DNA of 64,000 bases, taken from positions 29,731-93,730 of the forward strand of contig JACRAM010000006.1 of the NCBI GenBank assembly GCA_016213405.1. Reading direction: 5' to 3'. The DNA comes from Bacteroidota bacterium. Its GTDB lineage: Bacteria; Bacteroidota; Bacteroidia; Palsa-948. The notes beneath the pieces are model-generated. The model was given only the letters and a program-made list of their open reading frames with translations. It did no database searches and was not told the DNA's origin. Below are positions 1 through 64,000 of this stretch, piece by piece; the stretch's first letter is position 1, and each line of letters opens with the position of its first letter. A program made the position numbers and the translations under genes.

Positions 1-508
1 CGCCTGTTGTACAATAATTCCGGATGGCAGTAGCTATTATTGAAGTATCATTTACGGGCAATCCCTGTGTGCTGAGATATAAAAGCTGGTGTGTGTTGCC
101 GGCAGCCACCGCCACAGTAGGCATTCCGAAAGAACCGTAATACGCCACCTGTGCCGCACCCGAATCAAACGGAACAGAAGAAAACCCGTTCGTTGCCACC
201 CATGTATTAATATCATGACAGAGTTCAGCGTTATTAAAAGCTGTTTGAAAGTAGCGCACATTGTTTCCGCAAGTGGGTTTCAGATTCTGATACATTACTT
301 CCAGCACACTACCCGCATCCACACAGGACTGGCAGTTGTTCATCCAGAATTCCATGATGATGGCATTGCCTGAATCAAGTTCGCTGTAAAGAGTATGAAC
401 CTGCCCGTTGCAATCCGTCATGGAGAAATCCATAGCGGTGGTTGGCTGGGCATTTGAAAGAACCGAATTCAAGGAGAACAGTAATATGTATAAACCGGTT
501 TTTTGCAT
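1..508 (-). CDS. Thioredoxin-fold (TlpA/redoxin-like) secreted protein, 3' part runs off window start
   Basis: Minus-strand frame from ATG at 508 reads MQKTGLYILLFSLNSVLSNAQ... (signal-peptide-like) then ...IMEFWMNNCQSCVDAG... with a CxxC motif. Open to position 1, no stop seen, so it is absent from the complete-ORF track. Listed ORFs 52..261 and 375..614 are other frames of the same DNA. Confidence 0.5.
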   Translation of the reverse strand, partial: MQKTGLYILLFSLNSVLSNAQPTTAMDFSMTDCNGQVHTLYSELDSGNAIIMEFWMNNCQSCVDAGSVLEVMYQNLKPTCGNNVRYFQTAFNNAELCHDINTWVATNGFSSVPFDSGAAQVAYYGSFGMPTVAVAAGNTHQLLYLSTQGLPVNDTSIIATAIRNYCTTG

Positions 509-689
509 TTGTGTTTATTAGAGGAAACAAATGTACTTTATTTATTTCTTTTCTCAAAATTGCGATTAGTCCGGCACTTGCGGAAACGCATTTTATCATA
601 CGCACGCTGCTCACCTTTTTCGTTTCAACATTTTTCTATATTTACGCCCCGAACTTAAAACATACTATTAATTCTTAAACTTTTTTACA

Positions 690-1628
690 ATGAAAATAAC
701 TGTGGTTGGAGCCGGAAACGTAGGAGCAACCTGCGCTGACGTTATCGCTCAAAGAGATTATGCCAACGAAGTTTGGCTATTGGACATCAAACCAAATTTT
801 GCCGAAGGAAAAGCCCTCGACATCTGGCAGGCGGCTCCCATTCATCTGTATGATTCGCGTGTGAAGGGAAGCACAAATGATTATTCCAAGACAGCGAACT
901 CGGATATTGTTATCATCACATCAGGTCTTCCGCGCAAACCGGGCATGAGCCGCGATGATTTGATTTCTACCAACGCGGGCATTGTGAAATCGGTTACCGA
1001 AAATATTCTGAAGTATTCTCCCAACACCATTCTCATCATTGTGAGCAATCCGCTGGATGTAATGACGTATTGCGCTTATCTCACCGCGAAAAAACCTTCT
1101 TCAAAAGTTTTCGGAATGGCAGGAATTTTAGATACAGCCCGCTTCCGCGCTTTCCTTGCTACGGAATTAGATTGCTCACCCAAAGATATTCAGGCGGTGC
1201 TCATGGGCGGGCATGGCGATACCATGGTTCCGCTGCCGCGCTACACTACCGTTAGCGGAATTCCGGTCACCGAACTTATCGCGAAAGATAAATTAGATGC
1301 CATCATTGACCGCACTAAAAAAGGCGGTGGAGAAATTGTAAACCTTCTTGGCACTTCTGCCTGGTATGCACCGGGCGCTGCTGCCGCTCAAATGGCAGAA
1401 GCCATTGCGCTTGACCAGAAACGGATTTTCCCGGTGTGCGCGCTGCTCAACGGAGAATACGGAATGAAAGACATTTATCTGGGCGTTCCTGTTAAACTCG
1501 GTAAGAACGGTATTGAGCAGATCATCGAACTCAAACTGAATGCCGAAGAGAAAAAATTGTTGGATGATTCAGCAAAAGCCGTGAAGGAAGTGATGGGCGT
1601 GCTGGATAATATGAAAGTAACTGCCTGA
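690..1628 (+). CDS. mdh: Malate dehydrogenase (LDH-like MDH family)
   Basis: MKITVVGAGNVGATCADVIAQRDYANEVWLLDI... Rossmann GxGxxG plus the conserved MDH/LDH core; 312 aa. Confidence 0.9.
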   Translation: MKITVVGAGNVGATCADVIAQRDYANEVWLLDIKPNFAEGKALDIWQAAPIHLYDSRVKGSTNDYSKTANSDIVIITSGLPRKPGMSRDDLISTNAGIVKSVTENILKYSPNTILIIVSNPLDVMTYCAYLTAKKPSSKVFGMAGILDTARFRAFLATELDCSPKDIQAVLMGGHGDTMVPLPRYTTVSGIPVTELIAKDKLDAIIDRTKKGGGEIVNLLGTSAWYAPGAAAAQMAEAIALDQKRIFPVCALLNGEYGMKDIYLGVPVKLGKNGIEQIIELKLNAEEKKLLDDSAKAVKEVMGVLDNMKVTA

Positions 1629-1640
1629 CAGCAGTGCCCC

Positions 1641-1783
1641 ATCCCTAAAGGGAGAAAATGAAAGTCCCAAGCATCAAGCCCCAAGTACCAAGTCCAAAGA
1701 AGCAGCCGACATCGGCTTTCCCTTGGAATTTTGGACTTGGAATTTGGAATTTGGGACTTTATTTCCTTTAGGGATTTAGGGCA
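1641..1783. repeat. About 140-bp imperfect palindrome (MITE-like) with terminal inverted repeats ATCCCTAAAGG / CCTTTAGGGAT; interior made of CCAAGT/ACTTGG-type short repeats; central GCCGACATCGGC hairpin
   Basis: Read directly: atccctaaagggagaaaatgaaagtcccaag ... cttgggactttatttcctttagggat. Inner arms ccaagtaccaagtccaaag vs ctttcccttggaattttggacttgg. Lies between the mdh stop and the next gene. Confidence 0.6.
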
Positions 1784-1792
1784 AGACAACAA

Positions 1793-2218
1793 ATGACTAC
1801 TTCCATTCCAATTCAAATCTTAAAACTCGATGATGGCTTTCATCTTCTGATTTCCATCCGTGTAAACGGAAAAGCTGCCAGAGCGCTGATTGACACAGGC
1901 GCATCGCAAACGGTTTTTGATAACACGCGTATTAAACATTTCCTTAAGTCAGAAAAGCTGGAGAAGCACGACAAACTCTCCACCGGGCTGGGCACGAATG
2001 ATATGAAAAGCCATTTAGTGGTGATGGAGAAGATTTCTCTGGGAAAGATTGAAATCAAAAACTATAAAACCGTTGTGATAGATTTGAGCCATGTGAATGC
2101 AGCGTACAAACAGATGAAACAAAAACCCATTGATGGCGTGCTGGGTTCCGACCTCCTCAAAAAATACAAAGCCGTGATTGATTACGGGAAGAAGAAATTA
2201 GTCATTACAAAAATCTGA
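1793..2218 (+). CDS. Retropepsin-like (clan AA) single-domain aspartic protease
   Basis: 141 aa with LIDTGAS (D-T/S-G-A active-site motif) near the N-terminus. The size is typical of the bacterial retropepsin-like family. Confidence 0.65.
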   Translation: MTTSIPIQILKLDDGFHLLISIRVNGKAARALIDTGASQTVFDNTRIKHFLKSEKLEKHDKLSTGLGTNDMKSHLVVMEKISLGKIEIKNYKTVVIDLSHVNAAYKQMKQKPIDGVLGSDLLKKYKAVIDYGKKKLVITKI

Positions 2219-2310
2219 AATATTAATTAAGGTTGAGGTTAAGGTTAAGTTATACTAAAACAACTCGGCTTTCCGAAATCACTACCAATGGTACAGATAA
2301 CGAATCTCTC

Positions 2311-3534
2311 TTACAAAACCCCCTCATCATACGCTTTCTCACCGTGTTCTGATTCATCCAGCCCTTTATCCTCGCCTGTTTCGTTCACCCGCACTTTGGC
2401 AACCCTATTTATCAAAAAGAGCATTGCGTACGTAAACACAAACGCATAGAGGCAGGCGCCCAGCACGGCAATCACCTGATGCATGAAGAAAGTTGAACCA
2501 CCGTGAAGCAAACCGTCAGCGCCAGCGGCATTTACAAACTTTGATGCGAACACTCCGAGAAGAATGGTGCCGAGGCATCCGCCAATTCCGTGAACGCCCC
2601 ACACATCGAGCGCGTCATCCCATCCCATTTTATTTTTAAGATGCACTGCCAGGTAGCAGATACTTCCTGATGCAATGCCGATGGCTACAGCCGCGTTGAG
2701 CGAAACAAATCCTGCCGCGGGAGTGATGGTGGCAAGTCCCGCCACTGCGCCTGTGAGCAGTCCGACAAACTTTGGCTTCTTCACTAATGACCATTCAATG
2801 ACGAGCCATGTGATGGCAGCGAATGAGGCGGCAACATCTGTATTTAGAAAAGCAAGACCCGTAACTGCATTTACATCCAGCGCGCTGCCTGCATTGAATC
2901 CATACCAGCCGAACCAAAGCAAACCGGTTCCGATGGCGATGAGCGGAATACTGTTCGGAACAGATTCTTTGTCTCTTCGTTTTCCAACATATATAACTGA
3001 AGCCAGTGCAGCAAATCCTGCGGTGGCGTGAACCACAATACCTCCTGCGAAATCAAGCACGCCCCATTGCGCGAGCAATCCGCCTCCCCACACCATGTGC
3101 GCGAACGGATAATAAACGAGCAATTGCCAGAGCACAAGAAATACCAAATACGATTTGAAGGTTACACGATTTACAAAAGCTCCTGTGATAAGCGCAGGCG
3201 TGATAATGGCGAACATCATCTGATACGCCATGAAAACAAACTCAGGAATATTTTTGTTTCCGGAAAATGCTGAATTCAGATTTACTCCGCGCATGAACGC
3301 TTTGTCAAAATTTCCGATTAAGCCGCCCATAGCATCACCGCTGAAGCAGAGCGAGTAGCCGCAGATATACCACATGATGGTGGTGATTCCCATCGAAACA
3401 AAACTCTGAATCATGATTCCGAGAATGTTTCGTTTGCCTGCCAATCCTCCGTAGAAGAAAGCAAGTCCGGGTGTCATGAGCATGACGAGACTTGTTGCAA
3501 GAAGCATAAAGCCGGTGGTTCCTGTGTCAAACAT
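2311..3534 (-). CDS. amt: Ammonium transporter (Amt/MEP family)
   Basis: 407-aa polytopic protein with conserved Amt stretches (MFDTGTTGFMLLATSLVMLMTPGLAFFYGG..., ...HGIGGCLGTILLGVFA...). Confidence 0.9.
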   Translation of the reverse strand: MFDTGTTGFMLLATSLVMLMTPGLAFFYGGLAGKRNILGIMIQSFVSMGITTIMWYICGYSLCFSGDAMGGLIGNFDKAFMRGVNLNSAFSGNKNIPEFVFMAYQMMFAIITPALITGAFVNRVTFKSYLVFLVLWQLLVYYPFAHMVWGGGLLAQWGVLDFAGGIVVHATAGFAALASVIYVGKRRDKESVPNSIPLIAIGTGLLWFGWYGFNAGSALDVNAVTGLAFLNTDVAASFAAITWLVIEWSLVKKPKFVGLLTGAVAGLATITPAAGFVSLNAAVAIGIASGSICYLAVHLKNKMGWDDALDVWGVHGIGGCLGTILLGVFASKFVNAAGADGLLHGGSTFFMHQVIAVLGACLYAFVFTYAMLFLINRVAKVRVNETGEDKGLDESEHGEKAYDEGVL

Positions 3535-3551
3535 GGTGATTGAGATTTAGT

Positions 3552-3577
3552 AGCCCATCCCCAACCCTTCCCGAAGA
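3552..3577. repeat. 26-bp GC-rich element AGCCCATCCCCAACCCTTCCCGAAGA (intergenic copy)
   Basis: 25/26 identical to 35472-35497 inside wzt; it lies in the porin-amt spacer within a larger G/C-rich structured tract. Confidence 0.85.
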
Positions 3578-3662
3578 CAACCATAGGTTGCGACCGCAGG
3601 TAGGAGCTTGAGGGCATATTGTTTTTCTCCTTCCCTTTGGGGAGGCAGGGAGGGGCTTTTTT

Positions 3663-4793
3663 TCAAAATGAAACTCCGAAATGAAATAAGATTTCCAAAC
3701 GGCTGTCTTCGTTTTCTTTCCAGCGGAAAATTTCCTGGTTGGCATCCATCTCTATTTGTCTTGCCTCCAGGCGAACATATGAATTGTCTGTGGGTTTGTA
3801 TTCAACGCCTGCGGTGACTCCCCACAATTTCAATCCGGTTTGTTTATTTTGTTTGTCAATAATAATTCCTCCCATGAATCCCTGCGGGTCATTAAAGATT
3901 TCTTCTCTTGTGTAAACTGCAAACTTTTTCTTCAGTTGATATTTCAATCCAAGCACTCCGCTAAACATGGTTGCGTTGTTCTTATTTAATGTGTCTCCGT
4001 TTTCCTGCATGCAGTAATCTCCTCCCAGTTGCATTTTAAGTTTTCCGAACTGGTAATTGAAAAATAAATTATTGTGAAAGCGCAGGTGCGAAATGCTGTC
4101 GGCAGCTGTTGGTGTGTCATCGCCAATGTAATTGCTGTAGCCGATGTTTCCTTTATCTCCAAGCGCATACGTGGCAAGCAACCCGAATGATTTCATGCTG
4201 TTGTTATCCTCATAGATATTATATCCGTTCAGCACATACGCATTAATGGAAAGTTCAGCAGTAGGATTATAATTCAAACGGAAGCCGCTTTCGTAATACG
4301 GTTCATAAAAAGTATTGACAGAAATAGAACTCGCAATGTTTTCTTTGGGAAGAAGCCCTTCTGTTCCGAAATGCGTTCTGAAAAATCCTGCATCGAACCA
4401 GAGCTTTTTGCATAGCCGGACGCCAACATGCGCTTCCATTATATTATTGTATGTGCCCGACCAGGAGCTTAGCGGAATATCGCCAAACTGAAGCGCAACA
4501 ATTCCCCGGATCTTTTCCGCGTCATATTGTGCCGTGAGCATTGCCGTGTTTAATCCAAATCCGCTTCGCGGACAAACGGAAGGGAACTTCTGGAAACTGC
4601 CATCGCCAACGCTGTCGGTATAATAAGCGTAATAAGCGTCAACATATCCGCTGATAATAATTTTAGCAGAATCTTTTTTTGTACTGACGGAATCTTTTTG
4701 CTGAGCGAAGGAAGTTTTACAAATAAAAAATCCTGCAAGGAGAGCAGGGAAAATCCATCTGAATAAAGAAAAATGTTTCATGGGGGAAAACAA
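3663..4793 (-). CDS. Putative outer-membrane porin (beta-barrel) encoded immediately upstream of amt
   Basis: N-terminal signal peptide (MKHFSLFRWIFPALLAGFFICKTSFAQQ). Alternating aromatic/hydrophilic beta-strand pattern ending in ...HFGVSF. Same strand as amt, 128-bp spacer. Confidence 0.5.
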   Translation of the reverse strand: MFSPMKHFSLFRWIFPALLAGFFICKTSFAQQKDSVSTKKDSAKIIISGYVDAYYAYYTDSVGDGSFQKFPSVCPRSGFGLNTAMLTAQYDAEKIRGIVALQFGDIPLSSWSGTYNNIMEAHVGVRLCKKLWFDAGFFRTHFGTEGLLPKENIASSISVNTFYEPYYESGFRLNYNPTAELSINAYVLNGYNIYEDNNSMKSFGLLATYALGDKGNIGYSNYIGDDTPTAADSISHLRFHNNLFFNYQFGKLKMQLGGDYCMQENGDTLNKNNATMFSGVLGLKYQLKKKFAVYTREEIFNDPQGFMGGIIIDKQNKQTGLKLWGVTAGVEYKPTDNSYVRLEARQIEMDANQEIFRWKENEDSRLEILFHFGVSF

Positions 4794-4931
4794 TTTTGTT
4801 TATGCAAACATAAATGAATTTGTTCGTTTAGCTGATCTATTAATAAAAAGATAGCCACATTGGTTTGTGGATAAACCCTGTAGGATAAAGATTTGCCCAA
4901 AGGGATACATCCGCCTGTTTCATGGAGGAAA

Positions 4932-5336
4932 TTATAAAAACCGATCTTTCACACCATCAGATGGAATCATGCACTCGCTTCTTTTTCCCCACCATTTATA
5001 GCGGTTGCGTGCAATCAGGTTGTAACAAAAATTGCGGATGAAAGCGGGCACAATAATGAAAACAAAAGCAAGAGAATAAATTCCTCCCAGATGATATAAT
5101 ATATGAAGCCCTGCGGATGATTGGAGATATACCTTGTTATTATAGATCAGCACTGCGCTTTCTTCTTTTACAGAAACAGCATGCTCTTTCAGTATTTTTT
5201 TTCCCACCTCCGACTGCAAAGTGGTGAAACGGAATTTCTTTTTCTTATCGTGACGAATGATAAAGTTAACCCAGCGGTTGCAGTAATTGCAGATACCGTC
5301 AAAGAGAAGAACAGGATAGAAATGTTCTGACGCCAT
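4932..5336 (-). CDS. Thiol-disulfide oxidoreductase DCC-family (DUF393) protein
   Basis: N-terminal FDGICNYCNRWVNF motif (DxxCxxC) is characteristic of DUF393/DCC proteins; 134 aa. Confidence 0.7.
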   Translation of the reverse strand: MASEHFYPVLLFDGICNYCNRWVNFIIRHDKKKKFRFTTLQSEVGKKILKEHAVSVKEESAVLIYNNKVYLQSSAGLHILYHLGGIYSLAFVFIIVPAFIRNFCYNLIARNRYKWWGKRSECMIPSDGVKDRFL

Positions 5337-5388
5337 TTTTAATTGTAAAAGTTATAACTCCAGTGGCTATAAAAGTACGGTAAGTTAA

Positions 5389-6195
5389 ATGATTCGTAAA
5401 TTCGCTTCTGATTTGTATTATGTAAAAATGTTTTTCTTCATTTCTAAAATATTATCCTTTCTTATTACTCCGGTCATCTGGGTTTTTGTGCTGCTTTTGT
5501 TTTCACTTCTTTCAAAAAATCCTAAAAGGAAAAAACGAAGTTTAATCTGGGCGCTTTGTTTGTTTTACTTTTTCTCCAACTCATTTATTCTCGAAGAAGT
5601 GAACCGGGTATGGGAAGTTCCCGCCACGCATTACAAAGATTTGAAAACCTATGATGCGGGAATTGTGCTTGGAGGAATGCTGGAATATGATATAGATTTT
5701 GACCGGTTGCAGTTTTTCAGAGGAGCTGACAGATTGTTTCAGGCAGTGGAATTATATAAAACAGGCGTCATCAAAAAAATATTTTTTGTTGGCGGAAGCG
5801 GAAGCATTGAGTTTGCCCATATTAAAGAAGGAATGTTTGTGCGCAGGTATTTGCTTACGATAGGAATTCCTGACAAAGACATCTGGATTGAAAATGAATC
5901 GCGCAACACGCATGAGAATGCCATTAACGCAAAAGGGTTTTTAGAAGAGCACCAATATCAGAGCGGAAAATTTTTGCTTATCACTTCTGCCAGCCATATG
6001 CGCAGGGCATTCGGCTGTTTTAATAAAGTTAGAATTAATGTTTCTCCCTATAGCGTTGACCGCAATGCAAGTCCTGTAAGGCGCTACTCATTTGATCATC
6101 TGTTTATTCCTGATGTTGAAACGCTTCTCAAATGGGATGCTCTCATCCATGAATGGATTGGAATGATTGTTTACAAGATGAAAGGTTACGCATAG
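5389..6195 (+). CDS. DUF218 (ElyC/SanA/YdcF-like) membrane-anchored protein
   Basis: N-terminal TM helix, then GIVLGG ... VGGSGS ... ITSASHMRRA, typical of the DUF218 fold. The true start may be the internal Met at about 5431. Confidence 0.6.
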   Translation: MIRKFASDLYYVKMFFFISKILSFLITPVIWVFVLLLFSLLSKNPKRKKRSLIWALCLFYFFSNSFILEEVNRVWEVPATHYKDLKTYDAGIVLGGMLEYDIDFDRLQFFRGADRLFQAVELYKTGVIKKIFFVGGSGSIEFAHIKEGMFVRRYLLTIGIPDKDIWIENESRNTHENAINAKGFLEEHQYQSGKFLLITSASHMRRAFGCFNKVRINVSPYSVDRNASPVRRYSFDHLFIPDVETLLKWDALIHEWIGMIVYKMKGYA

Positions 6196-6225
6196 AACAT
6201 GTAATAGGGGAGAAGGCAGATGGAA

Positions 6226-6252
6226 ATGACTAATGACTAATGACCAATGACT
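6226..6252. repeat. Heptanucleotide tandem repeat (ATGACTA x ~4) at the 3' end of the M1 peptidase gene
   Basis: atgactaatgactaatgaccaatgact read directly. The minus-strand stop codon TAG of the peptidase lies inside the array. Confidence 0.9.
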
Positions 6253-7967
6253 CTCTTTTTCATTTTTTTATTTTCTTCCACACCGTAAAGAAGCATGAAG
6301 TCGTTAAAGGAAATCTGTTTGTAGGTCTGCTTGGAGATGAATGCTTTCTGAATTGTATTGGAGGGCGTTAAACTTTTCTTAACGATTTCGTCCAGCATGA
6401 GTTCAACAGGCATTTTGAAATCTGCTCCAACATTTTTCCACCGATAATAGAAATTCTCGCCTTCCCAGTAATATTCAAACACGGGAGCTTCCCGCTTATA
6501 GAGATATTGATTAAAGAACCAGTTGTAATTTTCATTTGTTTTTTCGTTCACCACAGAAATAAAATCCTTAGAGCTGGTTGTTTTAAGTTTGTATCTGTCG
6601 AAAAAAGTTTTCAGTATGTCAAAAAATACTGCATCATCATTGATGGTTGAGCGGAGCGTGTGAAGCACCCAAGCGCCTTTCTGGTAGCAATCGCTGTTTC
6701 GGTAATCAAAATATCTTCTGTCAACAGGCCCGACAACTGGCCATTTGTTTTTTATGAAGAGGCGGTAGAAAACCAGGTAGTTTAAATAAGCATTTTTTCC
6801 CTGCGTGCTTTCTACATACAATGCTTCGCTGTATGTTGCAAAACCTTCCTGCAGCCACACATCGGAAAAATCAGATGCGGTGATGGCATTTCCCCACCAT
6901 TCATGAGCGCTTTCGTGAAGAATGATGTAGTCAAAATTTCCACCGAAACTGTTTTTATATCCGTGCCCGTAAGCAATAGCGGTTTGGTGCTCCATTCCTT
7001 CATAGGGAGATTCAATCAGTTTGTAACCATCCATATACCATGGGTATTCTCCAAAAGCTTTTTCGTAGAAAGCAATCTGCTCCTTTGCCTGAGGCAAATG
7101 TTTTTTTGCTTTTTCATAATTGTAAGTCAGCACATAATGATTGATGGGCAGAATTTTTCCGGAAGGCATTGTGTAAGTATCTGCGAGAAGGGAAAACTTT
7201 CCGATATAAATACTCACATCATATAAATTGATGGGATAAGAAATTCGCCATTGGTAAGTAACAAGATTTCCATTTTCTTCCTTTCTGATAAAATGCCCGT
7301 TGCTCACGGCTGTTAAATCTTTTGCAACGGTGATATTTACTGCAGCGCTGTCGGGCTCATCGTTGTTCACATCCTTGCAGGTCCACCAAAGAGACGCGCC
7401 TTCGGTTTCGCAGGCAACGCCTATCCAGGGATTTTTTTCTTTATCTTTTTTCCAGACGAATCCTCCCTTCCAGGGTGGTTTTTTTGCAACAAGCGGTGAA
7501 CCTTCGTAATCAATATTGAGTTTGAATATTTCTCCTGTCTTTTGTTTGAATGCGATGAAGATGGCACCGTGCTTGCGGATGTAAGATGTATTTATGAATT
7601 TTGTATCCTTTTCCTGAATGGAATTTAATGTGGCAAATCCGATAGTATTCACCTTCATGTTCTCATACAAATCAATTTGCAATGTGTCAAAATCAGCAAG
7701 AGCAATGGCACTAATAATTACTTTTCCTTTCAGGTATTTTTTCTTTTCGTCAACAGTTACATTCAATTCATAGTAGGTAGCATCAAAGCAATTGCGGTAT
7801 TTAGTGTTTTCCGTTCCTAAAAGTTTTGTGGTTTCTGAAAACTTTGGGTATTTACCTGCGTGCTTGGGAATGTGAACGCTTTTGTGAATGCCTAATAGAG
7901 AGCAGTCAGAGAAAAATAAGAGGCAAGAGGCAAGAGGTAAGAAGTAATATTTGCTCTTCACTGGCAT
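6237..7967 (-). CDS. M1-family zinc metallopeptidase (aminopeptidase N-like) with signal peptide
   Basis: HESAHEWWGN ... WLQEGFATY (HExxH + E zincin signature of M1) and a GAMEN-like region. The signal peptide carries a CCTCTTG x3 repeat; the stop codon is embedded in a GTCATTA x4 repeat. Confidence 0.8.
   Translation of the reverse strand: MPVKSKYYFLPLASCLLFFSDCSLLGIHKSVHIPKHAGKYPKFSETTKLLGTENTKYRNCFDATYYELNVTVDEKKKYLKGKVIISAIALADFDTLQIDLYENMKVNTIGFATLNSIQEKDTKFINTSYIRKHGAIFIAFKQKTGEIFKLNIDYEGSPLVAKKPPWKGGFVWKKDKEKNPWIGVACETEGASLWWTCKDVNNDEPDSAAVNITVAKDLTAVSNGHFIRKEENGNLVTYQWRISYPINLYDVSIYIGKFSLLADTYTMPSGKILPINHYVLTYNYEKAKKHLPQAKEQIAFYEKAFGEYPWYMDGYKLIESPYEGMEHQTAIAYGHGYKNSFGGNFDYIILHESAHEWWGNAITASDFSDVWLQEGFATYSEALYVESTQGKNAYLNYLVFYRLFIKNKWPVVGPVDRRYFDYRNSDCYQKGAWVLHTLRSTINDDAVFFDILKTFFDRYKLKTTSSKDFISVVNEKTNENYNWFFNQYLYKREAPVFEYYWEGENFYYRWKNVGADFKMPVELMLDEIVKKSLTPSNTIQKAFISKQTYKQISFNDFMLLYGVEENKKMKKRVIGH
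7918..7944. repeat. Heptanucleotide tandem repeat (AAGAGGC x ~3.5) inside the signal-peptide coding region of the M1 peptidase
   Basis: aagaggcaagaggcaagaggtaagaag; encodes ...FLPLASCLLF... on the minus strand. Confidence 0.85.
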
Positions 7968-10585
7968 TACTTTAGAGAGGCAAGTTGTTCTTCAATGGCT
8001 TTGATTTTTGTTTCTGCATCTGCTTGTTTTTTCCTTTCCATTTCAATTACTTCTGGCTTAGCTCTTGAAACAAAACGCTCGTTTGATAATTTTTTCTGAA
8101 CGGATTGGAGGAAACCTTTGTTGTATTCCAATTCTTTCGATAGTTTTTCTTTTTCTTCATTTATATTTATTGAGGTTGAGATAGGAATATAAAATTCTGT
8201 AGCTAAAGAGAGAAAAGAAATCGAGTTGTTTGGTTTTTTAGAATTATGTTTGAATGAACTTAGGTTACACATTTTAATAACAATCGAATCAAATCGTAGT
8301 ACTAATTCAGAAGGTAGAGAAGAATCAGCATGTAATTCTATCTTTTCTTTCGGTGAAATGTTTTGAGATTTACGAACGTTCCTGATTGTTGTAATATGTG
8401 TTTTTATTCCCTCAAAATCTTGAACAAGTTGCTTGTTGAAATCTATAACTTGCGGCCATTCAGAAACAATAATGCATTCTTTTTCTTTTCTGTCTTTTAT
8501 AAGATGCCAGATTTCTTCTGTGATGAACGGCATAAAGGGATGAAGAACTTTCAAAAGCTTCTCAAAGAAATTTATTGTAGCGTCATAAGTTGTTTTGTCA
8601 ATAGGATTTGATTTTCCGTCTACAAATTCCGGCTTTATCATTTCCAGATACCAGGCGCAGAAATCATCCCATAGAAGTTTGTATGTCGCCATCAACGCTT
8701 CAGATAACCTGAACTTTGAATATAAATCGTTTATGTTTTCCAGTTCAGCATTGAACTTTGCATTAAACCATTCTACTGCAATTTTGTTTCCTTCGCTTTG
8801 CGCTGAAGAATTTACTTCCCACATTTTTATCAAACGAAACGCATTCCAAATCTTGTTAGAAAAATTTCTTCCTTGCTCGCAATATGATTCGTCAAACAGC
8901 AAATCATTTCCTGCCGGAGCGCAGAGAAGCATTCCAACCCGCACGCCATCGGCTCCGAATTTTTCCATGAGTTCAATCGGGTCGGGAGAGTTGCCGAGTT
9001 GTTTGCTCATCTTTCTTCCAATCTTGTCGCGCACAATTCCTGTCAGGTAAACATTCTGGAATGGTTTTTCTTTTTTGTATTCGTAACCGGCAATAATCAT
9101 TCTGGCAATCCAGAAAAATAAAATATCAGGCGCTGTTACTAAATCATTTGTGGGATAATAATATTGAATGTCTTTGTTATTCGGGTCTTTGAATCCGTCA
9201 AAAACAGAAATAGGCCAGAGCCAGGAAGAGAACCATGTATCTAATACATCTTCATCTTGTCTTACTTTTTCTGTTTTGAGTTTCGCTATTGCTTCTTCTT
9301 TTGTTTTTGCTACAGCAAAATTTCCTTTGTCATCATACCAAGCCGGAATCCGTTGTCCCCACCAAAGCTGACGCGAAATGCACCAGTCGTGCATGTTCTC
9401 CATCCAGTGCTTGTAAGTGTTGATGAATTTATCAGGAATTAATTTTATTTCTCCGTTCAGAATATTTTCCAGTGCAGGTTTTGAAATCTTATCCATCTTC
9501 AAAAACCATTGCATGGAAAGTTTCGGCTCAATCACCGCGTCTGTCCGTTCGCTGTAGCCGACTTTATTTTTTATATCATCTGTTTTTACAAGCTGCCCTT
9601 TTTCTTCCAGTTCTTTCACGATTTTTTTTCGGACAATAAATCTGTCTTCGCCAATAAATAATTGCGATGACTTACTCATCGTTCCATCAGGATTCAGAAT
9701 GTCTATGGATTCGAGTTTGTGCTTAATTCCAAGATTATAGTCGTTGATATCGTGCGCGGGAGTGACTTTGAGCGCACCTGTTCCGAATTCTTTATCCACA
9801 TACTCATCAAAAATAATCGGAACACTTCTGTTGACGAGCGGAACAATTGCTTTCTTTCCTTTTAATTTTTTGTAACGCTCGTCTTCCGGATGAACGCAAA
9901 TAGCAGTATCACCAAGAATTGTTTCGGGGCGAGTGGTTGCAATCGTAATCCATTCATCAGAAGTTCCTTCAATCTGATATTTTACATAAAACAATCTTGA
10001 ATTTACTTCTTTGTAATTCACTTCTTCATCTGAAAGCGCGGTCAATCCTTTCGGATCCCAGTTCACCATGCGCACTCCGCGGTAGATATATCCTTTCTTA
10101 TGTAAATCAATGAACACATCAATCACCGCTTCGCTCAGAGAATCTTCCATCGTGAAGCGAGTTCTGTCCCAATCGCAGGAGCAACCAAGTTTTTTTAATT
10201 GATCGAGAATGATTCCTCCGTATTTTTCTTTCCATTCCCATGCATAATTGAGAAATTCTTCGCGGGTTATGTCCGACTTCTTTATTTTCTTTTCAGCCAG
10301 CATAGCAACCACTTTTGCTTCTGTTGCAATACTCGCATGATCAGTTCCCGGAACCCAGCATGCATTTTTGCCAAGCAACCTGGCTCTGCGAATCAATACA
10401 TCCTGAATCGTATTATTGAGCATGTGCCCCATGTGCAAAACGCCCGTAACATTTGGCGGAGGAATTACAATGGTGTACGGCTCGCGTTCATCCGGTTTGG
10501 AATGAAAATTTTTTTTCTCCAGCCAATAAGAATACCATTTGGATTCAACTTCTTTTGGAGAATATGTTTTGGGAATGTCAGACAC
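7967..10585 (-). CDS. valS: Valine--tRNA ligase
   Basis: 872 aa. The N-terminal [22 protein letters not shown] (HIGH region), the KMSKQ-like motif ([12 protein letters not shown]) and the C-terminal coiled coil are canonical ValRS. Confidence 0.95.
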
Positions 10586-10626
10586 TAATCAGAGGAATAA
10601 ATGAAAGATAAAAATAGGGAAAAGAT

Positions 10627-11499
10627 TCAGATGGCTGTTAAAGACATATCGAGACTCTTTACGCTATGAGTAAGTGCACCAACGGAAATATAGTCAGCGC
10701 CACAGGAGGCGTACCTACGAATATTTTTTTCATTTATTCCTCCTGAAATTTCGGTTTCAAACTTTCCATTGATGAGATGAAGAACCTTTTTGATTTCAGA
10801 AATTGAAAAATTATCAAGAAGAATCCTGTCAACACTTCCGATGGATATTATTTCTTTTACTTCTTTCTGGTTTCTCGCTTCAATTTCAATCTGAAGTTTT
10901 AATTTTTTCTTTTTGAGATAAGCATTTGCAGATTCAACTGCTTGTTTAATTCCTCCCGCGAAATCAATATGGTTGTTCTTAATGAGAATCATATCATACA
11001 ATCCGAAGCGGTGGTTATATCCTCCGCCAATTCTTACCGCCCATTTTTCCAGATCGCGGAGAAGAGGTGTTGTTTTTCGTGTATCAAGAAGTTTTACTTT
11101 ATATGGTTTGCAAAGAGTAATAAGTTTATTTGTCTGCGTTGCAATTCCGCTCATGCGTTGCATGCAATTGAGAACAAGTCGTTCTGCAGTGAGAATGGAA
11201 CGTGCGCTGCCTTCTACAATAAAAGCAATATCTCCCTTTTTGACTTTTGTTCCATCTGGCAGAAAAAATTTTATCCGCAGATTTTTATCGAAAGAAAGAA
11301 AGATTTTTTCAGCAAGAGAAACTCCTGCAATGATTCCATCGTCTTTAATAATGAGTTTTGATTTTCCTTTAGCATTCTCCGGAATGCAAGAAAGAGTAGT
11401 ATGGTCACCATTACCGATATCTTCTTTCAGTGATGAGAAAACAAATTGATGTAAGTCAAAATTATTTGAGAGAAGAGAGAAGGATTGAAAATTATTCAT
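10627..11499 (-). CDS. nadC: Nicotinate-nucleotide pyrophosphorylase (carboxylating), quinolinate phosphoribosyltransferase
   Basis: 290 aa with EDIGNGDHTT near the N-terminus and a TIM-barrel QPRTase C-terminal half. Confidence 0.85.
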   Translation of the reverse strand: MNNFQSFSLLSNNFDLHQFVFSSLKEDIGNGDHTTLSCIPENAKGKSKLIIKDDGIIAGVSLAEKIFLSFDKNLRIKFFLPDGTKVKKGDIAFIVEGSARSILTAERLVLNCMQRMSGIATQTNKLITLCKPYKVKLLDTRKTTPLLRDLEKWAVRIGGGYNHRFGLYDMILIKNNHIDFAGGIKQAVESANAYLKKKKLKLQIEIEARNQKEVKEIISIGSVDRILLDNFSISEIKKVLHLINGKFETEISGGINEKNIRRYASCGADYISVGALTHSVKSLDMSLTAI

Positions 11500-11890
11500 C
11501 CTGAACTTCGAATCGGAATTGCTGAATAGTTAAACCTGCGCCTTCTTTTTTGAAAAGAAAATAGGAACGGAATTTTTTTCCTGCTGTTGTTTCATAAGTT
11601 CCGATGGCAAACTGGTCACCACTTTTGGAAGTGCCTTTATGCATTACCGCAAATGATTTGATGGGGTTCTTTGAAAAAAAGTCCTTAAGAATCAGTTCTG
11701 CCTGCGCTTTACTGTAAATATCTTCCTTATCAAGAATTTTGAGGTCAACATTGGCAGAGAAAAATTTAGCCACACTTGCAGCGTTTCCTGTTTTAACGGC
11801 AGCAGCAACATCATCGGAGATATCCAAAACCGGTTCAGTTGGTGGCTGAATCAGTGTGAAAAACATCAGTATGGAGAGAAGTGTGTGCAT
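11492..11890 (-). CDS. Hypothetical secreted protein (Bacteroidota-restricted small DUF)
   Basis: 132 aa, N-terminal hydrophobic signal-like segment, no recognised catalytic motif. Confidence 0.4.
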   Translation of the reverse strand: MHTLLSILMFFTLIQPPTEPVLDISDDVAAAVKTGNAASVAKFFSANVDLKILDKEDIYSKAQAELILKDFFSKNPIKSFAVMHKGTSKSGDQFAIGTYETTAGKKFRSYFLFKKEGAGLTIQQFRFEVQDE

Positions 11891-11987
11891 ATATTCGTTT
11901 TCAGATTAAATACAATTATCAAGCCAAAGTGAATGTTATTTTTGCCATGGAACAAATTTATACTTTTTTAGCCCCCGAAAACCAACC

Positions 11988-12446
11988 ATGAATATCGCTC
12001 TTATTTGTATGGGAAAAACATCTGAAAAGCACATTGCTGAAGGAATGAAACAGTATATAGAAAGGATTAACCATTATTGTAAATTCAGTTTGGTGGAGAT
12101 TGAAGCAGGAAGGGGCGATGAAACTCAAATCAGGAAAAAGGAATCAGAAGGTATGCTGAAAAGAGCAGGCGAGAAGGATGTATTGATTCTGCTTGATGAA
12201 AAAGGAAAAGAACTTTCTTCTGTTGAATTTGCGAAAACATTAATTCACCATCAGAATATTTCAACTAAGAATCTTGTCTTTGTGATTGGAGGAGCTTACG
12301 GATTTTCGGAAGAAGTTTATAGTCGGGCGAACATGAAAATCTCATTATCGAAAATGACTTTTCCGCATCAGTTAGTGAGAGTAATTTTCCTTGAACAATT
12401 ATACCGTGCGTTTACGATTCTGAAAGGAGAAAAATACCATCATTGA
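11988..12446 (+). CDS. rlmH: 23S rRNA (pseudouridine1915-N3)-methyltransferase RlmH (SPOUT family)
   Basis: 152 aa with the ...LILLDEKGKELSS...VFVIGGAYGFSEEV... pattern typical of YbeA/RlmH. Confidence 0.85.
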   Translation: MNIALICMGKTSEKHIAEGMKQYIERINHYCKFSLVEIEAGRGDETQIRKKESEGMLKRAGEKDVLILLDEKGKELSSVEFAKTLIHHQNISTKNLVFVIGGAYGFSEEVYSRANMKISLSKMTFPHQLVRVIFLEQLYRAFTILKGEKYHH

Positions 12447-13468
12447 TTAGCACGTGATAAATTCAACTGCCATTTCCATGCGCTCTCCATCATCTGTTCA
12501 ATATTGTATTTGGGCGCCCAGCCAAGAATCCGTTGTGCTTTAGAAGAATCAGAAAAAATGGATTCCACATCACCTTCTCTGCGTGGACCGATAATGTAAT
12601 TTAATTTTTTACCACTGACTTTTTCAAATGCGTTAATCGCTTCCATTACTGAAATGCCTTTCCCTGTCCCGAGATTAATAATTTCAAAATTGTTTTTTAC
12701 TTTTTCTTTCATTAAATATTTCAAGGCAAGTATATGCGCATTTGCAATGTCAGAAACGTGAACATAGTCGCGAATGCAGGAACCATCACGTGTGTTATAA
12801 TTATCACCATGGACAATAAAATGTTCAGCCATACCAATTGCTGTTTCAGTTATTGCAGGAACCAGGTTATCGCATTTTCTTCTGGGATGTTCACCAATCA
12901 ACCCCGAAGTATGCGCACCAACAGGATTAAAGTAACGTAAGGCAATTGAATGAATGTCAGGATTACTTTTTGAAAACTCAGCTATGATTTCTTCTCCCAT
13001 TTGCTTGGTGTGTCCATAGGGGGATTGAGCTTTCTGGAGCGGAGTGTCTTCGTTGACGGGAAGTGTATTTATATTTCCGTAAACGGAACATGAAGAAGAA
13101 AAAATAAAATTTTCAACTCCAAATTCTTTCAAACATGAAAGAACATTTTTTAAGGATTCATTATTATTATGATAATACAATTCAGGATTGGCAACTGACT
13201 CGGGAACTGATTTGAGGGCGGCAAAGTGAATCACTCCTTGTATGTCAGGATTTTCAGAAAAAATCTTTTTCGTGAAGCTTTTATTGCATAGATCAATTTC
13301 ATAATTACTGATTGAATTTCCTGTAATAGTTTTTATTCTATCGAATATGGTCGGAAACGAATTGAAAAAATTATCCGCAGAAAGGATATCCCATGAAGTA
13401 GTTTCAAGCATTTCTATAATAGTGTGTGAGCCAATATAACCTGCTCCGCCTGTGATAAGAATTTTCAT
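12440..13468 (-). CDS. galE: UDP-glucose 4-epimerase
   Basis: MKILITGGAGYIGSHT (GxxGxxG), a YxxxK catalytic region, 342 aa; first gene of the polysaccharide locus. Confidence 0.8.
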   Translation of the reverse strand: MKILITGGAGYIGSHTIIEMLETTSWDILSADNFFNSFPTIFDRIKTITGNSISNYEIDLCNKSFTKKIFSENPDIQGVIHFAALKSVPESVANPELYYHNNNESLKNVLSCLKEFGVENFIFSSSCSVYGNINTLPVNEDTPLQKAQSPYGHTKQMGEEIIAEFSKSNPDIHSIALRYFNPVGAHTSGLIGEHPRRKCDNLVPAITETAIGMAEHFIVHGDNYNTRDGSCIRDYVHVSDIANAHILALKYLMKEKVKNNFEIINLGTGKGISVMEAINAFEKVSGKKLNYIIGPRREGDVESIFSDSSKAQRILGWAPKYNIEQMMESAWKWQLNLSRANQ

Positions 13469-14919
13469 TATTCAAGTATTAAGTTTGCATTCATATTGTT
13501 TTTTATCGAAACAGAATCCAGCGGAATATCCTTCAGAACAGGAAGCGAATCATTAAATAATCCGTTAAAGATAAATCGAAATGAATTGACAGGCGTAATG
13601 TCTGAATAAAGTTTGTCTTTCCATTTATATGGAACATGATAGGCATTTAATATCATGCTTCTGGTGTCGTAGATGTTTCTAAAAGAAGCCGATTGTATCC
13701 ACGGTCCATGGTCTGACTGAACGATAATGATCGGTTTTATTTTGCTGTGCCTGAATACTTCTGATATAAAATTTATTACTTCTTTGTTGATGTATTTCAA
13801 TTGGACTAAATAATCTTCTTTTGGCTCCCACCATGCATTGATAACACGCGGACTTGATTTGAAATTTCCGTTTTCATCACATACGTAAGGCGGGTGCGGA
13901 GAAACAATATGAATGAAAACATATTTAGGTCCCTTCACATAAAAAATATTATACATAACCGATAATTGTTCTTTCAATGTTTTGTAGCGGGCGTATCCCA
14001 ATAAATCATCGAGACGAAAAATCGAATACCGAAGCAATGTTCTTTCAAACTCGCTCAAATTTTCGAGAACAATGGTTGTATCCGCATCATAATTTTCGCG
14101 TGTTACAGCAAATCCCGACCTGACATGAACAATTCTATACCCTTTACTTTTTAAATATTCCGACACCTTGTTGTTATATATGATATTTTTTTTCTCATTG
14201 CTTTCTAAGTAAGAATAATTCAGCGAACTTGAAAGAGAGGGATAGGTGGATATATAATTTGTTCGGCTGTTTTTCGCGATAAAAAAATTATTTCCTGAAA
14301 GATAATCAGTAAGATTATTTTTTTTGTAATGATAAATTTCAGAAAGGACGGAATCATTTGCATAGCCGTCAAGAAGGATGTAGTAAATATCAGGAAGCGA
14401 ATCAGTAGTAAGTGAATTTATTTTTGTGGATGGCTCAGTATCAAAGCTTTTTTCCCCTGCTTTAGAAGTAGAAATGGAAAGCTGAATAATATTAATCAAA
14501 AATAATAGCAGGACGAAAATGTTGAAAGCATAAGTCAGTGAATGGAATGTCCTTTTTGTTCTGAATAAAAAATAACACAATAAAATGACAAATAGAAATA
14601 TGAGAATAAGTATGTAGCGATGTATTTCAGAGAACGGCCACCAGCCTTTATAATATAATTTTTCGGCTAATTCATAAATGAAGCCATAAAAAAACAGTAC
14701 CAGCATAAGAGCAGTTGTAACAACTCCCGCTTTGTGCTTTTGTTTGTTAAAAATATAAGAAACATAGAAGATCAATATGGAAAAGATAAAGGCAATTTCA
14801 TAACTTCTGATAGTGCTTTTGAAAGAAGTAGTTGGATAATTATGAACAAATAGAAAAAATATCAGCGCAGGGACTATCAGAAATGAATGAGAAGGAATAT
14901 TTTTAATAATACTCTTCAC
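13468..14919 (-). CDS. Membrane-anchored sulfatase/phosphoglycerol-transferase-like enzyme (alkaline-phosphatase superfamily)
   Basis: About 5 N-terminal TM helices, then a soluble domain with YYILLDGYAND ... SPHPPY ... QSDHGPW motifs (metal-binding residues of the sulfatase / LTA-synthase fold). Confidence 0.6.
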   Translation of the reverse strand: MKSIIKNIPSHSFLIVPALIFFLFVHNYPTTSFKSTIRSYEIAFIFSILIFYVSYIFNKQKHKAGVVTTALMLVLFFYGFIYELAEKLYYKGWWPFSEIHRYILILIFLFVILLCYFLFRTKRTFHSLTYAFNIFVLLLFLINIIQLSISTSKAGEKSFDTEPSTKINSLTTDSLPDIYYILLDGYANDSVLSEIYHYKKNNLTDYLSGNNFFIAKNSRTNYISTYPSLSSSLNYSYLESNEKKNIIYNNKVSEYLKSKGYRIVHVRSGFAVTRENYDADTTIVLENLSEFERTLLRYSIFRLDDLLGYARYKTLKEQLSVMYNIFYVKGPKYVFIHIVSPHPPYVCDENGNFKSSPRVINAWWEPKEDYLVQLKYINKEVINFISEVFRHSKIKPIIIVQSDHGPWIQSASFRNIYDTRSMILNAYHVPYKWKDKLYSDITPVNSFRFIFNGLFNDSLPVLKDIPLDSVSIKNNMNANLILE

Positions 14920-16316
14920 TTCTTTGTCATTGAATAAAGAATTCTGCCTGAATTTTTCAGAGCAAAAGTCTCATTAATAGAAAAATAATTTCCAAATGCA
15001 GCTATAAAATTCCCGTTGGTGTAATCATTAAAAATATTTTCCCTTCCTGAAATCATTTGCTGAACCATTGCATCGTCTTTTGGAATAAATTCTATTATTA
15101 ATTCTTCTGTAAGCTCTGAAAAATATCTTGCTATTATGGAAAACGGAATATTATTTCCTATGCGAATGTGATGAGTCAATGCCAAGGCAAGAACTGTATC
15201 CGCTTTTCCCCGCTGTGCAATGTTTCTGCGTTCAGCATTTGCCCAGCCGATGGAAGGGGAGGGGTTTGATAAATCAATAACAAGTGGAAGAATATTATTT
15301 GTGGCTGAGTTTTTTAATGCAGTATAAAAGTTTTCTATGCAATAGTGGTCAGCATCCATTGATAAAATATAATTGCAGTGTTTGGAGGCAATCAACGAAA
15401 ATTTGCCTATGTTGCATCCTAAATCCCATAAGGTTTCAGGTTTTAATTTTTCAAGCCAGCTCGTAACGATTTGTTCTTTTAAATGCAGCACTTCTTCCGA
15501 ATAAGTATTTTCTACTTCGTATTTTATCCAGTTACTATTTACTTTTTTTATTTTAAGAGTACGGATACTGTCTTCCATGTGTTGAATCATTAGAAGTAGT
15601 TTGGATTTAGGGAGAACAGTTTTTTTATTTTTAATTGTATTTATTCTGGAATATTTTTTTTGAATTTTTGAGTGGAAGATGATGTGAGCAGCAATTCCGC
15701 TGTTCAGATAGGATGTTGAAGGCAAGAGGGACGAAGCAAGTTCAAGAGGAATACCGTCAATATAGTTAAGAAGTAGTTTTGAGAGTTCTGCGGATTTATA
15801 GCTCATCAAAGCAAGTGGCGCCAGAAAATGCTGGCAGAATTGCCTGTATGCATTCCACGGTTTTCCTTCATCATATTTTTCAAAAGAGAGCGTGTCAATG
15901 AAAATCGGTTTTCCTCCTACGAATTGTACGTTATAGGCAGAAGCATCTTTTAATGTCATCCCATGTTTCAGCGCTTCTTTCTGAACTTTAAGAGTGAGTA
16001 ATGCAGCGTCTTGCAGCTGGCTAAAGCACCATTCGTAGGGATAAGAGATAAATGGAATTTGTTCCGGCTTAATTACTTTATATGCTGTATATTCCTTTGT
16101 CAAGAAATTTTCTATTTCAGAATGTTTAACAACAAACTTCTTTGATGAAAGAGATTGATACAATCCTGAATTAATAAGAAGAGAAAAATTTTCAAAATAG
16201 GAAGGAGCTATTGCCCTGTAAATCTCGTTTTCAAATGTAAATGTAAAGCCGGATGGGTCCCGGAAAGAACCCGGTTCAATCTCAACAGAAGATATATCTT
16301 GGCTGAGCACAGACAT
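14916..16316 (-). CDS. Two-domain protein: N-terminal protein-kinase-like fold + C-terminal class I SAM-dependent methyltransferase (WbdD-like candidate polysaccharide chain terminator)
   Basis: N-terminal half has LKDASAYNVQF...GKPIFIDTLSFE resembling the kinase catalytic loop (D..xxN) and DFG-like ID motif. The C-terminal half has DLGCNIGKFS (methyltransferase motif I). It sits in an ABC-transporter-dependent locus. Confidence 0.5.
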   Translation of the reverse strand: MSVLSQDISSVEIEPGSFRDPSGFTFTFENEIYRAIAPSYFENFSLLINSGLYQSLSSKKFVVKHSEIENFLTKEYTAYKVIKPEQIPFISYPYEWCFSQLQDAALLTLKVQKEALKHGMTLKDASAYNVQFVGGKPIFIDTLSFEKYDEGKPWNAYRQFCQHFLAPLALMSYKSAELSKLLLNYIDGIPLELASSLLPSTSYLNSGIAAHIIFHSKIQKKYSRINTIKNKKTVLPKSKLLLMIQHMEDSIRTLKIKKVNSNWIKYEVENTYSEEVLHLKEQIVTSWLEKLKPETLWDLGCNIGKFSLIASKHCNYILSMDADHYCIENFYTALKNSATNNILPLVIDLSNPSPSIGWANAERRNIAQRGKADTVLALALTHHIRIGNNIPFSIIARYFSELTEELIIEFIPKDDAMVQQMISGRENIFNDYTNGNFIAAFGNYFSINETFALKNSGRILYSMTKK

Positions 16317-16317
16317 T

Positions 16318-16489
16318 ATTCAGAAATCTTTTTCTGATTTTCTTTTTTCCGATCCTTTTTCCAGAAAGAAAAGAGTTTTCTAAAACTGTTTTTGAAAAAT
16401 ATCATAAACGCGGCAAAGCCGGCAATAATTACCTGCGCAGCTAAACTGCCGATGCCCGGATCAATGTATAGAAGATAAAAGGGATGCAT
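16318..16489 (-). CDS. Possible 57-aa small membrane protein
   Basis: Minus-strand ORF MHPFYLLYIDPGIGSLAAQVIIAGFAAFMIFFKNSFRKLFSFWKKDRKKENQKKISE. One TM helix plus a basic tail; it ends 2 nt before the next gene start. Below the 60-aa track cutoff. Confidence 0.25.
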
Positions 16490-16556
16490 CAGTTAAATTA
16501 GCGTGAAGTTAAAGTTTTTTAGCAAAGAGTAATTCTGAAATTGAATTGGATTTACC

Positions 16557-17639
16557 TTAACTCAATAATCTGTTAAATATATTCAGATATTTTTCTTTAT
16601 TTGATTCGACAGAGTATTTTTCTATAACAGTTTTTCTTGCCTCTGTTCCAATTTTTTTTCTTAGTTCAGCATTTTCAATTAACATTGAAATTTTTTCTAC
16701 CCATTCATCCTCTTTATCGGCAAGAAATCCATTTACACCGTCAGAAATTATTTCTGAGTTCACACCAATGGGCGACATCACGCAGGGAATTTCCAGTGCC
16801 ATGTATTGAAGTCCCTTGAAACCACATTTTCCTTTCGTCCATTCATTTTCAGGTAAGGGCATGATTCCTATATCTATTTCAGAAAGCTGTTCAATTTCAT
16901 CCTTTAAGCTCCATTTTATTCCCTGAATAGATAAGTCTGTATTGAAATAATTTTCATCGCCAATAACTTTGAAATAAATTTTGTCACGGTATTTATCTTT
17001 CAGCTTTTTCAGCATCGGAATTGCATATTCAAAATGCTGAATGGTGGTATGGCTTCCCGTCCAGCCGATGCAGATTCGATTATCTTTTTTTATAGTTTTC
17101 TTTTTATGATAATCCGTATCAATAGTAGTAGGAATTATATGTACACATGCATTATGTCTTTTTGCATAATCAGCGAGGTAATTATTACCGGCAATCACTA
17201 AATTAGAGATAGAAATTATTTTTTCAGTTTTTTCGGGATTTTTCAGCCAGCCCAGATTTTTATTCGCTTCCGAAATATCAAAATGCCAAATGGCATCATC
17301 AAAATCAAAAACCAATTTTGCTTTGCTTTTTCTGAATTGTTTTTCAAAGTAAACCGAGCGTGTCATTAATGCTTCTCTGAAAATAAAAATAATATCGTAA
17401 TCATTTTTTTGAAGTAAATTTTTAAAACGAATAAAATAGCTTCGAATAAAGATGACAAGCTTAGAAAAATAATGTCCTGGTTTATAAAATACCTTGTCAC
17501 TTTTTTCGTCAAGTAAAAAACTTAACTCGCAGGTGAAACCGTGTTGGTTTAAATAATCAAAATATTGTTCGAACCTGAATCGTTGACCCGGAGCGCGGTC
17601 TTTGCGGTGCGATGCGATGAAAAGGATTTTTTTTCTCAT
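16557..17639 (-). CDS. Glycosyltransferase family 1 (GT4-type)
   Basis: 360 aa. The C-terminal half has the GT-B EX7E-like region (...EIPCVMSPIGVNSEIISDGVNGFL...). Confidence 0.65.
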   Translation of the reverse strand: MRKKILFIASHRKDRAPGQRFRFEQYFDYLNQHGFTCELSFLLDEKSDKVFYKPGHYFSKLVIFIRSYFIRFKNLLQKNDYDIIFIFREALMTRSVYFEKQFRKSKAKLVFDFDDAIWHFDISEANKNLGWLKNPEKTEKIISISNLVIAGNNYLADYAKRHNACVHIIPTTIDTDYHKKKTIKKDNRICIGWTGSHTTIQHFEYAIPMLKKLKDKYRDKIYFKVIGDENYFNTDLSIQGIKWSLKDEIEQLSEIDIGIMPLPENEWTKGKCGFKGLQYMALEIPCVMSPIGVNSEIISDGVNGFLADKEDEWVEKISMLIENAELRKKIGTEARKTVIEKYSVESNKEKYLNIFNRLLS

Positions 17640-17641
17640 TC

Positions 17642-18655
17642 TTAATTAATACGTTTGCCAATTACATGCCAGTATGGTTCATTAGGCGAGAATGTAAGCT
17701 CTCCTAGTCCGACATTTTCCATCATGACTTTAATTTCTTCTTTGCTAAATCGCTGCTCCAACGGAGTTCCAAATCTATCTAAAGCATCGTTGCGAATTAC
17801 GGTAAAACTCTTTCCTAAGTAATAGGACAAGGGGATTTTTTTGTAATAATTTTTATTTGGAAAAAAAACTTTCATGCATTTTGCAACAATAATAAATGGA
17901 ATGTAAATAAGAACGGCTATTACTTCGCACAAAAAATGTTTTAGAGAAGAAGGCATTTTCGAAATAATAGTTCTTAATAAGTTGGCAGTAGTAAAAATAA
18001 GACGGAATAGAAAATTCCTGTTCTCTAAATTGTAATACAGGTAAAGCAAAAAAAGCCCATTCTTTTTTAATTTCTTAACTGCTTTTGCAAGCGCCATTTC
18101 TGTATGAGGAAGGTGATGCAATACGCCTAAGCAAATGATAAAATCAAAACTTTGGTCAGCAAAAGGAATGTTATCAACTCCTGCTTGAGTAACTCTTACA
18201 TTTTTTTTATCCTGCGTTAATTTCACAGCACTGTAAACCGCTTCGCTTGGGTCAAGTGCTTCAATAAATCCAACCTTATCTGCAAGAAAACGTGACCATC
18301 TTCCGGAACCGCAGCCAAGATCGAGCGCGACCATCTCTTTTGTTAAGTCGGATAGTTTTACAACATCAAAATATTCATTGCCGATATGTTGTATTTCCTC
18401 ATCAGTAAATAAATTAAACTTTTGCCATTCTTCACCAAAAGAATTTATGGTCTCTGTATGTGTGTGTGCATCTTTTTCCTTTACAAAAGATGCGATTTCT
18501 TTACCCTGAAAAGAAATAATTTTTACGGGAGTTTCAATATACGGAAGCATAATCAATCTTTCAGCAATTTTTTTTCGTAAAGATAGCGGATAAATATAAT
18601 TGCCATATAAAAACACCAAACCCCGGGTACTATACTTCACCGGGGTTCGGAACAA
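17642..18655 (-). CDS. Class I SAM-dependent methyltransferase (Methyltransf_11-like) with C-terminal hydrophobic segment
   Basis: LDLGCGSGRWS motif I and DFIICLGVLHH motif; 337 aa. Confidence 0.7.
   Translation of the reverse strand: MFRTPVKYSTRGLVFLYGNYIYPLSLRKKIAERLIMLPYIETPVKIISFQGKEIASFVKEKDAHTHTETINSFGEEWQKFNLFTDEEIQHIGNEYFDVVKLSDLTKEMVALDLGCGSGRWSRFLADKVGFIEALDPSEAVYSAVKLTQDKKNVRVTQAGVDNIPFADQSFDFIICLGVLHHLPHTEMALAKAVKKLKKNGLFLLYLYYNLENRNFLFRLIFTTANLLRTIISKMPSSLKHFLCEVIAVLIYIPFIIVAKCMKVFFPNKNYYKKIPLSYYLGKSFTVIRNDALDRFGTPLEQRFSKEEIKVMMENVGLGELTFSPNEPYWHVIGKRIN
18608..18646 (-). terminator. Rho-independent terminator for the 207-aa GC-rich gene
   Basis: Minus-sense AACCCCGGUGAAGUAUAGUACCCGGGGUU stem-loop followed by GGUGUUUUU. 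Confidence 0.6.
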
Positions 18656-18701
18656 TCACAGTTTACGGACGATGATGTTTTGATTTGAGCCAAGAAGGTT
18701 T

Positions 18702-19325
18702 CTACAGCACCATCAGGTCAATAGGACCATCCCATACTGCGGGACCTTCTTTCAGGACGAGGCGATGACGGAAGAAATAACGCTTCAGGTTATCCAGCCC
18801 GCTAATGGTAACAGTTGCTTTCAAGGTCGAGTCAACTGAAATCCAAGAGGAGGGGTTAGATGCATCAAGCGAATATTCCCACTCGTGAAAACCACGTTCA
18901 GCGCGCTCAGCCAAGAGTACAGCAGTTCCGGGCAATGCACCCCTCTCTACTGTAAACACCCGTTTTTGAGGCGGATTAAACTGCTTCACGATCATCCCGG
19001 CACTGAGAATAATTGCTTCCGCTCCTGTGGCTGCATTCGCAGGGTCGTTGGCTGTATCCTCCACGTAATGTCCTTCAGAAGTGAGTACTCCTTCGAGTAG
19101 CTCACGCTTCTGGTGCATTACGGCTGTCTGCTGGGTGCCTCCGCCTTGCGCCTGGTCAGATGCATTTTGCAGGGCAATGCCTGCATTGTACAAACTTCCA
19201 AGTGAAGGAGAAGGAGTGGGGAAGAAAGCATTGCCTGTCATTTTGGTAACAACATGCAAGGCGAATGCAATCAATTCCGACACACTCATCCCGCTCAGTC
19301 CTAAACTTACTTTAATTCGTCTCAT
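18702..19325 (-). CDS. Hypothetical protein, GC-rich relative to surroundings
   Basis: 207-codon stop-free frame in about 50% GC DNA, with its own terminator; no recognisable motif. Overlapping plus-strand ORFs are interpreted as GC artefacts. Confidence 0.45.
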   Translation of the reverse strand: MRRIKVSLGLSGMSVSELIAFALHVVTKMTGNAFFPTPSPSLGSLYNAGIALQNASDQAQGGGTQQTAVMHQKRELLEGVLTSEGHYVEDTANDPANAATGAEAIILSAGMIVKQFNPPQKRVFTVERGALPGTAVLLAERAERGFHEWEYSLDASNPSSWISVDSTLKATVTISGLDNLKRYFFRHRLVLKEGPAVWDGPIDLMVL

Positions 19326-19459
19326 GACTTTTTAAAGGTTTAGTTGTGCCCTCCCTGTATTCCAGTTGCCGGTGCGGAAAGAACGTAGAGAGGGCTTACT
19401 TTCCCGTCCACCGGAGTGCCTGTTTGCAGCATCAGGCAACTGAATACTATACAACAAAG

Positions 19460-20099
19460 CGCTTGCCAAACTTGTAATTTTCATAGGAGAAAAGTGTTAA
19501 ATGCGACCGGTGATAATAAATGTTCTGCGAATGAATAGAAATGAAATGCAGATGGGCGGATTTCTTCGATGGGGTTTTTGCAAATGTTAAAATTGAAAAT
19601 TTAGCTATGGATTTTTTTTTCGGCACAATCATATTCTGCCAGTGAAAAAACTTAAAAAGTTTCAGAAGATTTCGATAGATCCATTAAGGATATTACATGG
19701 AGTTCAGAACCTATTGAAAGAAGTATTGAAAACAAGATATATTAAATTGAGGATATTGTTCAATGTGTTGAATAAATGGTTTAATGCGTTAATGATATTA
19801 AAAGAAATCTTCTGAATAGTGTTTTATCTGTTGAATTTAGTTAACAAGGTTTTTTACGTTTTATATGAAGTTTAGAATTGATTGTATAATCCCTTCATTT
19901 TTTCTATAAATAAATTGAATAAAAGATATCCTCTTCTGAAAGAATTGAACAATCCCTTTTGGATTTTATATGAATTACTGAGCAGATGGAATAGTGTTCA
20001 GAAAGGAATAAGCGATAAATTGAATATTTGATACGGAGTATCCGGCATCCATACATTTCATATACATCTCGGTAAAATTTTACTTGTAAATTTGTTTAA
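19460..20099. promoter_or_regulatory. About 640-bp AT-rich non-coding region between divergent polysaccharide transcription units; contains a TAAATTTG (-7-like Bacteroidota box) 7 nt before the 20100 ATG
   Basis: No ORF of at least 60 aa. Repeated TTGAAT(A/T) boxes, a 10-bp direct repeat GAATAGTGTT (about 19813 and 19992), and a 10-bp inverted pair ATTGTTCAAT/ATTGAACAAT. Confidence 0.4.
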
Positions 20100-21473
20100 A
20101 TGAACTCCTCCATCATTACCTATCTTGATTGGCTGCTTGCTCCTTTTTATATCCTCGTTATTTATGTTATTGCCTCCATTATTAAAAAAAGGGGAATAAA
20201 AAAGAATCCTATTTATAAATATTTTTTATGGGGGCTTTATGCCAAGATTGGCGGAGCTATTGGTTTGTGTTTGATATATACTTATTATTATGAAGGTGGT
20301 GGAGATACATTGAATTATAATGATGATAGTTCTGCATTACTGAAATTACTATTTTATTCACCTGTTGATTTTTTCAATGCATGGCTATTGCCATTCTCAA
20401 AGGAAACCCCTTCTTATTTCACAAACGAAACCGGGTATCTCATTTTTTGGAATGATTCAAACGCATTCATGGTAGATCGACTTCTTGTACCAATTAAACT
20501 GTTAAGTTTTGACAGTTACCTTGTTTCATCCGTACTTATGGCAGTGGTTAGTTTCACGGGTGTGTGGAAATTATATGAAGTGTTTTGTGATTCTTATCCA
20601 TTCCTGTACAAGTACTTTGCTGTTACTCTTCTTTTTGTTCCTTCCGTTTTGTTCTGGGGTTCAGGAATCCTGAAGGACTCATGGACGCTCGCTGCTGCAG
20701 GGTGGTACTGTTATGCGTTTTACAGAATTTTCATTAAAAGAGATAGAATTATATTCCCACTGACAGCACTTGCTATTTCAATATTCATTTTGATTACTAT
20801 CAAACCCTATATTTTTGTGGGCTTGCTGCCAGGATCTATGCTGTGGATGGTTTGGAACCGTTTGAGCAAAATAAAAAATCTGGCAGTCAGGATTTTTGCT
20901 GCCCCTGTGATTGCTGCTGTGGGAGTTGCGATAGGTGTTGGAATCTGGATGGTCACGAGTTCTAATCTTGGAACATACAGTACCATGGACAGTATGATAG
21001 AAAAAGCGCAAATCGCTTCTTTAGATTTAAAACAGGATTATTACCATGGAAATTCTTTTGACCTTGGAGATTACGACCCCACACTCTCCGGTGTGTTTTC
21101 AAAATTTCCTATTGCGACAGTTACAGGATTATTCAGGCCATTTTTGTGGGAAACAAAAAACATAGTGATGGTTTTATCAGGGATAGAGAATCTTATTATT
21201 TTGGGATTCACTTTTTTTGTTCTGCTCAGAAAACCAGTGAAAGCATTGAGCAATCTTGTTACTATTCCACTTGTTCTTTTCTGCTTAATATTTGCTGTGT
21301 TCTTTGCTTTTTCTGTTGCTATCTCCACTTCAAATTTCGGGGCATTGGTGCGGCTGAGAATACCGATGATTCCATTTTTATTGAGCGGGCTGATGATTGT
21401 AAATTACGGGAAAGCATATATAACTACGCATAAATCTCTTGATAAATTTTCTCCGCAACCTCAAACCCTCTGA
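20100..21473 (+). CDS. Polytopic membrane protein, putative oligosaccharide repeat-unit polymerase (Wzy/EpsG-like)
   Basis: 457 aa, about 10-12 TM helices, a periplasmic loop in the middle; locus context. Confidence 0.4.
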   Translation: MNSSIITYLDWLLAPFYILVIYVIASIIKKRGIKKNPIYKYFLWGLYAKIGGAIGLCLIYTYYYEGGGDTLNYNDDSSALLKLLFYSPVDFFNAWLLPFSKETPSYFTNETGYLIFWNDSNAFMVDRLLVPIKLLSFDSYLVSSVLMAVVSFTGVWKLYEVFCDSYPFLYKYFAVTLLFVPSVLFWGSGILKDSWTLAAAGWYCYAFYRIFIKRDRIIFPLTALAISIFILITIKPYIFVGLLPGSMLWMVWNRLSKIKNLAVRIFAAPVIAAVGVAIGVGIWMVTSSNLGTYSTMDSMIEKAQIASLDLKQDYYHGNSFDLGDYDPTLSGVFSKFPIATVTGLFRPFLWETKNIVMVLSGIENLIILGFTFFVLLRKPVKALSNLVTIPLVLFCLIFAVFFAFSVAISTSNFGALVRLRIPMIPFLLSGLMIVNYGKAYITTHKSLDKFSPQPQTL

Positions 21474-22617
21474 ATCTTTTTGCAATATTTCTGATTTCTT
21501 CTTTCTTTTTTTGCAAGGAAGGTGAATTTAATATTGCATCTATTTTTTTTACTGCAGCAAGATAATTTTCTTTATCGAAATTATACAACACAGCTCCAAT
21601 ATCGTTTTCTTCAATAATGCTGGAATCATCTGAAATGTTTTTTGTAATTACAACAGGCAATCCCATTGCCCAATATTCTCCATCCTTTAGTGAGGTGCAA
21701 TATTGTTTACTTGGAACCGGCTTTACAGGATTTAAGGCAAAATCAGCCAAGCCGAGATAAACCGGCATTTGTTCATATTCTATCGATTCTATAATACAAA
21801 TATCTTTTGGAATTTTTTTTTGCTTCAAATAGATTTCTATTTCACTTTTAGAAATAGTATTAGGCAATAGTATTATTCTGAATTTGTCTTTCCAATAATT
21901 ACAACACACAGAGAAGAAGTCAAAAATTTCTTCCTGAAGATAGATCCCGCCTATTTTGCCGGCATAAACACAAATAATATTGTCATTGTTTAAATTATAT
22001 TTATTTAATAGTTCTTTATTTTTTGAGTATTTAAATGCAAACAAATCAAGGTCTATACAAGCCGGTTTTGAATAAAATTTATTCAGTGCTGCATTATATT
22101 TTTTTAAAGCATAAGATTTCATAGATGCAGTTGCGGCAATAACTGCAAAAGCCCGTTTGGTTTGAAGCTTTTCAAACAGAAAAAGTATTTTGTATGGCAG
22201 TCCATTTTTTTTCCATGTTCCGTTTTCTACCATAGATTCAGCGTGCGGTTCATAGCTGTCAATGATTAATTTCTTTCCTGTGAATATTGATAAAATATAT
22301 CCTATCATGCCTGCGGGAGTGCCCATACAATGAATGGCGCTTACTTTTTTAAATACAATCAGGCACCATAGAGAAATAATTATTCTAATCCATTGAAAAG
22401 AGGCCAATATCCCGAATGAGTAATAATGAAATGGCACCCATTGTATTTGTTCATCTCCTTTTTCATTTATTTGATTGTTATTCCTTTCTAATGTTAGAAG
22501 GTATATTTTACTATTTACCGGAAGATTGTTTTTTATAATTTTTAAGTAGGGAAGAGTGTACGCCTGAACCAGCGCATCGTTATAACTCCAGTAAGTAAGA
22601 ACTAAAATATTCGACAT
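21424..22617 (-). CDS. Glycosyltransferase family 1 (GT4-type)
   Basis: 397 aa GT-B-like protein in the glycosyltransferase cluster. Confidence 0.55.
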   Translation of the reverse strand: MSNILVLTYWSYNDALVQAYTLPYLKIIKNNLPVNSKIYLLTLERNNNQINEKGDEQIQWVPFHYYSFGILASFQWIRIIISLWCLIVFKKVSAIHCMGTPAGMIGYILSIFTGKKLIIDSYEPHAESMVENGTWKKNGLPYKILFLFEKLQTKRAFAVIAATASMKSYALKKYNAALNKFYSKPACIDLDLFAFKYSKNKELLNKYNLNNDNIICVYAGKIGGIYLQEEIFDFFSVCCNYWKDKFRIILLPNTISKSEIEIYLKQKKIPKDICIIESIEYEQMPVYLGLADFALNPVKPVPSKQYCTSLKDGEYWAMGLPVVITKNISDDSSIIEENDIGAVLYNFDKENYLAAVKKIDAILNSPSLQKKKEEIRNIAKRFRGFEVAEKIYQEIYA

Positions 22618-23307
22618 TTACATAGGTGCTGAATAGGAGGAATTACTTTGAAGCGTATTTAATTGTTCAACAGTATCTACCGTGAACCATTTTGATGGGT
22701 AAATATCAGAACAGTATAATTGTTTTTGTTCAATAAGGTATTTCCATAATAAATTAAAATCTTCCACAGGAGATATTGATGAATTAATTTTTGCAGGGTT
22801 TATAATTTGAATGCCTGAACAATAAATATCAGATGTTTTTAAGCGACTCAATTCATGCACAACATTTTTATTATGAAAAATATAATCGCCATCAAGTCCT
22901 TCAACAGGTTTTACGGGAATCACCATGCAGGCAGGTTCGCCATGATGAAAATAATTTTTAGTTAATAAGTCAATGTCTAATTCTACGACATTATCACAGG
23001 TCAATACAATTACCGGTTCATTAATAAATTTTAATAATGTATTGTAAATCCACCAGCAATTACCTTTCCCTTCAGTATTAAAAATGCTTGAAACATTATG
23101 TTCGATTACGTGCTTTGCCAATAAAGCTTTTTGATATCCAACGGTGATATGAACATTTGGAATGTGGAGTTTTAATTTTTCTATGCCATTTGCAATGAGA
23201 GTTGAGCCATCATAGTTTGCCATGGCTTTCGGAAGCTTTTTTGTAAGGGGCATCATTCGCTGTCCTCTGCCGGCAGCAATAATTACTGCATGGTTAATGT
23301 TTTGCAT
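22618..23307 (-). CDS. Sugar-phosphate nucleotidyltransferase family protein
   Basis: AVIIAAGRGQRMMPLT (the G-x-G-x-R signature of NTP_transferase / MobA-like folds); 229 aa. Confidence 0.6.
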   Translation of the reverse strand: MQNINHAVIIAAGRGQRMMPLTKKLPKAMANYDGSTLIANGIEKLKLHIPNVHITVGYQKALLAKHVIEHNVSSIFNTEGKGNCWWIYNTLLKFINEPVIVLTCDNVVELDIDLLTKNYFHHGEPACMVIPVKPVEGLDGDYIFHNKNVVHELSRLKTSDIYCSGIQIINPAKINSSISPVEDFNLLWKYLIEQKQLYCSDIYPSKWFTVDTVEQLNTLQSNSSYSAPM

Positions 23308-23308
23308 G

Positions 23309-24259
23309 CTAGTTTTCTTCTAAGGGTGGGAAATTAATAATATTAGTTATTTCCTCTTTTGTTAATTTGTCTGTATTCGCTGAAGAAAGTCCGAAAGCAA
23401 TAGGTTTTTTTACCTTATGGTTAAAAGAAATCAGATAATGAGTTATGTTATTATACATTACTTCTTCAGTATAAGGCAATTCAAGTTCACCTATTAAAAA
23501 TTCATCATCACGCTCACCCGGTCTTCCTTCTATTTTTTCATATCTGCCGCCATTTAATTCAGTCCATAGTTTTAAAATATCTTCTATCTGCGCAGCTTTC
23601 ATTTTTCTTGACAGCACTTTTCCTTTTACATCTTGAATTTTGTTAAGCGATGTTAAAACTAAATTTACAGCTTCATCTACAGTAAAAAAGAATCTTCGCA
23701 TTTCAGGACCTGTTGTGCCAATTACTCCGGTTTCTTCATGCATCTTTTTCCATATTGGAAGAACAGAACCAGTTGACCATGCCACATTCCCATAGCGTAC
23801 ACAAGCAAATTTGGTAGAAGATTTCTCATTCATGGAGCAAAAGAGTCGTTCCATTAAAGCTTTTGTTAATCCGTAAGTATTGCGAACCGGGGGAGATGCT
23901 TTGTCTGTGGAAATTCCAATAACAACTTCTACATTTTTATCAACAGCAACTCTAGCAATATTTTGACTTCCGATAACATTAACATCAACACATTCCATAG
24001 GAAATATTTCAGACAAGTCAACAAATTTAGTGGCGGCAGCATGAATGATTATTTGAGGTTTATATTCGTTTACAACATCCCTTACTGCCTCTATGTTTGT
24101 TACATCAAGTGGAGTTACATGACATCCGGAGAATTTTTGCGCAAATAGATTTTGCTTATTATTTCTGCCCGAAAGAATTACTTTATAATTATTTTTAAGA
24201 GCCAAACCTAATCTTCTTCCTAAAAAGCCGGTGCCTCCGGTTATTAAAATTGTTTTCAT
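23309..24259 (-). CDS. NAD-dependent epimerase/dehydratase (CapD/PseB-like polysaccharide biosynthesis protein)
   Basis: MKTILITGGTGFLG Rossmann motif, short-chain dehydrogenase architecture, 316 aa. Confidence 0.6.
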   Translation of the reverse strand: MKTILITGGTGFLGRRLGLALKNNYKVILSGRNNKQNLFAQKFSGCHVTPLDVTNIEAVRDVVNEYKPQIIIHAAATKFVDLSEIFPMECVDVNVIGSQNIARVAVDKNVEVVIGISTDKASPPVRNTYGLTKALMERLFCSMNEKSSTKFACVRYGNVAWSTGSVLPIWKKMHEETGVIGTTGPEMRRFFFTVDEAVNLVLTSLNKIQDVKGKVLSRKMKAAQIEDILKLWTELNGGRYEKIEGRPGERDDEFLIGELELPYTEEVMYNNITHYLISFNHKVKKPIAFGLSSANTDKLTKEEITNIINFPPLEEN

Positions 24260-24322
24260 TAATTATAATTAGTTTATAAATAACAATAGTAGGTATTTTT
24301 ATGTACTTCGCATTAAGGTTAC

Positions 24323-25048
24323 TCATTTCTTTCGGGCAACAATGATATTATTGATGAAAATATCCTTATTAACCGGTAAAATAAAGGAGAAGAATAGTTC
24401 AACAAGGGTTAAGGGGAAAATAATAAGTAGAGTAAAAAAGAATTTAATGAGTTTTATATTGGGCATTGCTGTAAATAAATAATCATTGAATAATTGTGCT
24501 ACTACCAGCAAGTAGTTGCCTTTTTTTTCCTGAACAATAATTTCAAATCCATTTTTTTTCAATAAATATTTAATTCCAAAAGAAGTATAGCGTACGCTGT
24601 CATTGGGCTTTTCATTTTCCTTCCATACAAAAGGAACGGTAAGTAAAAAACAGCCATTCTTTTTGAGTACCCGGTTTAATTCAGGAATTATTTCTTCCAC
24701 ATTAAAAATATGGGTCAACGCCTCGGAACTAAATAGTGAATCAAAATATTCATCATCGAAAGGAATCTTTTTTCCATCATAAAATTTATCAACAAAAGAA
24801 ATATCATTGTTGTGTGCAGAGTTCTTTATTTCAACCCCTATATGATGTTTTACATTAAACAGTGAATGATATGGTTTCGTCCCGCATCCAAAGTCAAGCA
24901 TCGTCCCTACCATATAGTGTGCATTTTTTTTAATACCTGATGATATGCCTCTTGAGATGATATAATTAGAATTAATTACAATAGAATACCATGCGGGAAT
25001 AAAAACCTGCCTACGATAATATTTTTTTAATGAATCTATCAGCTTCAT
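24323..25048 (-). CDS. Class I SAM-dependent methyltransferase
   Basis: LDFGCGTKPY motif I; 241 aa with a C-terminal hydrophobic tail. Confidence 0.6.
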   Translation of the reverse strand: MKLIDSLKKYYRRQVFIPAWYSIVINSNYIISRGISSGIKKNAHYMVGTMLDFGCGTKPYHSLFNVKHHIGVEIKNSAHNNDISFVDKFYDGKKIPFDDEYFDSLFSSEALTHIFNVEEIIPELNRVLKKNGCFLLTVPFVWKENEKPNDSVRYTSFGIKYLLKKNGFEIIVQEKKGNYLLVVAQLFNDYLFTAMPNIKLIKFFFTLLIIFPLTLVELFFSFILPVNKDIFINNIIVARKK

Positions 25049-25075
25049 ATTATTTTAAAAGTAAGCATTTAGAAT

Positions 25076-26065
25076 TTAGCCATCATAATCTATAGGGAGC
25101 AAGTTCCAGTTTTTTATATCGGTAATGAAATTCGAAGGGGATACATTGATATTCTCAAAAACTGAAAAGTAAAAGGGATAAGTCATAATGCCTTTATTAA
25201 AAGGATTTTTCATAAAGAGCCGTTGTTTTAATAATTTAGAAAAAAATGAATTTTTATTTGACCAGCAATAAATTCCTTTTAATTTATTATTAATAGTTAT
25301 TTGATATATTTTATTAAACAACATTGAATAAGCATCATTTTCTAATGAATAGATATCTTTAATTAATAGAAGTAAATTTTTTTCAATACAATAAATGCAA
25401 TATCCCACTAGCGTTTCATTTTTGTAACAATAAATGATTCTATGCGAAGCAGAAGGATCTTTGAAACGCCATTCTAAATAAGATTTGTCCCTTGCTTTCG
25501 CAATAGGAAATTGCATAGAAATTACTTTATCCAAATCATTTATTGCTTCGCTGATGATATCTGTATCGGTAAAATGAAATAGTGGATTCGATGGAATTAT
25601 TTTACTTAATAGAATTTCAATTTTTAATTGTAAAGATATTTTAAAATGAGGCTTGATTCTTCCCAATCCTTTCCAATGAAGTTTTTTAATGTAACCCGAG
25701 TAGGGAATTTCTCCGGGAAACACCTTAGCAAGTGATTTGCCTTGTCTTTTCAATTCGTCACATGTCAGTGCAGCTAATTTTTCAAAGATGCCCATTCTTC
25801 TATAGTTTGGGTGTGTCATTGTATCGCAGGCAAGATACATGACATTTTTTTTTCCATTAATATAATATGCATCCGGTATTGCACCCCAATATCCGACTAA
25901 TTCGCCCTCTTCATTTTTTGCAACATATCCAATCACATTGCCTTCGGAGTTTTCATAATATTTCCAATGATAAAAATCTATTGTTGAGGCTCTGCCAAAA
26001 CATAATAAGGTTAATGCTGGCATTTCTTTTAAATCTGCTTGCGAAAATTTATGAAAGGATAGCAT
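25076..26065 (-). CDS. GNAT-family acyl/acetyltransferase-like protein
   Basis: 329 aa; ...NYRRMGIFEKLAALTCDELKRQGKSL... resembles the acyl-CoA binding R-x-x-G-x-G/A segment of GNAT folds. Confidence 0.4.
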   Translation of the reverse strand: MLSFHKFSQADLKEMPALTLLCFGRASTIDFYHWKYYENSEGNVIGYVAKNEEGELVGYWGAIPDAYYINGKKNVMYLACDTMTHPNYRRMGIFEKLAALTCDELKRQGKSLAKVFPGEIPYSGYIKKLHWKGLGRIKPHFKISLQLKIEILLSKIIPSNPLFHFTDTDIISEAINDLDKVISMQFPIAKARDKSYLEWRFKDPSASHRIIYCYKNETLVGYCIYCIEKNLLLLIKDIYSLENDAYSMLFNKIYQITINNKLKGIYCWSNKNSFFSKLLKQRLFMKNPFNKGIMTYPFYFSVFENINVSPSNFITDIKNWNLLPIDYDG

Positions 26066-26086
26066 GAATTTTAAAACGATTGTATT

Positions 26087-27067
26087 CTATTTGCGAATAA
26101 ATTTGTGAAATCCGTTTATTCTGAAAAATAGTTCATATGGATTTTTGTCATGCACATTAAATCTTGGGATTGCATATTTATAAGGAGTATCGTTCACTTT
26201 TTTTAAATCCACTAATTCATTATTTACTGCAAAACCTGCTTTATAGTATTTTAGAACAAGATGCAAAACTCTGCCGGAATAATTTCCTGCCGGATAAGCA
26301 ATGTAATCAACATTGTTTTCTAGTTTGGCAGTGAGTAGATTTTTAGACTCATACAGTTCATAATCAAGTGTTGCCTCGTCTTCTATCATTGACAATGCCG
26401 GATGAGTCATTGAGTGAGACTCATATTTTACATCAGCCAATGTTTCTTTTATTTCTGACCAGGACATACTATTGGCATTCGTGTCATCCTTGTATCCCAA
26501 AGTTTGCATAATAGTTGAGACATATATTCTGCGCTGCTTATCCGGTAAGCGTATTAAAAGTTTCCTGACTGCAAATGCTGCTTTACTTCTTTGCTTTTCG
26601 CTTTCAAGTTTTAAAAATATTTGTTCATTATTGATGTTTAAACATAATTCAGTTTTGTTTGTGAATTTGAAGCAATTGTCTAATTGAGATGTCCAGATAA
26701 TCTGATTTTTATTTACGCAATCAACCGGAACAAACATAGTGACCGGAACCTGATGTTTCTTTATTATGGGAAGAGCATGTTCATGGAAATCTTTAAATGC
26801 ATCGTCAAATACTACAGCGCAGCAATCACGCAACTGTTCTTTTTTTTTATCGAATAAATTATTAAGAGAAATAAAGCGATATTTTTTTGATAAGAACTTT
26901 ATGTGAGATTCAAATTGTTTTGGTGTAAGTGGGGACCAGAATCCATCGGGATAAGGACTAATTCTGTGAAAAATTAAAATTGGAATTCTTAAATTCATTC
27001 TATGATAATGCATTAATAAGTACCCCAATCCTGTATAATATAAAATTTTAAAAATAATGTTTCTCAT
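26087..27067 (-). CDS. Polysaccharide deacetylase (CE4, NodB-homology domain)
   Basis: VVFDDAFKD (TFDDG-like motif 1) and HSMTHP (H-S/T-x-x-H-P motif 2). Confidence 0.7.
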   Translation of the reverse strand: MRNIIFKILYYTGLGYLLMHYHRMNLRIPILIFHRISPYPDGFWSPLTPKQFESHIKFLSKKYRFISLNNLFDKKKEQLRDCCAVVFDDAFKDFHEHALPIIKKHQVPVTMFVPVDCVNKNQIIWTSQLDNCFKFTNKTELCLNINNEQIFLKLESEKQRSKAAFAVRKLLIRLPDKQRRIYVSTIMQTLGYKDDTNANSMSWSEIKETLADVKYESHSMTHPALSMIEDEATLDYELYESKNLLTAKLENNVDYIAYPAGNYSGRVLHLVLKYYKAGFAVNNELVDLKKVNDTPYKYAIPRFNVHDKNPYELFFRINGFHKFIRK

Positions 27068-27094
27068 ATTTTATAGAACTGCACTACATTTTTT

Positions 27095-27997
27095 TTATTT
27101 TAACTTCCTGATAATGTTGTTTCCAATTAATATTTTGAAAAATAAAATAATCAAATTAATATTAATACCAATTTTAGCAGTTGTTTTAATAAGGTATTTA
27201 ATTGCATAAATTCTATTTTCATCTATATAATTATGAATAGCGCAAAAGTAGAATGAATAGCCCTCCACTATCCTAATCTGTTTGTTGCTTAATGGCAGGT
27301 TTTGTTTGATCCATTCTACAGCCAAAAGTTTTTTTGAAATAATATCCTGGTTATTTCCCCTCATGGTTCTTTCATCGTGATCATTGAGTGTGATGGTTAT
27401 TTTATCAGCAATATAAATCTTTTCTTTCATAAGATTTTGCATGAGAAACATCCAATCTTCTACCACAGTATATTTGCTATCCTCGTTAAAAAGATGAAGT
27501 TCTGAATTGTTTTTTTTGATGCAAAAGGATATGGCAAGCGGATTCCCCTTTAAAAGCAGTTCTATTCCATGCCATCCTTCTTTAACTCCTGCAAGCGATG
27601 AGGGATAAAATATTTTATTATTTCTTTTAATGTTATATTTTGTGGCAAGAAAATTTATTTCAGGATTAGTTTTTATAATAGAAAACAAGGTGCTTAAATG
27701 GTCTGGATGCATGGTATCATCCGAATCAAGAAAAGTAAGAAACGCGCCTTTTGCATTTTTGATTCCGGTATTTCGTGAAACAGCGCGTTCATAATTTTTA
27801 TCATGTTGAATAAATATTATTTTTCCTGAATCATGCAGGGGTTTTAATATTTCAGCAGTAGTATCCGTTGAGCAATTGTCAACTACAATAACTTCATAAT
27901 CAGGATAAGTTTGTGAGAAAACACTATCAAGTGTTTTTAAGATTAAAGAACTCCTGTTATAAGTAGGAATTATTATACTAAAAAATGGTTTATTCAT
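27095..27997 (-). CDS. Glycosyltransferase family 2
   Basis: FSIIIPTYNRSS...YEVIVVDNCSTD...DSDD; canonical GT-A/GT2 N-terminus. Confidence 0.85.
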   Translation of the reverse strand: MNKPFFSIIIPTYNRSSLILKTLDSVFSQTYPDYEVIVVDNCSTDTTAEILKPLHDSGKIIFIQHDKNYERAVSRNTGIKNAKGAFLTFLDSDDTMHPDHLSTLFSIIKTNPEINFLATKYNIKRNNKIFYPSSLAGVKEGWHGIELLLKGNPLAISFCIKKNNSELHLFNEDSKYTVVEDWMFLMQNLMKEKIYIADKITITLNDHDERTMRGNNQDIISKKLLAVEWIKQNLPLSNKQIRIVEGYSFYFCAIHNYIDENRIYAIKYLIKTTAKIGININLIILFFKILIGNNIIRKLK

Positions 27998-28045
27998 TAT
28001 AAAGATTTTCTAAGTCATATACCAGATAAATTAGCCAGAAAGTCT

Positions 28046-29170
28046 TTAATAATGCTTCTTTCTATTCAGCATTCGATAAACTTTGTATATAAATTCAAGT
28101 TTTTTCTTATCGTTGGGATAGTCCTTGTATGTTTTTGGAGGCAACATCATCATTGCATCAAACTCATCAATGGTTATTCCCAGTTTTTTACATATATATT
28201 CTTTTTCTTTGGCTACATTGCCCGGGTCATAGGGTTTTTTAGCCAGTTCCAGCAAAGCTTCCTCACGCGTGATTGTACCATCGCATATCTTTGAGGAAAA
28301 TGTTACCAGACGATAATCTATTTGAAATTTTTCAGGTAAAATATATGATTGCACAAATCCTGTGAATGTTGATTCATGATGTTTTTTACCATAATATTTC
28401 CATCCAAAATTTTGTTCAAGAATTTTTATTGCATCTTTTTTGCTGTAAGGGAAATAATTCAGCAAATAGATAATTCGTATGCCCTTTACATATTTGTAAT
28501 ATATTTCACTTAAAGCGTTAAATGCGGGTAAGGTTTTCAATTTTTTGTTACCAAATTTTTTGTAAATGGCTTTTACATACTTCAGGTCTTTGGCATTATA
28601 ATGCCAGCTTTTTGGAAGAATTCCTTCTGTGGCATAGTTGCCCCCGCTGATTATGTATTTAATATTATACGTTGCGGCAACTTTATGCAACACTTCATAA
28701 ATTGCAATATCAGTGGGAGTTTCTATTTCAGGCACTGATGCTTTGAAAAATGCTAACTGGATGTTTTTAAATTCTTCCCAGTCCAGAATGTAATTTTGAT
28801 AGTTGAAACCTAATAATTCAATAACTTGTTTTATGTTATTAACTGATATTTCTGAATCCCAGCCGTTATCCATGTGTACAGCCAACACCCGTAACCCAAA
28901 GGTTTTGGAAATATAGGCAGCGTAACAACTGTCAACTCCTCCGCTGATTCCCAACACGCAATCGTACTCCTTATTTTTGCCTGATTGTTTGATCGTATCA
29001 ACAAGTTGAGGCAGTAGGTTATTGTTGTTTTCTGTTTTATAGGGCAAACTGGAAATATTTTTATAATTTTCCTTGCAATGATTGCAATAACCGTTTTCAT
29101 CAAATACAATTTCAGTATCTGATGTGTCCATCACACACCTGGTGCATTGCTGATATTTTCTGGCATCCAT
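28046..29170 (-). CDS. N-acetyl sugar amidotransferase (WbpG-like, PP-loop ATP pyrophosphatase)
   Basis: N-terminal Cys-rich CTRCVMDTSD...CNHC, then LGISGGVDSCY (SGGxDS PP-loop); 374 aa. Confidence 0.7.
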   Translation of the reverse strand: MDARKYQQCTRCVMDTSDTEIVFDENGYCNHCKENYKNISSLPYKTENNNNLLPQLVDTIKQSGKNKEYDCVLGISGGVDSCYAAYISKTFGLRVLAVHMDNGWDSEISVNNIKQVIELLGFNYQNYILDWEEFKNIQLAFFKASVPEIETPTDIAIYEVLHKVAATYNIKYIISGGNYATEGILPKSWHYNAKDLKYVKAIYKKFGNKKLKTLPAFNALSEIYYKYVKGIRIIYLLNYFPYSKKDAIKILEQNFGWKYYGKKHHESTFTGFVQSYILPEKFQIDYRLVTFSSKICDGTITREEALLELAKKPYDPGNVAKEKEYICKKLGITIDEFDAMMMLPPKTYKDYPNDKKKLEFIYKVYRMLNRKKHY

Positions 29171-29395
29171 TTGGACAAAAATACTTTAATTCTTTCCCCG
29201 ATGATAACTATCGGGGCAGGTTTCTGAAATTAAAAATTCCTCTCAGCCTGTTCCTAATTAACGGAATGTATAAGAATTTGGTATTTTGATGTTTAAAAAC
29301 AATTTGGTATTAGTTTTTATTTTGCATTGCATTGCGGATTAATGTTACAAACATAGTATCATTATTTCTGTTATTGAATTTAAACCCTGCTTCGG

Positions 29396-29434
29396 CTAAG
29401 TAGGAATAATGATGCTAAAAAAGGGATTATTCAT
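29396..29434 (-). pseudogene. Relic of a GT2 gene 5' end (MNNPFFSIIIPT-stop) duplicated from the 27997 start region
   Basis: 29397-29441 is about 89% identical to 27961-28004, which holds the real GT2 start MNKPFFSIIIPTYN. The copy reads ATG AAT AAT CCC TTT TTT AGC ATC ATT ATT CCT ACT TAG on the minus strand. Confidence 0.6.
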
Positions 29435-30539
29435 TATAAAGCTTTTCCAGATCATTTATCATTCGTTCCAGATTAAATTTCTGAACAAATTGTTTTCCAT
29501 TGAGAGCGATTGTATTTGCCAAATCTTTATCAGATTGCAGACGAATCATTTCCTTATAAATTTCGTTTGAGTTTTTAAAATTAACCACAAGTGCATTTTT
29601 TTCATGTTCGATGAATTCGCAAGCAATTCCTGATAATGTAAAAACAGAAGGCACTCCTGCCGCCAATGCTTCAATGTAGGTTTGACCGAATGCTTCGCAT
29701 AATGAATCAATGGGAGTATGTATATAAATGTCGAACAGCTTATATAAAGCAGCCACATCTTCTTCAAATGGAATAATTCTATAATTTGACTCAGGAATAG
29801 TTTCCAACTGCTGTACTATTTGATTATGGTAGGGTCCATAAGCATTGGCTAATATCAATGTGGCATCAGGATATTTTTTTAAAAAATCTTTAAACGCTGG
29901 AATAATATATTGTATGCCTTTCCATTCAATGTAGCGGGCAATAACACCAATTCGTGGATGGTTGTCCGGAATATTCCATTTTAGCTTTATCTTGTTACTG
30001 TTTTTTATATCAATTGAATCAAAATGCCTGAGGTCAAACCCATGATAAATAGTTCGGATTTTTTCAGGGTTAACATTTTCAAATTCAACTAATGTTTTGT
30101 AAGTTGCCTGGCTGATAGAAATAATATGTGTAGCCATTTTATTGCACCATAAATCATATTTCACTCCTTTTGGAAAATACCGACGATGGTAGGTACTGTC
30201 GTGGCGGGTGTAAATTCTTTTTTTTATCCCACATAATCTCCCGGCAGTTAATGCAATTAAGTTCGCATCAAAAACATGCGTGTGAATAATGTCAGGTTTT
30301 AATTTGAGAAAGAACCAGAAAACTTTAATAAAGGCAGTAACAATATTTTGTTTTCCATTATAATAAATCCGTATAACATTTATTTTATTCTTAGTGAGGA
30401 AATCTTCAAATGAAGAATTCTCAATATTCAATAATAATACTGTCAATTCATATTTTTTTTTTAATTCTGATAAAGTCCACTCTAATCCAAGTGATTTATT
30501 GACATGAGAAATGATATAAATAATATGTTGTTTCGGCAT
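29427..30539 (-). CDS. Glycosyltransferase family 1 (GT4-type)
   Basis: 370 aa GT-B protein with ...EAFGQTYIEALAAGVPSV... (EX7E-like). Confidence 0.65.
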   Translation of the reverse strand: MPKQHIIYIISHVNKSLGLEWTLSELKKKYELTVLLLNIENSSFEDFLTKNKINVIRIYYNGKQNIVTAFIKVFWFFLKLKPDIIHTHVFDANLIALTAGRLCGIKKRIYTRHDSTYHRRYFPKGVKYDLWCNKMATHIISISQATYKTLVEFENVNPEKIRTIYHGFDLRHFDSIDIKNSNKIKLKWNIPDNHPRIGVIARYIEWKGIQYIIPAFKDFLKKYPDATLILANAYGPYHNQIVQQLETIPESNYRIIPFEEDVAALYKLFDIYIHTPIDSLCEAFGQTYIEALAAGVPSVFTLSGIACEFIEHEKNALVVNFKNSNEIYKEMIRLQSDKDLANTIALNGKQFVQKFNLERMINDLEKLYNE

Positions 30540-30542
30540 GAA

Positions 30543-31406
30543 TTATCGGGCTATAATATCATAGTGGCAATTAGTGAAATCAGTATCAACTGAAACTGCC
30601 ATTCCGGATTCAGCGTTGGTAATAGTGCGGTATTGCAAACTGGAGAGAAAGGCAATTAATGCTTTTACGGAGTCACCCTGAACATTGAGATTGTTTTCAT
30701 CGACTTCAATGAATAATACGGGTTTGAATTTTTTTAACAGCTGTTCTGCTCCTTTAAGCACTTTTAATTCATAACCTTCCACATCAATTTTAATAAGATT
30801 TACTTGAGGGAAATGATTAATCTGTTCAATATCATCCAATCTTCTTATTTCTACAGTTTCATTTGCATTTTTTTTTTCAACTGCGATTCGATTTCCTCCT
30901 CGATTTGATGCAGCGCGCACTTCTATCTGCGCTTGTTGAGGAATTTCTCCCAGTCCGTACGGCAAAAGAGTAACATTTGTCATCTTGTTTAATTCAATAT
31001 TTTTTTTGCACTGAATGAAATTATACGGATCCGGCTCAAAGCCAATAACCCTTCCTGTTTTGCTTAATCGTCCAAGGTTAAGCACTGTCCAGCCAATGTT
31101 TGCACCTACATCAATCACATAATAGCCCTCTTTACATAAATTAAAAAGCTGTGAAGATTCATTTTTAAAAGCAAAATAATACAGATAGCCCATCCAGTCA
31201 CTTATGTCAATATGCATAGTAATATCGTCTCTTGTAATTTTACGCCATGAAGGATGTTGGTATTGATAATAATTTGGCGCAAGTTTACACCAGAAATTAG
31301 TTGAGGGATTTCCCTTGGTTTTGCTCACAAGGAATCTTTCTAACGATGGTATTTTAAAAACATTTCTGAATAAATTTAATAAACGAGTTTTTGCTGGCAA
31401 TTCCAT
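30543..31406 (-). CDS. FkbM-family methyltransferase
   Basis: YVIDVGANIGWTVLNL motif typical of FkbM methyltransferases; 287 aa. Confidence 0.7.
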   Translation of the reverse strand: MELPAKTRLLNLFRNVFKIPSLERFLVSKTKGNPSTNFWCKLAPNYYQYQHPSWRKITRDDITMHIDISDWMGYLYYFAFKNESSQLFNLCKEGYYVIDVGANIGWTVLNLGRLSKTGRVIGFEPDPYNFIQCKKNIELNKMTNVTLLPYGLGEIPQQAQIEVRAASNRGGNRIAVEKKNANETVEIRRLDDIEQINHFPQVNLIKIDVEGYELKVLKGAEQLLKKFKPVLFIEVDENNLNVQGDSVKALIAFLSSLQYRTITNAESGMAVSVDTDFTNCHYDIIAR

Positions 31407-31408
31407 TT

Positions 31409-32329
31409 TTATTTTTTATTATATCCTTCAAAGATACTCACTGCCTGCAATGTTAATACCAACCGAAAATAAATTTTATTCGCCCATCTCGCATTGGGAA
31501 TTGATTTGACTAACAACATTAATAATGGCTTTATCCGAATAAAGAATCTTAAAACAAATTTCTTGAAAGCGGGATATGTAATTGCTAATTCTGAATAACC
31601 GATTTTTACCCCATGCTTTCTTGTTGCAGCTACTTCCTTCTGTTTTTTCAGCCATAATTCTATACTGTCAACTTTGTCAGCCTCATTGTGGTAAACCAAT
31701 ATTCTTGTATCAATCAAAAACCTCATTCCCATTTTATTTAACCGAACGGGGAAATCATAATCTTCAAAACCGCTATGCTGAAAACTCTCATTGTATCCGC
31801 CCGATTTTAAAAACGAATCTTTATCCATAGACAGATGAAAACTTGCTATCATCAGTGATTCAAATAGAGCATTGTTCTTCCAACGTGGATTTTTATACCA
31901 TCCCTTAAAATTTGTGAGGTTGTGTTTCAGCAAATACCTGCCAAAAGAGTATTCATCTAAATGGGCAGTTAGTTCCGGTGGATAAATCCAGTCAGGATTA
32001 ACACAAATATTTTTTTCTTGCCTGTGAACGGAGAGGGTTTGCTCAATTGTTTTAGTGCTGATAAGAATATCATCATCAAGAAATAACAACAAATCCGATT
32101 TTGCGATAGCTGCACCAGCATTTCGTGCGGAAGCCACACCGGATTTAACATTATCAATTAATATAATCGGTGCATTTATCCATTTTTCTATTTCAGGATG
32201 CGAGGTTTTAGAATCATTAACAACAATTATTTCAGCGTGTATATGCTTTATTGCGTTTACTGAATGTTCTAATGTTTTATAAAAAATATTTCCTCTTTCT
32301 TTGGTGGGTATGATGATGCTTAAATCCAT
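31409..32329 (-). CDS. Glycosyltransferase family 2
   Basis: MDLSIIIPTKERGN...EIIVVNDSKTS...LDDD. Confidence 0.75.
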   Translation of the reverse strand: MDLSIIIPTKERGNIFYKTLEHSVNAIKHIHAEIIVVNDSKTSHPEIEKWINAPIILIDNVKSGVASARNAGAAIAKSDLLLFLDDDILISTKTIEQTLSVHRQEKNICVNPDWIYPPELTAHLDEYSFGRYLLKHNLTNFKGWYKNPRWKNNALFESLMIASFHLSMDKDSFLKSGGYNESFQHSGFEDYDFPVRLNKMGMRFLIDTRILVYHNEADKVDSIELWLKKQKEVAATRKHGVKIGYSELAITYPAFKKFVLRFFIRIKPLLMLLVKSIPNARWANKIYFRLVLTLQAVSIFEGYNKK

Positions 32330-32383
32330 TTGCTATTTATTTCATAGAATAGTGTTCGCCAATATGGTAATTCCGTTTACAGA

Positions 32384-34354
32384 TTATTTCAAAAGAAAAA
32401 ACCGTTCACCTGTTTTTTCATCTCTTATTTCTCTTTTAATTTCATGTTCAAGGAGGGAGTCAAGGATTACATCTTTGGTAGTAATCAGGTAATTAATTTT
32501 ATACTCATGAATAAAATCCAAACGACTTAGATTTATATTTTTAAATTTTTCACTTGCTTTTTGTTTTTCGACATACTGGTAAAAAGGAGAACCTTTCAAA
32601 CTTTGTTCTTCCAAAGCCAATTGCCTTTTTTCTTTTGAAAATGGATAATCGTTAACAGAAATGCTTATAGGGAAAGTACGAGATTCAGTATAAGCCAAAT
32701 AATTTCCGATGGTTGTCATGACGGGAATATAACCAAAATCTGTATTTCGATAATATTCTTTGTCAAGCATGAATGCACCGTGTGAAGATAAATCCGGTGC
32801 TATTTTATTAATTTCTTTTAAAAAAATTATTGATCGTGTCTGTCGAAAGACCTCATGGGTATAAGTATAAAAAATACTTTGCAGCAAAGTGCTGAATATA
32901 ACAAAGGTGCCTATGTAAAACACCCCTTTATTATTAGGATTCTTTATAAAAAGAAAAAAAATACATGCAGCTATGCTGATTAAATTAAACATCGAAACTG
33001 AAATGTAAATAAATATAGTGACAGCAAAACCAGGCAGCGGATTCATGAAAGCCCACCCTAATAGAGAAAAAATCACTATCAGAGGAACAAATAGAATAAA
33101 AATATTATTTTCTATAAATATTTTAATTTTAAATCTGGTCAATAAGAATATAGTTATCATGATTGCTGGAAAATAAACCAAAAAAAGTTGAATGGTTGTT
33201 TTGCCTATGATGTTTATTATAGTTCTGAGATTGGATGAATCTATAATAGCCGGAATTAAATCTTTCAAGCTTGTAGGAACAACAGTAGGAGTATTTTCTC
33301 CAAATGTTTTATAAAATAGCCAGATGTAAATAACTAGTAATATAGCAGCAGCAGTTATATAGACATAAAAATCATTTGCATCCTTTTTATTCGATTTGTT
33401 TTTAGCAAAAATAAAGTAATGAAAAATTGGAAAAGAAAGAACAGAACACAGTATCCCGATTGAAGTAGTTATGTTTGCAACAGGCAAGCACAATAATGAA
33501 AGAACAGCGAGTTTATATTTATTATTAAGAAAGAGAAGTAGGGCACTCAAGAGGAAGATGTAAATAGGAAATAGTTTACAGTAGTTGAAAATATTTGCAG
33601 AAAACAATTCCGATGACTTTAAAAAATCTGCTTCCGAGAAAAATCCGAACCAAATCCCAGATAAGAACAAGAAAAAAAAGCATGCTGTTTTGTGATAGAT
33701 ATTTATTTTTTTAAAAAATGAAAATAATGCGACCAAACCAAACCATAGAATTACTGTTGCTGATGAATAGCTTACCAATACAAGGCATAATAATGGATTA
33801 ACATTGAAGAAACATAAACCGACATTAAGCCAAAGATCAAAAAAATGGTAGGGACTAACACCCATTTCATTAGCATAAATGAAGTTTAGAGAAGCATTTT
33901 CTTGACCGGTTTTAACTAAAAAATTTGAAAGATGAGCATATATTGTATAATCAATATGCGACACGATAGGAATTCCGCTAGAATTGTAAATGAAATAAAA
34001 TCTTAGTGCAAAAATCAATAATGAAATAATTCCTACTTCCGCGAATAAGCGCGGATAAGATGGTCTTTCAGAATCGCAAGCTGTTATATATTCTCTTTTG
34101 TTTTTGAAATAATCTATTAAAAAAAATAATGCTATTATAAAAAATCCACATTGAAGAGTTTTAAACTTTGTATAGTAGAGTGAAGTAATAATAACAAAAA
34201 CAATCATTCCTGAAAATAATTTTGTGAATGTATCCGTAGAAGAATATAGAATTTTTATTTTTAATAAATAGAGTAAGCCGTTTCCAATTAAATAGAATAG
34301 TAAAAGAACTAATAAAAGAAAAATGTAATAGTTGATAAAAATTGTTAGCATCAC
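32384..34354 (-). CDS. Large polytopic membrane protein (at least 12 TM) with C-terminal soluble domain; possible GT-C-fold glycosyltransferase/polymerase
   Basis: 656 aa, very hydrophobic N-terminal 470 aa, about 180-aa hydrophilic C-terminal domain; locus context only. Confidence 0.3.
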   Translation of the reverse strand: MMLTIFINYYIFLLLVLLLFYLIGNGLLYLLKIKILYSSTDTFTKLFSGMIVFVIITSLYYTKFKTLQCGFFIIALFFLIDYFKNKREYITACDSERPSYPRLFAEVGIISLLIFALRFYFIYNSSGIPIVSHIDYTIYAHLSNFLVKTGQENASLNFIYANEMGVSPYHFFDLWLNVGLCFFNVNPLLCLVLVSYSSATVILWFGLVALFSFFKKINIYHKTACFFFLFLSGIWFGFFSEADFLKSSELFSANIFNYCKLFPIYIFLLSALLLFLNNKYKLAVLSLLCLPVANITTSIGILCSVLSFPIFHYFIFAKNKSNKKDANDFYVYITAAAILLVIYIWLFYKTFGENTPTVVPTSLKDLIPAIIDSSNLRTIINIIGKTTIQLFLVYFPAIMITIFLLTRFKIKIFIENNIFILFVPLIVIFSLLGWAFMNPLPGFAVTIFIYISVSMFNLISIAACIFFLFIKNPNNKGVFYIGTFVIFSTLLQSIFYTYTHEVFRQTRSIIFLKEINKIAPDLSSHGAFMLDKEYYRNTDFGYIPVMTTIGNYLAYTESRTFPISISVNDYPFSKEKRQLALEEQSLKGSPFYQYVEKQKASEKFKNINLSRLDFIHEYKINYLITTKDVILDSLLEHEIKREIRDEKTGERFFLLK

Positions 34355-34363
34355 TTGTTGGAA

Positions 34364-35611
34364 TTAGTATTCTATTTTCCAATTTATATCGCTGATAAAA
34401 AATTTGTTGAATCGTTTGTCAGGTAATTCACCTGAGGGAGCAAACTTTATCGGGTCAACTGTTAACTGGAAACATTCGCGATATACTTCTAAATCTTTAT
34501 AGGCATTACCAAAATGCATATCAATATAATAAGTTCCTTCAAATAAAGTTAGGCAAGGAATGGACATTGAAATGCATCCGCTGGTCAAAGATATGGCTGC
34601 GATGTTGCCCGAGTAATGTTTGTTGTTTATTCCTAACAAGGGCGTGTTTTGATTGTCTTTAAAAATCAGACCCAATACAGGAAACTCTAATGAAAAAGAG
34701 GATTTAAAATGCACTTTGATTTCAAGACGACAACCCATGTATGCAGTTCCTGATAACTTTCCGTCACAAAATATCTCAATCTTTTTTATGATGCCGCTAA
34801 CGTTATCTTTAGCAGGCATAATGATTCCGGCATGCTGTGTGGATGCTGCTGCCAATACGGTTTGGTAATGATAGATCACATCTGTTGAAGAGCCATTTTT
34901 TGCTATTTCACCTTCATGTAAAAGAATGGATTTAGCGCAAAGATTTTCAACTGCTGCCATATTATGACTCACAAACAATACCGTCTTCCCTTCTTTCTTC
35001 GTAACATCATCCATTTTCCCTAAACATTTTCTCTGAAACTCTGCATCACCTACCGCCAGCACTTCATCAATCAATAAAATTTCCGGCTCAAGAAATGCGG
35101 CAACAGCAAATGCCAGCCGCAACTGCATCCCGCTTGAATAATGTTTCAATGGAGTATCCAGAAATTTTTCCACTCCGCTGAAATCAACAATCTCATCAAA
35201 CTTGTTTTGAATTTCTTTCCGATTCATACCGAGAATGGAGCCATTCAAAAAAACATTTTCTCTTCCTGTCAGTTCGGGATGAAACCCTGTTCCGACTTCC
35301 AGTAAACTTGCGATTCTTCCTCTTGAAATAATTTTTCCTTCGGTGGGAGGAGTTATCTTTGAAAGAATTTTCAGAAGAGTGGATTTTCCTGCTCCGTTCT
35401 TGCCGATGATTCCAATTGATTCTCCGGGATAAACATTGAAGGAAATATCCTTCAGCGCCCAGAAGTCTTCAAGCCCATCCCCATCCCTTCCCGAAGAGAA
35501 GGGAGATTTAAAAAAACTTGTAACACTATCCCGTAAACTTAAATAGGGTTGCTGTTCGTGTTGGATACGAAATTTTTTGGATATATTTTTTATTTCAAGA
35601 ATGGGTAGCAT
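34364..35611 (-). CDS. wzt: Polysaccharide ABC exporter ATP-binding protein (Wzt/TagH-like) with C-terminal carbohydrate-binding-type extension
   Basis: GKNGAGKSTLLK (Walker A), LSGGMQ-like YSSGMQLRLAFA signature, LLIDEVLAVGD Walker B, plus about 170-aa extra C-terminal domain. It carries an in-frame 26-bp repeat element near the N-terminus. Confidence 0.8.
   Translation of the reverse strand: MLPILEIKNISKKFRIQHEQQPYLSLRDSVTSFFKSPFSSGRDGDGLEDFWALKDISFNVYPGESIGIIGKNGAGKSTLLKILSKITPPTEGKIISRGRIASLLEVGTGFHPELTGRENVFLNGSILGMNRKEIQNKFDEIVDFSGVEKFLDTPLKHYSSGMQLRLAFAVAAFLEPEILLIDEVLAVGDAEFQRKCLGKMDDVTKKEGKTVLFVSHNMAAVENLCAKSILLHEGEIAKNGSSTDVIYHYQTVLAAASTQHAGIIMPAKDNVSGIIKKIEIFCDGKLSGTAYMGCRLEIKVHFKSSFSLEFPVLGLIFKDNQNTPLLGINNKHYSGNIAAISLTSGCISMSIPCLTLFEGTYYIDMHFGNAYKDLEVYRECFQLTVDPIKFAPSGELPDKRFNKFFISDINWKIEY
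35472..35505. repeat. Same 26-bp element plus GAGAAGGGA arm, inserted in frame in wzt
   Basis: agcccatccccatcccttcccgaagagaaggga forms a CCCTTC/GAAGGG hairpin; minus-strand translation is SSGRDGDGL within the Wzt N-terminus. Confidence 0.85.
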
Positions 35612-35683
35612 CTGCGATTAATACCCTTCGACTTCTCCCTCGACTCCGCTCGGGATGACATTGCTCAGGGTGACAATATGAAT

Positions 35684-36892
35684 TTATGAATACAGAAAGT
35701 CATTTAAGTGAATATGTTTTATGCCATTTATGTCCTTGGGAGCATATTCGTCTAATGAAACAACCATTTTAGGATAATTATCCTGTATAGCTGACAAATT
35801 TCCAAACTCCCTTTTTTTTACTTTCTCGTCAGAAATTAAATACGATGCCTGAATATACAATTTCTCCCCTTGTTTTTCACAAACAAAATCAATTTCCTTG
35901 TCCTCATCTTTCCCCACCATTACCTCGTACCCATTTATTTTCAAATGGATAAAAATAACATTCTCTATAATTTTTCCCACATCGGTATTTGAAAATCCTA
36001 CGATGGAATTCATGATTCCCCAGTCCTCAAAATAAAACTTTTCATTAACTTCAAAAATTTTTTTTCCTGAAATTTCTTTTCTCTTTACATTATAAATCAG
36101 AAACGCCTGCTTTAAATAATCCATATAATTCAAAACAATCTGTGGCGACATATTAATCCTTTGTGATTTGAGATAATCGCTTATTTTTTTTGCTGAAATT
36201 ATGCTTCCTACATTTCCTGCCAGGAATCTTACTAAGTTTTCGAGAAAACGGGTATTTCGGATTTGATGACGGGAAATAATATCTTTATAAATAATTGTTG
36301 TATAAATATTTTCGAGGTATTCTGAAATTATTTCATCTGTTTTATTAAGATTCCTGATAAAAGGAAGTCCACCCCATAACATATATTTTTTTAACGCTTC
36401 GCGGTTGTGCTGAAAATCATGAAAGAGCAAAAATTCGTTGTATGATAAACCATATACCTTAAATTCAATATATCTCCCGCTTAAATAAGTTGCCAGTTCG
36501 CCCGAGAGCAGATCAGCATTGCTTCCTGTACAGTAAATATCCAGTTTTTTATCCAAAGCAAAATGACGAAGCGCTTTTTCAAATTCACTTATGTCCTGAA
36601 TTTCATCTATGAATAAATAATTGCCAACTTTCAGTTTTATTAATTCGTTCACATACTTGACAAGGTGTTTGTAATTTTGAATATTTTCAAACTCATAATT
36701 TTCCTTATTAATATAAATAATGTTTGCGTGAGGTTCATTGCCCTTAATAATGTCCATTAACTGAAACAACAGGTAGCTTTTTCCAACTCTTCGCTGTCCG
36801 ACAATCACTTTAATGAGATTTTTTCCGATGAAAGGTTTTATTTTTTCAATATACCCGCTTCGGTTTATGTAAGATGGAAACTCAGATTTCAT
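35684..36892 (-). CDS. AAA+ ATPase of the AAA_14/DUF4143 family inserted between wzt and wzm
   Basis: VGQRRVGKSYLL Walker A, LFIDEIQ Walker B; the C-terminal about 100 aa carries a DUF4143-like acidic/lysine motif (EIDFVCEK). Confidence 0.75.
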   Translation of the reverse strand: MKSEFPSYINRSGYIEKIKPFIGKNLIKVIVGQRRVGKSYLLFQLMDIIKGNEPHANIIYINKENYEFENIQNYKHLVKYVNELIKLKVGNYLFIDEIQDISEFEKALRHFALDKKLDIYCTGSNADLLSGELATYLSGRYIEFKVYGLSYNEFLLFHDFQHNREALKKYMLWGGLPFIRNLNKTDEIISEYLENIYTTIIYKDIISRHQIRNTRFLENLVRFLAGNVGSIISAKKISDYLKSQRINMSPQIVLNYMDYLKQAFLIYNVKRKEISGKKIFEVNEKFYFEDWGIMNSIVGFSNTDVGKIIENVIFIHLKINGYEVMVGKDEDKEIDFVCEKQGEKLYIQASYLISDEKVKKREFGNLSAIQDNYPKMVVSLDEYAPKDINGIKHIHLNDFLYS

Positions 36893-36982
36893 GTATGAAT
36901 GAAATTTTACAAATATATGTAATAAGTTTCATGTACGAATGAAAGTGTAAAAAATTTCTTATTTCTCTGTTTCTTTTTCTGT

Positions 36983-37834
36983 TTACGCGAGGTCGGCAAA
37001 GTAATACTCTGTTTTCCGGAAGTAAAACAAGCCGGCAAAAAATAAAAAAAAAGAAATAATTATACTTATCACAACCAATTGAACGTTTAATGCGGAATGT
37101 GCAACAGGCGAGCGAAGCAGTTCAATGGCACCTGCCATAGGATTAAGCATAAGGATTTTTTGTGCCCAGGGAATTTTAATTATTGATACAGGATAAATGA
37201 CTGGTGTGATAAAAAAAAGCATCTGGATAAAAAATGGAATCACATACCTGAAATCGCGGTACTTCACATTCAGCGCGGCAAGCATGGTTCCTAATCCAAA
37301 GGTTGACAGTACGGTGATAAAAATACTGAGCGGGAGATAAAATACAATCACTACATCAATGGGCTGGCGATAGTAAATGAGTATGCCGATGTAAATGATA
37401 AATGCCATGATGAAATCAAACAGCGCAACCAATATGGCAGACATTGGAATTATTAATCTTGGGAAATAAATTTTTTTAATGATGCCCGCGTTTGTCACCA
37501 TGCTGTTGGATGCATTGGAAAGCCCGGAAGAAAATATGTTCCATAGCAATAAGCCGGAAAAAACAAAAACAGGGTAGGGGAGGTTATTGTCAGTGGGAAC
37601 ACCCAGCGCATGCCCGAAGAAAAGAGTAAATACTATCATGAGTATAAAGGGCTGGAGAATTGCCCAAAGCACACCAAGCACAGTTTGCTTGTATTTCACT
37701 TTAATATCTCTCCAAGTAAAGAAATAGAATAATTCCCTGAATTCCCAAAGTTCTTTTAATCCAAGTGAGATTTTGCTGACCGGTTTAATTTCGTATTGCA
37801 TATTCTTTAAAAACGTACAGTTGCATGAATGCAA
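36983..37834 (-). CDS. wzm: Polysaccharide ABC exporter permease (ABC-2 type, Wzm-like)
   Basis: 6-TM ABC-2 permease pattern. The probable true start is the internal Met (MQYEIKP...) at about 37801. Confidence 0.75.
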   Translation of the reverse strand: MHSCNCTFLKNMQYEIKPVSKISLGLKELWEFRELFYFFTWRDIKVKYKQTVLGVLWAILQPFILMIVFTLFFGHALGVPTDNNLPYPVFVFSGLLLWNIFSSGLSNASNSMVTNAGIIKKIYFPRLIIPMSAILVALFDFIMAFIIYIGILIYYRQPIDVVIVFYLPLSIFITVLSTFGLGTMLAALNVKYRDFRYVIPFFIQMLFFITPVIYPVSIIKIPWAQKILMLNPMAGAIELLRSPVAHSALNVQLVVISIIISFFLFFAGLFYFRKTEYYFADLA

Positions 37835-37858
37835 ATTTAAAATAATTAACTTTGTAAT

Positions 37859-40800
37859 ATGTTCAATTCCTCAAAGCTGTGTTTTTGCTTTAAGAGAGCC
37901 ATCAGGATTTACTTTCTGATTATTTGTTTATGTAATAGTAATATTAGTTTTTCTCAGGCATTTAGTCCCTCAGATATTAATGGTTTAAGATTATGGTTGA
38001 GGTCAGATACCAATAATTTTCTATTAAGTGGAAGTTTAATTGACCAATGGAATGATATAAGTGGCAATGGGAATAATGCTTTTCAAGCTACAAGTGGGTT
38101 GAGACCATCTTTGATTAGTTCTGATACATTGTTATTTAATTATCCGGTTGTAAAATTTGATGGTGTAAATACAAGACTGGAAACGATGTTTACGCAACCC
38201 GATGCATACAGCATATTTATTATATATGCACATCGAAATGGTGACCGTGGTTCATTTTATAGTACCAATACATCTGGTTATCCATTGCAAAGGGATACAT
38301 TGATATGGCCGAGTACCAATGCTGCATATTACGTCTTGACAGATTCACTCAATTTAAGAAACCTATATGTTGATGTTCACGATTTTCAAAATAATAATTA
38401 TGCTACCTATTTAAACGGAATATACCGAGGAGGATCTCTCAGCCCACGCTTAAAGAGTGGAGGGACTTTTAATATAGGACATGCTATTATTGAACCTCTT
38501 GATGGTAATATTGCTGAATTTTTAATTTATGATGTTGCACTTTCTGATTCCTTAAGAGGATTAGTAGAAATATATTTAATGAACAGGTATGCTCCGCCTG
38601 TAAATCTTGGAGCAGACATTAACATTCCTTATGGTTTCTGTGATACAACACTTGCTGCAGGAAAAAGATTTACTTCTTTTTTATGGAGCACCGGAGCCAC
38701 AACCCAAACAATTCAGGTAAATCAATCAGGTGTTTATTGGGTAACTGTTACAGATATTTTTGGGCGCACATCTTCTGATACAATCAACATAACCTATCCC
38801 GGCAATTTTTCCCCTTTTCCTGATACAATCATTTGTTATGGCACATCAATTCAATGGAACACACAATTAGATACGCTGGGTTATGATTTTCTCTGGAGCA
38901 ATGGTTCTACCGATTCTGTTATTACCATCACACAAGCCGGCACCTATTCCGTTCAGGTAACCGACACAAACGGATGTGCTTTTTATTCTGCCCCGATAAA
39001 TGTTTCTGTTGATTCATTTTCCATCACCGCTTCCTTCGGTCCCGATACTTCTATTTGTTCCGGAGCAAGCATTGGTTTGGTTTCAGGCGCAAGCACGGCA
39101 TTTTCATATTCATGGTCAACAGGAGAAAGTACTTCTTCGATAATTGTTGCACCAACTTCTGCGGGCACCTATTCATTTTCTCTTACGGTTCAGAATATAA
39201 ACGGCTGTACTGCAAAGGATACAATTAATGTAAATGTTAAGGGATTCAAACCCACTGTTGGTTTTATTGTGAATGATGTTTGCTTAGGTGATTCAATGAG
39301 TTTCATTGATACGTCAAGCGCTACTTTTCCAGATGGAATTGACACATGGTTGTGGAATTTTGGAGATGGCAATAATTCTTCTGTACCAAACCCATCACAC
39401 ACTTATACCGCCACAGGAACTTACACCACTTCGCTTACAATAACTACTGATTCCTTATGCACAGCTACCATACAAAAAACAGATACGGTAAATGTTTTAC
39501 CAATTGCCAATTTTAATTTAAGTCCTCCTTACTGCTCCGGATTGGTCTCTTATTTTATGAATGCGTCTTCTATTTCTTCTGGCGCAATTATTCAATGGAA
39601 TTATGATTTCGGTGATGGCTTCACCGGCACTGGTCCGAATGTATCGCATACGTATTCTGCTGCCGGAACTTACTCTGTGCAATTAATAGTTACTTCTGAT
39701 AAGGGTTGCAAGGATACAATTGTAAAAACAATAACTGTTTTTCAATCGCCAACTGCATCTATCACATCCACTTCTGTTTGTGAGGGAAGCAGTACTTCTT
39801 TTTCCGGAAGCGGAGGAGGAAGCTATCTATGGAATTTTGGTGATGGTTCTCCTAATGCTACTTTACAAAATCCTACCCATTTTTATTCTTCCGGAGGAAC
39901 TTATTATGCAACGCTTACTGTTACCGGATCAAATGGATGTTCAAATAAGGATACGGATACTGTGGCTGTTTATTTTTTGCCAAACGCTGCCTTCACCGGC
40001 AACTCTGTTTGTAAGAACAGCCCCTTGCAGTTTACAGATATCAGCACGGTAACAGGAAGCACTATCATTGCATGGAACTGGGGTTTTATAAACGGAACTC
40101 CTTCTTCTTCAATATTGCAGAATCCAACCACCACTTATACTGCTACAGGAACGTATTTTCCTTCACTCACTGTAACTTCCGCGCTGGGATGTTCTTCTTT
40201 AACAACTACACAAACGGTTACAGTTCAGCCATTGCCAACGGCAAACTTTTCTTTTTCACCTAACTATGGAGCGCCACCGCTGACTGTGGATTTTAATAGC
40301 AGCTTATCATCCGGAGCAACAGGATATCAATGGAGTTTTGGAGATGGAGGGCAAAGCGCCCAGCAAAACCCTTCCTATACTTATCTGGATACAGGATTGT
40401 TTCCAATTACTCTCATTGCACAGAATCAATTTGTATGCGTTGATACTGTTTGGGATACTATATATGTTGCTTTGCCTGTTTTAGATATTGCAGTAAAAAC
40501 TGTGAGTACTGTTCAATCAAACAATACTGTTCAGGTGACTGCATGGTTATATAATGCCGGCACGCTTGATGTAAATATGGTAGAACTCTCTGCCTATCTT
40601 GATAACGGAACTCCTGTTCATGAATTCAGAACAGGATTAATCAAACCTCATTTTCCGGCAACATATACTTTCAATTCATCTTTTGAAAATGTGAATGACC
40701 AGCACAGTGTGGTGTGCGTTGATGTGAAAAAAGTAAACGGAAAAGAGGATGATGTTTTTCCCAACAATCATTCGTGCTCGCCAATTACAAATGAGTTTAC

Positions 40801-41050
40801 CGTGCTTGACCCTTTTCCGAATCCTGCAGATGATGAGATTTACTTTTTGTTTATTCTTCCTTCGTCAGGAAAAGTGCTGGCGCAGGTCTATGATGTCAGG
40901 GGAAGGTTAGTGGAGATATTGCTTGATAAAGAAATTTCTAAAGGATTAAGTTCTATAACTTACAATACTATAAAATTGAATAAAGGAATGTATTTTCTTA
41001 AACTCATCTTTGAGGATAAGTCAGTAACAAAAATTTTCCTGAAGAAATAG
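37859..41050 (+). CDS. Secreted LamG-like + multi-PKD-repeat protein with T9SS C-terminal sorting domain
   Basis: Signal peptide, N-terminal concanavalin/LamG-like region, at least 6 repeats of WNFGDG...NPSHTY..GTY (PKD signature), C-terminal ...KGMYFLKLIFEDKSVTKIFLKK typical T9SS CTD. Confidence 0.8.
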   Translation: MFNSSKLCFCFKRAIRIYFLIICLCNSNISFSQAFSPSDINGLRLWLRSDTNNFLLSGSLIDQWNDISGNGNNAFQATSGLRPSLISSDTLLFNYPVVKFDGVNTRLETMFTQPDAYSIFIIYAHRNGDRGSFYSTNTSGYPLQRDTLIWPSTNAAYYVLTDSLNLRNLYVDVHDFQNNNYATYLNGIYRGGSLSPRLKSGGTFNIGHAIIEPLDGNIAEFLIYDVALSDSLRGLVEIYLMNRYAPPVNLGADINIPYGFCDTTLAAGKRFTSFLWSTGATTQTIQVNQSGVYWVTVTDIFGRTSSDTINITYPGNFSPFPDTIICYGTSIQWNTQLDTLGYDFLWSNGSTDSVITITQAGTYSVQVTDTNGCAFYSAPINVSVDSFSITASFGPDTSICSGASIGLVSGASTAFSYSWSTGESTSSIIVAPTSAGTYSFSLTVQNINGCTAKDTINVNVKGFKPTVGFIVNDVCLGDSMSFIDTSSATFPDGIDTWLWNFGDGNNSSVPNPSHTYTATGTYTTSLTITTDSLCTATIQKTDTVNVLPIANFNLSPPYCSGLVSYFMNASSISSGAIIQWNYDFGDGFTGTGPNVSHTYSAAGTYSVQLIVTSDKGCKDTIVKTITVFQSPTASITSTSVCEGSSTSFSGSGGGSYLWNFGDGSPNATLQNPTHFYSSGGTYYATLTVTGSNGCSNKDTDTVAVYFLPNAAFTGNSVCKNSPLQFTDISTVTGSTIIAWNWGFINGTPSSSILQNPTTTYTATGTYFPSLTVTSALGCSSLTTTQTVTVQPLPTANFSFSPNYGAPPLTVDFNSSLSSGATGYQWSFGDGGQSAQQNPSYTYLDTGLFPITLIAQNQFVCVDTVWDTIYVALPVLDIAVKTVSTVQSNNTVQVTAWLYNAGTLDVNMVELSAYLDNGTPVHEFRTGLIKPHFPATYTFNSSFENVNDQHSVVCVDVKKVNGKEDDVFPNNHSCSPITNEFTVLDPFPNPADDEIYFLFILPSSGKVLAQVYDVRGRLVEILLDKEISKGLSSITYNTIKLNKGMYFLKLIFEDKSVTKIFLKK

Positions 41051-41059
41051 TGAGAGAGA

Positions 41060-41485
41060 TTATTTCTCTACCAGTTCCGGCTTGCCGGCAGAGGTTTTAG
41101 AAGAATCGGTTTCTACAGCAGTTAAAGCAGCTTCAGTTTCATCTTTCATTTCATCAATCTTGGCTTTCTTGCCGATGGCCCCGCGCAGATAGAAAAGTTT
41201 CGCTCTTCGGACTTCTCCTCTCTTTTCTACCGAAATTAATTCAATGAACGGAGAGTAAAGAGGGAAAATACGTTCAACGCCCACGCCATTTGAAATTTTT
41301 CTTACAGTAAATGTTTTCACGTTGCCATCACCATGTATTTGGATAACCGCGCCTGTAAACTGCTGCACGCGTTCTTTGTCGCCTTCTTTGATTTTATAGT
41401 TAACCGTAACCGTATCGCCAGCCCTGAAAGGGGGAATGTTAGTCTTGGTGATTAATTGCTGCTCAGCGTATTTGAGTAAGTTCAT
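41060..41485 (-). CDS. rplS: 50S ribosomal protein L19 (with short C-terminal extension)
   Basis: [48 protein letters not shown]... canonical L19. The listed ORF starts 20 codons upstream at a non-conserved Met. Confidence 0.9.
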
Positions 41486-41689
41486 AGCCGTAAGTTTTAT
41501 AAAAGGGACGCAAAGATAATAGATATTTCTAATTGAAAGCACCAAATCTCAAAATCCAATTTTCAAATAAATCCCCAAGAAAACACCTAAAATTCAAATT
41601 CAAAATAGAGCAACAAAAACTGCGTTTGGATTGTTTGGTGTTTAATAATTTTTATTGGTATTTATTTGAGATTTAGGATTTGATTTTTG

Positions 41690-42391
41690 TTATTTCAGAA
41701 GATTTGGTCTTCGCATTTCAGTTCTTTCTATCGATTTTTCCTGTCTCCATTCTTCTACTTGTTTTGTGTTTCCGGAAAGAAGTATGCCCGGTACTTTCAT
41801 TCCTTTATAATCCGCAGGACGGGTATAAGCTGGAGGTGAGAGAAGCCCATCCTGAAAGGAATCTGTGAGGGCAGAGGTTTCGTCAGAAATAACCCCGGGG
41901 AGCAGGCGGATAATAGAATCGCAAACCACCGCGGCAGGAAGTTCTCCTCCGCTCAGCACATAATCCCCAACTGAAATTTCTTTTGTGATGAAATGCTCCC
42001 GCACGCGTTCATCCACGCCTTTGTAATGCCCGCAAAGAATAATGAGGTTTTTTGCAAGCGAAAGTTTATTCGCCATTTTTTGATTGAACAATGCTCCGTC
42101 AGGCGACATATAAATCACTTCATCATAATCTCTTTTCCCCTTAAGTTTGTTAATGCATTTTGCAATCGGCTCAATCATCATCACCATCCCGGCACCGCCT
42201 CCGTACATATAATCATCCACATGTTTGTATTTGTCTGAAGCATAATTCCGAAGGTTGATGATATTGATCTTTACAAGTTTTTTATCAATAGCTCGCTTTA
42301 CAATTGAATTCTTAAACGGACTTTCAAGCAGTTTTGGAAGAACTGTTATAATGTCAATTTGTAATGGCGTATTTTTTTTACCTTTTTTCAC
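41690..42391 (-). CDS. trmD: tRNA (guanine37-N1)-methyltransferase
   Basis: [15 protein letters not shown]...[13 protein letters not shown]... SPOUT TrmD signature; classic trmD-rplS order. Confidence 0.9.
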
Positions 42392-42669
42392 GTGCCCCGT
42401 TGGATTTTACTATTCATATTTGAAAAATAGTGTTTTAATCGATTTCCAATATAGATTTTTCCATTTCCTGATTTAAGATATTTCTCTCTTCTTAATGCGT
42501 CTTTTTGATTTAAGCAAACTTCATGATAAACTAAAACAAAAGGTCTTCGGTGCTTTGTTGATGCAACAAGTCCTTCGTTATGTTCTGATAATCTTTTTTG
42601 AATATCACTAGTATAACCTGTATACAAATGACTGTCTTTCAAGCTAAATAAAACGTAAGTATAATACAT
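42388..42669 (-). CDS. GIY-YIG nuclease-superfamily protein (UPF0213/YhbQ-like)
   Basis: [30 protein letters not shown] (GIY-x10-YIG pattern). Confidence 0.75.
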
Positions 42670-42757
42670 CTCAAAAATCCTACGGGGCAAGCGAAAGTAA
42701 TCAACATATCTGATTTTCATTTGAGAAATTTGATTTCGTTAAACCGAAACAAAACCT

Positions 42758-42765
42758 TACATTTG
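42758..42765 (+). promoter_or_regulatory. Candidate Bacteroidota -7 promoter box (TACATTTG) upstream of bioB
   Basis: Matches the TAnnTTTG consensus about 20 nt upstream of the bioB ATG. Confidence 0.3.
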
Positions 42766-42784
42766 TCTTTACAATCAATTCTTT

Positions 42785-43768
42785 ATGAAAAAATTTACTA
42801 CTGCGGAGATAAAAGAAATTTACAACACACCATTACTGGATTTAGTTTTCAGGTCGGCAAGTGTGCACCGGATGTTTCATGACCCTTCTGAAGTTCAGGT
42901 GAGTTCCTTGCTATCCATTAAGACAGGCGGTTGTACGGAAGATTGTGGCTATTGTCCGCAGTCAGCGCGCTACCAAACGGATGTTGACGTTCACAAGATG
43001 ATTTCGGTTAATGATGTGATGGATGCAGCTTCAAATGCAAAATCAAGCGGTGCAACGCGCATGTGCCTCGGTGCTGCATGGAGAGAAGTTCGCGATAATT
43101 CTGATTTCGAAAGTGTTCTTCAAATGGTAAAAGGAATAAATGAAATGGGCATGGAAGTCTGTTGCACGCTCGGAATGCTCACAAAAGAGCAGGCGCAGAA
43201 ACTTGCGGATGCAGGACTTTACGCTTACAATCATAATCTGGATTCATCAGAGGATTTCTACAAAAAAATAATCACCACAAGAAAATATGATGACCGCCTA
43301 AACACAATTGAAAATGTGAGAAAGGCAAAGGTCACTGTTTGTTCCGGTGGGATTATCGGAATGGGGGAATCAGCAGATGACAGGATAGAAATGCTGTACA
43401 CGCTTTCCAATTTAAATCCACCGCCTGAATCTGTTCCCATCAACGCATTAGTTCCTGTGGAAGGAACTCCTCTTGAAAAACAAAAACTTGTTTCTATCTG
43501 GGAAATGCTTAGAATAATTGCGACCACCAGAATTGTGATGCCGAAATCAGTAGTGCGATTATCCGCTGGCAGAACGCAGATGTCCTTGGAAGGACAAGCG
43601 CTTTGTTTTTTGGCAGGAGCAAATTCGATTTTTGCAGGAGATAAATTACTGACAACCCCTAATCCGGATTTTAATGAGGATATGGAAATGTTCAAACTCT
43701 TCGGATTGAAATCCCGTGAAGCATTCAAATACGAAAAGGAAAAAATATCAGAAACAGTTTCTGCATGA
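42785..43768 (+). CDS. bioB: Biotin synthase (radical SAM)
   Basis: [11 protein letters not shown] (CxxxCxxC radical-SAM cluster) and the conserved BioB C-terminal region. Confidence 0.95.
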
Positions 43769-44478
43769 CGAAAATTTTACTAGTAGTTTTTTCTTTTATT
43801 GCAACCGCTGGGTTTTCCCAGTCAGGATATTACTTTCATCCCAAGGGCGATGGAGATAAATATTTTGTAGCGCTGGGTTACGGACAAGGAACCGCTCACT
43901 GGAGCTCACTTTTCAAAAGCACTGAGTTTTACGATAAAGATGGCAGAGTGATTAACACAGGCGATTTGGAATTCGCAGCAAACAGTCCGACCAAACAGTA
44001 TGATGTGCATGTGCTGGCGCCTATCAAGCACATTCGTTTGGGTTTAGGAATTTCATTTGAACATCATTATTTGTCCCAATTAAAAATTTATACAAAGAGC
44101 GGAGAAGAATATCTTTTGTTCGATGAAAGTTTACGCTTTGATAAGATTAATTTTATTGCAGAAGTTCCTTTTAACTATGAATCAAAGAAAAAATATTCCT
44201 TCAGCTGGAATTTTAATTGCGGATGGTTTGGCTATACCAATGTGAAGCGTTTTAATTTCATTGGAGAAAAACCTTTTCCTGTTGCGCTGCACGGTGCAAC
44301 CGGTATTACAGTGGATTACCAGTTGTATCCGCAGGTATATGTTTTCGCGTTTCCGAATGTTGAATATAAATACTACAGCAATTCGCATACTGAAGCGCCT
44401 GTTGATATCACTCACCGTGTTTTCTCAGCAAGTGTTATTGCAGGAATACGTGTTGACTTAGGAGCATTTAATTATTGA
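43765..44478 (+). CDS. Uncharacterized secreted, probable outer-membrane beta-barrel-like protein embedded in the bio operon
   Basis: Signal peptide [19 protein letters not shown], alternating beta-pattern, C-terminal ...DLGAFNY. ATGA overlaps with both bioB (stop) and bioF (start). Confidence 0.5.
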
Positions 44479-45665
44479 TTCCATTGAGCGAAGACTTTCT
44501 ACATCACCGTTTGAAGAGCAGAGAAGAACAAGATTTGCTCAGAAAACTTTCTCCCGAAAATAATCTCGTAGATTTTTCTTCCAATGATTATTTAGGATTT
44601 GCTCGCTCCGAAGAATTACAAAAATTTATTACCGCTGAACTCCAAACTCCAAACTCCAAACTCCGAACTGGTTCCACGGGCTCTCGTCTTCTTACCGGCA
44701 ATTCACAGTACGCAGAAGACTTAGAGAAGTTTATTGCTGAATATCATAAAGCGGAAGCAGGCTTGATTTTTAATTCCGGCTATAACGCTAACCTTGGTTT
44801 GATTTCTTCGGTGGCACAAAAAGGAGATGTTATTTTCTATGATGAACTTTCTCATGCTTCCATTTACGATGGAGTGCGTTTGTCAAAGGCAGAATCATTT
44901 CCGTTCAGACACAATGATATATCACATCTTGAAGAAAGATTGAAATTTTACAGAAGCAATCATGACAGCAATTCAAATTGCTTTGTGATTGTTGAAAGTG
45001 TTTATTCTATGGATGGAGATTTTTCTCCTTTGAAAGAAATTACTTCTCTTTGTGAAGAGTATAATGCAAACTTAATTGTTGATGAAGCGCACGCCACCGG
45101 AATCTTTGGACCGAAAGGTGAGGGAAGAGTTGTTGAATTGAATCTCCATGAAAAATTTTTTGCACGTGTTCATACGTTCGGCAAAGCGCTTGGATGCCAC
45201 GGAGCGATTGTTTTAGGAAGTGAATACCTGCGTAATTACCTTATCAATTATGCCCGCTCATTTATCTATACAACTGCACTACCGGTTCATAGTTTAGTGG
45301 TAATAAAATCGTCTTATAATTATCTTTTAAATAGTTATGATAGAATGCTTAAAACCAATGATTTGATAAAATCATTCAAATCGTTAGTAAAGGATAAAAG
45401 TGTTACAGGATTTTTAGAAAGTTCAAGCCCGATTCAGTCATTGGTTGTTGAAGGAAACGAAGAAGTAAAAAGGATTTCTTTGCTTGTTCGGAAAGACGGA
45501 TTTGATGTTCGACCGATTCTCAGTCCAACAGTTCCCAAAGGAAAAGAAAGAATCAGAATTTGTTTGCATACTTTCAATACGCTGGAAGAAATAAAAGGAC
45601 TGCTTTCTTCCTTGAAAAAAAATAGTAATCTTGCCGTTGTAAAGCAAGAGCTAATTTCTGAATGA
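44475..45665 (+). CDS. bioF: 8-amino-7-oxononanoate synthase
   Basis: Class-II aminotransferase fold with ...DEAHATG... and the PLP lysine region (...TFGKALG...). It contains an in-frame AACTCCA x4 heptamer repeat. Confidence 0.85.
   Translation: MIPLSEDFLHHRLKSREEQDLLRKLSPENNLVDFSSNDYLGFARSEELQKFITAELQTPNSKLRTGSTGSRLLTGNSQYAEDLEKFIAEYHKAEAGLIFNSGYNANLGLISSVAQKGDVIFYDELSHASIYDGVRLSKAESFPFRHNDISHLEERLKFYRSNHDSNSNCFVIVESVYSMDGDFSPLKEITSLCEEYNANLIVDEAHATGIFGPKGEGRVVELNLHEKFFARVHTFGKALGCHGAIVLGSEYLRNYLINYARSFIYTTALPVHSLVVIKSSYNYLLNSYDRMLKTNDLIKSFKSLVKDKSVTGFLESSSPIQSLVVEGNEEVKRISLLVRKDGFDVRPILSPTVPKGKERIRICLHTFNTLEEIKGLLSSLKKNSNLAVVKQELISE
44638..44671. repeat. Heptanucleotide tandem repeat (AACTCCA x ~4.7) in frame within bioF
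   Basis: aactccaaactccaaactccaaactccgaactgg; encodes ELQTPNSKLRTG. Confidence 0.9.
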
Positions 45666-46273
45666 GAAAATTTTTTGTCACAGGAATCGGAACGGATGTC
45701 GGTAAAACTGTCACTTCAGCAATTCTTGTTGAAGCGTTGAAAGCAGATTACTGGAAACCCGTTCAGGCGGGAACTTACTACGCAACAGATTCTGAAAATG
45801 TGAAGAAATGGATCAGCAACGAAACAAGTGTCATTCATCCCGAAGCATACAAACTACGCGAACATAAATCTCCTCATGAAGCTTCTGAGATGGAAGGAGT
45901 CACAGTTGATTTTGATAAAATAGTTTTACCTCAAACAAATAACACATTGGTGATTGAAGGCGCAGGTGGAGTGATGGTGCCTGTGAATAAACAATATTAC
46001 ATTATTGATTTGATAAAAAAATTTGACACAGAAACAATTGTGGTAATTCAGAATTATCTTGGAAGTATCAATCATTCCCTCCTTACAATAGACGCCCTCA
46101 AACAGAGAGGAATAAAAATCATCGGACTTGTGTTTAATGGCTCCCCTCACGAACCTTCCAGACAAATCATTGAAAGCTATAGCGGATTGAAAACTATTTC
46201 ATGGATTGTTAATGAGCCGACAATTAACAAAGAAGTGATTTTGAAGTACGCGAAAGATTTTCAGAACATCTGA
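45662..46273 (+). CDS. bioD: Dethiobiotin synthetase
   Basis: MRKFFVTGIGTDVGKTVTSAIL (P-loop), 203 aa. Confidence 0.9.
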   Translation: MRKFFVTGIGTDVGKTVTSAILVEALKADYWKPVQAGTYYATDSENVKKWISNETSVIHPEAYKLREHKSPHEASEMEGVTVDFDKIVLPQTNNTLVIEGAGGVMVPVNKQYYIIDLIKKFDTETIVVIQNYLGSINHSLLTIDALKQRGIKIIGLVFNGSPHEPSRQIIESYSGLKTISWIVNEPTINKEVILKYAKDFQNI

Positions 46274-46309
46274 CTTCTCTCCTGATTTGTATATTCGCTT
46301 TTCCATTCT

Positions 46310-47590
46310 ATGTCACTCTCATCGCGCGATAAAAACATCATCTGGCATCCATACTCGCAGCATCAGCTCAATCCTGATTCTATTGGAATTGTAAAAGCTA
46401 AAGGTGCTTATGTGTATGATCAGAAAGGGAAAAAATACATTGACGCGCTTTCATCCTGGTGGACTTCCATTCACGGACACACTCATCCTTACATCGCAAA
46501 AAAAGTTTTTACCCAATTAAAAAAACTAGAGCATGTCATCTTTGCCGGATTCACTCACGAACCCGCTGTTGAATTGGCTGAACGACTTTTGAAAAAACTT
46601 CCTAAGAATCAAAAAAGAATTTTCTTTTCTGATAATGGTTCTACTGCCGTTGAAGTTGCATTGAAGATGAGTTTTCAATACTGGTATAACAAGGGAACAC
46701 CAAAAACAAAAGTGATTGCGTTCGAGAACGCCTATCACGGAGATACATTCGGAGCGATGTCTGTGAGTGAACGTGGAGCATTCACAAAGCCGTTTGATTT
46801 TGGATTGTTTGATGTGGCTTTTATTGATGCGCCTATTAAAGGAAAAGAAACAGAATCTATTCAACAACTCACATCAGCCATCAACCATCAACCATCAACC
46901 ATTGCAGCATTTATCTTTGAGCCAATTGTGCAGGGAGTTGCCGGAATGGTAATTCACGAAGCCAAAGCACTCAGCGAAATGATTAGGATTTGTAAGGCGA
47001 ATAATATTTTCACAATTGCGGATGAAGTGTTTACGGGATTTGGCAGAACAGGAAAGTTTTTTGCATCAGATTATCTTTCTGAAAAACCTGATATGGTTTG
47101 TCTTTCAAAAGGATTAACGGGCGGAACGATGGCGATGGGTGTTACTTCCTGTACTGCAGAAATCTTCAATGCCTTTCTTTCCGAAGACAGGATGAAAACT
47201 TTTTTTCACGGACATTCATTCACGGCAAACCCTGTTGCTTGTTCAGCTTCTCTCGCAAGTTTGGATTTGATTGAAAAGAAATCTACTAAGGAAAGTATAA
47301 AGAGAATTACAAAGCGACATGAGAAATTTTCAAAAGCACTTATTGGAAATAAGTCAATAAAGGAAATAAGGAAAATTGGTGTTGTTCTTGCGATAGAACT
47401 TAAAACATCTGGCGAAACGTCTTACTTTAATTCCATTCGTGATAAGGCAACTAAGTTTTTTCTTGGCAAAGGAATTTTACTTCGCCCGCTTGGAAATGTG
47501 ATTTATCTTGTTCCGCCTTATTGCATATCCGATAAAGATTTGGATTACATTTACAATTCAATAGAAGAATTCATAGGAATATTAAAATGA
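46310..47590 (+). CDS. bioA: Adenosylmethionine-8-amino-7-oxononanoate aminotransferase
   Basis: Class-III aminotransferase with the [18 protein letters not shown] region. The N-terminal WHPYSQ... is typical of BioA. It carries an in-frame CATCAAC x4 repeat. Confidence 0.9.
46872..46905. repeat. Heptanucleotide tandem repeat (CATCAAC x ~4.8) in frame within bioA
   Basis: catcagccatcaaccatcaaccatcaaccattgc; encodes [12 protein letters not shown]. Confidence 0.9.
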
Positions 47591-47668
47591 TGTTGTTCGA
47601 CCCTGAAAGGGTCGGATATGAATAGCAGCGTTAATTCTATTCATGTTCGACCCCGAAGGGGTCGAATA
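47590..47668. repeat. Tandem pair of GAA-loop hairpins (GTTCGACCCYGAARGGGTCGRA) flanking a small central palindrome, bioA-accC spacer
   Basis: gttcgaccctgaaagggtcgga ... gaatagcagcgttaattctattc ... gttcgaccccgaaggggtcgaa. Confidence 0.8.
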
Positions 47669-47687
47669 CATACGATAAAAATAACTT

Positions 47688-49178
47688 GTGATAATAAAAA
47701 AGGTTCTTATTGCTAACCGCGGAGAGATTGCTCTTCGCATTATGCGTTCGTGCAGGGAAATGGGCATTTCTACCGTTGCGGTTTTTTCTGAAGCGGACAG
47801 GAATGCTCCGTTTGTTCGCTATGCGGATGAAGCGGTTTGTATCGGTCCGCCTCCTTCTTCACAATCTTATCTCAACGGAAAAAAGATTATTGAAGTATGT
47901 AAACAGTTAAAAGTTGACGCTGTTCATCCCGGCTATGGTTTTCTTTCCGAGAATGCTGAGTTTGCCCGTTCAGTTGATAAAGCCGGAATTATTTTCATCG
48001 GACCTCCTGCTGAAGCAATGGAAATGATGGGCGACAAACTTTCTGCAAAAGCTACAGCGAAGAAACATAACGTTCCAATGGTGCCCGGAACTGAAGGAGC
48101 AATAGATGATATTAAAGAAGCAAAAAAAGTCGCTAAAGAAATTGGATTTCCAATTCTCATCAAAGCAAGCGCTGGAGGTGGTGGAAAAGGAATGCGCATA
48201 GTGGAAAAAGAAAATGACCTGGAAGAAGAAGTCAAGCGTGCATCCAGCGAAGCGAAATCTGCTTTTGGAGATGGATCAGTGTTCATTGAAAAATATGTTG
48301 AGAAGCCAAGGCATGTGGAAATTCAAATTCTCGCGGATAAGCACGGCAATGTGGTTTATCTTTTTGAGCGTGAGTGTTCAGTTCAGCGTAGACATCAAAA
48401 GGTTGTGGAGGAAGCGCCATCAACCGTTCTCACTCCTGAAATCAGAAAGAAGATGGGCGAGTGTGCTGTGAGTTTGTCAAAAGCCTGCGGATATGTTGGA
48501 GCGGGAACGGTTGAGTTCCTTGTTGACGCAAAAAAGAATTTCTATTTTCTTGAAGTAAATACGCGCCTACAGGTTGAACACCCGGTCACAGAAATGATAA
48601 CAGGAACTGATCTGGTGAAAGAACAAATCAAAGTTGCTCAAGGAGAAAAACTTTCTTTCAAACAGGAGGATTTAAAAATCAATGGACACTCCATTGAGGT
48701 GCGGGTGTATGCTGAGGACCCGGCAAATAATTTTCTTCCTGATATAGGCAGGCTGGTTTCGTATAAAATTCCTCAAGGAGTTGGAGTGCGTGTAGATGAT
48801 GGCTTTGAAGAAGGAATGGATATTCCGATTTATTATGACCCGATGATTGCCAAACTGATTTCTTACGGAAAGAATAGAGAAGAGGCAATTGCAAGAATGA
48901 TTCGCGCGATTGATGAATATAAAATCATTGGCGTTGAAACTACTTTGCCGTTCTGCAAGTTTGTTCTTAAGCATGAAGCATTCACCTCTGGAAATTTCGA
49001 CACGCATTTTGTAAGCAAATATTTTATTCCTAAAAAATTGTTTCCTGAATCAGAAGACGAGGCATTTGTTGCTGCACTTGTTTCTTCCCGACTTATGAAA
49101 ACTGCAAAGTCAAACATTTCAAATAATCATTCAGCTTCTGTTTCTAAATGGAAAAAGAACCGAATTACTGAAGAATAA
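47688..49178 (+). CDS. accC: Acetyl-CoA carboxylase biotin carboxylase subunit (GTG start)
   Basis: [27 protein letters not shown]..., ATP-grasp core, 496 aa, no BCCP domain. Confidence 0.85.
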
Positions 49179-49292
49179 TACATCATTCTTTTCAGATTTT
49201 GCATTTGTTGGTAATTTCCCTACCTTTGAAGTAACATTTCAGGCATTCGTTCGTTAAATTAGTGGCATAGTTCTTGAAATGATTCAGATCAA

Positions 49293-49934
49293 ATGACAAA
49301 ATTCGCTTACATAGTTCGGGTAATTTCAGCAATGATTCTTTTACTCTTGTTCGTTTCAGACGGAGTTTTCGCTCAGCTAAAAAATATTTCACAGAATGAT
49401 ATGAATATTCCTTTTCAGAATAATATCATGCTGACTGCATTTCCTTATCATGGTGAAACTCTTCCTACGCTTACTCTTAAAGAGTTTCCTGTTATAGCAG
49501 TTCGCACTTTCAAAAGTGAAAAAGATAAACTTGCTTATTTTAAACTGAAGCGCGATGTGCGAAAAGCATACCCTTACGCTGTGCTTGCATCCATTAAGCT
49601 AAAAGAGTATGACGCGATTCTTGTCAACGTTCCTGAAAATAAGCGCGCACCTTTTTTGAAAAAAACAGAGAAAGAACTTAAAGAGCAGTTTGAAGCCGAT
49701 TTAAAAAATCTTACCATGAACCAGGGAAGAATTCTGATCCGTCTGATCAATCGTGAAACAGGAATGACAACTTATAAAGTGATAAAAGATTATCGCGGTG
49801 GATTCTCCGCATTTATGTGGCAGTCGCTCGGGCTTTTATGGGGAAATAATCTAAAGTGGACATACGATCCTTCCAAAGGAGAAGACATGCTGATTGAAGG
49901 AATCATTCAGGAAATTCAGGACAAAGAAGTTTGA
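49293..49934 (+). CDS. Hypothetical secreted protein (Bacteroidota DUF)
   Basis: Signal peptide MTKFAYIVRVISAMILLLLFVSDGVFAQ; 213 aa; no motif recognised. Confidence 0.4.
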   Translation: MTKFAYIVRVISAMILLLLFVSDGVFAQLKNISQNDMNIPFQNNIMLTAFPYHGETLPTLTLKEFPVIAVRTFKSEKDKLAYFKLKRDVRKAYPYAVLASIKLKEYDAILVNVPENKRAPFLKKTEKELKEQFEADLKNLTMNQGRILIRLINRETGMTTYKVIKDYRGGFSAFMWQSLGLLWGNNLKWTYDPSKGEDMLIEGIIQEIQDKEV

Positions 49935-50824
49935 TTCTTTCTGAATCTTTCAGCAACTACCAACTCTTTACTTCCGGCAGAATACTGATAAAACCCTTTT
50001 CCGGATTTAACTCCAAAATTTCCTTCAGCAACCATATTTACTAGCAGAGGACAAGGAGCATATTTAAGAGAGCTGAATCCATCTTCAAGAACTTTCATGA
50101 TTGAAAGACAAACATCCAGCCCGATGAAATCTGCAAGCTGGAGCGGACCCATCGGATGAGCCATTCCGAGTTTCATTACTGTATCAATTTCTTCAACGCC
50201 TGAAACGCCTTCGTGCAGGGCATAAATTGCTTCGTTGATCATGGGCATTAAAATTCTGTTTGCAACAAATCCGGGCGCGTCATTTACTTCAACAGGAATT
50301 TTTTTCAGCTTGCGGGAAAGTTCCATTACAATTTTCGTTACCTCATCTGAAGTAGCTTTCCCGCGAATCACTTCCACTAATTTCATTAATGGCACAGGAT
50401 TCATAAAATGCATTCCGATTACTTTGTCAGCACGTTTGGTTACAGATGAGATTTTCGTAATGGAGATAGAAGAAGTATTGCTGGCAAGAATTGCATCGGG
50501 CTTGCAGATGGAATCCAATTGTTTGAAGATATTCAGTTTTAATTCTGAATTTTCTGTTGCAGCTTCTACAACCAAATCTGCATTCTTTGCTCCGTCTTCC
50601 AGTTTTATAAAAGTGGAAATATTTTTTAATGTATTCTGCTTATCCGCTTCTGTAATGCTTCCTTTCGCAACTTGCCTGTCAATATTTTTTGTGATGGTTG
50701 CAATTGCTTTATCCAGAAATTCCTGCTTGATGTCAACCAGCGAAACTTTATATCCGAACTGCGCAAAAGTGTGGGCAATTCCGTTGCCCATAGTTCCGCA
50801 TCCGATAACTGATATTTGCTGCAT
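49916..50824 (-). CDS. hbd: 3-hydroxybutyryl-CoA / 3-hydroxyacyl-CoA dehydrogenase
   Basis: MQQISVIGCGTMGNGIAHTFAQFGYKVSLVD (NAD Rossmann) and the C-terminal 3HCDH domain; 302 aa. Confidence 0.85.
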   Translation of the reverse strand: MQQISVIGCGTMGNGIAHTFAQFGYKVSLVDIKQEFLDKAIATITKNIDRQVAKGSITEADKQNTLKNISTFIKLEDGAKNADLVVEAATENSELKLNIFKQLDSICKPDAILASNTSSISITKISSVTKRADKVIGMHFMNPVPLMKLVEVIRGKATSDEVTKIVMELSRKLKKIPVEVNDAPGFVANRILMPMINEAIYALHEGVSGVEEIDTVMKLGMAHPMGPLQLADFIGLDVCLSIMKVLEDGFSSLKYAPCPLLVNMVAEGNFGVKSGKGFYQYSAGSKELVVAERFRKNQTSLS

Positions 50825-50840
50825 TGCTTATCCTTTTTTA

Positions 50841-51488
50841 TCAAACAAATTCATCAGGATTTATTATACGATAGACGATTGCCGCAACCGTGCTGCCTGT
50901 AAATGGTCCGGCAATGTAAATCCATAGAAATTGCTCAGGATGACAAGGGCATGAGCCGAAAATTGTGTCCACGAGAATAGGTCCCATGCCAACTGCGGGA
51001 TTAAATGCTCCGCCAGATATCGGTCCCGCAATAATTGCTCCTGCTAAAACAGTAAATCCAATTGCAAGACCATAATAACTATTGCCTGCAGTTTTCTTTG
51101 AAGTGGCTACAGACAGCACAACCAAAGCAAGCGCAAAGGTGAAAACCATTTCAACAGCAAGCGGCTTGAGGATGTTGATTTCAGTTGCCGGTTTCGGTCC
51201 GCCAATGCTTCTTCCCCAAATGAGAAAGAAAAAATAAGCTGCGGCAAACGCAGCAATAAACTGAACCAGCATATAGAACAAAGAATCTTTCGGGCTTATT
51301 TTTCCTCTTAGCCAAACGGCAAATGTTACCGCAGGATTATAATGAGCGCCAGAAATATGCCCGCCCATATACACCATCACCATCAGTGTAGCGCCAATGC
51401 CAAGGGGGGCAAGAAAGTTGCCGCCAGAAAGACATACAGCAAGAACAAGAAAAAATGTTCCGATGAATTCAACAATATATTTTCTCAT
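50841..51488 (-). CDS. aqpZ: MIP-family channel (aquaporin Z-like)
   Basis: Two NPA boxes (HYNPAVTFA and FNPAVGMG); 215 aa. Confidence 0.85.
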   Translation of the reverse strand: MRKYIVEFIGTFFLVLAVCLSGGNFLAPLGIGATLMVMVYMGGHISGAHYNPAVTFAVWLRGKISPKDSLFYMLVQFIAAFAAAYFFFLIWGRSIGGPKPATEINILKPLAVEMVFTFALALVVLSVATSKKTAGNSYYGLAIGFTVLAGAIIAGPISGGAFNPAVGMGPILVDTIFGSCPCHPEQFLWIYIAGPFTGSTVAAIVYRIINPDEFV

Positions 51489-51579
51489 GATATATATTTA
51501 AAAGTTTGTGACAAAGGTAAATTTTTTACTTTCGCCTCTCTTAAAAGAATTTCACAATCAAATCCTAATACATATTTCT

Positions 51580-52053
51580 ATGCCAATCACCATCGGACAG
51601 AAAGCGCCCAACTTCAATCTTCCTGATCAGGAGAAGAATATGGTTTCATTGGAGGGATTAAAAGGAAAAAATGTTGTTCTTCTTTTCTTTCCTGCCGCGT
51701 TTACGGGCGTGTGTACAAAAGAATTGTGCCAGACACGCGATGAGCTTTCTTTTTATAATGGAATGAATGCAAAAGTTTATGGTGTGTCTGTTGACATGCC
51801 ATTTTCTCTTGGAAAATTCAAGGAGATGAATGGAATTACTTTTCCGCTTCTTTCTGATTTTAATAAGGAAGCTATCACCGCTTACGATGTGTGCAATGAA
51901 AATTTTTCTGTTGGATTGAAAGGCGTTGCCAAGCGCGCTTCGTTTGTGATTGATAAAGAAGGCACCGTTGTTTTTGCAGAAGTTCTCCCGAACCCTGGCG
52001 ACTACCCGAACTTTGACGGAATCAAGAAAGCGCTGGAAACAGCTAAGCAGTAA
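51580..52053 (+). CDS. Peroxiredoxin (AhpC/TSA family, BCP/PrxQ-like)
   Basis: FPAAFTGVCTKELC (P-x3-T-x2-C peroxidatic Cys with a resolving Cys 5 residues later). The track ORF starts 24 codons upstream at a weaker Met. Confidence 0.75.
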   Translation: MPITIGQKAPNFNLPDQEKNMVSLEGLKGKNVVLLFFPAAFTGVCTKELCQTRDELSFYNGMNAKVYGVSVDMPFSLGKFKEMNGITFPLLSDFNKEAITAYDVCNENFSVGLKGVAKRASFVIDKEGTVVFAEVLPNPGDYPNFDGIKKALETAKQ

Positions 52054-52753
52054 TTATCGCCAGCCCCATTCCTGCAAGAATCGTAACAAGTTTCATGATG
52101 TGAAAGCGGTGCTGTTCGCTGCTTTCAAACAGGATGGTGGTGGATACATGAAGAAAAATTCCTACCACCACTGCCATCAGGTAATTTGAATAGTTGGTAA
52201 TCAAATGCATATTTCCTTCCAGAAGATTTCCGGTGAGCGCTCCGAGCGGGGTCATGAGCGCGAAAACAAATAACCAGAAAAAAGCAATGCCCTTTTTTTG
52301 TCCTGATTGAATGAGCATGCTCATCAGTGCGATGGCAATAGGCACGTTGTGAAGCATGATTCCGGTTGCGAGAGATTTTTTTGTCTCGGTAAATTCACCA
52401 GCCAGCGGCATTCCTTCAATAAAAGAGTGAACAGAAAGAGCAAGCATCACAGCGATGGGGAAAGTTTTTTCTTCGTGCTGGTGAACGTGAATGTGCCCGT
52501 GCTCAATGCCCTCAGAAAAATATTCAATGAGGATTTGAAGAAGAAAGCCAGCGAGAATAAAAATTCCCGTCTTGACATTTGCATTTGAATATATTTCAGG
52601 AATAAGGTGAAGAACGGCAATGGCAAGAAGATAGGCTCCGCTGAAGGCAAGAATCAGTTTCAGTGTTTTGCCTCCGATCTGAAAAAATAAAACGCTGCTT
52701 CCGCTGATGATAACTGTAATGAAGAGGAGTATGTAAATCAATTCGCCTGACAT
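52043..52753 (-). CDS. ZIP-family divalent metal transporter (ZupT-like)
   Basis: 8-TM protein with a His-rich loop (HGHIHVHQHEE) and HSFIEGM in TM4/5. Confidence 0.7.
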   Translation of the reverse strand: MSGELIYILLFITVIISGSSVLFFQIGGKTLKLILAFSGAYLLAIAVLHLIPEIYSNANVKTGIFILAGFLLQILIEYFSEGIEHGHIHVHQHEEKTFPIAVMLALSVHSFIEGMPLAGEFTETKKSLATGIMLHNVPIAIALMSMLIQSGQKKGIAFFWLFVFALMTPLGALTGNLLEGNMHLITNYSNYLMAVVVGIFLHVSTTILFESSEQHRFHIMKLVTILAGMGLAIITA

Positions 52754-53481
52754 TATTTCTTTTTCCCTATGAGGATTAATCTTTCGGATTTTGTTTCATC
52801 AAATTTATTTAAGCTGTAATCGCCAAACAAATGTAGCACCTCCAGTCCGTTTTCAGCGAAAAAGTTTTCAAGGTCTCTTTGAGTATATGCTTTAACCTGT
52901 TCCCGGAATGAAAAACCTTTTCCGTTATCAGTAACAGAAATTTCTTTTACGATGGAATTATCCTCAATGAATCGTTTGATTTCAAACGCAACCTCTTTGC
53001 ATTCCATTTTCTCGTTCGGAATAAGTTCTTTTATTTCTTTATAGGAGTTCATGAAGTCCAGTATAAGCCATCCGTCTTTTTTCAGAGCGCTGGTCATTGA
53101 TTTCACCGCCTTGTTGTTTTCAGCATCTCTTTCAAAATATCCGAAGCTGGTGAATAAACTCAGCACCGCGTTGTAATAATTTATTCTGAAAAAATTTCTT
53201 TGGTCGTGAATATAAAAGGTAAGGTTTTCCTTTTCCGATTTTTTAGCTTCGGCAATATTTTTTTCGCTGATGTCAATGCCCGTAACATCAAATTCTTTTT
53301 CGGCAAGATAAATGGAATGCCTTCCCCGCCCGCAGCCGCAATCAAGAATTTTGTTTTTGGGAGAAAGCTTTAGCAAGGATACCAGATTGCCGAGAAACAA
53401 CTTGGCTTCATCCGCATTGCGGTGCTTGTAAAGCATGCAATAATATTCCGAGCCGAACCAGTCCTGAATCCAGCCGGTCAT
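52753..53481 (-). CDS. Class I SAM-dependent methyltransferase
   Basis: ILDCGCGRGRHS motif I, DVTGIDIS motif II. Confidence 0.75.
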   Translation of the reverse strand: MTGWIQDWFGSEYYCMLYKHRNADEAKLFLGNLVSLLKLSPKNKILDCGCGRGRHSIYLAEKEFDVTGIDISEKNIAEAKKSEKENLTFYIHDQRNFFRINYYNAVLSLFTSFGYFERDAENNKAVKSMTSALKKDGWLILDFMNSYKEIKELIPNEKMECKEVAFEIKRFIEDNSIVKEISVTDNGKGFSFREQVKAYTQRDLENFFAENGLEVLHLFGDYSLNKFDETKSERLILIGKKK

Positions 53482-53520
53482 TGAGAAAGTATTATCAGTA
53501 AATTTGAAAAATGCATTTGC

Positions 53521-53832
53521 TTGAAAACTAACTTAAAGATAAAGTTCTTCATTTTTTTTGTTTCGGCAACATTATTTTCAGTTCAATGCTATTCGCAGCG
53601 CGCCAGCGGGGAGAGCCCGATCATATCAGGAGCAAAAAACATTGTTAAAGCTGCAGCGCCTGTAGTGAAAGACGGTTACAGAAGAATTGAAAAAAGATCG
53701 GGAGCCGTGCGCGCTATTAATGGCGCTGTTTCACAGGCAAAGCCGATGATAGACAAAGCTATTCCTATGGTGCAAAAAGGTTTTATCATCGGCAAGAAAA
53801 TATATAAGATTCTTAAAAAGATTTTAAGGTGA
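53521..53832 (+). CDS. Small secreted protein with cationic amphipathic C-terminus
   Basis: Signal peptide then ...KGFIIGKKIYKILKKILR; 103 aa. Its stop overlaps the downstream GTG start. Confidence 0.35.
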   Translation: MKTNLKIKFFIFFVSATLFSVQCYSQRASGESPIISGAKNIVKAAAPVVKDGYRRIEKRSGAVRAINGAVSQAKPMIDKAIPMVQKGFIIGKKIYKILKKILR

Positions 53833-55037
53833 CCAACCGCCAGTTGTTTTTCAACCATCTGGCGCAGACCTCCGCTGCGCCTCCCGCTCTTGAAATTAAA
53901 AGCGCGAAGGGAATTTATCTCTATGGCGCTGACGGAAAAAAATACATGGATTTGATTGCTGGAATTTCTGTTAGTAATGTGGGGCATGGAAATCCGAAAG
54001 TGCTGAGCGCGATAAAAAAGCAGTTAGACAAGCACAGTTACCTGATGGTTTACGGAGAATATACTGTTGCCCCGCAGGTGGAATACGCAAATCTTCTGTT
54101 CAACTATCTGCCAAAGAAATTGAACAATATCTATTTCGTTAATTCAGGAAGCGAAGCGGTGGAAGGCGCGCTTAAACTTGCCAAGCGGTTTTCGGGCAGA
54201 ACAGAAATCATCGCTTTTAAAAATGCGTATCACGGAAGCACACACGGAGCGCTGAGCGTGATGGGAAATGAAACGATGAAGCAGGCATTCCGCCCATTGC
54301 TGCCTGATGTGCGCTTTATCGAATTCAATAATGAAAAACATCTTGAACAAATTACAAACAAGACTGCATGTGTAATTGTGGAGCCGATTCAGGGAGAAGC
54401 AGGGGTAATAAGTCCCAAGTCCCAAGTCCCAAGTCCTAAGTCTCAAGGCAAAAACTTTCTTCAACTGCTAAGAGAAAGATGCGATGAAACCGAAACGCTT
54501 TTAATCTTTGATGAGATACAAACCGGAATGGGCAGAACAGGAACTTTATTTGCGTTTGAGAAATACAAAGTGGTGCCTGATATTCTTTGTCTGGCGAAAG
54601 CGTTTGGCGGAGGAATGCCGCTTGGCGCGTTCATCTCTTCGAAAGAAATCATGTCAACGCTTTCTCATCATCCGGCACTGGGGCACATCACTACTTTTGG
54701 CGGTCATCCGCTGAGTTGTGTGGCAGGAATGGAGACGTTGAAAATTACGAATGACGAATTACGAATGGCGAATTCAAAATCAAAGCTCTTCAAAAAACTT
54801 TTAGTTCATCCGCGCATTAAAGAAGTGAGGGGAGAGGGCTTGCTTCTCGCGGTTCAGTTTGGGAGCGAAGAGGAAAACAAAAAAATAATTTCACGGTGTA
54901 TGGAGAACGGTGTGATAACCGATTGGTTTCTTTTCTGCCCTTCTGCCATGCGCATTGCGCCTCCGCTTATTATTACAGAAAAAGAAATAAGGAAAGCGTG
55001 TGAGGTGATTTTGAAAAGTATTGAAGAAGTAATTTAG
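53829..55037 (+). CDS. Class-III (acetylornithine/ArgD-like) PLP aminotransferase, GTG start
   Basis: SGSEAVEGALKLAKR..., DEIQTGMGRTG, LAKAFGGGMPLGA (PLP-Lys region). It carries two in-frame heptamer-repeat insertions. Confidence 0.8.
   Translation: MTNRQLFFNHLAQTSAAPPALEIKSAKGIYLYGADGKKYMDLIAGISVSNVGHGNPKVLSAIKKQLDKHSYLMVYGEYTVAPQVEYANLLFNYLPKKLNNIYFVNSGSEAVEGALKLAKRFSGRTEIIAFKNAYHGSTHGALSVMGNETMKQAFRPLLPDVRFIEFNNEKHLEQITNKTACVIVEPIQGEAGVISPKSQVPSPKSQGKNFLQLLRERCDETETLLIFDEIQTGMGRTGTLFAFEKYKVVPDILCLAKAFGGGMPLGAFISSKEIMSTLSHHPALGHITTFGGHPLSCVAGMETLKITNDELRMANSKSKLFKKLLVHPRIKEVRGEGLLLAVQFGSEEENKKIISRCMENGVITDWFLFCPSAMRIAPPLIITEKEIRKACEVILKSIEEVI
54411..54448. repeat. Heptanucleotide tandem repeat (AGTCCCA x ~5.4) in frame within the aminotransferase
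   Basis: agtcccaagtcccaagtcccaagtcctaagtctcaagg; encodes SPKSQVPSPKSQ right after the conserved IQGEAGVI. Confidence 0.9.
54747..54774. repeat. Heptanucleotide tandem repeat (ACGAATK x 4) in frame within the aminotransferase
   Basis: acgaatgacgaattacgaatggcgaatt; encodes TNDELRMAN. Confidence 0.9.
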
Positions 55038-55423
55038 TAAACTCCTGTAGTAAGCATCACTAGCGTGCAGGCTTCGAGGGATTCAATTCCTGCATCACGA
55101 ATTATTTTTGCAAACTCAGGATTTTCAGCGCCCGGATTAAAGATAACGCGCCTGGGTTTTAAGGAAAGAATATAATCGTAATAAACGGGCTGGTTCTTTG
55201 CTCCCACATACAGCGAAACAGAATCAACCCCTTCAATCTTCGGAAAACCTGTTTGAATTATCACACTATCAAACCCGAGGGCACCATTTGCAATGCCTGA
55301 AATTCTTCCTTGCTTTAAACCAATGGCAATTACATTATGGTTGTGCTCCCGCAGTTTTCTCACCGCACGGTTTGAATACCGCTCACGATTTTCTGATGCG
55401 CCTATTACTACGGTTGTCTTCAT
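55034..55423 (-). CDS. CoA-binding domain protein (YccU-like)
   Basis: MKTTVVIGASENRERYSNRAVRKL... Rossmann-like CoA-binding fold; 129 aa. Confidence 0.8.
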   Translation of the reverse strand: MKTTVVIGASENRERYSNRAVRKLREHNHNVIAIGLKQGRISGIANGALGFDSVIIQTGFPKIEGVDSVSLYVGAKNQPVYYDYILSLKPRRVIFNPGAENPEFAKIIRDAGIESLEACTLVMLTTGVY

Positions 55424-55504
55424 CTGCGAATACGAATATGTACGAATCTACTAATTTTTCTTTGTTTTTATTCGTTTATTCGTATTGATTCGTATTCGTA
55501 GATG
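55421..55504. repeat. Inverted repeat built from CGAATAC-type heptamers around a T-rich centre (intergenic hairpin)
   Basis: catctgcgaatacgaatatgtacgaatctac ... cgtttattcgtattgattcgtattcgtagatg are near reverse complements. It spans from the CoA-binding gene start to the MFS stop. Confidence 0.8.
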
Positions 55505-56731
55505 TTATTCCACTTCAATATAATCCAAGTCCTTTCCGTATGTTTCTTTCAGTTTGAAAAGGGAGAAGAAGGCGAGAATCATTACCACTGCTCCAACAAT
55601 TATTGCAGATGATAAAATTCCCAGCGATACTGCCATAGCATTCCATGCCAGCGTCATCACTACCAAAGAACCGCGCACAAAATTAGGAACGGTGGTGGTG
55701 ACTGTGGAGCGTATGTTTGTGCCGAACTGTTCAGAAGCCACGGTGACGAACACTGCCCAATATCCTTGCGCAAGTCCGAGTATGAAAATGATGAGATAGA
55801 AAAGTCCGGTCGATGCACCGAATGAAGAAAAATATCCTGTGATGGAAAAAGTGAGCGCAATGAGCGCGATTAAAATCGCCATCCTTCTCGACTTCAGCCA
55901 TTGGCTCATGAATCCGGTTATTAAACTTCCGAGCGCTGCGCCAATGTAATGATACATGACCGCTCTGCCCGGATTGATTGCATCGGTAATTCCAAGATAT
56001 TCTCCAAACTCTTTCGAGAAGGTTACCAGTATTCCGATCACGAACCAGATAGGAAGCCCGAGCATGATACAGTAGATGTACTTGAAAAGTTTTTCTCGCG
56101 TGCTGAAGAGGGAAAAGAAATTACCGCGGCTTGCTTTTGATTCTTTCACTTTGTCAAACATTCCTGATTCGCTCACATACACGCGCAATCCTAAAAGAAA
56201 AAGTCCGAGCACTCCGCCTGCCCAATACGCTTCGCGCCATCCCCATTCTGCAACAGCGAAGGCAAGCACCGCGCCCGCAATCCCCACTCCCGATACAATG
56301 CTGGTTCCCCATCCGCGCGTTTCTTTTGTCATCACTTCAGATACGAGCGTGATGCCAATGCCCAGTTCTCCTGCTAATCCAAACCCTGCAACCACCCGAA
56401 GCCAGGCGTATTGTTCAAAGGTGTGCACAAATCCGTTGGCGATGTTGGCGAGCGAGTAGAGGAGTATGGTGAGAAATAATACAGCCAGTCTTCCTTTTTT
56501 ATCACCGAGAATGCCCCAAACGATTCCGCCAAGCAGCATTCCGATCATCTGCATGTTGATGAGAAATATTCCTGAGTTCTTTATCTGCTCTGCAGGAATT
56601 CCGATTTCTTTCAAACTCGGAACGCGCACAATGCTGAACAGGATCAGATCATAAATATCCACGAAGTAGCCGAGCGCGGCAACAATTACAATGATGTTGA
56701 ATGGATTTTTTGTGCCGGATAATCTGGACAT
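55505..56731 (-). CDS. MFS transporter
   Basis: 12-TM protein with the MFS loop motif ...GILGDKKGRL... between TM2 and TM3. Confidence 0.8.
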   Translation of the reverse strand: MSRLSGTKNPFNIIVIVAALGYFVDIYDLILFSIVRVPSLKEIGIPAEQIKNSGIFLINMQMIGMLLGGIVWGILGDKKGRLAVLFLTILLYSLANIANGFVHTFEQYAWLRVVAGFGLAGELGIGITLVSEVMTKETRGWGTSIVSGVGIAGAVLAFAVAEWGWREAYWAGGVLGLFLLGLRVYVSESGMFDKVKESKASRGNFFSLFSTREKLFKYIYCIMLGLPIWFVIGILVTFSKEFGEYLGITDAINPGRAVMYHYIGAALGSLITGFMSQWLKSRRMAILIALIALTFSITGYFSSFGASTGLFYLIIFILGLAQGYWAVFVTVASEQFGTNIRSTVTTTVPNFVRGSLVVMTLAWNAMAVSLGILSSAIIVGAVVMILAFFSLFKLKETYGKDLDYIEVE

Positions 56732-56976
56732 GAAAAAATACCCGAAACATATTTGTTTCTGGATTTGCGGGCTGGCGTTTACAACTTGATGACAACGAAT
56801 CGATACACTTCGATGCCTTCCCTTCCAACCCTGAAATTAGTTTTCAAGTGACGAAGATACAACTTCCTGACGATTTCGTTCCCGAATTGGACAAAATAGA
56901 GAACTTTTATGACTTGCATTTGCAGGAGTTGCTTCCGATTTCAGTTGGAGAGCAAGGCAACAATGGGAGTATTACC

Positions 56977-57014
56977 CAACAGGCAAAAGAAAACCCCTGT
57001 TATGCGAACAGGGG
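56977..57014 (-). terminator. Rho-independent terminator closing the phage-derived operon
   Basis: Minus-sense GCCCCUGUUCGCAUAACAGGGG stem-loop followed by UUUUCUUUUG. Confidence 0.65.
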
Positions 57015-57042
57015 CAAACTGGTGGGGTGATTTCGCTAAGAA

Positions 57043-58257
57043 TTACCTCCCCTTTTTCTTTGCTTTTGCGTTGGCTGTTTTGGCAGGGCGTTTTGAGAAT
57101 TTCTCAACCTCTTCCCTTAATGCCTGTATCCTTCGCTGAATAGTTTTCAGGGAGGCGTTTTTCAGGTATGCCCCCAATTCATCATCGTCCAGTTTCTTTG
57201 CAATGTCCATCGCCTCTTGCCTCAAGGAATTTTCAGGAGTGACGATTGCCTTTTCCACTCCCTTTTTATTCTGCACCCATGCTGTGATTTGCTGGCGTAG
57301 CTCCTGTCCGAATTGCTCGGAATATCCTTTGCCTAAATCCTCCCACTTGGGATATTTGCCATTGTCTATTTTGAATTTATAAGGCTTCCATCCTAAATTT
57401 TCAATCACACCATCAATTTGTTTTTCCGTTGCGGTGTCATACCATACTTCCCCTCCAATTTCTTTTTCTTCATTGTTTTCTTCCTGCTTCAACCGATCCA
57501 CGATTGAATACCTTTCCTTGATTTTTTTCATGTCCTCTGCCGAAAGTTGTCTGTTTCCATTTATTAACTCAGAAGCCCAAGAAGAAACTGCATGGCTTTG
57601 TGAATACTCTTTTATTTCCTGAAGCATTTTTTTTATTTCAGGTGTAATGTGTAGCGGGGTTTCTTTGGAATCAATTTTGACAAGAACACCACGAAACCCC
57701 TCCAACAAATCAGAGAAGAAATTTCTCCATCTTATTAAATCAGGCAGGTGTTTCTTCGGGTCAAGGTTTTGTATTTCGCTCTCTGCCTGAAGCCATAAAT
57801 TTTGCGATGCTTCTATATGGCGGTTCATTCCTTCCTCAATAGATTTGGAATACCCTGTATGTTTATCGTACTTTTCATAAAGTTTCTCTCCCAATGCTTC
57901 GTGAATGTGCGCCAGCGTTCCCACATCACCCCAATTGGGATTTTTATTTGAGGCGAAATATTCAATGACCTTTTTCAAATCAGTCATCATTTTTTTGATG
58001 TCGTCTTTGGGATTGCCTTTTACACCCCTAACTAATCTTTCCTTCTCCCATTGATTTGTGGCATCATCAAGCATCATTAGCAAGCCCATCATATCGTTCA
58101 CAAATCTCTGTGCGTGTTTAAAAAGCCCTGTTTCCATTTTAATCGCTTCGTTAAAAATTTCGTTGAACTCTTCATCAGAAAATTTTCTGCCGATGTTTTC
58201 TTCGTGCAGTTGTTTCAAATCAGCGAGTTCATCTGAATAATCGATTGTATTTGTCAT
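57043..58257 (-). CDS. Hypothetical 404-aa helical, Lys/Glu-rich protein (phage-module gene)
   Basis: Long ORF with a basic C-terminal tail (KRPAKTANAKAKKKGR); no recognisable motif; last gene of the module. Confidence 0.45.
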   Translation of the reverse strand: MTNTIDYSDELADLKQLHEENIGRKFSDEEFNEIFNEAIKMETGLFKHAQRFVNDMMGLLMMLDDATNQWEKERLVRGVKGNPKDDIKKMMTDLKKVIEYFASNKNPNWGDVGTLAHIHEALGEKLYEKYDKHTGYSKSIEEGMNRHIEASQNLWLQAESEIQNLDPKKHLPDLIRWRNFFSDLLEGFRGVLVKIDSKETPLHITPEIKKMLQEIKEYSQSHAVSSWASELINGNRQLSAEDMKKIKERYSIVDRLKQEENNEEKEIGGEVWYDTATEKQIDGVIENLGWKPYKFKIDNGKYPKWEDLGKGYSEQFGQELRQQITAWVQNKKGVEKAIVTPENSLRQEAMDIAKKLDDDELGAYLKNASLKTIQRRIQALREEVEKFSKRPAKTANAKAKKKGR

Positions 58258-58314
58258 TGGTAATTAGTTTTAATTTGGACAACAGTAACACACATATTTG
58301 GAACACGCAAGTCT

Positions 58315-59556
58315 TTAATAAATGGGGTCTTTCGTTTCGCTTTCTTCTGAATTTGGTTCCTCAAAAATCTGCATCTCTCCGCCCTGATTGAATCTTCCGA
58401 ACTGAACCGCCTTGCCTTGCTCCGGTATTTCGATCACTACATCCACATCGTGCTGAAATTCGTTTCTCCCTCTGAAAGCGCCTTGCTTGGTGGTTTGGAA
58501 AATGAATATGAACGACTTGCCCGGATTGTCGGCTCGCAACTTGTCCAGGTCTTTCGGAGTTAATCCAAGTTTGTTGACACTGTCAAGGATGATGAAATCA
58601 TACTTCGATAAATCTTCCGGCAGATAATCGCTCACATATAAATTAGGATTGGCGACTTCTTTATCAGCGAGTTTTTTATGAAGCGTAGCATCTAATTTTT
58701 CTTCCTTCGCCACATAGAGCGTGCCCCCATGATGACGGGCAAGGTATCCGGCAAAGTCCATGCAGAGGTATGACTTGCCTGTTTTGGGTTTGCCAAAAAC
58801 CATCGCTGTAAATCCTTTACTGGGATCTCCAATCAAATCTCTCCACTTTTTTGAAAAACCAAGCGATTCAAATTTCATTTCAGCGAAGTCAACGCTGCTC
58901 ATCAGGTTGTGATCCTGCGGGGGAGCCGGAGTATCTTCTTTGGGTTGCTCATCAATTCCTCTTAACCCAACGGAGCCAACTTTTTCAGGCAGAGATTTAT
59001 CGGGTAGAGGTTCATCGTACTCTTTGGATTTCTTAATCGCCTCCCGAAGCATCAGTATTGTCGCTTCCTTTAATTGAATTCTTACAGAATGCGCTTTCAT
59101 TCCGTTATAGATATGAAGCAGGGATTTCTGAATGAAGCCGATCTCCCTTGCAAAGACGGAGGACTTGCGAATTTTCTTGCTCACAATTGCAGACTGCAAC
59201 TGCTCTATTGTTTTCAAAAGAACAGGTTTTGCAATTTCTTCATCCCTCCAGTCAAGCAGCAGTTTGAAATACTTTACTTCCTCTTTAAACTTGTGATACA
59301 TCTTTCTGTATTTCCGTTTGGCTGGCATTCCATCCACTCCTGCAAGATTTTTATTCGCTTTGATGTATTCACCGAGTTTTTCAAAAGCAAGGTCAGCGAC
59401 CTTTTTAAACTCCGCATCCTGCTTGTAAAACTTCCAATCCTTGCCTTGATCTGTTTTAGTCATTAGAACGAGATGCGTTTTCTTCAGCACCTCAGGCAGA
59501 TTCTCAAAGCCAATGCGTTTGACTTCTGAAAAGTAATTTTTCTTTGTAATTTTCAT
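58315..59556 (-). CDS. RecA-superfamily P-loop ATPase (KaiC/RadA/DnaB-C/Sak4-like core) with unknown about 230-aa N-terminal domain
   Basis: ...LGFSKKWRDLIGDPSKGFTAMVFGKPKTGKSYL (RecA-fold lead-in plus Walker A), DFIILDSV (Walker B), and a short core after it. Confidence 0.6.
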   Translation of the reverse strand: MKITKKNYFSEVKRIGFENLPEVLKKTHLVLMTKTDQGKDWKFYKQDAEFKKVADLAFEKLGEYIKANKNLAGVDGMPAKRKYRKMYHKFKEEVKYFKLLLDWRDEEIAKPVLLKTIEQLQSAIVSKKIRKSSVFAREIGFIQKSLLHIYNGMKAHSVRIQLKEATILMLREAIKKSKEYDEPLPDKSLPEKVGSVGLRGIDEQPKEDTPAPPQDHNLMSSVDFAEMKFESLGFSKKWRDLIGDPSKGFTAMVFGKPKTGKSYLCMDFAGYLARHHGGTLYVAKEEKLDATLHKKLADKEVANPNLYVSDYLPEDLSKYDFIILDSVNKLGLTPKDLDKLRADNPGKSFIFIFQTTKQGAFRGRNEFQHDVDVVIEIPEQGKAVQFGRFNQGGEMQIFEEPNSEESETKDPIY

Positions 59557-60419
59557 CGCTTGACGATTTTTAATTTTTTGAGTTGTGATTGTAAATCCTT
59601 CAGCATCTTTCTGTCCAATTCATAAATGCCTGTGTCCTTCTCATCGTAGTTAAACACCATCACCTCAGTTTTTATTTTGTCGGTGAGTTTTGTAACTGCA
59701 ATTTTCTTAGTAACCGAATAAACATTCCATTTATATTTCTTAATGTATTTTTTCAGGATGGCATTCGGATAACTGCTGAGTAAGAACTTTCCTTTGATTT
59801 TTGTCAGCGCATTCAACAATCGGATGTAATCCGCTTCCATGTATCCTTTGTAATGCCCTTGATGCGTGTTGATGTATGGCGGGTCGCAGTAAAAGAATGC
59901 TTTATTGAAGTCGCGGAGCTTAATAACACGGATTGCATCGTTGCATTCAATCTGCACCTTCTTCAATCGGTCAGCATATATTTTTGAAAAATCGTCCCGC
60001 TTCTTTGCAACCGAATCTTCCTTTGAATCATCCTTTCCGAAGCTCCAAGAAGTCAGCAGTCCTGCAAATCCCTGATTGGCGAGCGTCCAAAACGCCCATG
60101 CTCGTTTCACATCGGAAAACATTTCAGAGTTTTCATATATCACTCTTGCTTTTTTCCAAAGCATCCTGCTGTGCAGAGTGGATTTGATTTCTTTTTCCAG
60201 TTCTTTGAACTTTGTCTGCACCACTTTGAAAAATATCATCACTTCTCCGTTCGTGTCGTTGATGACTTCAACATTGGATGGAGGTTTTGCAAAGAACAAT
60301 GCGCCTCCTCCGAAAAATGGTTCGCAGTACAAAACGTGCTGTGGAATTAAAGCCAGCAAACGCTTCACAAGCGTTTGTTTCCCTCCGTAATATGTAATCG
60401 GTGTTTTCATAGAAGCCAA
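59553..60419 (-). CDS. dam: DNA adenine methyltransferase (Dam / D12 class, alpha group)
   Basis: KTPITYYGGKQTLVKRL..., CEPFFGGGALFF (motif I), FYCDPPY (motif IV DPPY). Confidence 0.85.
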   Translation of the reverse strand: MASMKTPITYYGGKQTLVKRLLALIPQHVLYCEPFFGGGALFFAKPPSNVEVINDTNGEVMIFFKVVQTKFKELEKEIKSTLHSRMLWKKARVIYENSEMFSDVKRAWAFWTLANQGFAGLLTSWSFGKDDSKEDSVAKKRDDFSKIYADRLKKVQIECNDAIRVIKLRDFNKAFFYCDPPYINTHQGHYKGYMEADYIRLLNALTKIKGKFLLSSYPNAILKKYIKKYKWNVYSVTKKIAVTKLTDKIKTEVMVFNYDEKDTGIYELDRKMLKDLQSQLKKLKIVKR

Positions 60420-60431
60420 AGCCCCTCCTAA

Positions 60432-60448
60432 TCCTCCCCGAAGGGGAG
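60432..60448. repeat. Perfect GAA-triloop hairpin CCTCCCCGAAGGGGAGG between the two methylase genes
   Basis: cctccccgaaggggagg read directly; same CCC-GAA-GGG core as the hairpins at 47.6 kb. Confidence 0.8.
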
Positions 60449-60453
60449 GACTT

Positions 60454-61971
60454 TCAGGCTGCTTGTTTTAGTTTGATATTATTTTTCATTGTTTCATCAA
60501 GATTTTTTCGTGCGATGTTGCAATATTCTTTTTTGCCGTCTATGCCGATAAAATTCCTACCGAGTTCTATGGCGCGAACGCCAGTCGTTCCTGTTCCACA
60601 AAAAGGGTCAAGGATGATTCCACCTTCGGGACAACCGGCAAGGATGGGTTTTGTAATCAGTTCAGTATTGAAGGTTGCATAGTGTTTGTCAGCACCACGC
60701 TTGGTGGAGATCACCCAAAAGTCCGTTATATCACCTGGATTCTTTCCTTTGGGATTAAGTTTGACTGTTGTTTGTTTCCCGCCACCTTTTTTTCCTTTGC
60801 CAAAGGGTCCCTTAGTATTTTTTGAATCCCCTCCGTAAGCAGTCATTCCATATTGCACTCTGTCATACGAAGATGCTTTGTAGGGATCCCGAACCGCATC
60901 CAAGTCAAAATAATAATCGGGATTTTTTGTAAGAAATAAAATATGTTCGTGTTTTTTGGAAAATCGGTCACGAACGCTTTCAGGAAGAGAATTCGGTTTC
61001 GCCCAAATGATATCGTTCCGCACAATCCATCCCCGCTCCACGCATCCACAGGCGAAACGATGCGGAATCAGGGTCAAACACTTTGTACGGAGATTATTTG
61101 CCTTGTCGTTATTCGCATCCTTCGGAACAATTTTCCTTACCTGTACTTTAATGAGCGTTTGGGCATTATCGTAAGGACTCTTTCCGCTTCCGTTCCCACT
61201 TCCGAAATAACTGTCGCCAAGGTTCACCCAAACCGTGCCTTCAGGTTTCAATACGCGGTAAATCTCATCCATCAGCAAGAGCATATTTTCGAGATACTGC
61301 ATATAGGTTTTTTCTAACCCCCACTGCCCTTTGAATCCATAGTCGCGGAGTTGCCAGTAGGGAGGGGAAGTGATCACGCAGTCAACACTCTCATCGGGAA
61401 ATGTTTTTAATACTTTCAGGGAATCTCCTTCAATAATAGTATTGGCGATCTTTTCAATTTCTTTGCTGGGAGGAGTTTTTTTCTTGACTCCCATCAAACC
61501 TTCATTCGAGAAAGAGAAAAAAGAATCTTTTGTTATTATCAGGTGGTCAAGAACAATAATATCCATTGAAGCTGCTGCTGTTTTAATTTTACTGGTAAGC
61601 ATTTTATCTAAATCGCTTGGCTTGATAGTCCCACTTGGATGATTGTGGGCGAGAATAATTGAAACAGAACCGCTTTTTAGCGCGGTGCCAAGAACCAAGC
61701 GGATATCAACTGGCGCGGAAGTCATCGTTCCTTTAGAATGCTTGTAGTATCCGGTGATTTTATTCGCCTGATCGAGATAAAGGACAAAAAACTGCTCCTG
61801 TAGCTCCAGTTCGCCCTTTGGAAAAAGGTTACGAACGAAATCAGCCACTTGCTGTGGATTGGTAACCGCCCCTCCGAAGATTTTTTTATCGGATCGGTGG
61901 TAGCTGATTTTGATTTCAGGTACCACCATATCCGCCACTTCACCGAGAACGATTTCTGCAACTGCCGTCAT
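60454..61971 (-). CDS. Fusion protein: N-terminal RadC-like JAB/MPN domain + C-terminal beta-class N6/N4 DNA methyltransferase
   Basis: ILAHNHPSG (JAMM-like HxHPSG of RadC/DUF2466) at about aa 95-105. Then DCVITSPPYW (motif IV, SPPY) and later DPFCGTGTTG (motif I), the order typical of beta-class N6_N4_MTases. Confidence 0.75.
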   Translation of the reverse strand: MTAVAEIVLGEVADMVVPEIKISYHRSDKKIFGGAVTNPQQVADFVRNLFPKGELELQEQFFVLYLDQANKITGYYKHSKGTMTSAPVDIRLVLGTALKSGSVSIILAHNHPSGTIKPSDLDKMLTSKIKTAAASMDIIVLDHLIITKDSFFSFSNEGLMGVKKKTPPSKEIEKIANTIIEGDSLKVLKTFPDESVDCVITSPPYWQLRDYGFKGQWGLEKTYMQYLENMLLLMDEIYRVLKPEGTVWVNLGDSYFGSGNGSGKSPYDNAQTLIKVQVRKIVPKDANNDKANNLRTKCLTLIPHRFACGCVERGWIVRNDIIWAKPNSLPESVRDRFSKKHEHILFLTKNPDYYFDLDAVRDPYKASSYDRVQYGMTAYGGDSKNTKGPFGKGKKGGGKQTTVKLNPKGKNPGDITDFWVISTKRGADKHYATFNTELITKPILAGCPEGGIILDPFCGTGTTGVRAIELGRNFIGIDGKKEYCNIARKNLDETMKNNIKLKQAA

Positions 61972-62198
61972 TTTGATTTTGGGTTTAGTGATTTGTTGCC
62001 GGGTTGTTTTTCGTATCCCTCGTTGCAGAAAGAGTGAGCGATTGCTTCACCGATGAGTGCACCGATGAATCCGCCTACCATTACATAGGGCATTACTTCC
62101 TTCTCCTTACTCTTTGCGTAATAAAATCCTGTGAGGGATGATATCAGCGTAAAATAGGAAACAATCGCTTTTTCTTTTAATGAAACCTTAGTCGTCAT
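61968..62198 (-). CDS. Small membrane protein (2 hydrophobic segments)
   Basis: 76 aa, translationally coupled (ATGA overlap) on both sides. Confidence 0.4.
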   Translation of the reverse strand: MTTKVSLKEKAIVSYFTLISSLTGFYYAKSKEKEVMPYVMVGGFIGALIGEAIAHSFCNEGYEKQPGNKSLNPKSK

Positions 62199-62848
62199 TT
62201 TTGCAATAATAATGTTGCTGTAGCTCCTGATAAAATCAATATCCCAGCGGAGAGGATTTTTGTTTTCAGGTTAGACCTGTGGATTTTCTTATCCGCAAGT
62301 TTCAGCTTCTCCGTAAGTTCGCTTTGCTGTGCAAGGGAAGAATCTGCTACCTGCCTAAGCATCGAAAAGCTATTTTCACAAACCGCTACCAGCGAGTCCT
62401 TGTTCTGAATGACGCATTTCAGGTCAGCGATTTCATTGTCGCATAAACTATCTCGCATATTAGTTTCAGAAATAAACTGCATAACCTGCGTTTTCAGGGA
62501 ATCGCAATTGGTAATGATATCGCTGGTATCCTTCAGGATTTTACTTTCTGAAATAAGTAGCTGTATTTTCCCTTGCAGGAAATTCACTTTTTGGGTGGAC
62601 TGCGTGAGGGCAACTTCTGTATTCTGAATCTGATTTACCAGCGCATTATTCTTTACCACCCAGTATTGAATCTGATTTTTGTAGTTCTCCTCAATGTTGC
62701 TGACCTGTACTTTAAGTTCCTTGACAACATTTTTTGATTCCCTGATTTCTGTTTTGAATCCTTCCATTGAATTAAACAGGAGGTAAGTTGAAATTGCCGA
62801 TAGCAAGCTGAATAAAATGGTTATGATGATTGTCTTTTTCATTTTCAT
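62195..62848 (-). CDS. Membrane-anchored coiled-coil protein (i-spanin-like topology)
   Basis: N-terminal TM/signal (IIITILFSLLSAISTYLLF), a long heptad-rich middle, C-terminal hydrophobic segment. Confidence 0.45.
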   Translation of the reverse strand: MKMKKTIIITILFSLLSAISTYLLFNSMEGFKTEIRESKNVVKELKVQVSNIEENYKNQIQYWVVKNNALVNQIQNTEVALTQSTQKVNFLQGKIQLLISESKILKDTSDIITNCDSLKTQVMQFISETNMRDSLCDNEIADLKCVIQNKDSLVAVCENSFSMLRQVADSSLAQQSELTEKLKLADKKIHRSNLKTKILSAGILILSGATATLLLQK

Positions 62849-63090
62849 GGTTGTTCGTTTTTAGTTTCGTTAGTGTTTGTTTTTGCTTTTTTCTCTATTG
62901 AATAACCGAAACATCCCGCTCCGATGATGCTGACGAAAGAGTAAAACATATACTCAGGTACTGCGATTCCAAAAAACTGCTGTCCAATCCAACTTATGAG
63001 CGTTACCACTACAAAAACAAGCGTTACTAATTCCCGCAGGTTGTAACTGCCGTCTTTGTCTTTCAGTATTTGTTTTCCAAATTCATTCAT
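62845..63090 (-). CDS. Holin-like small membrane protein
   Basis: 81 aa, two TM helices, a charged C-terminal tail (EKKAKTNTNETKNEQP); located next to the amidase. Confidence 0.45.
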   Translation of the reverse strand: MNEFGKQILKDKDGSYNLRELVTLVFVVVTLISWIGQQFFGIAVPEYMFYSFVSIIGAGCFGYSIEKKAKTNTNETKNEQP

Positions 63091-63751
63091 TGGTGTCGTA
63101 GTTTATGTATCCGATTAATCCCAGTCCGAGCGTGAGTGTTCCTATTACGATTCTTTTAATTGATTCCCTCCGCATCGCACGGAAGTCAAGCAGCGTATAG
63201 GTGAATCGGTTTCCATACAAACTGCTGTGGTTGTCGCACATCGACATGAACTCATTAAAATCACTTGCATTCTGAAAGACCTGGCATCCTGCGGAAAATT
63301 TATCAATGACTTTTGTTTTCCCTTTTGCCATCGCCCTGTGAATGTTGATTCCAAAAATTCCTGTGTCCTTTCTTCCATTGAAAAAATCAAGCCTCGCATT
63401 TCGGTCGTAGTCCCGCATAATGGTCACAGGAGCCATCTGCACAAGGGCTTTGTATTGCCCGAGGTGCATTCCGATTTTGTAGGCATTTACATATTGCCCT
63501 TGTGCGAGGATGGCTGTGCCCTGCGGTTGCATCGGGTTCTTCAGCCAGTAAGTTCCGGGATCGGTCGTTCCTTTGAAAATGTGATAGTTCCATTTTAATG
63601 GTTTTGCTTTGTAGAAAACGTGTATCTCATCATCAAAGCGGTTAGGCACAACGCTACGTGTGCGGATTCCCACGATGTTCAGTTCATAAGGGCGTGTGTT
63701 CAGCACAAAGCCTTTGTCGCGGAGAATGGATTTTACTCTCGGAAGTATCAT
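63083..63751 (-). CDS. YkuD/L,D-transpeptidase-fold-like protein with C-terminal TM anchor (putative peptidoglycan-active enzyme); start at the internal Met overlapping the amidase stop
   Basis: INIHRAMAKGKTKVIDKFSAGCQVF matches H-x(17)-S-x-G-C of the YkuD catalytic pair. C-terminal IVIGTLTLGLGLIGYI. ATGA overlap with the upstream gene if started at 63751 (MILPRV...). Confidence 0.4.
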   Translation of the reverse strand: MILPRVKSILRDKGFVLNTRPYELNIVGIRTRSVVPNRFDDEIHVFYKAKPLKWNYHIFKGTTDPGTYWLKNPMQPQGTAILAQGQYVNAYKIGMHLGQYKALVQMAPVTIMRDYDRNARLDFFNGRKDTGIFGINIHRAMAKGKTKVIDKFSAGCQVFQNASDFNEFMSMCDNHSSLYGNRFTYTLLDFRAMRRESIKRIVIGTLTLGLGLIGYINYDTNE

Positions 63752-64000
63752 GCTGCCTGTTTGAAATCGGGTTTGTAGTTTTTGAGCCACTCTCTCACAT
63801 CAAAGCTTGGACAGGCTTTATGCACGCCCGGAAAATCCCTGTGTCCGAGAAACTTTGCCTTCGGATATTTTTCTCCGAGTTCCATCAGCTTGTTAAACAT
63901 GGAGTGAATCTGTCTTTCAGATCGGTTATCCATTGGATTGCCTTCTTTGTCAACTCCTCCGATGTAGGAGATATGAATGCACTCCTGATTATGACCGTAT
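63748..64000 (-). CDS. N-acetylmuramoyl-L-alanine amidase (Amidase_2/PGRP-type endolysin), 5' part beyond window end
   Basis: ...CIHISYIGG...KFLGHRDFPGVHKACPSFD... (conserved Amidase_2 His / Cys-Pro region). The frame stays open to position 64000. Confidence 0.65.
   Translation of the reverse strand, partial: YGHNQECIHISYIGGVDKEGNPMDNRSERQIHSMFNKLMELGEKYPKAKFLGHRDFPGVHKACPSFDVREWLKNYKPDFKQAA

Follow-up and report, generated by a model that had tools for sequence, protein, structure and literature searches.

The window, by which we mean the whole 64,000-nucleotide stretch of DNA that was analysed, is Bacteroidota chromosome up to ~56.8 kb and then enters the end of a previously uncharacterised, prophage-like, integrative element of roughly 25 kb. 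Four genes form a cassette at the transcriptional end of this element, in a long co-directional operon and after lysis-like genes. They encode a protein in which a RadC-type JAB domain is joined to a beta-class DNA methyltransferase, a Dam-like methyltransferase, a RadA/DnaB-like ATPase, and a last protein designated X404 (Table 1). The start of the fusion gene overlaps the upstream 76-aa open reading frame (ORF) by 4 nt, and the ATPase gene shares 4 nt with the end of the Dam gene. An RNA hairpin with a centroid energy of -17.2 kcal/mol lies between the fusion gene and the Dam gene, and the whole 71-nt stretch has a z score of -2.46 relative to shuffles. The Dam gene probably begins at the ATG at 60410 (MKTPITYYGGKQ), because this is where its homologues begin.

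Table 1. Coordinates of the features at the end of the element and next to it, as positions in the window.
Feature	Position (nt)	Strand	Description
Host MFS transporter	55505..56731		Next gene beyond the element end
Terminator-like hairpin and T-run	56993..57015	minus	Consensus scan; just past X404, approximate element end
X404	57043..58257	minus	Final element gene, for a helical 404-aa protein with a lysine-rich tail
Backbone ATPase	58315..59556	minus	N-terminal helical domain and C-terminal RecA-fold NTPase
D12-class (alpha) Dam-like N6-adenine DNA methyltransferase	59553..60419	minus	Directly downstream of the fusion gene
Intercistronic RNA hairpin GUCCUCCCC-UUCG-GGGAGGAU	60430..60452	minus	Just past the fusion stop, ahead of the Dam start
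RadC/beta-class DNA methyltransferase fusion gene	60454..61971	minus	ORF with ATG start, 505 aa
Beta-class DNA methyltransferase domain	60472..61446	minus	aa 176-500, PF01555
Motif I, FCGTGTTG	60580-60603	minus	aa 457-464
Motif IV, SPPY	61357-61368	minus	aa 202-205
Interdomain linker	61447..61494	minus	aa 160-175, variable in the alignment of 20 homologues
RadC-type JAB domain	61495..61971	minus	aa 1-159, PF04002
HNHPSG	61630-61647	minus	aa 109-114
Upstream co-oriented element genes	61968..64000	minus	ORFs, PHROGs, local HMM survey
76-aa and 81-aa small hydrophobic proteins	within 61968..64000	minus	Upstream of the fusion gene
p215	62195-62848	minus	Upstream element gene
p220	63083-63790	minus	phrog_3000/endolysin-like
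Amidase_2 lysin, 3' part	63748 to beyond 64000	minus	Amidase_2/phrog_822 in relatives

The initial annotation had assigned the N-terminal region of the fusion protein to the RadC (JAB) family from its HNHPSG signature, and profile searches placed the region in this family. PF04002 matches aa 37 to 159 over its whole 121-position model (E = 9e-36; 122.9 bits against a cut-off of 22.1), and phrog_10276 is matched at 1e-29. The solved RadC structure 2QLC is matched by sequence (E = 1.9e-18) as well as by fold, as the AF2 model of the domain (pLDDT >90) aligns with it in Foldseek over 125 columns with a TM score of 0.90 and an rmsd of 2.2 Å. A JAMM metal site is made up of a Glu, an HxH and, seven residues on, a Ser-x-x-Asp, and the domain has all of these (E59, H109, H111, S119, and D122), aligned to 2QLC and invariant in 20 fusion homologues. 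It is a predicted hydrolase with an intact catalytic site. The domain falls below the thresholds of the NCBIfam RadC equivalogs NF000642 (113.8 bits against 180) and TIGR00608 (101 against 133.85), covering only positions 89 to 212 of the NCBIfam RadC model, and the N-terminal helix-hairpin-helix (HhH) region PF20582 was absent from the fusion protein in the Pfam scan. This indicates a RadC-family domain rather than a housekeeping RadC. The first 36 residues ('EIVLG..VPEIKISY') are an extension specific to the clade, and the fused RadC domains form a single clade separate from canonical RadC.

The C-terminal domain had been described as carrying SPPY followed by FCGTGTTG, the permuted order of the beta-class N6A/N4C methyltransferases. 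Both motifs are present, and the domain matches N6_N4_Mtase (PF01555) at aa 196 to 488 (E = 3e-54; 184.6 bits against a cut-off of 26.7) and PADLOC MTase_II (1e-84). In beta-class enzymes motif IV, (D/S/N)PP(Y/F), precedes motif I, FxGxG, and the target recognition domain (TRD) separates the two, which is the arrangement in the fusion protein. All 20 homologues keep SPP, and 19 of them also have the Tyr next to it. The class assignment therefore stands, and of the two specificities that it had left side by side, SPPY favours N4-cytosine over N6-adenine, the N4-cytosine subgroup being marked by Ser or Thr in place of Asp or Asn at the start of motif IV. The domain is probably N4-cytosine specific, a prediction that depends solely on the Ser in motif IV. 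Fold matches of the methyltransferase model in Foldseek include M.BceJIV, MboIIA, RsrI, N4CMT, and PvuII, and in both sequence and fold the solved N4C enzymes (PvuII and rotifer N4CMT) and the N6A enzymes are about equally good matches. Annotated phage methyltransferases are 38 to 45% identical to this domain.

Full-length homologues with both the RadC and the methyltransferase parts were found in ~22 independent clusters (90% identity), 57 to 97% identical to the query. The RadC/beta-methylase form is thus rare, in keeping with its earlier description as uncommon. In the alignment of 20 full-length homologues the domain junction is unbroken and conserved, and all catalytic residues are invariant. 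An origin of the fusion by artefact, frameshift, or misassembly is ruled out by the ~22 clusters with a conserved continuous junction. The AF2 model of the fusion has two confident domains and a low-confidence linker, where pLDDT falls to ~52 at aa 160 to 169; the linker begins immediately past the natural RadC C-terminus 'SNEGLMG'. The catalytic motifs are invariant or nearly so even in the most distant of the 20 homologues (57% identity), indicating that the RadC activity and the methyltransferase activity are both under selection.

The gene directly downstream encodes the alpha-class Dam that the initial annotation had recognized by its DPPY, with matches to PF02086 (E = 1e-24), TIGR00571 (5e-29), and phrog_56 (4.5e-66). 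FFGGG lies near its N-terminus with DPPY after it, which is the alpha-class order. The ATPase gene that follows had gone unmentioned. Its Walker A motif is GKPKTGKS, and the protein is RadA/Sms/DnaB-like: the best Foldseek match of its AF2 model is the RadA helicase 8rxc (4.5e-8), followed by DnaB, RecA, Rad51, and KaiC. It matches phrog_6891 (3e-20), and Pfam and NCBIfam give weak AAA_24, AAA_25, KaiC, and Sms matches. X404 has no match in Pfam, PHROGs, NCBIfam, or PADLOC, and homologues occupy the same position in three related loci (L002, L004, and L006). Searches of Pfam, NCBIfam, PHROGs, and PADLOC assigned none of the four cassette genes to a restriction endonuclease family, X404 being a protein with no assignable fold, and this agrees with the earlier statement that no cognate endonuclease was visible. 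Given the lack of such a family among the neighbours and the location in a mobile element, the fusion methyltransferase and Dam are orphan methylases.

The location in a mobile element, also proposed earlier, is upheld by synteny and by the element boundary. The order lysin, p220, p215, (p168), variable slot, Dam, ATPase, X404, and element end is conserved, and the flanking host genes and the sequence past the element end are different in every related locus. An element marker gene was found in 53 Bacteroidota species genomes, so that the family is widespread in this phylum, and its structural genes match no PHROG family. Among 18 upstream proteins of two relatives (L004 and L099), no capsid, portal, terminase, or tail families were found with PHROGs, the only matches being lysins, an ImmA-type regulator, and a protease. 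A conserved 505-aa backbone protein of the element had no match in a scan of IMG/VR. Classification as a tailed phage was rejected on these two grounds. No type IV secretion (T4SS) families were noted among the scanned element genes, and nothing marks the element as an integrative and conjugative element (ICE), a class that the initial annotation had named, with phages, as one with which RadC-like domains associate.

The slot is a variable region between the lysis-like genes and the constant ATPase, which was seen in all surveyed loci long enough to reach past the slot. Methyltransferases of four unrelated classes occupy it: beta, Dam, gamma fused to a Strawberry-notch helicase (DarB-like), and C5. 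The beta methyltransferase occurs there with or without RadC, a RadC-less version (L103) being 69% identical, and in sister elements both methylase types are commonly present without RadC, indicating that RadC is dispensable. RadC has other partners in sister elements. Fusions of RadC with the gamma methyltransferase and Strawberry notch (Sno) occur in L121, L129, L130, L147, P0241, and others, and one protein (P0021) has the reversed order methyltransferase-linker-RadC. The closest RadC relatives most often have RadC fused to the ATPase, an arrangement with 16 or more representatives (50% identity) that occurs on the same element backbone, in elements whose slot holds no methylase. Dam is fused to the ATPase at six loci. 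These architecture counts come from an exhaustive representative search and not from a RadC-only homologue search, among whose best 120 matches the fusion proteins were missing. The idea that the DarB-like methylase-helicase stands in for the RecA-fold ATPase was rejected, as one locus (L153) carries both; TIR/ThsB-like genes lie beside the module in that locus. RadC is an optional add-on and not a specific partner of the beta methylase, and the module seems to be centred on the ATPase. The RadC-ATPase fusions without a slot methylase further indicate that RadC is not mechanistically dependent on methylation.

Viral databases gave a different distribution for the methyltransferase part. A tblastn search of INPHARED matched 452 records, none covering at least 80% of the query; among the matches listed, 30 in number, the methyltransferase part alone is matched. 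In IMG/VR, a single-protein scan found 12 methyltransferase-related loci and an alignment scan 182. There was no RadC-methyltransferase fusion among the 80 closest IMG/VR loci inspected; in one of the IMG/VR loci (L020), what looks like an N-terminal extension is encoded by a gene of its own, lying upstream and bearing a VRR-NUC-like motif. With a custom RadC HMM, none of 92 IMG/VR loci had RadC within 10 kb of the related methylases, indicating that the association with RadC is lineage specific and not general to the methyltransferase clade. In the literature searched, RadC-methylase fusions and RadC biochemistry were represented only by the in silico work of Iyer et al. and by passing mentions, and no biochemical activity of any RadC-family protein was found there. 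That work predicts RadC to be nucleic acid processing and places it in anti-restriction polyvalent proteins (Iyer 2011, PMC3239186; Iyer 2017, PMC5512222). The early DNA-repair role of RadC is disputed ('RadC, a misleading name?', Attaiech 2008, as represented in papers that cite it).

We consider it about an even chance (probability of roughly 0.5) that the fusion gene is a cargo variant of a modular anti-restriction cassette built around the ATPase, with RadC as an accessory hydrolase. The C-terminal domain, a beta-class methyltransferase, would be active with N4-methylcytosine as its probable product, and together with Dam it would methylate the element's own DNA, which could then escape restriction in the present host and in the next. 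RadC would be a Zn-dependent JAB hydrolase that forms part of a machine with the methylases around the RadA/DnaB-like ATPase, and the fusion would tether it to the DNA-bound methylase/ATPase complex. Its substrate would most likely be nucleic acid, in a nuclease or DNA-processing role as put forward by Iyer et al., rather than ubiquitin-like tags. A more specific mechanism, which we regard as rather unlikely, has the ATPase carrying interchangeable methylases (beta, Dam, gamma-Sno, and C5) along DNA while RadC, as the dedicated catalytic subunit of a machine not recognised before, performs DNA-end or single-stranded DNA processing or a nuclease step. As a sub-variant, RadC may be a new nuclease fold that serves as the R component of a single-chain restriction-modification-like enzyme. 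The fusion may also reflect only co-expression or membership in a complex.

An alternative is a defence function of the prophage, in which the methylases would mark resident DNA, and RadC, the ATPase, and/or X404 would attack unmethylated incoming DNA in restriction-modification or superinfection exclusion, the fusion being a single-chain enzyme with a new nuclease fold. Type IIG/IIC enzymes have an N-terminal nuclease and then a methyltransferase, and the fusion has the same layout. RadC was inferred to be positionally equivalent to nucleases (Iyer 2011, PMC3239186), and an element end is a typical site for defence morons (PMC12458937). Dam also matches PADLOC PD-Lambda-5_B (2e-23), mad2 and mad8 are weakly matched by the methyltransferase and the ATPase, and the TIR/ThsB-like genes of L153 stand next to the module. 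However, the PADLOC MTase_II matches are far stronger than those to defence-specific models, no complete system was matched, and no known restriction endonuclease family was found in Pfam or NCBIfam. RadC is fused to the ATPase in the same backbone where the slot has no methylase, so it needs no protective methylation, and the same methyltransferase has RadC-less orthologues such as L103. The swapping of four methylase classes and specificities while the ATPase stays constant is also hard to fit to a cognate nuclease. We therefore think this defence function improbable. A replication or recombination module, which we judge just as improbable, would combine a RadA/DnaB-like helicase, DNA processing by RadC, and Dam for control of replication or packaging, with a RadC-methyltransferase fusion that joined neighbouring genes incidentally, without coupling of mechanism, and with no evasion of restriction. 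The Dam methylases of some phages, e.g., P1, serve packaging or replication control and provide a precedent. The constant gene of the module is indeed an ATPase resembling RadA/Sms, DnaB, RecA, and Twinkle, with a weak Sak4-like PHROG match, the predominance of RadC-ATPase fusions among the nearest RadC relatives points the same way, and the 4-nt overlaps between genes would make fusion through loss of a stop codon easy. The rotation of four methylase classes through the slot, including the DarB-like type that is established as anti-restriction, is instead the pattern of arms-race cargo, and the RadC-methylase fusion arose at least three times (with the beta methyltransferase, with the gamma methyltransferase, and in reversed order), which speaks against an incidental event.

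RadC could also be a metallopeptidase that cuts the fusion to free the methylase, like the zincin MPTase of polyvalent proteins, or that breaks down or disables restriction or defence proteins of the host, as has been suggested for the metalloprotease domain of ArdC, with the methylase providing DNA targeting. The complete and invariant JAMM site is consistent with this, and every JAB domain that has been characterized biochemically is an isopeptidase or a peptidase (Iyer 2011, PMC3239186; Iyer 2017, PMC5512222). RadC is moreover fused to ArdC modules in other elements (PMC3239186), and a processing peptidase is common in polyvalent proteins (PMC5512222). On the other hand, RadC-family domains lack the groove for a ubiquitin-like tail according to Iyer et al., and no ubiquitin-like, E1/E2, or Gly-Gly-ended partners were seen in the element. 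The linker is short and unconserved, and a two-domain protein of 505 aa hardly needs self-processing. Peptidase action seems to us the least probable of the explanations considered here.

RadC is among the most widespread bacterial and mobile-element domains of still undefined biochemical function. That one RadC clade is repeatedly joined to unrelated methylases and to an ATPase within one element family points to a function in handling or protecting mobile-element DNA, and the locus documents a methylase hot spot holding four methyltransferase classes. The small two-domain fusion offers a compact handle, as its RadC site can be mutated and the outcome read by methylome and restriction-evasion assays. 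If the ATPase does carry the methylases, the fusion network would give a first mechanistic assignment for the RadC family, with the 505-aa protein as the simplest experimental entry. Should the cassette amount to no more than two routine orphan methylases, one of them carrying a passenger domain, the finding would be an ordinary one.

The RadC/beta-methylase varies, in a rare form, an anti-restriction theme that is already known. It shares with the polyvalent proteins and with the DarB-like dyad of an LPD36-N6A methylase and a SWI2/SNF2 (Strawberry notch) helicase (PMC5512222) the joining of a RadC JAB domain to DNA-modifying enzymes in an anti-restriction setting, and sister elements hold RadC fused to exactly that methylase-helicase in the same slot. 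Polyvalent proteins combine at least two unrelated effector domains in one polypeptide, of which the fusion is a minimal two-domain case. In contrast to the dyad, its partner is a small beta-class (PF01555, SPPY) methyltransferase, and it has no helicase or LPD36; the further marks of polyvalent proteins, namely, those of virion packaging (MuF and vRNAP) or of T4SS delivery (ArdC-N and relaxase) and the processing MPTase that often goes with them, were found neither in the fusion protein nor in its neighbours. The RadC polyvalent proteins of Iyer et al. 2017 come from conjugative elements only, whereas the element described here has lysis-like genes. The protein also stands apart from single-chain enzymes of the Type IIG/IIC kind, in which a nuclease is strictly coupled to the methylase that protects from it, as it has no known restriction endonuclease fold and its RadC clade and its methyltransferase each occur apart, in the RadC-ATPase fusions and in L103, respectively.

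Canonical RadC/YicR proteins (UPF0758; PF20582 and PF04002) share their JAB fold and E..HxH..S..D site with the fusion, but the fusion lacks their HhH N-terminal region, has its own 36-aa extension, and belongs to a separate mobile-element fusion clade. Orphan phage methyltransferases (T4 and P1 Dam and the mycobacteriophage and haloviral beta-class enzymes) are likewise solitary, borne by mobile elements, and without a cognate endonuclease, and the RadC/ArdB anti-restriction moron modules (PMC12458937) likewise lie at one element end. Unlike either of these, the methyltransferase described here is covalently fused to RadC, forms a tandem with another methylase, and is coupled to an ATPase of the RecA fold, and there is no ArdB/KlcA gene as in the moron modules. 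A further parallel is the group of ParB-methylase fusions that includes Bce_0392 of Bacillus cereus; as reported through Iyer 2017, these join an N-terminal ParB-like nicking nuclease to a DNA methylase and are common in prophages. Both have an N-terminal accessory DNA-acting domain on an orphan methylase in a mobile element, but the N-terminal folds are unrelated (JAB/deaminase-like here and ParB/Srx there), and the fusion has no ParB domain. By this analogy RadC would hold the place of ParB, and a role in DNA binding or as a nuclease would fit.

The open reading frame read in the initial annotation as a RadC-methyltransferase fusion was as described, beginning with ATG and encoding 505 amino acids. 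The N-terminal half was assigned to the RadC-like JAB family (PF04002, amino acids 37 to 159; E value, 9e-36) and the C-terminal half to the N6_N4 DNA methylases (PF01555, amino acids 196 to 488; E value, 3e-54), in agreement with the domains originally proposed, and PHROGs, NCBIfam, and PADLOC gave concordant identities. The three quoted motifs were located at amino acids 109 to 114 (HNHPSG), 202 to 205 (SPPY), and 457 to 464 (FCGTGTTG), and motif IV therefore precedes motif I in the permuted order of beta-class enzymes. In an alignment of 20 fusion homologues, the JAMM site (E59, H109, H111, S119, and D122) and the RadC "DH" pair (D142 and H143) were invariant. The S202-P-P of motif IV was also invariant, with Y205 present in 19 of the 20, as was motif I (F457-C-G-x-G..T463-G464) except at its variable position. 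Both halves are thus under selection, and the fusion has two intact enzymatic domains.

The RadC half matched the solved RadC domain 2QLC in sequence (E value, 1.9e-18), and in the AF2 model of the fusion (pLDDT, 77.9) two domains were predicted with confidence, with a linker between them (amino acids 160 to 169) that was poorly defined. The modeled RadC half superposed on 2QLC with a TM score of 0.90 and an rmsd of 2.2 Å, and the methyltransferase half matched the beta-class enzymes M.BceJIV, MboIIA, RsrI, CcrM, rotifer N4CMT, and M.PvuII. By its domain content, the fusion is not a canonical RadC, as it lacks the HhH region and scores under the equivalog cut-offs. The delivery-linked features of polyvalent proteins were not found in the fusion protein. 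N4-cytosine enzymes are usually marked by a serine as the first residue of motif IV. Because serine opens motif IV here, N4C is the more likely product, which we infer rather than conclude because neither sequence nor fold scores separated N4C from N6A templates.

Among 5.8 billion clustered proteins searched, the full-length combination was recovered in approximately 22 clusters at 90% identity, which were 57 to 97% identical to the query and came from independent metagenomes and Bacteroidota MAGs. The fusion is real. It was not found full length in deposited phage genomes or among the IMG/VR loci inspected, and no literature description of a two-domain RadC::beta-class methylase was found. 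In a sister group of this beta-class methylase (P0030 to P0037 and P0041), there is no N-terminal RadC; its members instead share a conserved extension of some 150 amino acids at the C terminus, and this extension ("...LIEWISVS..RKKGIATKAML..") had no Pfam match. Dam and beta-class methylases are fused in P0086 to P0088 and P0107 (about 604 to 624 amino acids).

The proposal that the gene belongs to a mobile element was borne out, as the end of the window is an inserted element in which every gene lies on the minus strand, with a terminator-like hairpin after its last gene. The remainder is ordinary Bacteroidota chromosome, encoding valyl-tRNA synthetase, biotin carboxylase, a T9SS-sorted PKD protein, an aminotransferase, and an MFS transporter. 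Within it lies a stretch of low G+C content in which three genes scanned with Pfam gave one weak NAD_synthase match and two without a match; this stretch may be a biosynthetic or surface-polysaccharide locus gained by horizontal transfer. Four long contigs with fusion homologues share one co-oriented gene order: about 15 unannotated genes, an Amidase_2 lysin, p220, a small protein, p215 (p220, p215, and p168 denote element genes), another small protein, p168, RadC::methyltransferase, Dam, the ATPase, and a 320- to 400-amino-acid protein. Beyond the last of these, the four contigs continue into unrelated host genes that differ from contig to contig, with a large serine recombinase at the cassette end in one of the four. 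[quoted passage not shown]

Matches of the element backbone were limited to lysins, the ImmA-type regulator, and a trypsin-like protease. Its roughly 20 genes had no PHROGs match to capsid, portal, terminase, or tail families, nor were T4SS-type Pfam families noted in the element genes that were scanned. For these reasons, we call it, on its gene content, a prophage-like integrative element of about 25 kb; it may be an unrecognized kind of virus or integrative element. A conserved backbone protein, also of 505 amino acids and distinct from the fusion, was present in 53 genomes among the GTDB species representatives scanned, labeled Bacteroidota nearly throughout and including the cultured Nemorincola caseinilytica JCM 32105 (L126).

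HMMs built for backbone and cassette genes were run over all loci, with Pfam checks, and the site flanked by p215/p168 and the ATPase (the slot) proved hypervariable. The ATPase then followed in every locus long enough to include it, as it did after a DarB-like protein (L153).

Features of the window and slot contents of related elements (L, loci with element relatives; P, homologous proteins; ::, domains fused in one chain)
Feature	Location	Strand	Remarks
Host chromosome	1 to ~56.8 kb		
Low-G+C stretch	~12000-38000	mostly minus	G+C 0.30-0.35 versus 0.39-0.45 elsewhere
Inserted element	~57.0 kb to window end	minus	
ATPase	58315-59556	minus	
Dam methylase	59553-60419	minus	FxGxG before DPPY
UUCG-loop hairpin	60430-60452	minus	strong; GUCCUCCCC-UUCG-GGGAGGAU; directly 3' of fusion stop codon
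RadC::beta-methyltransferase	60454-61971	minus	
Hydrophobic ORF, 76 aa	61968-62198		p168 absent from window, only this ORF precedes fusion; overlaps fusion start by 4 nt
p168 (168-185 aa)	e.g. L002:9498-10004		directly upstream of slot in most related elements
Slot: RadC::beta-methyltransferase + Dam	window, L002-L006, L099-L101		
Slot: same beta-methyltransferase without RadC, + Dam	L103		methyltransferase part 69% identical
Slot: Dam alone or Dam::ATPase single ORF	L125, L127, L128, L134, L137, L139		
Dam::ATPase example	L127:3352-5379	minus	Pfam-confirmed
Slot: LPD36-like gamma-class (NPPF, Eco57I/N6_Mtase) methylase + Strawberry-notch SNF2 helicase, without RadC	at least 10 loci plus L135		large
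Slot: DarB-like protein with N-terminal RadC	L117, L121, L129, L130, L147, L153		P0241 (1738 aa) in L153
Slot: C5 cytosine methylase	L140		PF00145, 5e-56
Slot: helical domain + C-terminal RadC	L110		
Genes after ATPase	L153:7630-13275		DCD, MazG_C, TIR, LD_cluster2/STALD, HMUDK_hel, ThsB_TIR, and Nmad2 domains
VRR-NUC-like gene	L020:9692-10138		IMG/VR phage contig; just upstream of related beta-class methylase; motif only (..DLFV..EIK..)

The gamma-methylase/Strawberry-notch protein of the slot corresponds to the DarB-like dyad described by Iyer et al. 2017 (PMC5512222). The genes after the ATPase in L153 look like base-hypermodification and/or Thoeris-like defense cargo adjoining the methylase module. 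In the slot, the methylase cargo has turned over among four unrelated classes, a pattern that marks an arms race with host restriction, and the fusion is, from its gene neighborhood, a member of a mobile-element cassette.

The gene downstream of the fusion is a D12-family Dam methylase on the same strand, with the motif order of the alpha class initially assigned to it. Its homologues open with MKTPITYYGGKQ, which makes the ATG at 60410 the probable true start. An AGGAGG-like stretch lies between the UUCG hairpin and this start, and the hairpin could be an RNA stabilizer or a translational coupling element. In six related elements, Dam and the ATPase form a single protein of about 676 amino acids, and this fusion indicates that the two act together.

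The ATPase had no Pfam family above threshold, with weak matches to AAA_24/AAA_25, KaiC, and Sms. At least 1394 homologues were detected, unannotated almost throughout, and an uncultured "Bacteroidetes bacterium" MAG in NCBI encodes a protein 100% identical to the window's copy. In the AF2 model of the ATPase (pLDDT, 75), the N-terminal helical domain is confident and the C-terminal domain has a RecA fold; among solved structures, the best match was the Streptococcus pneumoniae RadA/Sms helicase, followed by DnaB, RecA, Rad51, KaiC, and Twinkle. Iyer et al. 2017 noted an "SMS/RadA domain" in Bacteroidetes polyvalent proteins (PMC5512222), and the element ATPase is probably that domain.

An exhaustive phmmer search of 1.84 billion representatives, with the RadC part as the query, returned 46 proteins at E values of ≤1e-30, and the best 150 matches were scored with local HMMs. 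Many of these closest relatives were fusions: among the 150, at least 16 joined RadC to the same ATPase family, six to the gamma-methyltransferase-Sno protein, and one (P0017) represented the RadC::beta-methyltransferase type. The RadC::ATPase proteins occurred on the same element backbone, in a slot without a methylase, and P0021 had the reversed order of methyltransferase, 250-amino-acid linker, and RadC. A rough neighbor-joining tree of the RadC core, without support values, placed all fused forms in one clade apart from canonical 232-amino-acid RadC and 145-amino-acid solo JAB proteins, with beta- and gamma-fused forms interleaved. The pairs RadC-betaMT, RadC-gammaMT-Sno, RadC-ATPase, and Dam-ATPase make up a Rosetta-stone network in which RadC, the methylases, and the ATPase are repeatedly joined in one chain.

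In the reading we prefer, which we give a probability of about one half, the cassette methylases would shield element DNA from restriction and would act in concert with the RecA-fold ATPase, perhaps traveling on it. RadC would belong to the same complex as an accessory Zn hydrolase, acting most likely on nucleic acid, a role proposed by Iyer et al. (PMC3239186, PMC5512222). Any particular RadC substrate is considerably less probable. We also considered a restriction-modification-like defense module. The tandem methylases had been described as having no visible cognate endonuclease, and indeed no endonuclease partner was recognizable at the cassette. RadC and the methylases each occur without the other, and neither needs the other, which disfavors RadC both as a methylation-checked restriction nuclease and in any strictly methylation-specific role. 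A peptidase role for RadC is a further alternative, as is a replication module in which the fusion is incidental.

These findings matter less for the fusion as such than for the comparison across elements, which links the unexplained RadC family to a module of methylase and RecA-fold ATPase; the fusion gives that family a small, testable protein. RadC in anti-restriction and polyvalent contexts was already known from in silico work (PMC3239186, PMC5512222), and both orphan phage methylases and fusions of ParB to a methylase are well documented (PMC5512222). We propose that the pairing of methylase and ATPase in these elements would be analogous to the methylase-helicase dyad of DarB.
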